DNA of 40,721 nucleotides from a virus. Each line of letters begins with the position of its first letter. The first letter of the stretch is position 1. A model generated the notes under the pieces. The model saw only the letters and a list, made by a program, of their open reading frames with translations. It was not told where the DNA came from and did no database searches. This document shows, one piece after another, positions 1 to 40,721 of this stretch. A program made the translations under genes and the position numbers. Location of the stretch: positions 1 through 40,721 of the IMG/VR virus record IMGVR_UViG_3300029503_000002; one strand, written 5' to 3'.

Positions 1-99
1 GTTCTGCCGGAGCATTATCACATTTTCGCCAACCTTCAGGCCGTTGTAAATTTTGATTTTTTTCCTGCCCTGATAGGCGTGTTTGTGGTGAGAATCAAA
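1..99. repeat. Terminal overlap copy 1 (identical to 40623-40721)
   Basis: Base-by-base reading: gttctgccggagcattatcac...gtggtgagaatcaaa occurs at both ends. Confidence 0.95.
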
Positions 100-369
100 A
101 CTATTTTCAGCCACATTTGGATGATCGTGCATAGTTTGCAAAAAATCATCGTTTACAGTATAGTGGCTAACCTCAATATCCACTTCATAATCTTTGACCG
201 CATGGGTGAGAATCAAAGCATCTTCTTTGATGGTCTGCTTTTGATTTACTTTGATCTGCAGCGGCTTTACACTGAGGACCTGTCCAAAAAGAACAATGAC
301 CGGCTTTTGGGAATTCTGTGCATCCACTGACATCTGTTTCATTGCTTCTAAAACTTCAACCGCTCCCAT
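1..369 (-). CDS. XkdR-like small baseplate/tail protein (DUF2577-like), N-terminal 123 codons; the gene continues across the circular junction to 40557
   Basis: Not in the ORF track because it runs off the window. ATG at 369-367 overlaps the TAA of the upstream gene (TAATG). Manual translation MGAVEVLEAMKQMSVDAQNSQKPVIVLFGQVLSVKPLQIKV... Joined length is 144 aa, and it sits between the XkdQ-like and XkdS-like genes. Confidence 0.7.
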   Translation of the reverse strand, partial: MGAVEVLEAMKQMSVDAQNSQKPVIVLFGQVLSVKPLQIKVNQKQTIKEDALILTHAVKDYEVDIEVSHYTVNDDFLQTMHDHPNVAENSFDSHHKHAYQGRKKIKIYNGLKVGENVIMLRQN

Positions 370-1340
370 TAGATGAACTCTCCTCCAATCAGTCTCAGGT
401 CTGCTGACCAGTGATCCGTTGTGATGTGGTGTGTTACCTTTTCCGCTACCATGTAGTTTTGGATTTTTATTTCTCCAAGGTTCAGGATCACCCCAACAGA
501 ATTTCCTGCCTGCAGTTTTCCTTTCATCACGCAGCCGCTCACATCCAAGCCCCTTGTCACTTTGTCATAATATTCAAGCAGTGCATCAGCTTTGACCTGT
601 CCGCTGGTTGGATCATTCAGCTGCTCTGTATACTGCAGAACACCCCACCGATTGATGTTTTCACTGTCCTTTGCAATATATACTTCCCTTGTTCCGGTTT
701 CCTCATTATCGTAGTATAACCGGATCTGGTTATAGGTCAGCTCATCAATGGAAGATGTGTATGTGTAGTTTTCGCCGGTCTCCTCATCAATCAGAATGTT
801 GGTTTTCATGCTTTCGATGTTTTTTAGGGTGAGTTTCCCAAAATCATCATACAGCACAAAAAGGGTCCCGGTATTCATCAGTGTGAGGTCCATTGCATTC
901 TGAATGATGTCATACAGTGTTTCCTCTTCCTCATACTGGGTCATGGAATATCCACCGCTTTCCAATGATCCAACATTGAGCCTATAATCCTCTGCAATCA
1001 TTCGTACCACATCATCTACCTGCTTGTTTTCATATTGGTAGGTGTCATTATTTTTAATCAGATACTTGATCTGGTCATAACAAGTGACTTTGATCTGGTG
1101 TGATTTGTCTCTACTTCGACTAAAAACAAACCCATAAAAAAGAGGGATGCCGTTCACCTGTAGTGAAACGGCACTTCCCTCTGCAAATTCAATTCCCTGG
1201 TCCTGTATTACTGTAAAAGTAAGCTTCCCTGGGGTGTTTTTTCGGTTTGTTTCCCATGTGATGTCATCCTTGACAGCTGGCTGGATCACAGTGTTTCCTG
1301 ATTCAATCAGCAGGACAATATCGTTTTTGTATTCGCTCAA
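369..1340 (-). CDS. XkdQ/late-control-D-like baseplate hub protein
   Basis: 323-aa ORF immediately after the LysM protein and tape measure, as in PBSX xkdO-P-Q. Start and stop overlap the neighbouring genes. Confidence 0.65.
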   Translation of the reverse strand: MSEYKNDIVLLIESGNTVIQPAVKDDITWETNRKNTPGKLTFTVIQDQGIEFAEGSAVSLQVNGIPLFYGFVFSRSRDKSHQIKVTCYDQIKYLIKNNDTYQYENKQVDDVVRMIAEDYRLNVGSLESGGYSMTQYEEEETLYDIIQNAMDLTLMNTGTLFVLYDDFGKLTLKNIESMKTNILIDEETGENYTYTSSIDELTYNQIRLYYDNEETGTREVYIAKDSENINRWGVLQYTEQLNDPTSGQVKADALLEYYDKVTRGLDVSGCVMKGKLQAGNSVGVILNLGEIKIQNYMVAEKVTHHITTDHWSADLRLIGGEFI

Positions 1341-1975
1341 AATACGATCACCTGCCCTGCTGATATGATGCTCGGATTGCTAATTCCGTTTTTCTTTGCA
1401 ACCTCAAGATATTTTTCACCGTTTCCAAGCTGTGTTTGACAGATATTATACAGCGTGTCACCTTCCCGCACAGTGTAGCTTTTAGCAGGCTGTTTTCCCC
1501 CTGCAGATACGCCTGCAGAAACCAAGCTTCCTGTTGTGCTTCCCTGCTTTATCTTAACTGTTTTTGCTCCCCAGTCTCGATACTGCAGAAAATTTGCAGT
1601 AACGGTTGTATCCATGCCCTCTTTTGCATCGTCTACAATGTTGTAATCTTCCAGTGACACATTGAGGCTTGTATCATGCAGCAGCTGTCCTCCTGGTGTC
1701 ACGCGGGACACAATGAACGGGAATACCGCTTTTTCAACTTTTAAACTTTCCAGATGTGCAAGCATGGTTGCTATATCAATGGAATTGTTGGAAAAAGTAT
1801 AGGGCGTAGCTGGTAACAAAATCGGCACGCTGAAAGAAGTTAATCCTGGTTGTTTCAGGATGTTTACTTCTCCCTCGTTTATCAGATTCACCGTTTCATT
1901 TTGATTATTGATGGTTGCTGTAATCTTGGAAGGAGTGACAGGAAGCTCCATCCCAGCAATATAAACATGATACAT
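1337..1975 (-). CDS. LysM-domain tail protein (XkdP-like)
   Basis: C-terminal LysM motif YTVREGDTLYNICQTQLGNGEKYLEVAKKNGISNPSIISAGQVIVF. Positioned after the tape measure. Confidence 0.8.
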   Translation of the reverse strand: MYHVYIAGMELPVTPSKITATINNQNETVNLINEGEVNILKQPGLTSFSVPILLPATPYTFSNNSIDIATMLAHLESLKVEKAVFPFIVSRVTPGGQLLHDTSLNVSLEDYNIVDDAKEGMDTTVTANFLQYRDWGAKTVKIKQGSTTGSLVSAGVSAGGKQPAKSYTVREGDTLYNICQTQLGNGEKYLEVAKKNGISNPSIISAGQVIVF

Positions 1976-1987
1976 CCTGTCCCCTCC

Positions 1988-3889
1988 TTATTTATGCACA
2001 CCTCTTGCAAGCATCTGCGACTGTTCATACAGCACATCAAAAACATGATTTGCAACGCCGTCAAGGTCAACTTCGGAATTAACATTGTTGTGGTTTGTCA
2101 TCTGAACAGATACATCTGCAAAGGTAAATCGGTTGATTGCCTTTTGCTCTGCAATGTCTCTCATGTATTTGAGATCCTCTTTTGTGATTTCCATTGCATC
2201 AGCCATCTTTCCGGTATTTCCGGCAACTGCTGCAAGGTCGCTGCCCATGCTTTGCAGAGGGCTTCCCACGCCATCAAACCCAAACATATCTCCGACACTT
2301 TGTTCAATGCCTTTTCCTATGTTGTATCCTGTGTTCCATGCATCACCATATTGAATTCTGTCAAGCTGAGGCGCGCTGTGTTCAACTGTGATTGCATTTT
2401 CATTTTTGCCCCAGGCAATAACATCTTGACGTAAACTTTCCAGTCCTGCCGTCCAGTCTGTGCCAAAAATAGCATCAATAATGGTAGTTACAACCTTTCC
2501 TAAGTCTAAAAACCATCCAATGATTTGTCCTATTAGGTTTGCCACTGCATCCCCAAAAGAATCAAAGCCTCCCATACAGGCATTCAAAATCCATTCAATG
2601 ATTCCGATGAATGGCGTAACAAAAGCTGACCAGATCAACTGCACAACTGAATTGATAACGCCCACAAACAGATTGATGATAAAGGCTCCTGCTGCTGTAA
2701 TTGCTCCAGTAATAATTCCAACTGCAGAAAGGGAAGCCCCTGTGAATTTGTTAATTGCCGCAATTACTGCAAAGAATGCCGCCACAAGCAGCATCACGCC
2801 CATAATAATAAGCGTTACAGGATTGGCTGCCATAACCGCATTTAGAATTGCTTGTGCTGCTGCCCATGCTTTGGTTGCTACTGTCACGCCGTTGACTGCA
2901 ATTTGATATGTCAAGAATGCTCCAACAACACCTAAAACCAATGGTCCTATGATTTCAATATTATTGGCTGTCCATGAAATCAAATCAAGGACAGGCTGCA
3001 GGGCAATCAGTGCAATGTTTTGCATCTGTGTCCAAACCTGTCCCCATGTCATTGGCATACTTTCAAACTGTTGATTGACGCTTTCTGTTGCGCTCAGCAT
3101 GGCATTTTTTACAATTTCTGCTGTGATCTGTCCTTCAGATGCCATTCCCCTGATTTTTCCAATCGGCACATTCAGATAATCTGCAATCGACTGAATGACA
3201 TTCGGTGCCTGCTCAAATACAGAGTTCAGTTCCTCACCACGCAGGACACCGGATGCCATTGCCTGTGTCAGCTGCAGAGTTGCTGCGGCTGCTCCCGCCT
3301 GATTTGCTCCAGCAATAACAAACTGTTTGTTGAGCGTTTCTGTAAACTGGATCAGTTCATCATTGGTTTTGAACGCATCTCCAGCCATCAATCCCATCTG
3401 TGAAATTGCCTGTGCAGTGTCAAGATAGGATGCTCTGGAACGCTGTGCGCTCTGCATAATTTTTTCTTCCAGAGCCTCTACGCTTCCGCCATCATCTACA
3501 ATCATTGTAAGCCTTGCTGTAGTGCTGGTCATTCTGTCAGATACACCAACCAACGTTTTTATGCCTTGTATTCCGGCATAAGCTCCCACCATGTTTTTCA
3601 AGGTGTTCATAAAACTGTTTGCCTGTCTGCTTCCTGCATTCAGACTGTTGTTCATTTTATTCTGCTCGTTGGTTGCTTTTCTGATAGAATCGTCCCAGGA
3701 TTCCATTGCAAGGCTGGCTTTTATGACTTCTTGCCTTGCCTGCTCGATCCTGCTTACATCAATTGCCTGATTTCCGGCTGCTTGCATAGATTGAAATGTA
3801 TCTAACACAATGTTCAAGGCATTGTTGATGCTTTTGAGAGGTCCGGAAACGCCGTCATAAAGCTGGATTGCAGTCTGTATTGTTGCCAT
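1988..3889 (-). CDS. Tail tape measure protein
   Basis: 633 aa with an alpha-helical N-terminus and a central run of hydrophobic Gly/Ala-rich segments. Located after the frameshifted chaperone pair. Confidence 0.85.
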
Positions 3890-3901
3890 TTCTTCCCCCT
3901 C

Positions 3902-4096
3902 CTATCTGCTTTTACGTTGACGCTCTATTTCTTTTTGCTGTTCTCTTTCCTTTTCTGCCCTGACAAGAATGGAAGCTGCAATAAAAGCCTTTTCTTTTCG
4001 TGACATTTTTAAATATTTGGACGGAAGGATGTGAAGCTCCTGTAGACAATAATGCGCCACATTCGCATCCGGGTCCCCGTCCAATATTAGTTTTTT
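3902..4096 (-). CDS. -1 frame extension of the tail assembly chaperone (GT-like product when joined to 4097-4512)
   Basis: ORF 3902-4084 is in the -1 frame relative to 4087-4512 and stays open back to the slippery heptamer. It has no RBS of its own. Confidence 0.65.
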   Translation of the reverse strand, partial: KKLILDGDPDANVAHYCLQELHILPSKYLKMSRKEKAFIAASILVRAEKEREQQKEIERQRKSR

Positions 4097-4512
4097 GCCT
4101 TTTGAATTTCAGTGTTCATCGAAGGTTCATATCCACACAGTTTTTGTACTATCTTGGTCAGTTCTGTTTTTTCTCCTGGAAGGAGCATTGTTCCCAGCAG
4201 GTCTACTGGTGTTTTCACTTTGTAGTTATCCTGCAGTTCTGCATCATACAGATCCGGATATTTTACACAGGCTGCTGTCAGCTTTGCAATATACTCAATG
4301 CCGTCCATCTGCATGGTATACTGATCTTTTTTGCCAGGAATCATAACAGATTTCGTGCATTCCGCCTTGATTTCATCATCCTCTTTGGCGTTGATTGCCT
4401 GGATCTCCCATTCCAGCGGCTTTCCCTTTTCATCTGCAAAGCGGTCAGACAGCACCACTTTGATATTTTCCGGACGTTTTACCTTTTCTTTAAAAAATGC
4501 GTTAAAGCTCAT
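4087..4512 (-). CDS. Tail assembly chaperone (XkdN-like, G-like product)
   Basis: 141 aa between the tail tube and tape measure. Ends at the slippery site. Confidence 0.7.
   Translation of the reverse strand: MSFNAFFKEKVKRPENIKVVLSDRFADEKGKPLEWEIQAINAKEDDEIKAECTKSVMIPGKKDQYTMQMDGIEYIAKLTAACVKYPDLYDAELQDNYKVKTPVDLLGTMLLPGEKTELTKIVQKLCGYEPSMNTEIQKAKN
4090..4096 (-). promoter_or_regulatory. Programmed -1 ribosomal frameshift slippery heptamer A AAA AAC
   Basis: Minus-strand codons GCA AAA AAC TAA. The X XXY YYZ heptamer sits one codon before the stop of the chaperone ORF. Confidence 0.65.
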
Positions 4513-4526
4513 GTTTTATTTCTCCT

Positions 4527-4994
4527 TTACATTCCTTCCAGTTCGTCAAACATTTCCGGCATATCCCAATCATCAAAGGTGCCAGAAATATCTTCAGTCA
4601 AGATTTCATCACCGGTCATAAACTTCGCAAGGGTGCTGTTGTCGACATAACAGCCAGTGTGCGTGATTGTCTGCCGTCCAGCTCTGGAAGATGGGTCTTC
4701 ATTTGCACACTGAATTTCCATCGGCTCAATGATTCCGGTTTTTTTATAATGCAGCAGCCATTTTCTAACAGCCGACTGGTTATAGTGGACTTTTGCTGTC
4801 CATGTTCCAGATGCACCTGTTGGCTTTTTACCTTTTGTGACCCTTCCAAGGATGGGAACATCTGCAAGGTTGATTCCCCATTTAGATTCAAACTCGGTTG
4901 CCTGCATCAGGTTGTATCTTCTGCCCATGATGGTGACATAAAATTCTGCAAGAGAACCACTGACAGCGTCTCTTGCTTCCATGGTGTTTGCCAT
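4527..4994 (-). CDS. Tail tube protein (XkdM-like)
   Basis: 155 aa directly after the sheath. N-terminus MANTMEARDAVSGSLAEFYVTI...YNLMQATEFESK is typical of the XkdM family. Confidence 0.75.
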   Translation of the reverse strand: MANTMEARDAVSGSLAEFYVTIMGRRYNLMQATEFESKWGINLADVPILGRVTKGKKPTGASGTWTAKVHYNQSAVRKWLLHYKKTGIIEPMEIQCANEDPSSRAGRQTITHTGCYVDNSTLAKFMTGDEILTEDISGTFDDWDMPEMFDELEGM

Positions 4995-5010
4995 CTATAT
5001 TCTCCCTTCC

Positions 5011-6318
5011 TTAAGACACAATGACTGCCATGTAAAGCTGGCTCATTGCATTAACCGGTGTGATACTATCAGTTACCACAATCGCTGTTTTGCTTTCGCC
5101 CTTCTCTACCTTGACATTTTCGGAATCAAAGTTTTCAATCGCTCTCATCTTCTGAAGAATGGTATGGTGGTTTACCACATCATTCCAAAAGCTGACGCGT
5201 CCGGCGGCATCATTTGGGATTTCCCCGATGTATTTGCTGTTAAACAGTGCTGCAATATCATTGCCGATCTGATCTAATACGCGGATAACCTGATTTCTTG
5301 CAAAATCTTTGCCTTTTTTCTCGGTGAATGTAGTCAATGTGTTGATATCATCAAGTACTCTCACATCACTATCCACCCGATGGAATACAAATTTACCGCT
5401 TCCCAAAACCTCTTCCAGCTGTGACTGAGTAAAGTTTACATCAATGGTAAATTCTCCATCATACATTTTGTTTGTGAGTGATTTATTGATCTCACATCCT
5501 GCCTGTGCGCCGGTTGTCCAGTATACTGCAGAGGATGCAGGCCATGAGCTGTCTTTAGTGTCGTTTTCTACCGAAACAACGCCTTCATAGTCGCTGTCAG
5601 CCTTTTTATGCAATACAACAATGAACTTGGCTCCGACCTGATCCCTCATTCGTTTCGCATAAGCTGCAAACAGCTTTTTCACTTCATCAGTTGTCGATAA
5701 ACAGCCCAAAGCGTTAAATTTATAGCTTTCCAGCGCATCCAGAGCATTTTGATACTCTGTGCCTGTTACTGGTTCGCCGTTGGTTCCACTCGCAAGCGGT
5801 GTAGAAGCTGTTGCTTCCAGGGTCAATTCTTGTTTCCAGGTGACATATTCATTGTCTACCAGTTCTTCTTTTGTTTTTACCAGCTGTTCATCTACGATCT
5901 GAAATCCCATCAAAGTCTGAACCAGATAACTACTTTCGTCATCCACATCATCTTTGATTACGATTTTAAGATCATTTCCCTTTGTTCCGCTGTATTTTGC
6001 ATCTGCAAATGTACAGGTTGCTTTTGCTCCTTTGTTCAGGCGGTAAAATAACGCTTTCTGGCAATGTTTGAACAGGTCTCTGATTCCTTTCATACGATCA
6101 TCGTCGACTGGATATCCAAAGAGCTTCAAAGAATTTCTCTGGAACTCTTCTGCAGTAACCTCAAATACTTTTCCCTCTTCGCCCCAATCAAGCTCTACTG
6201 GAAGAGCAGCAACGCCACGCTCTCCAATGGTATAAGCTCGCGCCGCCGAAACAAAGTTGATATAGGAACCGGGAAGGATTTTATTTTGTGTGGTAAAAAT
6301 ACCTCCGCCTAATGCCAT
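5011..6318 (-). CDS. Contractile tail sheath protein (XkdK-like)
   Basis: 435 aa. N-terminus MALGGGIFTTQNKILPGSYINFVSAA is characteristic of phage sheath proteins. Followed by the tube gene. Confidence 0.85.
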   Translation of the reverse strand: MALGGGIFTTQNKILPGSYINFVSAARAYTIGERGVAALPVELDWGEEGKVFEVTAEEFQRNSLKLFGYPVDDDRMKGIRDLFKHCQKALFYRLNKGAKATCTFADAKYSGTKGNDLKIVIKDDVDDESSYLVQTLMGFQIVDEQLVKTKEELVDNEYVTWKQELTLEATASTPLASGTNGEPVTGTEYQNALDALESYKFNALGCLSTTDEVKKLFAAYAKRMRDQVGAKFIVVLHKKADSDYEGVVSVENDTKDSSWPASSAVYWTTGAQAGCEINKSLTNKMYDGEFTIDVNFTQSQLEEVLGSGKFVFHRVDSDVRVLDDINTLTTFTEKKGKDFARNQVIRVLDQIGNDIAALFNSKYIGEIPNDAAGRVSFWNDVVNHHTILQKMRAIENFDSENVKVEKGESKTAIVVTDSITPVNAMSQLYMAVIVS

Positions 6319-6321
6319 TTA

Positions 6322-6483
6322 TTAAGCCCTTCCTTTCATGAATTTTTCGATCTTGCTGTCAACTTCCTGGATGGTGTATTTTTTATCATCTTCCAGAATA
6401 GCGTTGAGCAAATCGCGCCTGTGCTGATATTTTTTGGACTTTACCAGATCTTCTTTTGAAAATCTTGCTTGATTGTCCGCCAT
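6322..6483 (-). CDS. Small hypothetical protein (53 aa)
   Basis: Manual ORF below the track cutoff: MADNQARFSKEDLVKSKKYQHRRDLLNAILEDDKKYTIQEVDSKIEKFMKGRA. It fills the gap between the tail terminator and sheath genes. Confidence 0.45.
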   Translation of the reverse strand: MADNQARFSKEDLVKSKKYQHRRDLLNAILEDDKKYTIQEVDSKIEKFMKGRA

Positions 6484-6484
6484 G

Positions 6485-6904
6485 TTATCCCTCCGTTGTT
6501 ATGATCTGTGTCATCTCCTGCATCAGGTCTTTTTGCATGATTCGATTTCTTGTGATGTTGTAACTGACAAAGAAATGCAGGACACCATCCTCAATCTGCC
6601 ATCGAATTTCTGACCCTCGGATTGGTTCTTCCGGAATAATCCATTCCAGGCAGTCGAGCATCCTTTCAGCTGTTCCCTGCATATCTCTGTTATCATCCGG
6701 ATCAACCGGAAAATAATGCACATCAAACGGATTGCGCTGCAGAAAACGATTTTGCAAAAGCTGCTCTTTGGAAGCTTCCAAAACGGCAATAAAAAAGCAG
6801 GGTTCATTTAGTCCCTGCATCACGTTGTTTTGATATATCTCATACTCATCCCCAAACTCTTCATTCAGGGCCTTTGAAATACCATCCACGATTTTATTTA
6901 TCAC
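6485..6904 (-). CDS. Tail terminator/completion protein (XkdJ-like position)
   Basis: 139 aa immediately upstream of the sheath, in the head-to-tail joining block. Confidence 0.5.
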   Translation of the reverse strand: MINKIVDGISKALNEEFGDEYEIYQNNVMQGLNEPCFFIAVLEASKEQLLQNRFLQRNPFDVHYFPVDPDDNRDMQGTAERMLDCLEWIIPEEPIRGSEIRWQIEDGVLHFFVSYNITRNRIMQKDLMQEMTQIITTEG

Positions 6905-7511
6905 CGCTCATCACCTCCCTTAAAAACTTTTCAAATCTTTTCTGAATCAATCCAGGAGCCATGCTTTTAACTTCCTGCTCGGTAAAGGTCATCATAAACT
7001 TTCCGGGAGACCATGCTCTTTTCAGTTTTTTCCCGATTTGTGGAACATATCTACCTAGTGTCTGCCGGTGTCCAAACTCCACATAGCTTGCATACTCAAC
7101 CGGATTTATGATCTCCACCTCATACCCATTTGGCTTTCTGGTAATGGCTCCAATAATCCATCCCCTTCTAAGCGTTCCTCCTGTATATCCTTTCCAATAT
7201 TTGTCCAGGATTTCGCCTTCTTTGGTTCGGAATTTATATCGTTTGCCTTTTACAACCTTTGAATATGGATTCCCTTTTTTGCTTATTGCCTGAACAACCC
7301 TGTCTTCTCCTTGAACTTCTTTGTATAATGGTCCATCGAATTTTGGAGCTTTGCCGACCGGTGTTCTTTTTTTGACCTTTGCAAGAAAAATTCGGGCAAG
7401 CTCTTTTGATATTTCAATGCAAAGAGCGTCAAAGTCTGCATTAGCTGCCTGATTGATCTTCAGCTGCAGCCGTTTCAGTTCTTCAAAGTCTGTGCTTCCC
7501 CATTTAGGCAT
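6894..7511 (-). CDS. HK97 gp10-family tail component
   Basis: Start chosen at ATG 7511 (MPKWGSTDFEEL), with a GAGGTGG RBS and a TGATG overlap with the upstream stop. KRTPVGK...GGTLRRGW resembles the gp10 family. Confidence 0.6.
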   Translation of the reverse strand: MPKWGSTDFEELKRLQLKINQAANADFDALCIEISKELARIFLAKVKKRTPVGKAPKFDGPLYKEVQGEDRVVQAISKKGNPYSKVVKGKRYKFRTKEGEILDKYWKGYTGGTLRRGWIIGAITRKPNGYEVEIINPVEYASYVEFGHRQTLGRYVPQIGKKLKRAWSPGKFMMTFTEQEVKSMAPGLIQKRFEKFLREVMSGDK

Positions 7512-7879
7512 CACGCCCACCTCTTCCAGAGTTCCAAATTGATTTCCTGATGGCAGGTAAACCAACCAGGTTCTCCCGATCTGGCGAATGTGAATGTTTT
7601 TCCTTGTCGGGTGACAATGATTTTAGAACCTGCTGGGACTTCTTTTTCATTACTCAGAAACAGTTTTGCTGCTTGACCCAAGGAAGGGACGTTCCCCTCC
7701 CCTGTGGTCGAAAGCGATTCAAAAGAAAGTTTGCATGGTTCATCTTCAAAAAGAGTTTTTTCCACAAATTCTGTCAATTTGCTTTCCGGATTTTTCTCTT
7801 TGGATTGAATAATCACCGTGCATCGGTCTGTCCAAAGTTTCTGCAAGGCTCTTTTCTGTCTGGATTTCTGCCACGCCAT
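7511..7879 (-). CDS. Head closure / head-tail adaptor protein
   Basis: About 122 aa between the gp6-like connector and the gp10-like protein. ATG at 7879 overlaps the upstream TGA. Confidence 0.55.
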   Translation of the reverse strand: MAWQKSRQKRALQKLWTDRCTVIIQSKEKNPESKLTEFVEKTLFEDEPCKLSFESLSTTGEGNVPSLGQAAKLFLSNEKEVPAGSKIIVTRQGKTFTFARSGEPGWFTCHQEINLELWKRWA

Positions 7880-8247
7880 CACCACACCAGCTTTCTATAT
7901 CTGTTGAATTGATTTTCTCCATATGCAGAAAGATAATTGATAAGATATTCAGCTGTCATTGATTCTTCAGAAAAAGTGATATTCGTATCACCTTCCTGTA
8001 TCGATTTTTCAGCCTGTTCAATCTGGAATCCGCTATCTTCTAACTGCCCGGATGACTTTTTCAGCATGAGATACTGTCCAGCAATACGATATACCTCGAT
8101 TGTGTGCAGCCCTTCTGGAATTGTTTCCTGATTGATTTTGTTTTTTATGGTATCTTCTACGAGATTTATCACAAAATCAATCAGCGGGTCGCTGGCAGCT
8201 TCTGTGATGCCAAAACACGAAAGCAATTCAATTACCTTTTCTTTCAT
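7879..8247 (-). CDS. gp6-like head-tail connector protein
   Basis: 122 aa. N-terminal pattern KEKVIELLSCFGITEAASDPLIDFVINLVEDTIKNKIN is typical of the Phage_connect_1 family. Confidence 0.6.
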   Translation of the reverse strand: MKEKVIELLSCFGITEAASDPLIDFVINLVEDTIKNKINQETIPEGLHTIEVYRIAGQYLMLKKSSGQLEDSGFQIEQAEKSIQEGDTNITFSEESMTAEYLINYLSAYGENQFNRYRKLVW

Positions 8248-8255
8248 TCGATCAC

Positions 8256-8573
8256 CTACGTTGGAGAAACGATTCCAGCCGCTCTCAAAGATGAAAGAAG
8301 GCCGTTGTATTCTTCTTTGGTTACAGTTTCCCCAGATGCATCAGCCACAGCAGCAGCCATCTTAACTGCTCCAATTGCTTCCGTTGTTGCTGGAGTCAAA
8401 ACGGCATCCTTTCCCGCTGGTCCCTGAGGTCCTGTATCTCCTTTTTCACCTTGAGGGCCTGCAGGTCCCACAGTTCCATTTGTTGCGGCTTCAATTCCCT
8501 CTTCCATATGGTTCATTCTTTCAGCGGAAATCACAGTCTCATCGTTTACCCAGGTTTGTTTTTCGTAAGCCAT
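8256..8573 (-). CDS. Small protein with a collagen-like Gly-X-Y tract (possible head decoration/fibre)
   Basis: 105 aa with GPAGPQGEKGDTGPQGPAGK, six consecutive GXY triplets. The N-terminus EKQTWVNDETVISAERMNHMEEGI resembles fibre N-termini. Confidence 0.6.
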   Translation of the reverse strand: MAYEKQTWVNDETVISAERMNHMEEGIEAATNGTVGPAGPQGEKGDTGPQGPAGKDAVLTPATTEAIGAVKMAAAVADASGETVTKEEYNGLLSSLRAAGIVSPT

Positions 8574-8595
8574 TCAGATTCCCTCTTTCGCTGTA

Positions 8596-9606
8596 TTAGT
8601 CTACTACTGCATTTCCTGTTACCGCTTTTCCAGTCATTGCTGCTGCGGCGGCTGTTGTTGCGAGCCCTGTGATTACACCATGCAAGAATGCAGGACCATG
8701 ATCCAGACCAATCTGGCCATAAATCTGTTTTCTATCGGATGCACCAGTTTTTGCAAGGTCTTCCACAAACAGAACGCCCTTTCCTGGAACTTCCTGGAAT
8801 ACTGGAGCAACATGAGCCATATCAGCAACAAGGATTGTATCTTCTGGCATAAATCTATCCCAAACAATTCCCATTTTGCAAAAATCGGTTTCAAGTTCTG
8901 TAACGTTCATACCACCAACATTACGAGCTGCGCCAACGTTGTACCCCAGCTGTTTTTCATACAGAGAAGTAATCAGCTGTTTCTGGAAAGCACCGCAGAA
9001 GAGAACCATATTGTTGAAATATGCACCATTGTTTGCCATTTCAAGAAACAGTTCTTTCATCATATCTACAGTCAACAGTTTTGATCCACCCTCGATATGG
9101 GAAGCTGTTTTTGCAAGCTCAATCATACCTCTGGTTTTGTTTGCCTGACTGCCATCAGTTGTTTTATTGTATGTTCCCTGCAGGAAAGAAAACTCAACAT
9201 CTCTAGCAATTTTAATCAACTTCTGATTGATCTGCCAATCCTCTTCGCTTGCTGGGTTTGCCTGCTGTCCTGCAGTATTTAATCCACTCATTCTTCCAGA
9301 GTTTGACATTTTAGCATAAGTCAAATCAATAACTTCCTGATGAATCTGTACAACGTTGCTTTCCTGCTTTCTATCAACGTGTGAAGCTGCTGGTGCTGTA
9401 GCACTTGCCTGTTCTGAAATATTAGGCTGTGATGCATCTGGCATATCAAAAAGAATTGCCGTTGGAAATTCAAAGTTATCCGTCATCATTCCGCCTGTCA
9501 ATCCGCCTGCCATTGTCAAAAATGGGGTCTGACTGGTATCTGCTGTAAAAAGTTCGCCTGCATAGTTTGGAAGGTTCCATGTGGTTCCAAGTCCTGATAC
9601 TGCCAT
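8596..9606 (-). CDS. Major capsid protein (HK97 fold, SU10-MCP-like)
   Basis: 336 aa after the scaffold gene. N-terminal WNLPNYAGELF motif. Confidence 0.8.
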   Translation of the reverse strand: MAVSGLGTTWNLPNYAGELFTADTSQTPFLTMAGGLTGGMMTDNFEFPTAILFDMPDASQPNISEQASATAPAASHVDRKQESNVVQIHQEVIDLTYAKMSNSGRMSGLNTAGQQANPASEEDWQINQKLIKIARDVEFSFLQGTYNKTTDGSQANKTRGMIELAKTASHIEGGSKLLTVDMMKELFLEMANNGAYFNNMVLFCGAFQKQLITSLYEKQLGYNVGAARNVGGMNVTELETDFCKMGIVWDRFMPEDTILVADMAHVAPVFQEVPGKGVLFVEDLAKTGASDRKQIYGQIGLDHGPAFLHGVITGLATTAAAAAMTGKAVTGNAVVD

Positions 9607-9628
9607 ATTTTAAATTCCTCCTGTAATG

Positions 9629-10276
9629 TTAGTTTAAAATGATTCCTTCTTTTGCTGCTTCTCTTTTGATTTGAATTACAGAAACATTTTTTCCAGCCTT
9701 TCTTGCTTCATCCAATCTGGATTGATAACTGGATTCTTTTGCTCCTACTGTGCTAGTGCTTCCTGCGGCTGGTTTTGCCCCCGCTACTTGTACGCTTTCG
9801 GGTTTCTGGTCAAACAGAAACGCTGTGCTTTCGCCCTCGCAAAGATTTTTGATTGCATCTCCCAGACCGTTTACTGTTTTTCCGTCCTCTTCCAGTTTTG
9901 CATCCTTTAAGAAATCCGCCAGAAGTGCTTTAGCTGCAGTAATGTTTTTTGCTCTTGCATCTGTCAAGGCTTTTTCTACTGCATGGTCGAGCTTCATTTT
10001 TGAAATCTGCTCAGAAAAGCTTTTTGCCTGATCTGCATTCTCTTTCTGAAGCGCTGAAATCTGCTGTCTTAAGGTTTCATTGTCTCCGCTGGATTTTTTG
10101 AGATCTTCCAGCTGACGGTCTCTCTGGGTAACCTGTTCTCTCAGGCTTTTGATTTCTGCTTTTGCACCATTAAAGTCATTCTTTGGCACAAAGCTTTTTC
10201 CCACCTCCTCAGAGATTTTCTGATCGATTTCCTCAGTATAAGCATCACCAAGGATTGATTTTAAAAACTCAAGCAT
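9629..10276 (-). CDS. Scaffolding protein (Phage_GP20-like)
   Basis: 215 aa, highly charged coiled coil, immediately upstream of the capsid gene. Confidence 0.7.
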   Translation of the reverse strand: MLEFLKSILGDAYTEEIDQKISEEVGKSFVPKNDFNGAKAEIKSLREQVTQRDRQLEDLKKSSGDNETLRQQISALQKENADQAKSFSEQISKMKLDHAVEKALTDARAKNITAAKALLADFLKDAKLEEDGKTVNGLGDAIKNLCEGESTAFLFDQKPESVQVAGAKPAAGSTSTVGAKESSYQSRLDEARKAGKNVSVIQIKREAAKEGIILN

Positions 10277-10365
10277 TTCTTTTTCCTCCTGCTTTCCTTT
10301 TATTCTGGCCAGTCCCAGTATTGCAAGCCGCTGTTTGTTTTCCGCCGCGGCGCGGTAAAAAGAGT

Positions 10366-10396
10366 ATAAAAAAACCGCCCCATAAAGGACGGTTTG
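10366..10396 (-). terminator. Putative weak intrinsic terminator inside the head module
   Basis: Minus strand aaaccgtcc-tttat-ggggcggttt followed by TTTTATACTCTTTTT. The stem contains one mismatch. Confidence 0.4.
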
Positions 10397-10412
10397 ATTA
10401 TTGAATTTAGGA

Positions 10413-10637
10413 TTATAACAGATTTACTTTCCCTTCTTCAATTGCTTTTTCCAACTGTTTCATTATTTCTTCTTGTCTTTGTATATCTTTGGGATCAGTC
10501 GATTCTTTTGCAACAATTACTCCTTCTGGACTCCAATCATTCATTCTTGCAAGAAATTTATCATGGTCGTTCAGTTGTTCATACATTTTTATTTGTTCAT
10601 CTTTCGACAACGCCAGAAATTCTTTAAAGGTTATCAT
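10413..10637 (-). CDS. Hypothetical protein (74 aa)
   Basis: Start moved to ATG 10637 (MITFKEFLALSKDEQ), which has a GGAGGAAG RBS and an ATGA overlap with the upstream stop. Confidence 0.55.
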   Translation of the reverse strand: MITFKEFLALSKDEQIKMYEQLNDHDKFLARMNDWSPEGVIVAKESTDPKDIQRQEEIMKQLEKAIEEGKVNLL

Positions 10638-12154
10638 AACACTTCCTCCATTTCCAAAACAAATATTCCATCTTGAAGTTTTACATTCAGAACACAAAAA
10701 CAGGAATTTCTCTTAAATAAAATCTCACTTTCTTGTTCATTGTATTCCCGAATATCTCTTCCAGATTTCGATAATATATTCAAGACAACAGTTGGGTTAT
10801 CATGATAACCATTTCGTGTCGAAGCAGATATATATTCTGGATATCTAACTTTTGAACCAATTTTATGTCCTTTTGCAAATTGAATCAGAGATTCTTTGTT
10901 CATCACCAAACTACGAATCGTTTTCCCTTGATATTTTGGCATCTTCTCCAATGCAGAATCCAAATTTCTGACAAGTTCTTGCTGCTCCTGTGTCAGCTCA
11001 ATCCCCTCACGCAAAGGAGCATTGATTTTATAACTGCCGCTGCTGATATACTCGTTGAGCGCCCATTCTTCATCATCGGTTAATGTCTGCTTTGCTTTCG
11101 ATGGTTTTATTATACCACTTTTCGGAGATTTTTCAATATAGGTTTGATACCATTCCTGATACGTCATATCAGCCGGCACATAGATTGTTTTGCCCTCGTG
11201 GTTTCTCGCTGCTCTTTCCCCATAATCATCATCAATATGCGGAACGGTTGTTCCTCTGCATCTTGGATGAAACGGCGGCGCTGTGATACCCGGCTGGTAT
11301 TGGCTCATTGGAAATACTTTTCCATCCAGCGGACCGCATATCTCGCAGGTGTGGCTGTCCAGTGTTTCTAAAAGTTCATATTCCTCTACATCCAACTCTT
11401 TGTATACGTCCCGCTGTGCCCGTTCTGAGAAGTACGAGCTTTCTGTATACACTAAAAGGCTTGCGCGCTGTTCTGATACGTCCAGCCTTTTTGCAAGCCT
11501 CTGTGCTACCTTTTGCGGGTTTTCCCCTCTGATGATTCCTTGAATCATATTTGTTTGCAGCTCATTTAATAAAAGCTGCTTGTTTTTCCATATTCGATCT
11601 GAAAAGTTTTGTCCATCTGCTGCCCATGGCTTTGACAGAAGCGTTTTCAGCTGCCTTTCATCGAATTTTTGGAATGTCCAGCCGATGCCGGTTCCTTTTT
11701 GGATTTCAAACGCAGACCTGTAATAGCGATCAGTATAGATGCTCTGTAAAAACTTGTCTAGTTCGTCTGTTTGATTTCCAAAAAGGATTTCGGCCTGCTG
11801 CTGAAGTTGTATTTGAAGTGCTTCCAGGCGGCTTATATGTACCCGCGCAGAAGCATTCTCCAGCTGTTTTACCCACTGACCGGAAATTTCGTTTTCTTTT
11901 CCTGCTTTGATATAGTCCTCAACGGTCCATCTTAATTCTTCCAGTTCTCTGGAATTCAGCAGTTTTTTTGCTTCGGTCAAGGTGATCTGATTGTTTTCTG
12001 CAAAGCGTTGATACCATACAAGGATATCAGCCTGTATTTTTCGGGAAGCCTTGCGAAACTCTCTTTCAACTGTTTCCATGTATTCAAAGGTTTGATTTTC
12101 GGTTTCTTTCTTCAAATCCAAAAATCTACTTGCCCAGTATTCAGCGTTCTTCAA
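10634..12154 (-). CDS. Head morphogenesis protein (SPP1 gp7 / Mu F family) fused to a C-terminal ADP-ribosyltransferase (R-S-ExE) domain
   Basis: Mu-F signature CEICGPLDGKVF...PPFHPRCRGT at about aa 270-301. C-terminal YISSGSYKINAPLR, TIR(414)SL, ISAST(443-446) and EQESE(473-477)ILF match the ADPrib_exo_Tox pattern. Confidence 0.75.
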   Translation of the reverse strand: MKNAEYWASRFLDLKKETENQTFEYMETVEREFRKASRKIQADILVWYQRFAENNQITLTEAKKLLNSRELEELRWTVEDYIKAGKENEISGQWVKQLENASARVHISRLEALQIQLQQQAEILFGNQTDELDKFLQSIYTDRYYRSAFEIQKGTGIGWTFQKFDERQLKTLLSKPWAADGQNFSDRIWKNKQLLLNELQTNMIQGIIRGENPQKVAQRLAKRLDVSEQRASLLVYTESSYFSERAQRDVYKELDVEEYELLETLDSHTCEICGPLDGKVFPMSQYQPGITAPPFHPRCRGTTVPHIDDDYGERAARNHEGKTIYVPADMTYQEWYQTYIEKSPKSGIIKPSKAKQTLTDDEEWALNEYISSGSYKINAPLREGIELTQEQQELVRNLDSALEKMPKYQGKTIRSLVMNKESLIQFAKGHKIGSKVRYPEYISASTRNGYHDNPTVVLNILSKSGRDIREYNEQESEILFKRNSCFCVLNVKLQDGIFVLEMEEVL

Positions 12155-12169
12155 GATCTTCCCCCTTTC

Positions 12170-13714
12170 TTATTTTTGCAGGTTTGCTTGTTCTTCTGGA
12201 TTTCCTGAGTTATTTTGAGAAAAAGCATTGTTATATCCAAGCGCCTTTTCCATGTTGTCCTGTTCTTCTTTTTCGATTCTGGCCATTTCTGCTTTGGCAT
12301 CGGTAACATAAGGATGCTGCTCAACAAGGGTTTCGCGGGACAGGATGTCTCTTGAATTGGAAACATTAGTGATAATTTCGCCTTCATTTACCATAATATC
12401 CCTGTTAAACACAAAGGTGACTTCCTCATCTGAGAAATCACCTTCACCCTTCATGGACAGATACTGATTGACAAACCAGACTAATTCTTGCATTGCTGCC
12501 TGGTACTCGGTTTCCATTCCGTTTGCGTCCAGGTCCATATCTGCATATATTGACTGAATGTTCATCTGGTTTGGATTGTTTCCCATGCGGTCATCTTTGG
12601 CATCAAATCCGCGGGTGTTTTCAATCAGCTTTGTTTTGAATGTTTTGAGAATAGCCTCAAAGTTTTCTGCGTTGATTTCTATTTCCAGAAGAGAAACATT
12701 ACCGTCTTTTCGGATTTTAATTGCACCGTATGTGGACAGGTTTCTTCGGAATTCTCCCAAATCTTGCCCATCATATTCTGTCAATACTATGATGGATTTT
12801 CTTGGATCTTCCTCCATCCGGTTTGCCCATTCTGACAAAATGATATTGATACTGTCCTGCAGTGACTTTGCCCTTCGGATAAGCGGGATCTCCTTTGAAT
12901 TGAATTTGAACGGCACAAGCGGAATTTTCAGCCAATTATATTCTGAATTTTCGCCCTGCCCGTTCATTACTCTGATATAAGATTCATGCGTCCCAGCTTC
13001 GATATCTTCTATCAGTCCGCCATCATCGTAAATATACCGCCAAACACCATCAGCTTTGTATATTTCAACTTTGCTGATGATTTTTTTAGTAAAGCCTTCC
13101 CAGGTTTCTACTGGATATACTCTAACGGCACAATCCAGTATGGTGTGTTCTTCATCTGACCAGAATGGAAGGATCTGATATCCTGGTATTCCTTTGAATT
13201 CTGGCTCGCCTTGATCGTTATAATAAAAATAAATCCATCCGATTCCGCCGTTTACGCTGTCCTGGCTTACATTATGCAGTGTTCTTAAAAACTTTGCTCC
13301 AAATATTTTGGTCAGTTTTTTTGAATATACTTCATTTTTGCTCTTGATCGTAAACGGTTTACCTACCAGATAGTTTACTTTTTGGTCAACTGATTTCGCA
13401 TATTGGTTATCTACAATCCGATTGTTTGGAAGGTTATCCACCTCTTCCAGCTTTCCATCTCTTCCAATTGCCATTCGCTTTCTATGCAGAATATCTTGCT
13501 GACCGATATAATATTTCTCGCCTGTTATCTGTTCTTCTCTTTCCCTGGATCTATACCATAATTTGATCTGCTGCTCAAAAAACTGATTTTCAGTCATTCC
13601 GGTATATCCACCCAAAGAAATAATCTGATTTATTTTTCTTGTTTCCTCAAACGGCTCAATCACTGTATCACCTCTAATCAAAACTGAATGTTGGTCCTGT
13701 GAGAATATCCTCAA
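12170..13714 (-). CDS. Portal protein (SPP1 Gp6-like)
   Basis: 514 aa between TerL and the gp7-like gene. NNRIVDNQYAKSVDQKVNYLVGKPF matches the portal motif. A GTG at 13663 preceded by GAGGTGA is an alternative start that removes the 41-nt overlap with TerL. Confidence 0.8.
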   Translation of the reverse strand: MRIFSQDQHSVLIRGDTVIEPFEETRKINQIISLGGYTGMTENQFFEQQIKLWYRSREREEQITGEKYYIGQQDILHRKRMAIGRDGKLEEVDNLPNNRIVDNQYAKSVDQKVNYLVGKPFTIKSKNEVYSKKLTKIFGAKFLRTLHNVSQDSVNGGIGWIYFYYNDQGEPEFKGIPGYQILPFWSDEEHTILDCAVRVYPVETWEGFTKKIISKVEIYKADGVWRYIYDDGGLIEDIEAGTHESYIRVMNGQGENSEYNWLKIPLVPFKFNSKEIPLIRRAKSLQDSINIILSEWANRMEEDPRKSIIVLTEYDGQDLGEFRRNLSTYGAIKIRKDGNVSLLEIEINAENFEAILKTFKTKLIENTRGFDAKDDRMGNNPNQMNIQSIYADMDLDANGMETEYQAAMQELVWFVNQYLSMKGEGDFSDEEVTFVFNRDIMVNEGEIITNVSNSRDILSRETLVEQHPYVTDAKAEMARIEKEEQDNMEKALGYNNAFSQNNSGNPEEQANLQK

Positions 13715-14945
13715 GTGCGTATCTCATAGCGTCCATCAAGTGGTTAAATTCATCCACCGGTTTGTTTAACTTCTTTCCCGATTTGTCCTCATCCCAACGA
13801 TAAAGACCAATTTCGGTGATAAAGTTCACGCATCTTGGATGGATGATGATGTGATAATCTTGGATGTACTGGATGCCGTTGTTGATGCTGTCTCTACCTT
13901 TGCGGCACTCTCTGATATTGTAAATTCCTTCATCGTGGATTTCGTCAATGCTCTTTGGTTCTGCGCAGTCGGCTCTGATTCGCTCTTTTGCATAGCCCAT
14001 GGCCTTTATTTTTTCTGCAATCCTGCGGTTGCTCAGTCCTTTTTCATACATCTCATCAAAAACCCAGATTGTTCTGGTCGATGTATCAACTAATCCGCAA
14101 AAAAGCGCTGACGGGTCTGCAGTATATCCAAAGTCCAGGCCAAAAGCCGACTTGATTCCTGGGATTGTTCTGATTTCATCCAGGCTGAATGCTTTTTCTT
14201 CCCAGTTTTCATATACCAGCCCATCCACAATGCCCCAATCACCCTCACCCGCTACTTTAAAACGCCGCGGATTGTTCTTTCGCATTTCTTCAAATACTCG
14301 AAGATCCGCTTCATCCAGCCACTCATTGCAGCGGAAGTTTGTAGTCATTGCCAGAATATCCGGTGAATCCTTGTCAAAAAACCGGCTTTTGAGCCAGTGT
14401 TTTTCATTCCAGGGGTTGAATGTGATTGTCCACTGTTTGAACAGCCCTGTTTCCTTTGGGATTGCACCTCGGATGGATTCATCCAGCATATTGAAATCGT
14501 CTTCATTCAGGACTTCATACGCCTCTTCCAACCATGCCCAACAAAGATAACCTGTTTCAACAGTGATAGAGGTAATTTTCAGAGGATCATCCAGACCTCT
14601 GAAATATATCTTTTGTCCTGTCGGCCCGTATGTCATTTCCAGCGGGCTTTCTTTGATTTCCCAGTAACCTGATACCCCCAGGCGATTGATTGCCCATTTA
14701 AGCTCTGTGAAGCAGCTGTCTTTAAGTGTTCTGTATACTTTTCGGATCACAAGCGTGTTCGCCTGCGGATACTGCATCATTCTGGAAATAATATTGAGCG
14801 CCGTTGTTTTTGACTTTTTGCTTGCACGGCTGCCTTTGCATACCCTGTAACGGCCTTTGAAGTTCCAAAAAGTTTTATATCCCCTTCCCACAACATCAGG
14901 AAGGTATATTTTTTTTACATTTGAATCAATCCTCAAGATCTTCAC
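13674..14945 (-). CDS. terL: Terminase large subunit (PBSX family)
   Basis: 423 aa. Walker A-like CKGSRASKKSKT near the N-terminus and a C-terminal nuclease half. Located upstream of the portal. Confidence 0.85.
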   Translation of the reverse strand: MKILRIDSNVKKIYLPDVVGRGYKTFWNFKGRYRVCKGSRASKKSKTTALNIISRMMQYPQANTLVIRKVYRTLKDSCFTELKWAINRLGVSGYWEIKESPLEMTYGPTGQKIYFRGLDDPLKITSITVETGYLCWAWLEEAYEVLNEDDFNMLDESIRGAIPKETGLFKQWTITFNPWNEKHWLKSRFFDKDSPDILAMTTNFRCNEWLDEADLRVFEEMRKNNPRRFKVAGEGDWGIVDGLVYENWEEKAFSLDEIRTIPGIKSAFGLDFGYTADPSALFCGLVDTSTRTIWVFDEMYEKGLSNRRIAEKIKAMGYAKERIRADCAEPKSIDEIHDEGIYNIRECRKGRDSINNGIQYIQDYHIIIHPRCVNFITEIGLYRWDEDKSGKKLNKPVDEFNHLMDAMRYALEDILTGPTFSFD

Positions 14946-15261
14946 CGCCGCTTATTACGATCGGAGTCGGCATTTCAACGGCAACACTGTCTTTCTGCCC
15001 CAAATATTGCTTTCCAAGCCAGATCGCCATGTTAGCATTCTTTTCAGCAAGTCTGAATTGCGCTCTTCTTAGCGATATTTTCCCTGCCCCTCGCTTTTTC
15101 CGAAATACTTCGGAGAAACTCGCTTTATATGTCCGTTTGCACCACCCATCAAGTGTTTTATCTGTCACATCAAAAAAACCGCAGATTTCTTCGAGCGTGC
15201 ATTGCAGACCACACAGTTTTTCAAATGTTGCTTGATCTATTTGTTTGTGCGGTCTTGCCAT
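14926..15261 (-). CDS. terS: Terminase small subunit (HTH)
   Basis: 111 aa directly upstream of and overlapping terL. HTH-like CTLEEICGFFDVTDKTLDGWCKR. Confidence 0.6.
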   Translation of the reverse strand: MARPHKQIDQATFEKLCGLQCTLEEICGFFDVTDKTLDGWCKRTYKASFSEVFRKKRGAGKISLRRAQFRLAEKNANMAIWLGKQYLGQKDSVAVEMPTPIVISGGEDLED

Positions 15262-15264
15262 TTT

Positions 15265-16522
15265 TTATACCTCCTCCTCTAATAATATTGCTTTTTCTCC
15301 GGTGAATTGTTCCCAGCGGTCTATGATGACATCGACATATTTGGGGTCGAATTCCATAACATATGCTTTCCTTCCATTTTGCTCTGCTGCCATTATTGTG
15401 GTTCCAGAACCGCCAAACAGATCTAACACAGAATCACCTTGCTGTGTATTGCATTGCATTTCGTAATTAAACAGCAAGATAGGCTTCATTGTAGGGTGTT
15501 CCTTGCTTGCGGTCGGCTTATCAAACTGAAGAATGGTTGTCTGCTTTCTGTTTTTAAACCATCGATGTGAAGCTCCATCCTTCCATCCGTAAAGTGCAGG
15601 TTCATGCTGGTCAAATTCATCTTCATCCATTGGGTTTTCTCCGTACAAGCAAGGCTCATGTTGCCACTGAAAATCCTGTCGGCCAAGCGCCAAAGAATTT
15701 TTTACCCAAATCAAACACTGTCTTACTACTAAACCAACATCCCTACACGCTCCTCTAAAGTTATATCCTTCACTATCTGCGTGCCAGATATGGAAAGCTG
15801 CACCTGGTTTCATGTTTTTTTGCGCACAAAAAAAATGCCATTCTTAAAAATTCCCGAAATTCACTGTCTTTCATATTGTCGTTTTTAATTTTTCCGGCAG
15901 TTCCCTCGTAGTTCACATTATATGGTGGATCAGTCAAAAGCATATCTGCAAGGTTTCCATCCATCAGTTTCGCCACATTGTCCAGGTTGGTGCTATCTCC
16001 GCACATTAAGCGATGTCGACCAAGCTGGTATACCTGCCCGAGTTTAGACTTTGGCTCTTCTGGTAATTCTGGCGTATAATTATCCTCAATGACTTCTGGT
16101 TCTTTTTTTGCGATTCCCCAATTAAGGTCAAGATCTCCAAAGTCCAATCCCTCCAATTCTTCTGCCAGTATATTAAGATCCCATTCAGCCAACTCGTTTG
16201 TCTTATTGTCTAGCAGCCTATATTTTCTCTTCTGCTCTTCTGTTAACCCGTCTTTAACAACGCATTCACACTCGGTTCTTCCAAGTTTTTTCATGGCTTT
16301 CCAACGAGTATGTCCGGCAAGAATTGTGTAATTCTCATCCAGCACAATCGGTGCTACATAAGAACATTGCTGTATTGATTTCACTACTGCGTCAACTGCT
16401 TGATCGTTTTTTCGTGCGTTTCTTTCGTATGGTTTAATTTCAGTAATTTTTAATTTTATAAGTTCCAATACTATCAACCCTTTCTGTTTTTGGGCAGCAA
16501 AAAAGCCGATGCGCTTTTGCAC
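15265..16522 (-). pseudogene. ParB-like nuclease domain / DNA methyltransferase (DPPY, beta-class N6A or N4C) split by a +1 frameshift in a homopolymer
   Basis: ORF 15773-16522 carries the ParB-N motif (KPYERNARKN...LAGHTRW) and LLTDPPYNVNY. ORF 15265-15813 carries DLFGGSGTT. Removing one base from T8 or A7 (coding strand; 15825-15845) gives the continuous ...AFFCAQKNMKPGAAFHIWHAD... The true start is probably TTG at about 16468-16477, because 16497-16530 forms a terminator. Confidence 0.8.
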
Positions 16523-16530
16523 CGGCTTTC
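16497..16530 (-). terminator. Intrinsic terminator between the late-regulator gene and the late operon
   Basis: Minus strand aaagccggtgc-aaaagc-gcatcggcttt followed by TTTTTGC. About 9 bp of stem with one mismatch. Confidence 0.5.
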
Positions 16531-16600
16531 TGCCTCGAGAGAAGAAATAAAGGTTTAAAGTGAAGTGTTCGAAGTATTCTTTGTTGTAATTCCATTATAA

Positions 16601-17026
16601 TCATATCAGCTTATGATAGTGGCTTTCAATGGTCAATTCCTCTAACGCCCTGCCGTGCAGCCTCAATACCCACCGATAATCCAGCCTCATATCCTCCGCT
16701 ACCTGCTCCCATGTTTCATCTGCAAGATAGTACAACCGCATCAGCTCATACAGCCGTCCATCCTCAAGCTGATCCAGGCAGGCGGCAATCTCCTTCCTGG
16801 TGTCCACATATTGGTCAATATGCCTGTCGATGTCGCTATCAATGTCCGCAAGCCGCGCAAGGGATGCTTCACGTTCGCTACTTCCTCCTCGCGGCATACC
16901 GGAAAGATTCGGGCTGACCTTGCAAACCAAATCCTGTAAACGCTCCTTTTCCTTTAACAGAGCATTGATTTTGCGGTTGAGATGTCGGCACCGGAGTAGG
17001 TAACGCTTTTTCTCCTGATTATTCAT
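16601..17026 (-). CDS. Sigma-70 region-4-like phage late transcription regulator (ArpU/RinA/DUF1492-like)
   Basis: 141 aa. C-terminal HTH RLYELMRLYYLADETWEQVAEDMRLDYRWVLRLHGRALEEL. It is the last gene before the packaging genes. Confidence 0.55.
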   Translation of the reverse strand: MNNQEKKRYLLRCRHLNRKINALLKEKERLQDLVCKVSPNLSGMPRGGSSEREASLARLADIDSDIDRHIDQYVDTRKEIAACLDQLEDGRLYELMRLYYLADETWEQVAEDMRLDYRWVLRLHGRALEELTIESHYHKLI

Positions 17027-17186
17027 TCAGCAACCCCGATTCCTTTCTGCTGTCCATCGCTGCCCGAAAGAGTGCATCGTTTTCCGCCTGCAATTCCTCC
17101 AGCCTGTCTGCTGCCTCATCCAGTAACGCTCTCTTGCTCCGGCTGGGTGTTGCGCGCAGGGCTTTGATAATTTCTTGGGTTTTCAT
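17019..17186 (-). CDS. Small hypothetical coiled-coil protein (55 aa)
   Basis: Manual ORF MKTQEIIKALRATPSRSKRALLDEAADRLEELQAENDALFRAAMDSRKESGLLNE with a GGTGGA RBS. Overlaps the next start by 8 nt. Confidence 0.5.
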   Translation of the reverse strand: MKTQEIIKALRATPSRSKRALLDEAADRLEELQAENDALFRAAMDSRKESGLLNE

Positions 17187-17189
17187 TGG

Positions 17190-17420
17190 CTATTCCACCT
17201 TAATCCACATTTGTTTAATTTCCACATAACTTAAAATTGAACCACGCTTTTTCTGTTTCTCCATATCAGCGATTGCTTCTTCAACAGAGCTAAACTTACA
17301 AGGGCAAATATGTCCTTTTGTAAGATTCACCAAACTACACTCATTTGTATCTTTGCGTCTATATAAACCGACATATACAGTATCTTTGGGGCGAATGACT
17401 TTGAATAACACGAATAGCAC
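17190..17420 (-). CDS. Hypothetical protein
   Basis: 76-aa ORF packed tightly in the operon. Confidence 0.5.
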   Translation of the reverse strand: MLFVLFKVIRPKDTVYVGLYRRKDTNECSLVNLTKGHICPCKFSSVEEAIADMEKQKKRGSILSYVEIKQMWIKVE

Positions 17421-17422
17421 TA

Positions 17423-17665
17423 TTATTCCTCCTTAGTTTTAACTTCCAACATCTCAATCTTTTTTTCAACATCTGCGACAAAATCCTCTAAAAGTTTTTT
17501 CAATCTAGGGTAAAAGTAGCTAAAACGATTAACGTATAGCTCTACGTTACTATGGAGATTGGAGAGATTGATACCCTCCCCTTTATCCATCAATCTCAAA
17601 ATGCCATTAACACCATCCATATCAGCTGCAAGTGCCATAAGTTCTTCAAATTTGCTCATTTCCAC
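17423..17665 (-). CDS. Hypothetical protein
   Basis: 80-aa ORF packed tightly in the operon. Confidence 0.5.
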   Translation of the reverse strand: MEMSKFEELMALAADMDGVNGILRLMDKGEGINLSNLHSNVELYVNRFSYFYPRLKKLLEDFVADVEKKIEMLEVKTKEE

Positions 17666-17667
17666 GG

Positions 17668-18039
17668 CTATTCCTCCCTCGGTTCAAAGTTGCTGCAAAA
17701 AGCGTATTCCGAATTAAAACTTTTGAATCGTTTACATTCCCCATCGAACATATATTCGGGATGCGTAAAGTTCTTGTGCTTTTTGAAGTTCTTGCACTCC
17801 CCACACCTTCCAATCGGTGGGGCAGGGCGGGTGTTCCATGATTTTAGTGCATCTCGTGTTGTAAGGGTATCTTCTGATTTTGCCTTGCAATGTGGGCACC
17901 AAACTCTAAACATCCCCCAGTTGCTGATTATATTATTTTCATTTCCACAAAGCGGACATGGCAGTACAATTCCTTCTTCTGTACATTCCCTTTGAGCTTC
18001 TCTATCCCCAAGTAATGCTTTTCTAACTAAACTATCCAT
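17668..18039 (-). CDS. Lar-family (restriction alleviation-like) zinc-ribbon protein with an extra C-terminal Cys motif
   Basis: CPLCGN...VWCPHCKAK...ALKSWNTR matches the Lar_restr_allev pattern. An additional CGECKNF...GECKRF follows. Confidence 0.55.
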   Translation of the reverse strand: MDSLVRKALLGDREAQRECTEEGIVLPCPLCGNENNIISNWGMFRVWCPHCKAKSEDTLTTRDALKSWNTRPAPPIGRCGECKNFKKHKNFTHPEYMFDGECKRFKSFNSEYAFCSNFEPREE

Positions 18040-18362
18040 TTATCTTCCTCCTTATGATTGTTTGAATTTCTCCCTTTGTATTTCTTTCCGAAACACGCTT
18101 TTCTGTACTGCTTATTTGTTTTGGTATCGCACATTAACCGTCCCTCTGGGCTTGTACATTCATCGGTTTCTTCGTCCAGCCATTTGCACCCCCAGCAACC
18201 CCCATTACTATCAGCTGCTTCTTTCAGCCCTGCAATAGCAAGGCTTAATTGCTTTTCTAGCTTTTCGATATACTCCGCAGCATACAGAAGATAAGGCTCT
18301 CCACCAATTCTCAGAATGTCTTTGATTTTTTCGTTCATTTCAGGGTAAAGTTCCATAATCAT
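18027..18362 (-). CDS. Hypothetical Cys-containing protein
   Basis: 111-aa ORF with both ends overlapping the neighbouring genes. Confidence 0.5.
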   Translation of the reverse strand: MIMELYPEMNEKIKDILRIGGEPYLLYAAEYIEKLEKQLSLAIAGLKEAADSNGGCWGCKWLDEETDECTSPEGRLMCDTKTNKQYRKACFGKKYKGRNSNNHKEEDKWIV

Positions 18363-18736
18363 TTCTCCCTCTCTCTCATCCTTTCCAGTGCAATTTCGGC
18401 ATCTTTTTCAGTTTCGTACCACTCTTTTTCTTGGAGTGTAAAAAATTCAGAGCCAGAACTTACGCCAACAAGAACTTCATCTTCGATATACATTTCTTCC
18501 ACGGTTGCGGACTTGATTAGCATTTCGCACGCTCCCCCTATATAATACAAAGTATCTCCCACTTTGAACGGCAGCACCATGCACCTACCTTCCCTATCCG
18601 CTTCTACCAGTTCTTTCAGGCGTTCGAGGTCGTAGTCGTCGCCGAGGATGTTTTCGATTTCTTGAAGCCTATAAACGGCATTGTATACTTTTCCTAATAC
18701 ATCCCATAGTGTTTTAGGATTTGTTATTCGTTTCAC
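18359..18736 (-). CDS. Hypothetical protein
   Basis: 125-aa ORF with 4-nt overlaps to both neighbours. Confidence 0.5.
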   Translation of the reverse strand: MKRITNPKTLWDVLGKVYNAVYRLQEIENILGDDYDLERLKELVEADREGRCMVLPFKVGDTLYYIGGACEMLIKSATVEEMYIEDEVLVGVSSGSEFFTLQEKEWYETEKDAEIALERMREREK

Positions 18737-19107
18737 TTTAAATCCCCTCCTTTAATTCCTCCCATTCGCTCCACAGCCTCCATCAGCAAGGCGATCACCT
18801 TGTCTTTGTCGGCGTTCGGCGAGTGGTTTTCTTTCCGCGCTGCGCAGATCAGCTCCCCTGCGCGGACCATATTTCGATTGTAAATCTGGTAGATTTTAAA
18901 TCTTTGGTTTTCTTCGCGTTTTGCATCCTCAAAAAGGCGTTCTGCCCTTTCTTTTTCCTCCAGCGCGCGGCGATTGGTAACGAGCCCCAGTTTCCAGTTT
19001 CCCAAAATCCCTGTGATGGTAGTGTATGCTAACTGCTCCGATTGGCTGCTGATTTTTGGCATAGTTGAGCCATTTTTCGCATATTCTACGATCGAAATAA
19101 AATCCAT
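18733..19107 (-). CDS. Hypothetical protein
   Basis: 124-aa ORF with an AAAGGAG RBS. First gene after the AT-rich gap. Confidence 0.5.
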   Translation of the reverse strand: MDFISIVEYAKNGSTMPKISSQSEQLAYTTITGILGNWKLGLVTNRRALEEKERAERLFEDAKREENQRFKIYQIYNRNMVRAGELICAARKENHSPNADKDKVIALLMEAVERMGGIKGGDLK

Positions 19108-19347
19108 TTTCTACTCCTTTCTAAGCATCCAAAGTAACCATGTAAACGTAACAATGTGTTTTGCATACTTTATATAAAAAATAAAAAAATTAAAATATTA
19201 TAAATTATTTATTTTTTAAATCTTTATAGTATATATTAGTTACATAGTTACTTTATAGATGTAATATATTTATATATGGCTTATTTATGCGGTTTTTAGG
19301 GTGTAACCCGAGTTGCAACTAACAGGTAACTGATTTTGGGCTAGTTA
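19108..19347. other. Very AT-rich non-coding region with short iterated motifs; candidate replication origin and/or middle promoter
   Basis: Largest gap in the minus-strand gene array. Tandem TAGTTAC (19237-19243, 19245-19251) is flanked by CTTTATAG (19222-19229, 19251-19258). Several GTAAC/GTTAC copies are present. It lies adjacent to the helicase/primase genes. Confidence 0.4.
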
Positions 19348-20817
19348 TCAAAAAGGGAGGTCAGAGCCGAGGTTTTTGCTGGAAGTTTGCTTAACCCAGC
19401 ACCTCTGTACTCCCCATCGGCTAGTGCGTTGTACACTTGGCACCTTAATCCAACCGGGCGCGCCTTGCATGATAAGCGCGAGCTCGTTGCTGTCCTTGCG
19501 TGTTGGCTTAAAACTCTCACCCAACGCCTGCTGCCATAGCTCGATGATGCACACGCTCTCTCCCTCTGCCTTGTCGTCAAGATAGGCTTTTATCATGCCC
19601 GACCTGTAGTCGTCTTCCAGCGCACTCTCCTGCCGGTACTGCGCTTCTGGTAGGATAGATTTGTCCAGCACCGGCGGCAGCTCGCCCTTTTGATAGAGCG
19701 CATAAGCCTCTGCCCAGCACTGCTCGATGTACTCCTGTATTTCTGCCTTGTGGTCAAAAAGGTCACGCCCCGAGCTGTTGCACTCTACCGGGTAATATCG
19801 TCGGTTTCCGGTCTTGTCGGTCAAAAACTCCGCCGTGTTGGTCGTGCCGATAAAGATGCATTGCCGGGGATTTTCAGTCACACGCTTATCGTAAGGCTTG
19901 CGGTATGTATCAGTTTGCCGTGAAAAGTAGCTCTTTGCCGCCTCCACCTCTTTGGTACGCTTGAGGGCGAGCAGCTCGCTCACCTCGCAAATCCAGCCTC
20001 CTTCTACAGCCTCTACGCCCCTCTGCCCGTCAATCTCGTTTACCTCTCGGAAAAACTTGTCGTCCATTGCCAGCCAACGAATGATGGTGGACTTGCCCTC
20101 GCCCTGCTTCTTCCCAATCAGCACCGCCATGTCCTCAAATTTGCACCCGGGATTAAAAGCCCTGTGGATACCGCCGGCGAAAATGAGCCGGGAAACCTCC
20201 TCAGAGTACGGACAATCATCCACCTTGAGCCACTCGATCAAAAAGCGCTTGATTCGGGGTTTGCCGTCCCAAGTGATGGATTGGATTTTCTCCCGCACCG
20301 GGTGATACCGGCGCTGATTAAATCGCACCCTGAGCGCATCGTCCAGCTTTTGGGGGCTGTAAATGCAGTAGTTTTGCTCGATATATCCGCGCAACCAACT
20401 ATCGTCCTCGTCTTTCCATCGCCTGATCTCCCCGCTGCTGATGCACTCGGGAGCGTTGGAAAGCTCGTTGTATAGGAGATAATCCTTCAAGAGCGGGTCA
20501 TTTTCTAAAATGGAAAGAAAATTTTCGATTGTTAGCTGGGGGTTCTTCCCGCCGTCAAACTTTAATGGTACGGTGCCTTGCTTGGTAAGCTCATGCTTTA
20601 CTTCAGACTTGTTGTAATTCTTTTCTTTTTCCTTAAAAGCTTTCAACGTCTTTTTAAACTCTGTTTTCGTTCGAAGCTCTGCAGCTCGCTTTTCCAATGC
20701 TTGAAAAGTCCGCTCGTATTTTACAGGGTCAGCGATTTCTAGCAGAGATAAAAACACATCATCTTTCAAAATATCGGCACATGAAAGGCAATCAATCGCC
20801 TCTTGTGTAAAGTCCAT
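19348..20817 (-). CDS. VirE-like / P4-D5-type replicative helicase-primase protein (P-loop NTPase)
   Basis: Start placed at ATG 20817 (MDFTQEAI) after a GAAAGGAGGG RBS. Walker A GKKQGEGKST. Confidence 0.7.
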   Translation of the reverse strand: MDFTQEAIDCLSCADILKDDVFLSLLEIADPVKYERTFQALEKRAAELRTKTEFKKTLKAFKEKEKNYNKSEVKHELTKQGTVPLKFDGGKNPQLTIENFLSILENDPLLKDYLLYNELSNAPECISSGEIRRWKDEDDSWLRGYIEQNYCIYSPQKLDDALRVRFNQRRYHPVREKIQSITWDGKPRIKRFLIEWLKVDDCPYSEEVSRLIFAGGIHRAFNPGCKFEDMAVLIGKKQGEGKSTIIRWLAMDDKFFREVNEIDGQRGVEAVEGGWICEVSELLALKRTKEVEAAKSYFSRQTDTYRKPYDKRVTENPRQCIFIGTTNTAEFLTDKTGNRRYYPVECNSSGRDLFDHKAEIQEYIEQCWAEAYALYQKGELPPVLDKSILPEAQYRQESALEDDYRSGMIKAYLDDKAEGESVCIIELWQQALGESFKPTRKDSNELALIMQGAPGWIKVPSVQRTSRWGVQRCWVKQTSSKNLGSDLPF

Positions 20818-20821
20818 CAGT

Positions 20822-21331
20822 TTATTCCCTCCTTTCCTGTTCAATTTCAGCATCCAGCCGCTCTATCTCTGCCGTTATCAACGCCTTTTCTTGCGCTTGC
20901 TCATGGGTAGTGGCTTCCATCCCTTTGCATTTGAGCCACTGTGCGCGTCTATACAGCACTTTTTGTTTTAAGCTATCCTGTTTCGCTTTTTGCTCAAAAA
21001 CTCGCCTATCCCGCTCCTGCTCGCGCTGGATAACCTCTCGCAGGCTTTGCTTCTGCCCGATAAGCCCAAGGTGGAAATCGCTGTCCAGTTTTGCCGCCGC
21101 CTGCCGGAATCCGTAGTGCTCCATCTCCATCACAAAATCAATCACGCTGCCGCCCTTGCCACAGCCAAAGCAGTGCCAGCTGTTTTGCTCAGGGTACACT
21201 TTCAAGCTCGCATCCCTGTCCCCGGCGTGGAACGGGCAGTGTATAAATCCTGCCCGCCCCGGTTCCAGGTGGTAAAGGGCAAGCACATCGGAGATACGCA
21301 CTCTGTCTTTAATTTCCCGTGCTAAATCCAT
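20822..21331 (-). CDS. CHC2 (DnaG-type) zinc-finger primase-like protein
   Basis: CPFHAGDRDASLKVYPEQNSWHCFGCGKGGSVIDFV is the CHC2 zinc-finger signature. Only 169 aa, with no obvious Toprim domain. Confidence 0.7.
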   Translation of the reverse strand: MDLAREIKDRVRISDVLALYHLEPGRAGFIHCPFHAGDRDASLKVYPEQNSWHCFGCGKGGSVIDFVMEMEHYGFRQAAAKLDSDFHLGLIGQKQSLREVIQREQERDRRVFEQKAKQDSLKQKVLYRRAQWLKCKGMEATTHEQAQEKALITAEIERLDAEIEQERRE

Positions 21332-21333
21332 CG

Positions 21334-21843
21334 TTACGCCTGCCCTTCTAGGTAAATTTTTGTTTCATAGCGGAGAATCGCTGCTATCATCTTGCCGGTA
21401 AGCTCTGGCGTGCAAAAGTAGACTCTTGCATCATATCGGGCTTGCCATGCTAGGATTGATGCTGTAAGCGCCTGTGGCTTCATCTGGCTGCGATAACTGC
21501 CTGCGTGTATCTTTTCCCAACTTGCGTTTTCTATCAGCAGATGGAGGCGCGTGCCTGCCTGTTGCGCTCGCTCAAACTCTCGTTCAAATCGCTTACGCTC
21601 TCGGGTAAAGCACTGGCACAGCTCATCTAGGCTCATCTTGCGCTCTACCACCACAGGCACCCGGCACAGCTCACCATCCAGCTCGATCTCGCAGCCATAG
21701 TCCCCGGCATCCAGCTTTTCACGCCGCCATCGGGGGAAGTCCTCTTTGCGTTTTCGGGCGCGCTCGGTATCCTGCTCGCGGGTATCAATCAGCACTGTGA
21801 GGGATTCCAGCGCGTCCCGAATCTCAAAAGGTGTGTAGCTCAT
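21334..21843 (-). CDS. ERCC4/XPF-type nuclease
   Basis: LIDTREQ ... DAGDY ... VVERK motif series. Confidence 0.55.
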   Translation of the reverse strand: MSYTPFEIRDALESLTVLIDTREQDTERARKRKEDFPRWRREKLDAGDYGCEIELDGELCRVPVVVERKMSLDELCQCFTRERKRFEREFERAQQAGTRLHLLIENASWEKIHAGSYRSQMKPQALTASILAWQARYDARVYFCTPELTGKMIAAILRYETKIYLEGQA

Positions 21844-21846
21844 GGC

Positions 21847-22425
21847 TTAAAACGGGAGGTCTTCTTCGTCCGTATCTGCTGCAATGTCCACGCTTACCGG
21901 TTTTTGGCTTGCATCTAAGGGCTTGTCCGCTGGGAGTTTAAATTCGCCGCTTCTCACTTTTGCTACATCGATAAAACTGTGCGGCTGTGCGCTCCATCCG
22001 GTTTTGCCGTTGTAAGCCCATTCTCGATTCTGGTACAGGCAGCCTACAATCTTACCTTTGAGCCCTTTTTCGTTCCAATCCCATTGGTAGCCCGGGTTAC
22101 TATCCTCGATAGCCTGTGTCGCACGCTTAAATGTTTTTTTGGTCCACTCGTCCTTGTCTGTGCCGTCTTCCTTCGGAACATACAGGCGCATTACGCCCTT
22201 CCACTTTTTGTCCTCCTGAGTCTGCGCATCGAAGTTCCGGCGGTAAAATCCTGCAAATTCACCGGTTGCAATCTCAAAGGCGATTTCCAGCTTGCTAAAG
22301 GCACTTCCATCCTTGCCGGTATAAGTTACCTCCTTAGCATCCATGATTTTTACCTCATAAGCGCCCTTTGGCAGCTTCTCGAAGTCGCTTACCTGTACGT
22401 TTTCGTATCCTGCAAATGGTTTCAT
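21847..22425 (-). CDS. DUF669-family protein (SSB-like partner of Sak4)
   Basis: 192 aa. The N-terminus YENVQVSDFEKLPKGAYEVKIMDAKEV and the acidic C-terminal tail DTDEEDLPF resemble an SSB tail. Located next to the Sak4-like ATPase. Confidence 0.55.
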   Translation of the reverse strand: MKPFAGYENVQVSDFEKLPKGAYEVKIMDAKEVTYTGKDGSAFSKLEIAFEIATGEFAGFYRRNFDAQTQEDKKWKGVMRLYVPKEDGTDKDEWTKKTFKRATQAIEDSNPGYQWDWNEKGLKGKIVGCLYQNREWAYNGKTGWSAQPHSFIDVAKVRSGEFKLPADKPLDASQKPVSVDIAADTDEEDLPF

Positions 22426-22428
22426 AAT

Positions 22429-23061
22429 TTATTCTACTCCTTTATTATTATTATCTAATCCCCAGTACTCTCGGATAGCAGTGTCTACAGCTTTCAAATC
22501 GTTGTCAATCCTGTCCTCTGCAAACATATCCATCGGGGTTTTTACAGTATCTGAGCCGCTGCTGTGGGTTTGGAAAAAATACTCTCCTTTTTCGATCCGC
22601 GCCATCAATACAATGGAGAACAGCCCCTCCAAAGTGAGCTTTTCGTCCAGCATCCTCCCCACCGTTTTAGCTTTGATTTTACCTTGCTCGTCCTCCTGCA
22701 CATGGTGCAAAAAATACACAATGCAATCCTCCGGCGTGCGCTTAATCACAAACTGGATTAAATCATAAAAGTTTTTTGCCATGTCTGTAAATTTGCCATA
22801 GCCGGTTTCTTTAGCTTTGTCAAACATCTCAAACACCAACAGATACTGGCTATCATCGATTACATAGCGCTTGAGACTTGGCTTTGATAGCGCTTTTAAG
22901 ATGGTGTGGTATGCCGCGTTATCAATCTTTTTGAGCGGCTTGCGAAACGGCAGGGGCTTGCTGGCAACGTTAAAAATGCCAACCTCGTCCGGCTCAAAAT
23001 TGCGCAACGATGCAGATTTCCCGCTACCGCTCTCGCCTAGAATCATCACCGGAATCCCCAT
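22429..23061 (-). CDS. Sak4-like RecA-family ATPase (recombination)
   Basis: Start at ATG 23061 (MGIPVMILGESGSGKS, Walker A) with a TAATG overlap with the upstream stop. Confidence 0.65.
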   Translation of the reverse strand: MGIPVMILGESGSGKSASLRNFEPDEVGIFNVASKPLPFRKPLKKIDNAAYHTILKALSKPSLKRYVIDDSQYLLVFEMFDKAKETGYGKFTDMAKNFYDLIQFVIKRTPEDCIVYFLHHVQEDEQGKIKAKTVGRMLDEKLTLEGLFSIVLMARIEKGEYFFQTHSSGSDTVKTPMDMFAEDRIDNDLKAVDTAIREYWGLDNNNKGVE

Positions 23062-23285
23062 TAGTCTCTCTCCTCTCCTGCATCCCTTAGCGGGCAATCC
23101 TCATCAATCTTGAGCTCCGCAAAAGGTAAAATCTCGCCTGTAATGCTGCAAACCTCGCGCTTGTGGTTACTCGGGTCCGCCACGCAAAAAGGGCAAACCC
23201 GGCAAACCTCCTGCCCCTCTGGAAAGTGTACTTTACTCACCAGTACCTTTGTGATGTATCGGCTGCATCCGCCTCGCTCTCTCAC
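23061..23285 (-). CDS. Small Cys-rich hypothetical protein
   Basis: 74 aa, GTG start overlapping the upstream TGA. CRVCPFC...C...C pattern. Confidence 0.45.
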   Translation of the reverse strand: MRERGGCSRYITKVLVSKVHFPEGQEVCRVCPFCVADPSNHKREVCSITGEILPFAELKIDEDCPLRDAGEERD

Positions 23286-23689
23286 TCCAGTTTCCTCCTC
23301 ACATACTCCAAAAAATTCGCATCATCCTGGCAAAAATCAACCTTTTGCTGCTCGATGTATTCCTTTTGCAGCGGTTTAAGTCCCTCTGCCAGATACCCGG
23401 CTTTTACCACTCTGAGCTGCTCGTCCGGGTCTGCATTGGCAAACAGCCAGTCGAGCCAAAACTCTGCCTCGTTTTGGGCAATGTACCCCGGCACAAAGTC
23501 CGCGCCCTGGCTCTCCAGATAATCATGCAAGCAATCGTTGCACACCCTGTCGCCATTGCCAAAAACCGCAATCTCGGTATCCGGCACCCACTGGTCGCAC
23601 GTATCGCATCGGCTGCACTCTACATCTTGGCACTGTGGGTCGTATCGCTCGGCACCTACAATCATGCCGTTTTCTATTGATTTGTCCAT
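23282..23689 (-). CDS. Cys-rich hypothetical protein
   Basis: Start placed at ATG 23689 (MDKSIENG) after a GGAGGAGGAAAGG RBS. CQDVECSRCDTCDQW...CNDC motifs. Confidence 0.55.
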   Translation of the reverse strand: MDKSIENGMIVGAERYDPQCQDVECSRCDTCDQWVPDTEIAVFGNGDRVCNDCLHDYLESQGADFVPGYIAQNEAEFWLDWLFANADPDEQLRVVKAGYLAEGLKPLQKEYIEQQKVDFCQDDANFLEYVRRKLE

Positions 23690-24030
23690 TGCCTTTCCTC
23701 CTCCAGTCTCGGCGCCATTACTACATCGCAAAACCGATTGACAAAACATCTGACGCCGGGCTTTTTGCGGCATAGCCGGATGCAAAACAGCGATTCTGTG
23801 GCAGATGTAGGAAAATCCCACATCCTGCTGATAGCCTGCTCAACCACGCGGATAACCGTGCTTGTACTTACGCCCATCTGCTCGGCTGTCTTATCGTACA
23901 GCCTGCATATCGGCTGCTTGCGCTCTGGGTCGCACATTATCATATAAGCGAGCCATTCTCTCGCTCGCCCTTTCGGGATGCCGATGGATGCCAGTTGCAG
24001 CTGCACCCACCGCTCATTTATTTTTATCAT
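23674..24030 (-). CDS. HTH (sigma region-4-like) protein
   Basis: 118 aa. KTAEQMGVSTSTVIRVVEQAISRM looks like an HTH. Confidence 0.45.
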   Translation of the reverse strand: MIKINERWVQLQLASIGIPKGRAREWLAYMIMCDPERKQPICRLYDKTAEQMGVSTSTVIRVVEQAISRMWDFPTSATESLFCIRLCRKKPGVRCFVNRFCDVVMAPRLEEERQWTNQ

Positions 24031-24078
24031 TGATTTTCTTTTCCTTTTCTGCTATTGTAGAGATGGATATTTTCTTTT

Positions 24079-24115
24079 GCCGCTTGCAGTCTGCTACACT
24101 GCCGGCGGCTTTTTT
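24079..24115 (+). terminator. Plus-strand-oriented intrinsic terminator inside a minus-strand operon
   Basis: gccgcttgcagt-ctgctac-actgccggcggc (about 11 bp of stem) followed by TTTTTT on the plus strand. The minus-strand reading has no U tract. Confidence 0.5.
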
Positions 24116-24347
24116 ATACCTTGCCTCTGGCTCTCCCGCCCTTGATGTCCATACACATCCGGCGCAGGTAAGAGGACCTGAAATTTTCATGTAGATGCCG
24201 CACCTCGGCGTAGTAGATACGTGAGTTGCGCTCATCTATGTAGCCATACGCAATCTTGGCAGGACAATCCGCACACTCCTCTGGCATCCCCTGCCACTGG
24301 CAGTGCGCGCAGGTTTCTCGGCATACCTTTTCGGGTCCGCCCTTCAT
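24114..24347 (-). CDS. Small Cys-rich hypothetical protein
   Basis: 77 aa with CAHCQW...CADC. ATGA overlap with the upstream mini-ORF. Confidence 0.45.
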   Translation of the reverse strand: MKGGPEKVCRETCAHCQWQGMPEECADCPAKIAYGYIDERNSRIYYAEVRHLHENFRSSYLRRMCMDIKGGRARGKV

Positions 24348-24499
24348 CCGGCTCGCCTCTCGTCTTCTGCTTTGCGGCGCATTTCTTCGACAATGTCGGT
24401 TGCTTTGCGCTGTGCGACTTTCTCAACAGCCCAGCCCAGAACACCGAGTACGATCATAAAGCCAAACATGAAACCTAAAACTATAACTACTCCTACCAT
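24344..24499 (-). CDS. Small single-pass membrane protein (51 aa)
   Basis: Manual ORF MVGVVIVLGFMFGFMIVLGVLGWAVEKVAQRKATDIVEEMRRKAEDERRAG, preceded by GGAGAA. Confidence 0.45.
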   Translation of the reverse strand: MVGVVIVLGFMFGFMIVLGVLGWAVEKVAQRKATDIVEEMRRKAEDERRAG

Positions 24500-24606
24500 C
24501 TGTTAAATTCTCCTTTCGACCATCTTGCAAGGATGTCCACAAACTTGTGTCCTACCAGCTCACCGTTTTTGATACGCTGCTTAATGCGGTTATGATACGG
24601 ACACAT
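24493..24606 (-). CDS. Mini-ORF (37 aa), hypothetical
   Basis: Manual ORF MCPYHNRIKQRIKNGELVGHKFVDILARWSKGEFNRW with a GAGGTGA RBS 6 nt upstream. Overlaps both neighbours. Confidence 0.35.
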   Translation of the reverse strand: MCPYHNRIKQRIKNGELVGHKFVDILARWSKGEFNRW

Positions 24607-24826
24607 TGTTTTTCACCTCGCCAATGGGAAAATACTTTGGAAGTTCATATCTTGAGATCTCCAGAGCGTCACAGATCTGATATGCAACATCCAATCTTGG
24701 AATTGTGCTGCCGTTCAGCATACGGGATATGTAACCATCCGCTTTTCCGATGATGTTACCCAGCTCTTTGTTGTTTAAGCCGCGTTCTACCATGCAGGCT
24801 TTGAGTCGTCTGAGCTTTGCCATCAT
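24590..24826 (-). CDS. XRE-family HTH protein
   Basis: 78 aa. LNNKELGNIIGKADGYISRMLNG is an HTH_3-like motif. Confidence 0.65.
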   Translation of the reverse strand: MMAKLRRLKACMVERGLNNKELGNIIGKADGYISRMLNGSTIPRLDVAYQICDALEISRYELPKYFPIGEVKNNVSVS

Positions 24827-25596
24827 AATTCCTCCTTATTGAGAAACAGGTTGATAAAGTAAACCTGACCTTTTCCGGTTACCTTTGGTGTTTTGCTGAT
24901 CTTGATACTTCCATCAGGGTTGTTGATGGTGGTTTCCTTAATCTCAAACAGCCCCATATCCATCGACCGCTGTGTTGGCATATTGTAGTCTGTGCCATTG
25001 CGTTTGATAAGGTAGCCATTCTGACGCAGCCACTCAAACAGGCGGTTTTGTCCGATGTTGATGCCGTTCTGCTTCAGCATCTTCGCCAACTCACCAATCA
25101 GGATGGATGTTTTTGACGTTTCTACTGCACCGGTGAACAGGACTGCTGGCTTCTGGCTCTCAATCTGCGCTTCCAGTGCCTTGCGCTTCTCCTGCTCGTC
25201 TTTCAGGTTCTGTGCAAGCTGCATCAGGGTATCGGGACTAAGCAGGACCTTTTCCAGCGTTTCCGGTGTCATGTATGCGCCATGTTTGCGGATAGATGGG
25301 ATAACCTCGTTTGTCACCCAGCGTTTAAACTTCTTGGCGGTTGGTAGCTTGCTGGAAAGCACCAGACTGTACAAGCCGGATTCGTTGATGATGGTCATTT
25401 GTCTGTTCTGACCTGAGCCGTCAAATCGACGGGTCAGCTTATCTTCGTCATCAATGTGTTTTCTGAGAGCTTGGTCTGTATCACCATATCCGAGAATAGC
25501 CGCCACATCCTTGCCAACAAACCAAGGCTCGCCGTCCTTCTCGATGGTACGAATTGCCCCAAACTCTGGGCTATTGAAAATCTGTAAATCAGTCAT
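24823..25596 (-). CDS. Bro-N / KilAC-type antirepressor-like protein
   Basis: The N-terminus MTDLQIFNSPEFGAIRTIEKDGEPWFVGKDVAAILGY is the Bro-N signature. The C-terminal half is KilAC/ANT-like. Confidence 0.7.
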   Translation of the reverse strand: MTDLQIFNSPEFGAIRTIEKDGEPWFVGKDVAAILGYGDTDQALRKHIDDEDKLTRRFDGSGQNRQMTIINESGLYSLVLSSKLPTAKKFKRWVTNEVIPSIRKHGAYMTPETLEKVLLSPDTLMQLAQNLKDEQEKRKALEAQIESQKPAVLFTGAVETSKTSILIGELAKMLKQNGINIGQNRLFEWLRQNGYLIKRNGTDYNMPTQRSMDMGLFEIKETTINNPDGSIKISKTPKVTGKGQVYFINLFLNKEEL

Positions 25597-25609
25597 GTTT
25601 GACCTCCTT

Positions 25610-25636
25610 TTGATACTCTCCCATTCGTGCTATAAT
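25610..25636 (+). promoter_or_regulatory. Putative sigma-70 promoter with extended -10 (TTGATA-15-TGcTATAAT)
   Basis: TTGATA at 25610-25615, TG at 25628-25629, TATAAT at 25631-25636, about 25 nt upstream of the GGAAGGGAGG RBS. The spacer is short, which lowers confidence. Confidence 0.4.
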
Positions 25637-25660
25637 GGAGCAGGAAGGGAGGTGAATAAA

Positions 25661-25885
25661 ATGATAGATTTTTCAAAAATCGTTTCTTCCGCACAGAAAA
25701 AAGCAATTTCTGTAATGACAAGCGAGCCTGTTATCAAAGACGTAAAAGAAACTTCCGAAAACAAAGAATTTTTGGAAATGGTAAACTATGATAAGGCTCA
25801 AATAGAATTTGTAGTATCTTTGCTGGAAGAATATCACAAGGAACTAAAAGCAGAATTGCAAAAATCGGGAATTAATCTCGATTAG
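25661..25885 (+). CDS. Hypothetical 74-aa protein on the opposite strand of the early operon
   Basis: ATG 25661 preceded by GGAAGGGAGGTG. MIDFSKIVSSAQKK...; the 3' end overlaps the convergent gene by 14 nt. Confidence 0.55.
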   Translation: MIDFSKIVSSAQKKAISVMTSEPVIKDVKETSENKEFLEMVNYDKAQIEFVVSLLEEYHKELKAELQKSGINLD

Positions 25886-26054
25886 CAATTTCATTCAAGG
25901 CAACCATAAACGCATCAAGCCTTGAATGATTTTGTTCCTTTCCGGAAAGCGAATCGATAATCTGTTGTGCTTCTCGCAAAAGCTCAACAAGTCGGTTCGC
26001 TTTTTCTATTGCGTTGTCAAGTTCTTTGCAGTTTACTGTAATGGTATTTTCCAT
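25872..26054 (-). CDS. Hypothetical 60-aa helical protein
   Basis: ORF with a GAGAGGAAGTGA RBS, in the early operon. Confidence 0.5.
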   Translation of the reverse strand: MENTITVNCKELDNAIEKANRLVELLREAQQIIDSLSGKEQNHSRLDAFMVALNEIANRD

Positions 26055-26069
26055 CCGATCACTTCCTCT

Positions 26070-26759
26070 CTACTTTCCAAAGAATAACAGCCGGAATGTT
26101 TCTCTGCCTTTTGGAGTGATAAGTGTCTGAGTGCCACTCCAGTTTGTTTTATCATTGAAGCATTCTTTGATTTCGAACAAACCGTCATTTTTGTTCGCGT
26201 ATGGCTGAAGTTTCCCTTTCTTGTCTCGATAAATGTATTTTTTATCAAGCAACAAACCAATAAAATCCTTCTCTTTGACCTCAAACTGCTTTGCCGTTTC
26301 CCGAAAACTGGTCAGTAAGTTGCGATCTACCAGCTCATCAAAATAATCGGCTTTCGGCTGCATGATTTGATTGCTCACAGTCAGAAAAGCATTTTCTGTT
26401 TCCAGCCGCTTAATTCTCTTGTCGGCAATTTGCAAGGCCCTCGCCATTACCTTTTCGGGGCTGTTCCAGTCTTTTTCCAGCTGGATAAAATACTGGCGCG
26501 CCTGTTTACCTCGCTCATTGCGTTGCAACATACAGATTTCCTTTGCCATTTCGATGGTGAGCTGGGCATCCTGCGCCGGACGACCGCCGGAACTTTCCGT
26601 CAAAAATGGCGAAAAGTCTGTTCCTTCGGAAAATCCATATTCGCACATTCTCTTAAACCAATGGGAAAATTCGCTTCCCACTTCCAAAAACTCATGCAAG
26701 TCTCTTGCCAACACGGTCGGCCTGTCGTTCTCGTAATTCACTTTGATGATTTCGTTCAC
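26070..26759 (-). CDS. AntA/AntB N-terminal domain + KilAC-type antirepressor-like protein
   Basis: ARDLHEFLEVGSEFSHWFKRMCEYGFSEGTDF matches the AntA motif. GTG start after GGGAGGA. Confidence 0.65.
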   Translation of the reverse strand: MNEIIKVNYENDRPTVLARDLHEFLEVGSEFSHWFKRMCEYGFSEGTDFSPFLTESSGGRPAQDAQLTIEMAKEICMLQRNERGKQARQYFIQLEKDWNSPEKVMARALQIADKRIKRLETENAFLTVSNQIMQPKADYFDELVDRNLLTSFRETAKQFEVKEKDFIGLLLDKKYIYRDKKGKLQPYANKNDGLFEIKECFNDKTNWSGTQTLITPKGRETFRLLFFGK

Positions 26760-26781
26760 ACTTATCCTCCCCCCTACTCTT

Positions 26782-26883
26782 CTACTGTCGTTTTGTTCTT
26801 CTCCTCGAATTGATGCGGAATCTTCGCCATTCTTCCCGTTCCAGGTTTGCAGGCTTGGGACGGGTTATTTTTTTACCGTTCAC
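26782..26883 (-). CDS. Mini-ORF (33 aa), very basic
   Basis: GTG 26883 preceded by TAGGAGGAAACC. VNGKKITRPKPANLEREEWRRFRINSRRRTKRQ. Confidence 0.35.
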   Translation of the reverse strand: MNGKKITRPKPANLEREEWRRFRINSRRRTKRQ

Positions 26884-26892
26884 GGTTTCCTC

Positions 26893-27102
26893 CTATTCCA
26901 TTTCCAGAATCTTTTTGATACTGCTCATAATCTTTTCCGGCGTCCGTCTGCCCGCGAGTGTATTAGATAAATAAGCGGCATCTACCCATAAGCCGGTATC
27001 TTCGCTCACTCTTTCAGCAAGCCAAGATTGTGTTTGTTCAATATCGACAAGCCGCTTCTTTACCTCTTTGCCAAACTCACAAAAATCACTATTTACAGCC
27101 AA
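26893..27102 (-). CDS. Cro-like XRE HTH protein (first lytic gene)
   Basis: TTG start at 27102, 7 nt after GGAGGTGGGG. ...KKRLVDIEQTQSWLAERVSEDTGLWVDAAYLSNTLAG... Divergent from the repressor gene. Confidence 0.6.
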   Translation of the reverse strand: MAVNSDFCEFGKEVKKRLVDIEQTQSWLAERVSEDTGLWVDAAYLSNTLAGRRTPEKIMSSIKKILEME

Positions 27103-27127
27103 AACCCCACCTCCAGCCACTTTTGTA

Positions 27128-27156
27128 TTGACAAGTACAATAATTTGTATTACTAT
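27128..27156 (+). promoter_or_regulatory. Predicted rightward promoter TTGACA-17-TACTAT (lysogenic transcript)
   Basis: Exact -35 consensus at 27128-27133, a 17-nt spacer and TACTAT at 27151-27156. Confidence 0.5.
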
Positions 27157-27204
27157 GAAATTACCACATAACATAGTTCAAAGTTTTGTATTTGCCGTAC
27201 TTGT

Positions 27205-27233
27205 ATCATAATACAAAACTTTGTATTGGTCAA
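27205..27233 (-). promoter_or_regulatory. Predicted leftward promoter TTGACC-17-TATGAT (lytic transcript)
   Basis: On the minus strand, TTGACC is the reverse complement of 27228-27233 and TATGAT the reverse complement of 27205-27210, with a 17-nt spacer. Confidence 0.5.
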
Positions 27234-27291
27234 GCCCTAAAATACATAATTTTGTATTTTAGACATTTTAAACAATACAGAGAGGTTTTGT

Positions 27292-27906
27292 ATGGCTACT
27301 ATTATCGAAATAATCGACCACCTTTGTGAGGGGCGAGGAATTAAAGGAAGCAAACTGTGCGATGATTTGGGAATCAGCAGAAGCACCCTCACAGAATTAA
27401 GAAAAGGAAGAGCGAAGTCTTTAAATATTAAGAAAGCGACTTTAATTGCAAATTATTTTGGTGTGCCTGTTGAGTACCTTTTGGGGGAAGGTTCGGGCGA
27501 GCAAACACCCCTAGAAACACAAAATATGTATGATGTTTTTATGCAGCTTATGGAAGAAAAAGGAGTAACCGCATATCGTGTTGCCAAAGATACCGGCATT
27601 ACTCAGGCAACTTTGAGCCGTTGGAAAACCGGAAAAGTTTCTCCATCCATTGAAACTTTGCAAGTACTTGCAGAATATTTCGGAGTAACTCTCGATTACC
27701 TGATGGGCAACACCCACGCTGATAGGGATATCGAGGAAATAGATATAGCGATTGAGTTAGAGGAGATGATGCAGAAGTTGGAAAGTGATGGAAGTTTGAT
27801 GTTTGATGGGAATCCAGCGTCACCGGAGGCAATCAGGAGCATAAAAACAGCGCTGGAGATGGGATTGCGATATGCAAGAGATGTAGAAAAGGGGAAAAGC
27901 AAATAA
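27292..27906 (+). CDS. Phage repressor with two tandem XRE HTH domains (ImmR/CI-like)
   Basis: Two HTH_3-like units: GSKLCDDLGISRSTLTELRKG and AYRVAKDTGITQATLSRWKTG. Followed by an ImmA-type protease. Confidence 0.75.
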   Translation: MATIIEIIDHLCEGRGIKGSKLCDDLGISRSTLTELRKGRAKSLNIKKATLIANYFGVPVEYLLGEGSGEQTPLETQNMYDVFMQLMEEKGVTAYRVAKDTGITQATLSRWKTGKVSPSIETLQVLAEYFGVTLDYLMGNTHADRDIEEIDIAIELEEMMQKLESDGSLMFDGNPASPEAIRSIKTALEMGLRYARDVEKGKSK

Positions 27907-27913
27907 AAAGGAT

Positions 27914-28351
27914 GTGTATAGTGTGTTTAAAAAAGTGGGCAAATTGATCGCCGAGTATGATGATGCAGACCCTTTGTCACTTTTGCGGGCGATTGGGGTA
28001 AAAATATTCCTACTTCCAATGGAAGGAATCAGCGGAATATATAAGACAATTCATAAAATACCGATGGTATTCATCGATAACAACCTATCAGATGATCAAA
28101 TCTGTTTTGTGGCAGCCCACGAGCTTGGCCATGTTGTGCTACATAGGGAGTTGAACCGATTCTTTATGGATAGGTACACTTTGATGAGATCCAGTATTTA
28201 TGAACAGCAGGCAGATTTGTTTGCGGTATGCTTGTTACATCCTTCGCCTGATGATGTGATCGAAGATGGAGATAGCTTTGAGCGGCTATCTCACAAACTG
28301 GGGGTATCGGTAGAGCTTGCTAAGGCTTATTATTTCGAAACATTAAAATAA
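27914..28351 (+). CDS. ImmA/IrrE-family zinc metallopeptidase
   Basis: HEXXH motif AAHELGHVVLH. GTG start 8 nt after the repressor stop. Confidence 0.75.
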   Translation: MYSVFKKVGKLIAEYDDADPLSLLRAIGVKIFLLPMEGISGIYKTIHKIPMVFIDNNLSDDQICFVAAHELGHVVLHRELNRFFMDRYTLMRSSIYEQQADLFAVCLLHPSPDDVIEDGDSFERLSHKLGVSVELAKAYYFETLK

Positions 28352-28363
28352 AGCAACAAAAAA

Positions 28364-28395
28364 GCCGCCCTCTGTGCTGGAACACAAAGAGCGGC
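28364..28395. terminator. Hairpin after the immA-like gene; only the minus-strand reading has a U tract
   Basis: gccgccctctgtg-ctggaa-cacaaagagcggc (11 of 13 bp paired). An A7 run precedes it on the plus strand and no T run follows. Confidence 0.35.
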
Positions 28396-28497
28396 AGGTT
28401 GTCTCCCACGATAGGAAACGTTATATAATGTCCAATGTTATTATAGCACTTCTTTTGTGGGCTGGCAACCGCATACCCAAAAAGGAGTGTATTTTTT

Positions 28498-29634
28498 ATG
28501 TCAAAGAAGCTTAGCCCACCTACATGGGACGAAAAAAACAACCGATGGAAGAAAACTGCGTACTGCAACGGCATGAGCAAGACTTTTTACTCAACCAAAC
28601 GCGGTGCCACCAGCGCCGAGCGGGAGATCACCGCTGCCATCAATCAGTGGAAGGATAAAATAGAGGGGCTGACCGGCGCCGGACACCTGACGCCGATGTC
28701 ACGGGTAAAGGACGTTTATCCTGATTTTCTGGCAGACTTGCAGGCGAGGACAAGCCAAGGCCATTGGGAGCCGATGGCAAGGCGGTTTAAAAACTGGATT
28801 CTTCCTGTTATAGGAACAAGGTCAATCATAGATTTGAACGACGCTGTACTTCAAAAAGTTATTAACCATGCTTTTAAAGATGGTGGAATATCCAAAAAAG
28901 GATTGATGAATCTTCGAGCGGACCTGTCCTCATTCGTGAAATTTTGCCGAAAAAATCAGCTGACATCATACCGCCCCGAAGATATTGACATTCCAAAAAG
29001 CGCAGAGCGATCACAGAAAAGCATCCTGCAGCCAGAGGAATTAAAAGTGCTGTTCAGTGAAGATTATGTTTCGATGTATGGAAGACCTGTATTTGAAACA
29101 TACATCTATGGCTATCGGCTGCAAGTCCTGCACGCGTTACGCCCTGGAGAGATTGGAGGGCTTCGCAAATCTGACCGAGTTGGTGATGTTGTATATATTC
29201 AGCGGTCCATCAATGTTTACGGTAAAGTAACACAAGGAAAAAACGACAACGCCATCCGGTCGATTGTCCTGTCCGATCTTGCAAAAGAATGCTGGGATAA
29301 ACAAGCGGCCCTGTCAGATGATGAACAGATGTTTCCTGATTTCGACGAATCCAAATATCGAAAGCACTTGATCTCCTACTGCAAGCAGCACAGCATATCT
29401 CAAGTGTCACCATACGAGCTGCGGCACACTTCCATATCCATCATGCAGACGCTTCCAGAAGGACTTGTAAAAGCCATTGGTGGACACTCACGGAGCATGG
29501 ATACTTTCGGAGTATACGGCCATGAGGTGCAAGGTGACAAAACCCTGACAGCTCAATTATTGCAGGAAAGATTCACAAACTTGTTGAGCAATTCCGAAAA
29601 CCAAGGTCAAAACAAGGTCAAACCTGAAAAATAG
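28498..29634 (+). CDS. int: Tyrosine integrase with an N-terminal arm-type DNA-binding domain
   Basis: C-terminal ELRHTSISIM...GGHSRSMDTFGVYGHE supplies the R-H-R-Y catalytic residues. N-terminal WDEKNNRWKKTAYCNG...FYSTKRGATSAEREI is AP2/arm-binding-like. Confidence 0.85.
   Translation: MSKKLSPPTWDEKNNRWKKTAYCNGMSKTFYSTKRGATSAEREITAAINQWKDKIEGLTGAGHLTPMSRVKDVYPDFLADLQARTSQGHWEPMARRFKNWILPVIGTRSIIDLNDAVLQKVINHAFKDGGISKKGLMNLRADLSSFVKFCRKNQLTSYRPEDIDIPKSAERSQKSILQPEELKVLFSEDYVSMYGRPVFETYIYGYRLQVLHALRPGEIGGLRKSDRVGDVVYIQRSINVYGKVTQGKNDNAIRSIVLSDLAKECWDKQAALSDDEQMFPDFDESKYRKHLISYCKQHSISQVSPYELRHTSISIMQTLPEGLVKAIGGHSRSMDTFGVYGHEVQGDKTLTAQLLQERFTNLLSNSENQGQNKVKPEK
29602..29622 (+). repeat. Two direct CAAGGTCAAA copies (candidate integrase arm-type sites, P arm), overlapping the last int codons
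   Basis: CAAGGTCAAA at 29602-29611 and 29613-29622. Confidence 0.5.
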
Positions 29635-29644
29635 CAAAAGAAAA

Positions 29645-29682
29645 ACCTCAACAAATCGCATAAACAAGCCATTTGTTGAGGT
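29645..29682. terminator. Bidirectional intrinsic terminator after int
   Basis: acctcaacaaat-14 nt loop-atttgttgaggt. A T-rich tail on the minus-strand side (TTTTTCTTTTGC) and a weaker tgtgttatt on the plus side. Confidence 0.6.
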
Positions 29683-29690
29683 TGTGTTAT

Positions 29691-29716
29691 TGGTGGAGGC
29701 GAGGGGAATTGAACCC
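29691..29716 (-). other. attP core: copy of the 3' end of a tRNA gene (T-loop, acceptor 3' strand, CCA)
   Basis: The reverse complement reads GGGTTCAATTCCCCTCGCCTCCACCA, i.e. GG-TTCAATT-CCCCT + CGCCTCC + A + CCA. The upstream sequence does not complete a T stem, so this is a fragment and not a gene. Confidence 0.6.
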
Positions 29717-29830
29717 TGTCTTATTACATTAATTAAAATCAATTGAATTAAAAATATCGCTTAACTATGCGAATTTAATAAAATAGTTTGATTTTAAAAT
29801 CAATAGTTTGCGAATATAATCAAACTAAAA

Positions 29831-29852
29831 CAAGGTCAAAAACAAGGTCAAA
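29831..29852 (+). repeat. Two further direct CAAGGTCAAA copies (candidate arm-type sites, P' arm)
   Basis: CAAGGTCAAA at 29831-29840 and 29843-29852, in the same orientation as the pair at 29602-29622, on the other side of the core. Confidence 0.5.
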
Positions 29853-29880
29853 AAGCCGCCCTCAATCAAGAGAGCGGCTT
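29845..29880 (-). terminator. Intrinsic terminator ending the accessory operon
   Basis: Minus strand aagccgc-tctcttgattgagg-gcggctt followed by TTTTTG, 4 nt after the stop of 29884-30195. Confidence 0.65.
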
Positions 29881-29883
29881 GTC

Positions 29884-30195
29884 TTATCTTGGATTGGAAT
29901 ACAGAGCAATCATGTTCTTTGCAATGCCGTATTCCTCAACATATTCTTTGTGTTCGTACTCCCAGAGTTCAAGCATAACCGGTGGAGGCGGTTCGATTGC
30001 CCTCTGCTTTTCGATCAGTTTGACAACTTCTGTATGCAGCATATCAGCGTGCCTAAGCTCATCATTTGCCATATCATAATAAGCCTTGGCAAGCGTTGGC
30101 TGCTCTGTTTTATAGTGAGTTGCCAGTTTTGCGTATTCTTTAGCGCCGGCGATTTCTTCCTTCATCTGATTCGCCATCTTTTTAATGATCCGCAT
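29884..30195 (-). CDS. Hypothetical helical protein with two ExxH motifs (ferritin-like guess)
   Basis: 103 aa with DELRH and EYEH. GGAGGTG RBS 7 nt before ATG 30195. Confidence 0.5.
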   Translation of the reverse strand: MRIIKKMANQMKEEIAGAKEYAKLATHYKTEQPTLAKAYYDMANDELRHADMLHTEVVKLIEKQRAIEPPPPVMLELWEYEHKEYVEEYGIAKNMIALYSNPR

Positions 30196-30433
30196 TTGCT
30201 AACACCTCCAGCTTGTCATATATTTTTTGAAGCATGACGTTTTGCTCGTCAAACTTTCTTCCCAGTTCTGCCAGAAGGTAGGCAGCCTGTTTGTCATTGG
30301 CTGCGCCTACATCATTCTGGCGGAGAATTTTGAGAGATTGCGCGCTCTGTTGTTCATTTTCGGTGAGGTTGCGAACTCCCAGGTAGAGCGATATAATACC
30401 CAGCAGGTCCGCAAACTCAAGACCACGGTCCAT
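30182..30433 (-). CDS. Hypothetical protein
   Basis: 83 aa. TAATG overlap with the upstream gene. Confidence 0.5.
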   Translation of the reverse strand: MDRGLEFADLLGIISLYLGVRNLTENEQQSAQSLKILRQNDVGAANDKQAAYLLAELGRKFDEQNVMLQKIYDKLEVLANADH

Positions 30434-30840
30434 TACGCTTTGGTAATGGTGGTGTAGATATTATTGACACTAGGATTGCCTGCGCTCGTGGTGACCACCA
30501 GTGTCAGCACCGAAGAGCAGTTCACCTTGACGCCGGCAGGGAATGCGATGCTTGCAGGATCGCTTGCTGTCGCAATAGCTTCGCTGCCCTGCGCAATCAG
30601 GTTTCCATCCTGATACAGGGCAAGGGTGACGTTGCCGGCGGCAGAATCGGTCACAGTTGCTCCGACTTCGATGTTATAGTATCCAGTGGAGCGCAGGTTA
30701 ATGTTGGAGCCGCTTACCTGTACGGTATATCCGCAGCCAGAACAGCCAAATCCATGCTGCGCGGTGCCTGGTGCCACTGTAGCGCCGCTAGTGAGGGTCT
30801 GAGAACTATTGTTTGCAATAAAAGCAAAAGCCTTCGCCAT
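30433..30840 (-). CDS. Beta-rich hypothetical protein, BclA-C-terminal/C1q-TNF-like by sequence style
   Basis: Start at ATG 30840 (MAKAFAFIANNSSQ) after AAAGGAG. Ala/Thr/Ser/Gly/Val-rich alternating pattern ...TGYYNIEVGATVTDSAAGNVTLALYQDGNLIAQGS...LTLVVTTSAG... Confidence 0.5.
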   Translation of the reverse strand: MAKAFAFIANNSSQTLTSGATVAPGTAQHGFGCSGCGYTVQVSGSNINLRSTGYYNIEVGATVTDSAAGNVTLALYQDGNLIAQGSEAIATASDPASIAFPAGVKVNCSSVLTLVVTTSAGNPSVNNIYTTITKA

Positions 30841-30856
30841 ATAAAAAACTCCTTTC

Positions 30857-30887
30857 AAAATAAAAGAGGGGCCCGCTGGGGTCCCTC
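30857..30887 (-). terminator. GC-rich hairpin + U tract between two accessory genes (attenuator)
   Basis: Minus strand gagggaccccagcgggcccctc followed by TTTTATTTT, directly upstream of the next gene's RBS. Confidence 0.55.
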
Positions 30888-30909
30888 CTTGTTTCCCAGC
30901 TCAGTTAGC

Positions 30910-31506
30910 TTAGTATGCACCGTTGCCGCATCCGCAGCCATAACCGCCAAAGAACGGATTGCAGGTTGTTGCGTATGTAGTAGCTGTTGGATAACGAACT
31001 ACGCCACACAGAGCGGACTGCAGCTGAAGTTGATTGATCTGATTCTGCATATCAGCCATGCGATTGCCGGTGATAGCATCCAGAATCTTCTGGGTCTGAG
31101 CGGTGGTGTTTGCGTTGATAGCAGCTGCCTGCTGAGCTACGTTGTAGTTCACGTTGTCGATGTTTCGCTCGATACCGTAGCAGCAGTCTGCCAGCTGTCT
31201 TTCCAGAGATGCAAACCGGCCGAACATGGTATAACCCATGTCGCACAGGCCTTTTGTCAGGCCGATATTCATGCTGGAAATCTGGTCAGAAATGTTGCGC
31301 ACACCAGACTTCAAATCATTGAAGCTGTTTGCGTTGCACAGATCAGCCTCAGTTACCGGATTGCATCCTCTGTTGTTTCCCCAGCCAAAGCCGCCGTTGC
31401 CAAGCAGGAACAGCAGAGCCAGGAACCACAGACCATTGCCGCCAAACATACCGTCATTGCCATCGGTTACTGCTCTGATGTCAGAGAGAGTGTAATTACC
31501 TTCCAT
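30910..31506 (-). CDS. Gly/Cys/Asn-rich hypothetical membrane protein
   Basis: Start at ATG 31506 (MEGNYTLSD) after AAAGGAG. Hydrophobic GLWFLALLFLLG flanked by Gly/Asn runs, an N/Q-rich helical middle with CC, and a C-terminal NPFFGGYGCGCGNGAY. Confidence 0.55.
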   Translation of the reverse strand: MEGNYTLSDIRAVTDGNDGMFGGNGLWFLALLFLLGNGGFGWGNNRGCNPVTEADLCNANSFNDLKSGVRNISDQISSMNIGLTKGLCDMGYTMFGRFASLERQLADCCYGIERNIDNVNYNVAQQAAAINANTTAQTQKILDAITGNRMADMQNQINQLQLQSALCGVVRYPTATTYATTCNPFFGGYGCGCGNGAY

Positions 31507-31560
31507 GGAACAATCTCCTTTCAAAAGATATTTTTATTTACAAGCCTTTTGGCTCGCAGA

Positions 31561-31839
31561 CTATTTAAGACCTAGCTGATTCATGATCTGCTGAGGGTCA
31601 ATGCCGCGTCTTTGGCATTCCTGCAAAAATACCTCTTTCGGGTTTTTGCCTTGGCACATCTGCATGATCTGCGCCACCTGCGGATTCTGCTGTGCTAACT
31701 GCATCATTGCTGCTTCTGGGTTCTTTACGCCTTTCAGCATCTGCGCCATCCGCTGGAAGCTCTGCACCATCTGTGCAGATTGATTATTCATTGGAGCTGG
31801 TGCTTGTCCGAGAATTTGATTTAATGGATTTGCCATCAT
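31561..31839 (-). CDS. Gln/Met-rich small hypothetical protein
   Basis: 92 aa with an AAAGGTG RBS. Overlaps the upstream ORF by 56 nt. Confidence 0.45.
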   Translation of the reverse strand: MMANPLNQILGQAPAPMNNQSAQMVQSFQRMAQMLKGVKNPEAAMMQLAQQNPQVAQIMQMCQGKNPKEVFLQECQRRGIDPQQIMNQLGLK

Positions 31840-32248
31840 TGTTCACACCTTTCATTTTTTCGATCTCTTGTCTAAGAGCGTTTAAATCATCTACTGTCGC
31901 ATACTGCGGTTGTGGGGTCTCCTGTGGGTTATATGGCTCAAATTTGAAAGCCTGCACCGTTGCAAGTCCCATTTCATTTGCAGATTTGACAACAAAAACA
32001 GGGTCGTTCTGCAGCATGATCCATGCTTTCTGGCCAGGCTGGACAGACACGTTTTTTACATCTTCCAGATTGTTAACCCTGATCCAGTCCATACCCTGCG
32101 GCGCTGGCTGCTGTGGCATTTCCTGCGGCTGCTGGTATGGAGACTGGACAGGAAGAGAAGGGCTAGGTTGCGGATACTGAAATTGAGTAAAAGGCGGGTA
32201 TCCGTTTTGCATATATGGGAAATTTGGTGCTCCGAACATTGTTGACAC
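31784..32248 (-). CDS. Hypothetical protein with a Pro/Gln/Tyr-rich N-terminal low-complexity region
   Basis: 154 aa with a GGAGGTG RBS. First gene after the leader. Confidence 0.5.
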   Translation of the reverse strand: MSTMFGAPNFPYMQNGYPPFTQFQYPQPSPSLPVQSPYQQPQEMPQQPAPQGMDWIRVNNLEDVKNVSVQPGQKAWIMLQNDPVFVVKSANEMGLATVQAFKFEPYNPQETPQPQYATVDDLNALRQEIEKMKGVNNDGKSIKSNSRTSTSSNE

Positions 32249-32260
32249 CTCCGAGAATTC

Positions 32261-32322
32261 AAAAATAAAAGGCCAGATATGAGGCGCGGTGTGGAACGCC
32301 TCACACCCGACCTATTGGCTTT
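32261..32322 (-). terminator. Long interrupted hairpin + U tract in the 5' leader of the accessory operon (candidate attenuator/antitermination target)
   Basis: Upper stem tgaggcg/cgcctca (32280-32286 / 32297-32303). Lower stem aaaggcca/tggcttt. TTTTATTTTT follows on the minus strand, and the RBS lies about 15 nt further downstream. Confidence 0.4.
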
Positions 32323-32371
32323 ATTATGCGGTTTTTCTTCACTTTCCTACAGTGAACAATCAGGTATTTTC

Positions 32372-32414
32372 TGAGGTAAATTCAAGGTATCTTTGAGGGT
32401 AAAAATGAGGTAAA
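32372..32414. repeat. Three copies of TGAGG(G)TAAA
   Basis: TGAGGTAAA at 32372, TGAGGGTAAA at 32394 and TGAGGTAAA at 32406. AGGTAT occurs twice nearby. Confidence 0.5.
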
Positions 32415-32464
32415 AAAATACCCCATACCAGAGCGGCAAGCATCTGATACAGGGCAAAAAGAGC

Positions 32465-32505
32465 ATAAAAAAAGACCATCCTTCTAAATCAGAAAGATGG
32501 TCTTT
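32465..32505 (-). terminator. Strong intrinsic terminator overlapping the stop codon of the regulator gene
   Basis: Minus strand aaagaccatc-tttctgatttagaag-gatggtcttt followed by TTTTTATG. Confidence 0.7.
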
Positions 32506-32909
32506 ACTTGTATTTGTAAATATTCAATTATCTTTTGCTGACGTTCAATGAATCCAGTATCCTTCCATACATCTGCACACTTGTCCAGCGCGTCCCTCTC
32601 CCAGTTCTTGATCGAATCAAGACAAGGTTGATATCGGTCAATGGCATCTTGTAAAGGAATGGAAAGCATCTGTGCATAACAGTAAGGGAAGCGTTCTACT
32701 GTTTCATCCTGCGTCAGTCCGTGCAAGTATCGCAGCTGCATCACAAGTTGTTCCTTTTCCGAAAATGAGATATAAGAAAAGGCCAGCACTTTCGCCGGCC
32801 TTGAATTACATCTTTTGAGCATTGCGCGCACATCATCTCGATTCACGCGATCACCTACTTTTTGCGGGAAGGCTTTTTCTGTCTTCCAGTACCATGGCAT
32901 ACATTGCAA
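32484..32909 (-). CDS. Small sigma-region-4/LuxR-like HTH protein (candidate regulator of the accessory operon)
   Basis: SEKEQLVMQLRYLHGLTQDETVERF resembles a region-4 HTH. The start is uncertain: TTG 32909, ATG 32900, or GTG 32846 after GGTGA. Confidence 0.45.
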   Translation of the reverse strand: MQCMPWYWKTEKAFPQKVGDRVNRDDVRAMLKRCNSRPAKVLAFSYISFSEKEQLVMQLRYLHGLTQDETVERFPYCYAQMLSIPLQDAIDRYQPCLDSIKNWERDALDKCADVWKDTGFIERQQKIIEYLQIQVKTIFLI

Positions 32910-32985
32910 ATCATGGTATCATCGTTAGATGCCGTTTTTCTTTTTCTTGTGCGTGTGACAGTAACTGTTTGTGTTGCTCTTGCCA

Positions 32986-33357
32986 TTAACTATTACCTCC
33001 CTGAGGGTTTGTCCCTTGAGGTTCAGTTTTTTCTGTCCCTTCATAATGAGTTGCAGAATCTTTATACTGATTTCCCTCAACATTGTTGATTTCTGCGCTG
33101 TCACCTTCTACGGTTTGAGTAGTAGTGGTTGTTGTCTCATACTCCCACTGGCTTTCGTACCAAAGGAAAGCACCAACAATAATTAAGTTGGCAATAATGG
33201 ATGCAATCAGTACAATCCACATTCTCTTGAAATATCTCTCATACTGCTGCGATACGTCTGCTAAAATTCTGGCAACCATAACGCTCTGTTTCATTGTATC
33301 ATTTTCGTTTTCCAGTTCCTTTGTGAGCTTGTCTTTATTTGTCTCTTTATTATCCAC
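32986..33357 (-). CDS. Single-pass membrane protein of the lysis region
   Basis: 123 aa. TM segment WIVLIASIIANLIIVGAFLW, a Thr run and an acidic tail. Confidence 0.5.
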   Translation of the reverse strand: MDNKETNKDKLTKELENENDTMKQSVMVARILADVSQQYERYFKRMWIVLIASIIANLIIVGAFLWYESQWEYETTTTTTQTVEGDSAEINNVEGNQYKDSATHYEGTEKTEPQGTNPQGGNS

Positions 33358-33369
33358 ACCGATTCTCCT

Positions 33370-33690
33370 TTATTTTATGATAAGGGTCATAAATGAGCCG
33401 ACTAAAGCACCGACAACAGCAGTAATGGAAGATTTTACAACCGCATCCCAGTTTTTAGCCGGGGCACTGGAAAGCTGCAAAACCAACTGGTCAACCTTTT
33501 GCTCAATCTTCTCAACCTTTTCCAAGGTCGTGCTGATCTTCTCAAAGTTAATTGCCTTACCTTGCTTGAGTTCGTTGATGTCATGGAACATTTCTGAATG
33601 GGTGTCAGAATTGTGCTTCATGTCCTGCTCAAGCCTTTCAACGCGGGATAACAGCGGGCAGTTGTTGCAATTACATTCTGCCATAGGCAA
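33370..33690 (-). CDS. XhlA-like (haemolysin XhlA family) lysis accessory protein
   Basis: 106 aa, coiled coil plus a C-terminal TM segment (ITAVVGALVGSFMTLII), in a PBSX-like position. Confidence 0.6.
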   Translation of the reverse strand: MPMAECNCNNCPLLSRVERLEQDMKHNSDTHSEMFHDINELKQGKAINFEKISTTLEKVEKIEQKVDQLVLQLSSAPAKNWDAVVKSSITAVVGALVGSFMTLIIK

Positions 33691-33696
33691 TTCACC

Positions 33697-34188
33697 TTAC
33701 TTTTTAAAATAGTCTTTGATAGCCTCACAGACCGCCTGTGCAACGCCTTCTTTTTTTGGAACAAATAGGTGCAGCATCGGAGACTTGTCCTGATAGAACC
33801 ATGGAATGTCTTTGACTTCTTCGAGAGGAATTTCCACTGCACCAAGGAAAGATGGGTCAATTCCAATCATCTTGAGGTGATGTTTATAGAAGCCCTGAGC
33901 CTTGCGGCTTTCCTCATAGTCTCGTTTGACTTCATGTCCCAAACGGTCGCCGAGAAGTCCCTGAACCCTTGTGAGTTTTACCTTGCACTGTGCTGCTTCC
34001 TCAACAAACAGGGTATACACAGGTTTTTCTTCTGAAATGCCGTAATATGCAGCATAAGAGTTTGGAACGTCCAGAAGAACTACATTGTTAAAGTTTTCGG
34101 CTTTGAGTACTTCCACAATATTCTTTGCGGTCTGATTATCGCCAACGATCATTACTTTTTTGTTGCCGTAAAATGCGTTCAGTGCCAT
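33697..34188 (-). CDS. Hypothetical alpha/beta protein
   Basis: 163 aa. KKVMIVGDNQTAKNIVEVLK is Rossmann/flavodoxin-like. No lysis-related features. Confidence 0.5.
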   Translation of the reverse strand: MALNAFYGNKKVMIVGDNQTAKNIVEVLKAENFNNVVLLDVPNSYAAYYGISEEKPVYTLFVEEAAQCKVKLTRVQGLLGDRLGHEVKRDYEESRKAQGFYKHHLKMIGIDPSFLGAVEIPLEEVKDIPWFYQDKSPMLHLFVPKKEGVAQAVCEAIKDYFKK

Positions 34189-34218
34189 GTTGTTACCTCC
34201 ATTATATCATTTTGTTTC

Positions 34219-34569
34219 TTAAAAACCAACCGGCTGGCTGATTTTTTCTTCATGATCTAATCCCAATTCTTTCCATGCGTTTTCAATTGCAATCTGGATG
34301 GTATCAGTATCAATTTTAATTCCATGAGCAGCACACTGTTTTTCAATGTACTTTTTGGCTTCTTCAAATTTTTTGGCTCCGTTACCAGCACCAATTAGGA
34401 TTTCTGCCGCCTGTACACCTGCCAGTGCGTAGTTTTTAATGGTTTCCCACTGTTCATTGGTGACTTTGCTCTTGACCCATGTTCTAAGAGCTGGAATAAC
34501 AATACCTGTCATGATAAGCCCTACCAGACCAATAGCAGACACAATGATATCGGTAATGTCAATGTTCAT
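34219..34569 (-). CDS. LL-H-family holin-like protein
   Basis: 116 aa. N-terminal TM IIVSAIGLVGLIMTGIVIPAL followed by a soluble helical domain. Confidence 0.55.
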   Translation of the reverse strand: MNIDITDIIVSAIGLVGLIMTGIVIPALRTWVKSKVTNEQWETIKNYALAGVQAAEILIGAGNGAKKFEEAKKYIEKQCAAHGIKIDTDTIQIAIENAWKELGLDHEEKISQPVGF

Positions 34570-34581
34570 GAAAAAGTCCTC

Positions 34582-34902
34582 CTACTCTTCATAAATGATT
34601 TCAAGCCCATAGGCTTTGGCTGCTTCATGCTCGATTCTGCATCCTCTCGCATTTTCCCATCCTTTGCAGAAGTAAACAGCATCGCACAAACTCATGTGAT
34701 CCAAAGATTTTGCAAGGAAGCAAAGCGGAATCTGAACAACACCACGCTGTTCCATATTTTCTTTGTTGTACCACTCATCTGTAAACAGAGTGTTTACAAG
34801 TTCATATCCTTTGCTTTTCAAAACTTTGATTGCCTTTTCTCTGGTTGCAATGATTTCTTCATCGGTTTTTCTGGCCATTGGCTGGGATAACATAGCTTTC
34901 AT
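34582..34902 (-). CDS. DUF4406-like (nucleoside 2-deoxyribosyltransferase-like fold) protein
   Basis: CDAVYFCKGWENARGCRIEHEAAKAYGLEI matches the conserved DUF4406 C-terminal block. Confidence 0.55.
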   Translation of the reverse strand: MKAMLSQPMARKTDEEIIATREKAIKVLKSKGYELVNTLFTDEWYNKENMEQRGVVQIPLCFLAKSLDHMSLCDAVYFCKGWENARGCRIEHEAAKAYGLEIIYEE

Positions 34903-34913
34903 GATATTTCCTC

Positions 34914-35750
34914 CTAAATCGTTGTCACAAATCCGGCGATTCCTTTTTTCTTCAAATCGTCAGCTGTTTTCTGTGCAGTTCCTTTGTCTGCAAACTTGCC
35001 CACACAGACCCTGTCAGTGCTGTTTTCACCAGTAACAAACGCATAATAGCCCATGCCTGAGAGTTTATTTTGCATTGACGCAGCATTCACTCGGTTTGTA
35101 AATGCTCCCACCTGTACAGTGTATGGCAAGGATTCTGGCTTGTCCTGTGGTGTTGTCTGTGGCGGCTGTGCGCCCGTCTGTGGGTTTTCTTTGATTCCCA
35201 GATAATCAAGCACACCAAGAGCATAAACCTTTCCATAGGCTTTCTGCTCGGCTGTGGTGTTATAGTCTGCGCTGTCTGTGGCATTGTCCACGAAAAATCC
35301 CTCACAGAGCACCGCCGGACAGTTTACCTGTCTGCACCAGCCAAAGTAATCTGTTCCGGATGAATTCAACTTTGTCTTAAGCCCATTAGGTCCATGGGTA
35401 TTCTGACCGGATGCCTTGACCCTTGCTTCGATGCACTGTGCCAGCTTCATAGACTGAGCCTTATAACCGTTGGTCTGGTAATAAACTTCAAAGCCGTCAC
35501 CGCCGCCCGCGTTGTTATGTACCTCAACGGCAATATCAGGCTTGAAAGCGTTTGCTTCCTTGATTTCCTCACTGAGCGGGTCATCTTCCTCACGAGTTCG
35601 GGAGATTCCAACCGTGATTCCGTATTTCTCCAGCTCCTCCTTCATACCCAAAGCCATCTGTAAATTAGCTTCAGATTCCTTGACGTACTTGACCGCGCCG
35701 GGGTCTTTGCCCCCATGCCCAACGCCAATAAATACTCGTTTTGTCATCAT
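34914..35750 (-). CDS. Endolysin: N-acetylmuramoyl-L-alanine amidase (Amidase_3) with a C-terminal SPOR domain
   Basis: VFIGVGHGGKDPGA...AVEVHNNAGGG (Amidase_3). YTVQVGAFTNRVNAASMQNKL...CVGKFADKGTAQKTADDLKKKG (SPOR). Confidence 0.85.
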   Translation of the reverse strand: MMTKRVFIGVGHGGKDPGAVKYVKESEANLQMALGMKEELEKYGITVGISRTREEDDPLSEEIKEANAFKPDIAVEVHNNAGGGDGFEVYYQTNGYKAQSMKLAQCIEARVKASGQNTHGPNGLKTKLNSSGTDYFGWCRQVNCPAVLCEGFFVDNATDSADYNTTAEQKAYGKVYALGVLDYLGIKENPQTGAQPPQTTPQDKPESLPYTVQVGAFTNRVNAASMQNKLSGMGYYAFVTGENSTDRVCVGKFADKGTAQKTADDLKKKGIAGFVTTI

Positions 35751-36127
35751 TCCACACCTTTCTGTTCGTTTGTTGTTTCTTCTTTTGTCTGACCGTCAAA
35801 TCCTTTTTTCAGCGCTCCTGCCCTGCCGTGCTGCTTGATCAGCTGATTGAGGCAGATTGCTGCCGCCGCCAGCACATAGCCTTGCCCGACGCTCACCGCC
35901 GCCAGAATCACCCACTGCATCCAGCCCACCGGCTCGCAGGCAGCCACACTCACCAGCGCCGACAGCAGCACCCCCACCAGGCACAGGATGCCCGGTATCA
36001 GGGTATCATCGATGCGGATGGAGCGCTTGATGATACTCCCCAGCGCATACAGGCAAGGCACCAGCCACACCGTTTCCGGCGATATGTACTCCTTCACCAG
36101 CGCCGAGATTTCGCTTAACTCGTTCAT
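35747..36127 (-). CDS. Multi-pass holin
   Basis: 126 aa with 3-4 hydrophobic segments, directly upstream of and overlapping the endolysin. Charged C-terminal tail. Confidence 0.65.
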   Translation of the reverse strand: MNELSEISALVKEYISPETVWLVPCLYALGSIIKRSIRIDDTLIPGILCLVGVLLSALVSVAACEPVGWMQWVILAAVSVGQGYVLAAAAICLNQLIKQHGRAGALKKGFDGQTKEETTNEQKGVE

Positions 36128-36235
36128 CTTTTAAATCACCTCCTTTCATATAAAACTCCAAAGCAAAAGGGAAATTGCCCCAAAAAGAGCAACTTCCCTT
36201 CTTTTACAGTCTGCTGTTTTACAGACTTTCGTCTC

Positions 36236-36406
36236 CTATGCCGCCGGAGTATCTCCAATCAGCTCTTTAAGCTCGGTGTACTGCTCCGGTGTAATCCTGT
36301 CAAAGAGCATAAAGACATCCAGTTTCGACTGCCAGTCCGACCTGTTCAAAGCGCCGGATGCCTTCTGTCTGATAATTGTGCGTTTCATCATTTCGTAGGT
36401 TGCCAT
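36236..36406 (-). CDS. XkdX-like small protein (56 aa)
   Basis: Manual ORF MATYEMMKRTIIRQKASGALNRSDWQSKLDVFMLFDRITPEQYTELKELIGDTPAA. The ITxEQYxELxG ending is typical of XkdX. Confidence 0.55.
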   Translation of the reverse strand: MATYEMMKRTIIRQKASGALNRSDWQSKLDVFMLFDRITPEQYTELKELIGDTPAA

Positions 36407-36424
36407 AATCATTTCTCCTTTGTT

Positions 36425-36736
36425 TTACATATTGGAAGCACTCAGGCTTTCAAGCATTAAGATTCTAAAATCTGTGTCGATGATGTTTTCGTCGAGCTTT
36501 GCCTGCACCTCGGCAAGACGTTTGTGGGTTTCTGCCAGCGGGTCGAAGGGCAGGATTTCCTCCTCCTGCTGGGTTTCGGGGTCGGTGCGGTAAAAGCATC
36601 CTTCTCGGTATGTATCGCCGATTCCCGCACCCAGCCCGTCCGGGATGGTGACGGCATTGCCAAAATCAGAGGCATTGCGCGGGTCGATTTCGATGATGTT
36701 TACGATGGTGTCGTTATCAATTACTGCGTGTCGCAT
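36425..36736 (-). CDS. XkdW-position small tail-fibre-associated protein
   Basis: 103 aa between the tail fibre and the XkdX-like gene. Confidence 0.35.
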   Translation of the reverse strand: MRHAVIDNDTIVNIIEIDPRNASDFGNAVTIPDGLGAGIGDTYREGCFYRTDPETQQEEEILPFDPLAETHKRLAEVQAKLDENIIDTDFRILMLESLSASNM

Positions 36737-36748
36737 GATTTCCCTCCT

Positions 36749-38446
36749 TTATGCTCTTGCATCGCGGATGATGACGATGCCTTGGGCACCTTTACTTTTT
36801 CCACTGCTCGAACCACCTCCTCCACCTCCATAACCGCCACCTGGACCGCCTCCCCTTAGACTTCCTGCACTTGCCCCATGTGCAGCTATTACAGGGGTTC
36901 CTTCTCCGCCTGGAGCACCTCCGTATAAATCTCGACCGCCACCACCACCGGAATAAAGCGCTCCTTCTGGTTCTCCAAATTCACGGGTTGTCCTTCCTTG
37001 CCCTCTTCCTCCATAAGAGTAGCTGCTTAAGTTCTCTCCGTTTCCTCCATCACTTCCACCCCTTCCTGCAGTTCCACTAGGATTAGATGGGTCGCTTTCT
37101 CTTTCTCCCCCACCTCCACCGGAACCTCCATCTCCTCCAATGCCATTAAGTCGTGTACTTGTTCCACCTTGTGCATACAAATTTCCATAATAGGATGTTC
37201 CTCCACTCCCATCTTCTCCAGCAGCACCAACATATATTTGTACCCTTTGATTTTTTTCTAAATTCTGTTTTTTGTGGGTCTGCGTATATCCTCCACCACC
37301 TCCACCTGCACTGCCACTACCACCCCCGCCGACCAAAAAGACATCAATCTGCGCATCCTCCGACAGCCACTCGAGCACGCCGGAGGAAAGGAATTTGATA
37401 CGCCAGTGGTTGTTTTCATCTTTAATTAGTTGATGATCTCCTGTATAAGAATATCTCGGCAAAAATGCCGGTGTATAGTTCTTTACAACAGGGTCTTTGT
37501 ATTTGCCGTTCTTGCCGATAGCAAAAATACCAAAGCGGTAATCAATGCTGTCTTGCAAGTTGTCCACTGTGACGGTCGTGCCTGTGCCATCATAGACCTG
37601 TGTGCCGTCGTTCGGGTTCTCCGGTGCGCTTCCAATCTTCTGGATGACCTTGACCGTCTGCAAATTGGTCGATACCGGGTTTGTCCAGGAAAGCGTTGCC
37701 TGGCTTTTGTTTGGGGTCAGCACCACATCACTGACCTGATCCGGCACTGCCGACAGTTCTACGCTTGCAATCGCCCCCGTTGCGTCCATCTGGTATTTGT
37801 TCTGGCTGTTGTAGGCATAGCCCCTCGCATAGTAGGTGCGCTCAAACTGCAAGCCCTCGCTCTGGGTCACTGTGGTGGCACTGCCTTTGTACACCTGCAC
37901 TCCGTCTGTTACGCCGTTTGGTGCGCTGCCCTCTTTGACTACCAGCACCATTCCGGCAAAGTTTTCATCCACCGGGTTTGTCCATGTCCACACAATCGAA
38001 GGGCTTTCCCCCTCCTGCGCCACGCCCTGCAAATTGCTGATCTGCGCCGGCAGCGGCTTTGGTGTTCCCACGCCCGATGCAGCCCAGCATTTCCTCGCCG
38101 CTTTGTCAAAATTCAGCGTTACCACTTCCCCAGCTTTGAACGCTTCACTGTCCGCCGGGTCGCTGCCCTGATACAGGTTATATGCTACCCCGTCCACTGT
38201 GATCGCATCATCTTCCGCAAACGTCCGCGGCATTTTGACGGTCAGCGAGAACAGCTCTGTGGCAATTTTGAGCGCCGGTGTGATTGCAAAATCAGTGCCT
38301 TCTGCTTTCACTGTACCGGTGTTGGAAAAGCCGTTCCAGTTTTCTGCAAACTCATCCAAAGCAACAAAGTTCGTAGTAACCTCACTGATTCTTGCCCGGT
38401 CCTTTGGACCCGCTACTTTTAATCCAAGCAGTTTGGTTGTATCCAA
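36749..38446 (-). CDS. Tail fibre / receptor-binding protein: two FN3-like repeats + C-terminal glycine-rich domain
   Basis: Internal repeat WTWTNPVDENFAGMVLVVKEGSAPNGVTDGVQVYKGSATTVT versus LSWTNPVSTNLQTVKVIQKIGSAPENPNDGTQVYDGTGTTVT. The last 200 or so aa are full of GGGG(S/G) runs. Confidence 0.75.
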   Translation of the reverse strand: MDTTKLLGLKVAGPKDRARISEVTTNFVALDEFAENWNGFSNTGTVKAEGTDFAITPALKIATELFSLTVKMPRTFAEDDAITVDGVAYNLYQGSDPADSEAFKAGEVVTLNFDKAARKCWAASGVGTPKPLPAQISNLQGVAQEGESPSIVWTWTNPVDENFAGMVLVVKEGSAPNGVTDGVQVYKGSATTVTQSEGLQFERTYYARGYAYNSQNKYQMDATGAIASVELSAVPDQVSDVVLTPNKSQATLSWTNPVSTNLQTVKVIQKIGSAPENPNDGTQVYDGTGTTVTVDNLQDSIDYRFGIFAIGKNGKYKDPVVKNYTPAFLPRYSYTGDHQLIKDENNHWRIKFLSSGVLEWLSEDAQIDVFLVGGGGSGSAGGGGGGYTQTHKKQNLEKNQRVQIYVGAAGEDGSGGTSYYGNLYAQGGTSTRLNGIGGDGGSGGGGGERESDPSNPSGTAGRGGSDGGNGENLSSYSYGGRGQGRTTREFGEPEGALYSGGGGGRDLYGGAPGGEGTPVIAAHGASAGSLRGGGPGGGYGGGGGGSSSGKSKGAQGIVIIRDARA

Positions 38447-39097
38447 TTATTCTACCCCCTGTTCTATTCTTTCCCAGGTTGTTACTTCAAGATCTTCCCA
38501 GGTCTCATATTTTTCTTCTACCTCTTCCCATGTTTTGTACAGGAATTTAACAACTACCTTGAGGTTTGCGGGAATCATTTCATACAGCATCCGGATCAGC
38601 GGTGAAACATCCGCTATTTCGATTGTGTTTTTGTAGGTAATCAGAATCGTGTACGGTTCCAGCTCCATATAAAAATCTTCCCAGTTAAAAAAAGACACCG
38701 CGTCCCAGGTATCGAAATCCTCCTCGATTTCCTCCCAGGTTCGGATGTCTTCATTCCACCAAAGGTGGATGTCTGCCGGTACACCTAAATAGGTCTCTAC
38801 AACCTGCCGCACCACTTCAAGGTTAATTGGCATACGGGAAAGCAAACGTGCCAGAACAGCCGCCCTGCGCTGCTCCAGCGTGCTTCCTGCCGGCGGCTTG
38901 ATTTTGAGAATCTTTTCCCAGCGGCTGATTCCGATTTCGGTTGCCGTGACAACAAACTGGTCCTTCATGGCAATGTCGAGCAATTCATAAATCCGTTCAA
39001 ATTCTGGATTTTCTGCGCTGGTGATATATCCCATTTCCCTTTGTTTTCTCACCAAAGGCGGCTGGTAATTTTGGATATTAACCTCCCGCATCTGCAA
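38447..39097 (-). CDS. XkdU/YmfQ-like (DUF2313) baseplate protein
   Basis: 216 aa after baseplate J. QFVVTATEIGISRWEKILKI...LEQRRAAVLARL motif. Confidence 0.65.
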   Translation of the reverse strand: MQMREVNIQNYQPPLVRKQREMGYITSAENPEFERIYELLDIAMKDQFVVTATEIGISRWEKILKIKPPAGSTLEQRRAAVLARLLSRMPINLEVVRQVVETYLGVPADIHLWWNEDIRTWEEIEEDFDTWDAVSFFNWEDFYMELEPYTILITYKNTIEIADVSPLIRMLYEMIPANLKVVVKFLYKTWEEVEEKYETWEDLEVTTWERIEQGVE

Positions 39098-40142
39098 TCA
39101 CTCCCAACTGTGGAATCTGGCTTGATTCAAGCTGCAGGTTTGCGTCCTGTGAGTTAATCCTTGTGTTTGCAATATCCAGCACGCCTTCCAGATCAAGGAT
39201 TCTTCTCTCAATCTGGGATATCCTCACAACAATCATGTCGGTATCTTCCCATTCTTTGGTGAGTTCCAGCAGATACGCCTTGACGCTTTCCTCTGCATCC
39301 GGCTTCACCTTTTCCCAGTTGTAACCGTCCTGATAGGTCAGATCAAAGATCACATCAATTTCCAGTTTCTTTGCTCCCGTAACAGTGGCATAATGCCCGA
39401 TTGGTGCAATCTTCATGCCCCAGCCATGGAAACCAGGCGGGTCAACTGCTTCCTGAATCTCTTCAATCATTTCTTCTGATGGGATGTTATATTCTCCATC
39501 CAGAAGCTCAAGCTTTACCGTTCCCGGACCGTTCCAGATTGGATATACCTTAACCGCTCCTACACCCGGAATTGCCTTGACTTTTTCTTTGTAATAGGCA
39601 ATGTTTCCTGCGTATGACTGATAATTGAAGGAATCCAGCACCCTTTCCCGGTATGATTCGGTGTCTTCTGCATCCTCACCCGGTACAATGATTTCTTCCA
39701 ACACTGCTTTGGTCAGCCCTTGGATGTATTCAATCGGGATCATGTCCCCCAGATGCCGGTTTCCTTCGGTGCCTGCGGTTTCACACTGGACCTTGTAGGT
39801 GTACTGGCTCATACGCTCAATCACGACAAAGTTCACCATGTCCACCGAAAACCGGCTTCCAATTGGAATTTCCATGTTAAACACTGCCCTGCCAATGGCA
39901 TAGGTTGCGGGATATGGTGAGACTTTCCGTTCCTCGCCATGCCGGATCAGGAACGGTCTGGAAGCGGTGTCTATAAATCCCTCTTGATAGATTCCGTCCA
40001 TCTCAATCAGAACGTTTTTAATTTCAAGTGCAGCAGCAGAAACAGCGTTCCAGTTAACGGAACCTTCGCTTTTGTCGGTTCCTTCCGGCATACTTTCCAG
40101 CATCCGGTTGCGTATCATTTCTACTGTGATATTTTCAAACAT
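39078..40142 (-). CDS. Baseplate J-like protein (XkdT-like)
   Basis: 354 aa. N-terminus MFENITVEMIRNRMLESMPEGTDKSEGSVNWNAVSAAALE is typical of Baseplate_J. Confidence 0.8.
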   Translation of the reverse strand: MFENITVEMIRNRMLESMPEGTDKSEGSVNWNAVSAAALEIKNVLIEMDGIYQEGFIDTASRPFLIRHGEERKVSPYPATYAIGRAVFNMEIPIGSRFSVDMVNFVVIERMSQYTYKVQCETAGTEGNRHLGDMIPIEYIQGLTKAVLEEIIVPGEDAEDTESYRERVLDSFNYQSYAGNIAYYKEKVKAIPGVGAVKVYPIWNGPGTVKLELLDGEYNIPSEEMIEEIQEAVDPPGFHGWGMKIAPIGHYATVTGAKKLEIDVIFDLTYQDGYNWEKVKPDAEESVKAYLLELTKEWEDTDMIVVRISQIERRILDLEGVLDIANTRINSQDANLQLESSQIPQLGVIADAGG

Positions 40143-40566
40143 TTTCCACGATCACCCCGCTTTCTGTCAGCATCAGCCCAACCGGAAAATTTCCCAGTTC
40201 ACTTTGCACATTGAAAGTTGTGTGCAATACAGGACCTTCATGGGTAAAAGAAAAGCCGTCCACTTTCGTGATACGGCTGTCTTTGAGTAGGGCTTCAATG
40301 ATTCTTCTCTTTAGCTCTGGCATAACATACGGCATAGGCTGTCCATACAGATCATAGGTCTGCAATCCATATTCCCATGAATAGATGGGATATTGATATC
40401 TTTCTATTCCCAACCTGTGATATACTGCCTGTTTTACCGCCTCAAGCCCGTCTGTCATGCCCGATATGATGTTGCTGTTTAAATCAAGGCGATAGGTCAA
40501 ACTAGGTTCCTGGACAATCTCAATTGGCTCTCTCAGAAGCCCTTGTGTTTTTGGTATCAAATCCAT
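40135..40566 (-). CDS. XkdS-like (DUF2634, gp25/W-like) baseplate protein
   Basis: 143 aa between the XkdR-like gene and baseplate J. Confidence 0.6.
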   Translation of the reverse strand: MDLIPKTQGLLREPIEIVQEPSLTYRLDLNSNIISGMTDGLEAVKQAVYHRLGIERYQYPIYSWEYGLQTYDLYGQPMPYVMPELKRRIIEALLKDSRITKVDGFSFTHEGPVLHTTFNVQSELGNFPVGLMLTESGVIVENV

Positions 40567-40721
40567 TCCCCCTCTGTTTCCGGGTCTTCGATGCGGTCTA
40601 GGACAATATAACGGCTGCCGCCGTTCTGCCGGAGCATTATCACATTTTCGCCAACCTTCAGGCCGTTGTAAATTTTGATTTTTTTCCTGCCCTGATAGGC
40701 GTGTTTGTGGTGAGAATCAAA
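40557..40721 (-). CDS. C-terminal part of the XkdR-like gene that starts at 369 (junction-spanning; 40623-40721 duplicates 1-99)
   Basis: The frame continues ...LRQN|GGSRYIVLDRIEDPETEGEWI and stops at TGA 40557-40559, overlapping the next ATG. Confidence 0.7.
   Translation of the reverse strand, partial: FDSHHKHAYQGRKKIKIYNGLKVGENVIMLRQNGGSRYIVLDRIEDPETEGEWI
40623..40721. repeat. Terminal overlap copy 2 (identical to 1-99)
   Basis: Same 99-mer as 1-99. It lies inside a coding region, consistent with an assembler k-mer overlap of a circular molecule. Confidence 0.95.

Follow-up and report, generated by a model that had tools for sequence, protein, structure and literature searches.

The window analysed here, a 40,721-nucleotide stretch of viral DNA, carries between its lysis genes and attP a block of six unusual genes (o1–o6), which raises the question of what such a block does and whether it serves the phage or its host. 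The features that bear on this question are the following, in order along the window.

28498-29634, plus strand: integrase gene
29602-29851, no strand: attP, a tRNA/tmRNA 3'-end-like core between two tandem pairs of TTGACCTTG
29691-29720: the tRNA/tmRNA 3'-end-like core of attP
29853-29880, minus strand: terminator T3, operon end (-20.4 kcal/mol, z -4.8)
29884-30195, minus strand: o6, half-ferritin-like helical protein of 103 aa (Pfam Rubrerythrin, PDB profile search)
30182-30433, minus strand: o5, 83 aa, hydrophobic helix at the N terminus and polar coiled coil (alignment)
30433-30840, minus strand: o4, predicted stand-alone BclA-C/C1q-TNF-type jelly roll (AF2 and Foldseek)
30866-30887, minus strand: short GC hairpin with TTTTATTTT between o3 and o4 (placed on the plus strand by the hairpin scan)
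30910-31506, minus strand: o3, anchor protein, phrog_16490
31561-31839, minus strand: o2, helical protein rich in Gln and Met, containing NPQ and GIDP motifs
31784-32239, minus strand: o1, protein with a Pro/Gln/Tyr-rich disordered N terminus (match to phrog_21718)
32270-32313, minus strand: T2, 18-bp GC-rich hairpin with U-run, 30 nt upstream of o1 (-31.0 kcal/mol, z -6.6)
32361-32412, minus strand: five TACC(T/C) direct repeats (a 5x TACCT array) with a period of 11-12 nt, unique in the window
32471-32505, minus strand: terminator hairpin T1 with U-run, closing the regulator gene (-20.8 kcal/mol, z -5.9)
32484-32909, minus strand: sigma-region-4-like HTH regulator gene (sub-threshold match to Pfam Sigma70_r4)

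The operon proposed in the first-pass annotation is real: the seven ORFs, that of the regulator included, are present on the minus strand where that annotation had placed them, and gene calls on identical public contigs (40.65-kb) concur. The six genes are tightly packed between 32239 and 29884 and form a separate unit, with overlaps of 56 nt (o1/o2), 1 nt (o4/o5), and 14 nt (o5/o6). Refined ATG starts at 32239, 31506, and 30840, each preceded by a GGAGG-type RBS, give proteins of 151, 198, and 135 aa for o1, o3, and o4, respectively. The strong hairpins T1, T2, and T3, with energies reached by 0 of 200 shuffles, bracket the unit, as had been claimed. The short hairpin between o3 and o4 folds no better than shuffles and, with its TTTTATTTT, is at most a possible internal attenuator. 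On the far side of T3, the attP assignment is well supported by the integrase gene, the tRNA/tmRNA-like core, tandem TTGACCTTG pairs at 29602-29621 and 29831-29851, and an integrated copy in which bacterial genes were found beyond the cassette. Six copies of TTGACCTTG occur in the window against 0.5 expected, and the pairs are putative integrase arm sites.

Copies of this gene set are carried by hundreds of gut phages whose hosts are Clostridia, Bacteroides, and possibly archaea, a distribution that argues for a phage function rather than a spore-coat kit. A comparison of 115 fetched loci revealed a conserved module comprised of o1, o2, o3, and either o4 or a Cys-rich β protein, together with a helical or ferritin-like protein, with order and content kept. 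The module is found mostly just after the lysis genes, with endolysins and holins enriched among its upstream neighbors, and in some phages it lies among early or replication genes instead. Most of its Firmicute hosts are Clostridia; carriers include cultured C. perfringens phages, and the module is also present in Ruminococcus flavefaciens FD-1, which we take to be non-sporulating. The o3 family occurs with a DUF7841 partner in modules of crAss-like phages and of a cultured Bacteroides uniformis phage, and alone in Methanomassiliicoccales-assigned viruses. As neither Bacteroides nor archaea form spores, the earlier suggestion that the block builds a spore or exosporium surface is unsupported. 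All sources are gut, faecal, or rumen, though the host phyla differ, and a search of 72,556 plasmids found the family absent save for one 861-kb replicon. As the first-pass annotation had stated, none of the six proteins could be placed in a named family of virion, lysis, replication, or defence proteins, and neither the family libraries searched nor the annotated homologues supplied a function name for the module.

The longest ORF of the regulator gene encodes 141 aa, and the public call is 120 aa with a start at about 32846. Its match to Pfam Sigma70_r4 (E 2.8e-4, 20.8 bits) is below the cutoff of 24.1, and it weakly matches a small GerE/r4 family, the gene for which precedes o1 by 20-330 nt in at least 47 of 105 loci; these relatives exceed the Pfam GerE threshold (36.5 bits, cutoff 23.5). 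No minus-strand terminator was found in the stretch between the lysis genes and the regulator, which appears to close the lysis/late transcription unit and to be co-transcribed with the lysis genes. The leader repeats reported earlier are genuine: the TACC(T/C) array occurs once in the window and in 0 of 100 shuffles, and its five copies are candidate binding sites for the regulator. Other loci seem, by eye, to have phased short repeats of different motifs ahead of o1. A hairpin at the T2 position is conserved across diverse loci of the module, and in many diverse loci a hairpin with a U-run is followed directly by an extended -10-like element upstream of o1. Hairpins, repeat array, and attP together support the view that the block, lying between lysis genes and attP, is a transcription unit complete in itself and has an HTH regulator of its own. 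The arrangement, a small HTH gene directly upstream of the operon to be regulated, is that of the GerE/LuxR or sigma-r4-only late-gene activators of Gram-positive phages; unlike these, the regulator would govern an accessory operon rather than packaging/structural genes, and the window copy is divergent and sub-threshold.

The conserved core of the module is o3, found in 115/115 loci, with a family of more than 4800 hits in a large database (747 clusters at 50% identity). Its N-terminal hydrophobic segment, bordered by Gly/Trp, is followed by a Gln/Asn-rich coiled coil, a CC(C) motif, NRMADMQNQI..LQL as an invariant motif, and a Gly/Cys tail ending in GGYGCGCGNGAY. The invariant motif is encoded by 54 distinct DNA versions with free synonymous variation; judged by sequence, selection is acting on the protein. 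The description of o3 as a membrane protein is in keeping with the family, where the segment is strongly hydrophobic (mean Kyte-Doolittle 13-mer 2.44 over 108 representatives), and less well for the window copy, where it is short (19-mer 1.33). The C-terminal flank is the more positive in 76 of these representatives and the N-terminal flank in 10, and the membrane topology is only weakly predicted.

Residue counts agree with the compositions claimed for o1 (P 13%, Q 13%), o2 (Q 21%, M 12%), and o3 (G 13%, N 12%). The first of these, present in 105/115 loci, consists of a disordered N terminus, a small conserved α/β domain (residues 50-100, the only part with an AF2 pLDDT above 90), a helix, and a Lys/Ser tail; a PDB fold search gave no match for it. 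o2, present in 95/115 loci, weakly resembles STI1/XPC-binding/ubiquilin domains, and its C-terminal motif aligns to the N terminus of o3 homologues from Bacteroides phages (hhalign probability 62%). The predicted topology of o3 clashes with this crAss-type fusion if o2 is cytoplasmic.

For o4, the proposed BclA C-terminal/C1q-TNF jelly roll was borne out by the AF2 model (pLDDT 88.3), for which Foldseek retrieved F-BclA, BclA, BxpB, and ExsFA from the PDB (E about 2e-8, TM 0.70-0.78) and, from BFVD, gut-phage proteins that likewise stand alone, two of which bear the name BclA. Pfam BclA_C matches 14 of 20 o4 family members, with the window copy below threshold (15.4 bits, cutoff 38). The predicted fold is thus common to o4 and to the BclA C-terminal domain and BxpB/ExsFA, the C1q-TNF jelly rolls of the Bacillus exosporium (Pfam PF18573), and like BxpB/ExsFA, o4 stands alone as a domain of about 135 aa. 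Unlike exosporium BclA, however, it is phage-encoded and has neither a collagen-like stalk nor an exosporium leader. It is present in 87/115 loci, with the Cys-rich β protein in its place in 17/115, and this comparison indicates that, in contrast to the exosporium system, the β-sandwich subunit is exchangeable with an unrelated protein.

The last two genes are less widespread, with o5 detected in 26/115 loci and o6 in 29/115, and PDB searches with o5 gave nothing beyond coiled-coil-type noise. o6 scores 22.9 bits against Pfam Rubrerythrin (cutoff 22.8), and its profile finds bacterioferritin and ferritin in the PDB (E 2e-5), aligning to ferritin helices A-B with E14 and E46xxH49 on two helices. 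Of the two ExxH motifs noted earlier, conservation across the family extends to the first (E46/H49, invariant in the alignment alongside E14) but not to the second. Half-ferritins such as encapsulated ferritin exist; unlike ferritins, o6 has 103 aa and a single conserved set of metal ligands, and the likeness is a predicted one. In other modules its place is taken by DUF7841 (21/115 loci), and the fer189 protein of sister modules (57/115) aligns weakly along whole ferritins.

Our preferred explanation, held tentatively, is that the block is a copy of a mobile accessory module serving phages of strictly anaerobic gut microbes, rather than a host-conversion (spore) cassette, and that it encodes a very late, self-regulated, membrane-anchored assembly. 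The regulator would be produced with the lysis genes and turn the operon on very late, the two being separated by a terminator and a putative promoter region with the phased repeat array. o3 would then enter the cytoplasmic membrane by way of the hydrophobic segment between its Gly/Trp flanks, a segment possibly handled by o2, and its partners, in which no signal peptides were found on reading the sequences, would assemble on its coiled-coil and Cys-rich part. In this assembly o1 may be an adaptor, of low complexity apart from a small folded domain, o4 an exchangeable, trimer-type jelly-roll subunit, and o5 and o6 small helical or ferritin-like additions. The product would be a membrane-bound multi-protein structure of coiled coil and jelly roll acting in the terminal phase of infection, on the envelope, in the control of lysis or release, or in masking the surface of the lysed cell.

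The main rival, which we consider rather unlikely, is a virion decoration or accessory fibre, with o3 as a trimeric coiled-coil stalk and o4 or the Cys-rich β protein as its distal head, attached to the capsid or neck like phi29 gp8.5 or crassvirus head fibres and exchangeable so as to adapt virions to the gut. In many phages and giant viruses the fibre tips have the o4 fold, C1q-type heads being typical there, and the confinement of sources to the gut across host phyla is compatible with this. In crAss phage cr116_1 the module lies between terS and capsid genes, and most crassvirus groups are without homologues of known head fibres, and uncharacterised proteins may fill that role (PMC10172136). 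Also in its favour are the labels "viral fiber" or "spike" given to crAss homologues by depositors and a weak match of one crAss-type module protein to phrog_473, "virion structural protein", over a coiled-coil stretch. The labels, however, probably rest on coiled-coil similarity only; spike matches in PDB searches had an E of about 0.02 to 7. Moreover, one would not expect the soluble fibre of a tailed phage to contain a strongly hydrophobic segment belted by Trp, structural genes do not usually come with a regulator of their own and terminators on both flanks, and the position of the module varies, at times falling among replication genes.

An anchored complex whose exchangeable head blocks incoming phages, or keeps progeny from adsorbing to debris, is improbable. 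Receptor masking or superinfection exclusion of this kind, whether in lysogens, at a late stage of infection, or in both, would suit a membrane anchor with an exchangeable β head and the presence of both temperate and non-temperate carriers, and the position between lysis genes and attP, with its own presumed promoter region and flanking terminators, is classical for morons and lysogenic-conversion cassettes. Unlike these, the module is conserved, multi-gene, and structural in type, is carried by non-temperate phages too and lies elsewhere in some genomes, and has a regulator that seems linked to late transcription. The defence alternative of the first-pass annotation gained no positive evidence, PADLOC finding nothing on the cassette, and is kept as a rival; four to six structural-type proteins far exceed the number used by known exclusion systems, the partners are without export signals, and the high conservation of o3 across host phyla is unexpected for a receptor-specific function.

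Very unlikely, in our estimation, is a cargo released at lysis, either a membrane-active bacteriocin-like complex or a C1q/TNF-like ligand directed at competitors or the animal host, with genes placed by the lysis cassette as are those of Shiga toxin or Gram-positive phage toxins: leaderless products, gut-limited sources, and the fusion-peptide-like Gly-rich hydrophobic segment and heptad repeats of o3 would fit, but toxin and immunity families gave no match in the module, the head subunit swaps with unrelated β proteins, and there is no link to eukaryotic receptors. The least probable reading is the spore-coat, exosporium, or cell-surface-layer module of a prophage first proposed, to which the exosporium matches of o4, the Cys-, Tyr-, Gly-, or Gln-rich and ferritin-like partners, the GerE-type regulators of relatives, and the mainly clostridial Firmicute hosts lend themselves, but against which stand the homologous modules and anchor proteins in non-sporulating hosts, R. 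flavefaciens presumably among them, the cultured C. perfringens phages, the lack of matches to CotJ, CotY/Z, or Ena families, -10-like elements upstream of o1 that by eye resemble housekeeping extended -10 rather than sigma-K/sigma-E boxes, and the apparent co-transcription of the regulator with lysis genes.

With respect to the preferred membrane-anchored assembly, o3 bears comparison with spanins (Rz/Rz1) and class I viral fusion proteins, since it adjoins lysis genes and combines an N-terminal hydrophobic anchor with polar heptads and conserved Cys, its likeness to spike HR1 being coiled-coil noise only. Unlike spanins, the module has mostly monoderm hosts and no lipoprotein partner; cr116_1 carries, in addition to the module, a distinct gene whose product, with its lipobox and C-terminal TM segment, looks like a unimolecular spanin.

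The window is the complete, circularly permuted genome (~40.7 kb) of a temperate myovirus, and public assemblies hold identical 40.65-kb contigs with sheath-initiator and baseplate-J genes, two holins, an Amidase_3/SPOR endolysin, an integrase and a CI-type repressor. A DNA similarity search against 50,697 phage records returned only trivial matches. The minus-strand tail and lysis genes continue, with no convincing terminator in between, to a small regulator gene with a helix-turn-helix (HTH), and this gene is followed by a leader, six ORFs (o1–o6, in transcription order) and the phage attachment site, attP.

Elements of the operon and of attP in the window
32909/32846-32484, minus strand: sigma-region-4-like regulator gene, at the end of the lysis operon
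32505-32471, minus strand: hairpin T1, a strong terminator (z -5.9 against 200 shuffles)
32412-32361, minus strand: leader array of five TACC(T/C) repeats with a period of 11-12 nt
32313-32270, minus strand: hairpin T2, 18 bp with a U-run (z -6.6 against 200 shuffles)
32239-29884, minus strand: o1 to o6, six tightly packed ORFs
29880-29853, minus strand: terminator T3 (z -4.8 against 200 shuffles)
29831-29851 and 29602-29621: putative attP arms, tandem TTGACCTTG pairs flanking the core
29720-29691: attP core, a 30-nt tRNA/tmRNA 3'-end-like copy (…GGTTCAATTCCCCTCGCCTCCACCA) between the tandem pairs

T1, T2 and T3 all fold far better than shuffled sequence (n = 200 shuffles), and the TACC(T/C) array occurs once within the window and in none of 100 shuffles. 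The o1–o6 block is organized as a moron or accessory operon: it is autonomous, is delimited by terminators of its own and adjoins att at the end of the prophage. AttP lies directly beyond T3, with the integrase gene next on the opposite strand, and in an integrated copy bacterial genes are found beyond attP. The layout described in the first-pass annotation is borne out by the hairpins, the repeat array, attP and this integrated copy, with the start codons slightly corrected. The tandem TTGACCTTG pairs are likely to be integrase arm sites, and integration probably targets the 3' end of a tRNA-Ala-like or tmRNA gene.

Two sites are candidate promoters for the operon, a CATAAT near 32329 and a weak -10 element past the second hairpin. 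No Rfam or tRNA match was obtained in the window, and a known riboswitch was therefore rejected for the leader hairpin. In the gap between o3 and o4 (30866-30887, minus strand) a short GC hairpin precedes TTTTATTTT; its folding energy is not above that of shuffles, and it may form an internal attenuator lowering the dose of o4–o6. A 43-aa ORF (32855-32986, minus strand), called as a gene on the public contigs, lies between the lysis and regulator genes and has a basic N terminus and a DnaJ-type CxxCxGxG zinc-finger motif (CNVCHGTG). The lysis region itself (32986-34569, minus strand) looks redundant, with two holins (Phage_holin_5_2 and Holin_LLH) and an XhlA-like protein (phrog_937), and includes a 123-aa single-pass membrane protein that is also encoded upstream of the module in 13 other loci.

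A scan with o3, the core protein of the operon (phrog_16490), recovered 144 relatives from viral contigs and 34 more from 185,579 species genomes, and the components of the module were counted in 115 fetched loci by iterated profile searches.

Module components among the 115 fetched loci
o3: 115 loci
o1: 105 loci
o2: 95 loci
o4: 87 loci
Unrelated Cys-rich beta protein at the o4 position: 17 loci
fer189, a 189-aa divergent ferritin-like protein: 57 loci
o6: 29 loci
DUF7841 protein: 21 loci
o5, short and hard to detect: 26 loci

The gene order of the module is fixed across loci. By hhalign, the families found at the terminal helical position (o6, fer189 and DUF7841) show no detectable homology to one another. 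The same holds for o4 compared with the Cys-rich beta protein, and for the accessory proteins of crAss-type compared with those of Firmicute-type. Weak alignment of fer189 extends along whole ferritins; a CotJ identity for the pair of o5 and the 189-aa protein was rejected, as there was no CotJ match and the latter is a divergent ferritin-like protein. An integrase gene lies 3' of the module in 28 loci (profile search), with large ORFs, putative packaging genes, in this position elsewhere.

The regulator of the window matches Sigma70_r4 at 20.8 bits (cutoff 24.1), with the match confined to residues 50-72, and the HTH family of the other loci only weakly (hhalign probability 58%); a relative in one of these loci (L002) exceeds the Pfam GerE threshold (36.5 bits, cutoff 23.5). 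In at least 47 of 105 loci, o1 is preceded at a distance of 20-330 nt by a small GerE/sigma-r4 HTH gene, and endolysin and holin domains are enriched in the two genes 5' of the module. Many diverse loci also share a GC hairpin with a U-run; an extended -10-like element comes directly after it and then a short leader, and by eye phased short repeats of varying sequence often precede that hairpin. The comparison of loci, beyond the window alone, thus supports the proposal that the operon is self-contained and has a regulator of its own.

The first-pass annotation could not place the six proteins in known families, and the curated family libraries searched likewise name none of them. PDB sequence and profile searches with o1, o3, o4, o5, DUF7841 and the Cys-rich beta protein gave only coiled-coil or chance matches. 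The disordered, Pro/Gln/Tyr-rich N terminus of o1 is followed by a small α/β domain (residues 50-100), the only part modeled with confidence, and then by a helix, and no structural neighbor was found in the PDB. The Gln/Met-rich o2 carries NPQ and GIDP motifs, and eight of 24 relatives have sub-threshold matches to XPC-binding, ubiquilin or STI1 domains. An N-terminal hydrophobic helix precedes a polar coiled coil in o5. The 103-aa o6 matches the Rubrerythrin HMM marginally (22.9 bits, cutoff 22.8), and its family profile finds bacterioferritin (E 2.2e-5) and BfrB (E 8e-5) in the PDB, the aligned part being helices A-B; judged from these alignments, o6 is a half-ferritin of the ferritin-like superfamily. 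Only Glu14, Glu46 and His49 are invariant. The first of the two ExxH motifs noticed initially (Glu46/His49) is therefore retained throughout the family and the second (Glu79/His82) is not, leaving o6 without the complete di-iron site (E, ExxH, E, ExxH) of a four-helix bundle, and a putative dimeric half-site is possible.

The AF2 model of o4 (pLDDT 88.3, pTM 0.81) is a ten-stranded jelly roll superposable on the BclA C-terminal domain and C1q heads. Foldseek matches in the PDB (9h38, 3twi, 1wck, 8d02 and 1pk6) have E values of 2e-8 to 5e-7 and TM scores of 0.70-0.78, with F-BclA, BclA, BxpB and ExsFA ranked best and EDA and C1q after them. The window copy scores 15.4 bits against Pfam PF18573 (BclA_C), below the cutoff of 38, and 14 of 20 diverse homologues match this family at E ≤ 0.1 (best 1.7e-9). 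Together, the predicted structure and these relatives uphold the initial assignment of o4 as a BclA-C/C1q-TNF jelly roll. Unlike a BclA-type exosporium fiber, which has a collagen-like GXX stalk and an N-terminal exosporium-targeting leader, o4 is an all-beta protein of 135 aa with neither of these elements and no repeats. Among viral models its best matches are stand-alone gut-phage proteins of 135-150 aa, and fiber tips match too. A link to F-ENA was rejected, DUF4183 being absent here.

The anchor protein, o3, comprises a Gly/Trp-flanked hydrophobic segment and a coiled coil rich in Gln and Asn, along with a CC(C) motif and a Gly/Cys tail. Charges flanking the hydrophobic segment weakly favor an N-out/C-in orientation (76 vs 10 of 108 representatives). 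Synonymous sites are free to vary in the codons of its invariant stretch, NRMADMQNQI..LQL, which exists in 54 DNA versions, and selection therefore acts on the protein; a DNA element inside o3 was rejected for the same reason. Neither a Pfam model nor a functional name exists for the family, which has >4800 members in a large protein collection, with 747 clusters at 50% identity in a single-sequence search of 1.84 billion representatives. Two apparent fusions were set aside as uninformative: an o1::o3 ORF on a 1.5-kb contig, which looks like a deletion, and a tape-measure N terminus in frame with the C-terminal half of an o3 homologue (L126, 8001-9164), apparently the product of a large deletion in a degraded prophage. 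Two-component spanins pair an i-spanin with a lipoprotein o-spanin and are needed in diderm hosts only, whereas the hosts of the module are mostly monoderm and no lipobox partner was recognized in the module on reading its sequences. Also arguing against o3 as a spanin is a separate 114-aa gene upstream of the holin in crAss phage cr116_1 (L122, 2103-2447), with an N-terminal lipobox-like MLSAC and a C-terminal transmembrane segment, which looks like an unannotated unimolecular spanin.

The sole named close homologue of the window's o3 comes from a Negativibacillus MAG. A wider search, with a Clostridium perfringens phage homologue as the query, placed the family in six cultured C. perfringens phages, many crAss-like phages (with depositor labels such as "spike protein/glycoprotein" and "outer capsid protein/viral fiber"), the cultured Bacteroides uniformis phage C3_41T2LP, phage csAssE-Sib and viruses assigned to Methanomassiliicoccales. 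All sources were gut, fecal or rumen samples, and the family is absent from 72,556 plasmids, save one 861-kb replicon. The Bacteroides-phage o3 protein matches phrog_16490 at E 9.5e-47, DUF7841 proteins lie a few genes 3' of o3 in Bacteroides-type phages too (E 5e-16 and 4e-9), and the Bacteroides-type o3 N terminus aligns, at an hhalign probability of 62%, to the motif at the C terminus of o2, which hints at an o2-o3 partnership. Together these matches support real homology at the level of the module.

Singly, the folds are known ones (BclA-C/C1q jelly roll, ferritin-like helices and r4/GerE HTH). As an ensemble they correspond to no system described in Pfam, NCBIfam, PADLOC or the PDB, and the PHROGs concerned are all labeled "unknown function". 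The literature searched likewise yielded no such system, with nothing relevant found on DUF7841, the PHROG identifiers or phage-borne BclA or exosporium genes, and nothing useful on C. perfringens virion proteomics. The module is thus real, widespread and of an undescribed kind. We tentatively favor a late, membrane-bound, multi-protein structure based on o3 and active in the last phase of infection. The regulator would be produced late and activate the operon via the repeat array, o3 would enter the cytoplasmic membrane, and its partners, in which no signal peptides were seen, would gather on its coiled coil and Cys-rich tail. This model is built on the phage-borne, autonomous and conserved nature of the operon, the cognate small HTH gene ending the lysis operon, the hydrophobic anchor in o3, the exchangeable beta subunit and the frequent ferritin-like partners.

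An accessory virion fiber would account for the fiber-tip fold of o4 and the cross-phylum yet gut-only distribution, and is rather unlikely given the hydrophobic anchor of o3 and the dedicated regulator. The position and architecture of the module also agree with superinfection exclusion or receptor masking; in the absence of a family match we consider this improbable, the only PADLOC hit being a ZorA coiled-coil match (E 0.018, 11.8 bits). More speculative still is a very late module, shared across bacterial phyla by phages of strict gut anaerobes and perhaps of archaea, that builds a self-assembling, cysteine-cross-linkable structure analogous in its materials to an exosporium and serving the phage. 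It would be composed of coiled coils anchored in the membrane, heads of the jelly-roll type and ferritin-like subunits, and might coat or aggregate progeny or lysed-cell membranes, shielding them from oxygen or re-adsorption as they are transmitted from gut to gut. The leaderless proteins adjoin lysis genes, as cargo set free at lysis might, and no toxin match was found, making such a role very unlikely. Least probable is the decoration of a host spore or exosporium, as first proposed: the family is not restricted to endospore-forming hosts, and Bacteroides (whose phage modules include DUF7841) and methanogens do not sporulate. The coat families CotJ, CotY/Z and Ena had no Pfam/NCBIfam match and no PDB sequence match, and by eye the upstream elements resemble extended -10 boxes and not mother-cell promoters. 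The module is also present in cultured C. perfringens phages, and this host range contradicts a function in the spore coat or exosporium.

The crAss-like phages, which carry the module, are among the most abundant human gut viruses, and o3 and its partners rank among the more widespread uncharacterized multi-gene modules of gut phages. A function common to phages that infect Clostridia, Bacteroides and possibly methanogens would imply a general requirement of phages in the anaerobic gut that is missing from current models, and the cultured carriers (the six C. perfringens phages, with CPD1, XP41-N3, vB_CpeS-17DYC and HMD-PC1 among them, and C3_41T2LP) make this function directly testable.

Several loci carry further genes in or beside the module. 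The locus of C. perfringens phage CPD1 (L081), the one analyzed most closely among the six, encodes o1, o2 and o3 and, after them, the Cys-rich beta protein, then a short ORF resembling o5 and a helical protein of 175 aa; a 207-aa ORF inserted between its o2 and o3 homologues (5182-5805) is taken, by eye, as a candidate HNH-type homing endonuclease. In C3_41T2LP an annotated endonuclease (I-HmuI type) lies just 5' of the o3 homologue. The Methanomassiliicoccales-assigned virus vir215 (L124) has a reverse transcriptase (4152-5186), taken as that of a diversity-generating retroelement, just 5' of its o3 homologue and 3' of a tail protein gene. In crAss-type modules the o3 block is flanked by small HExxH proteins (L122, 4141-4488 and 6721-7116; L123, 7434-7898), namely VOG3488/phrog_1365 and a protein of ~131-154 aa, which have no counterpart in the window.
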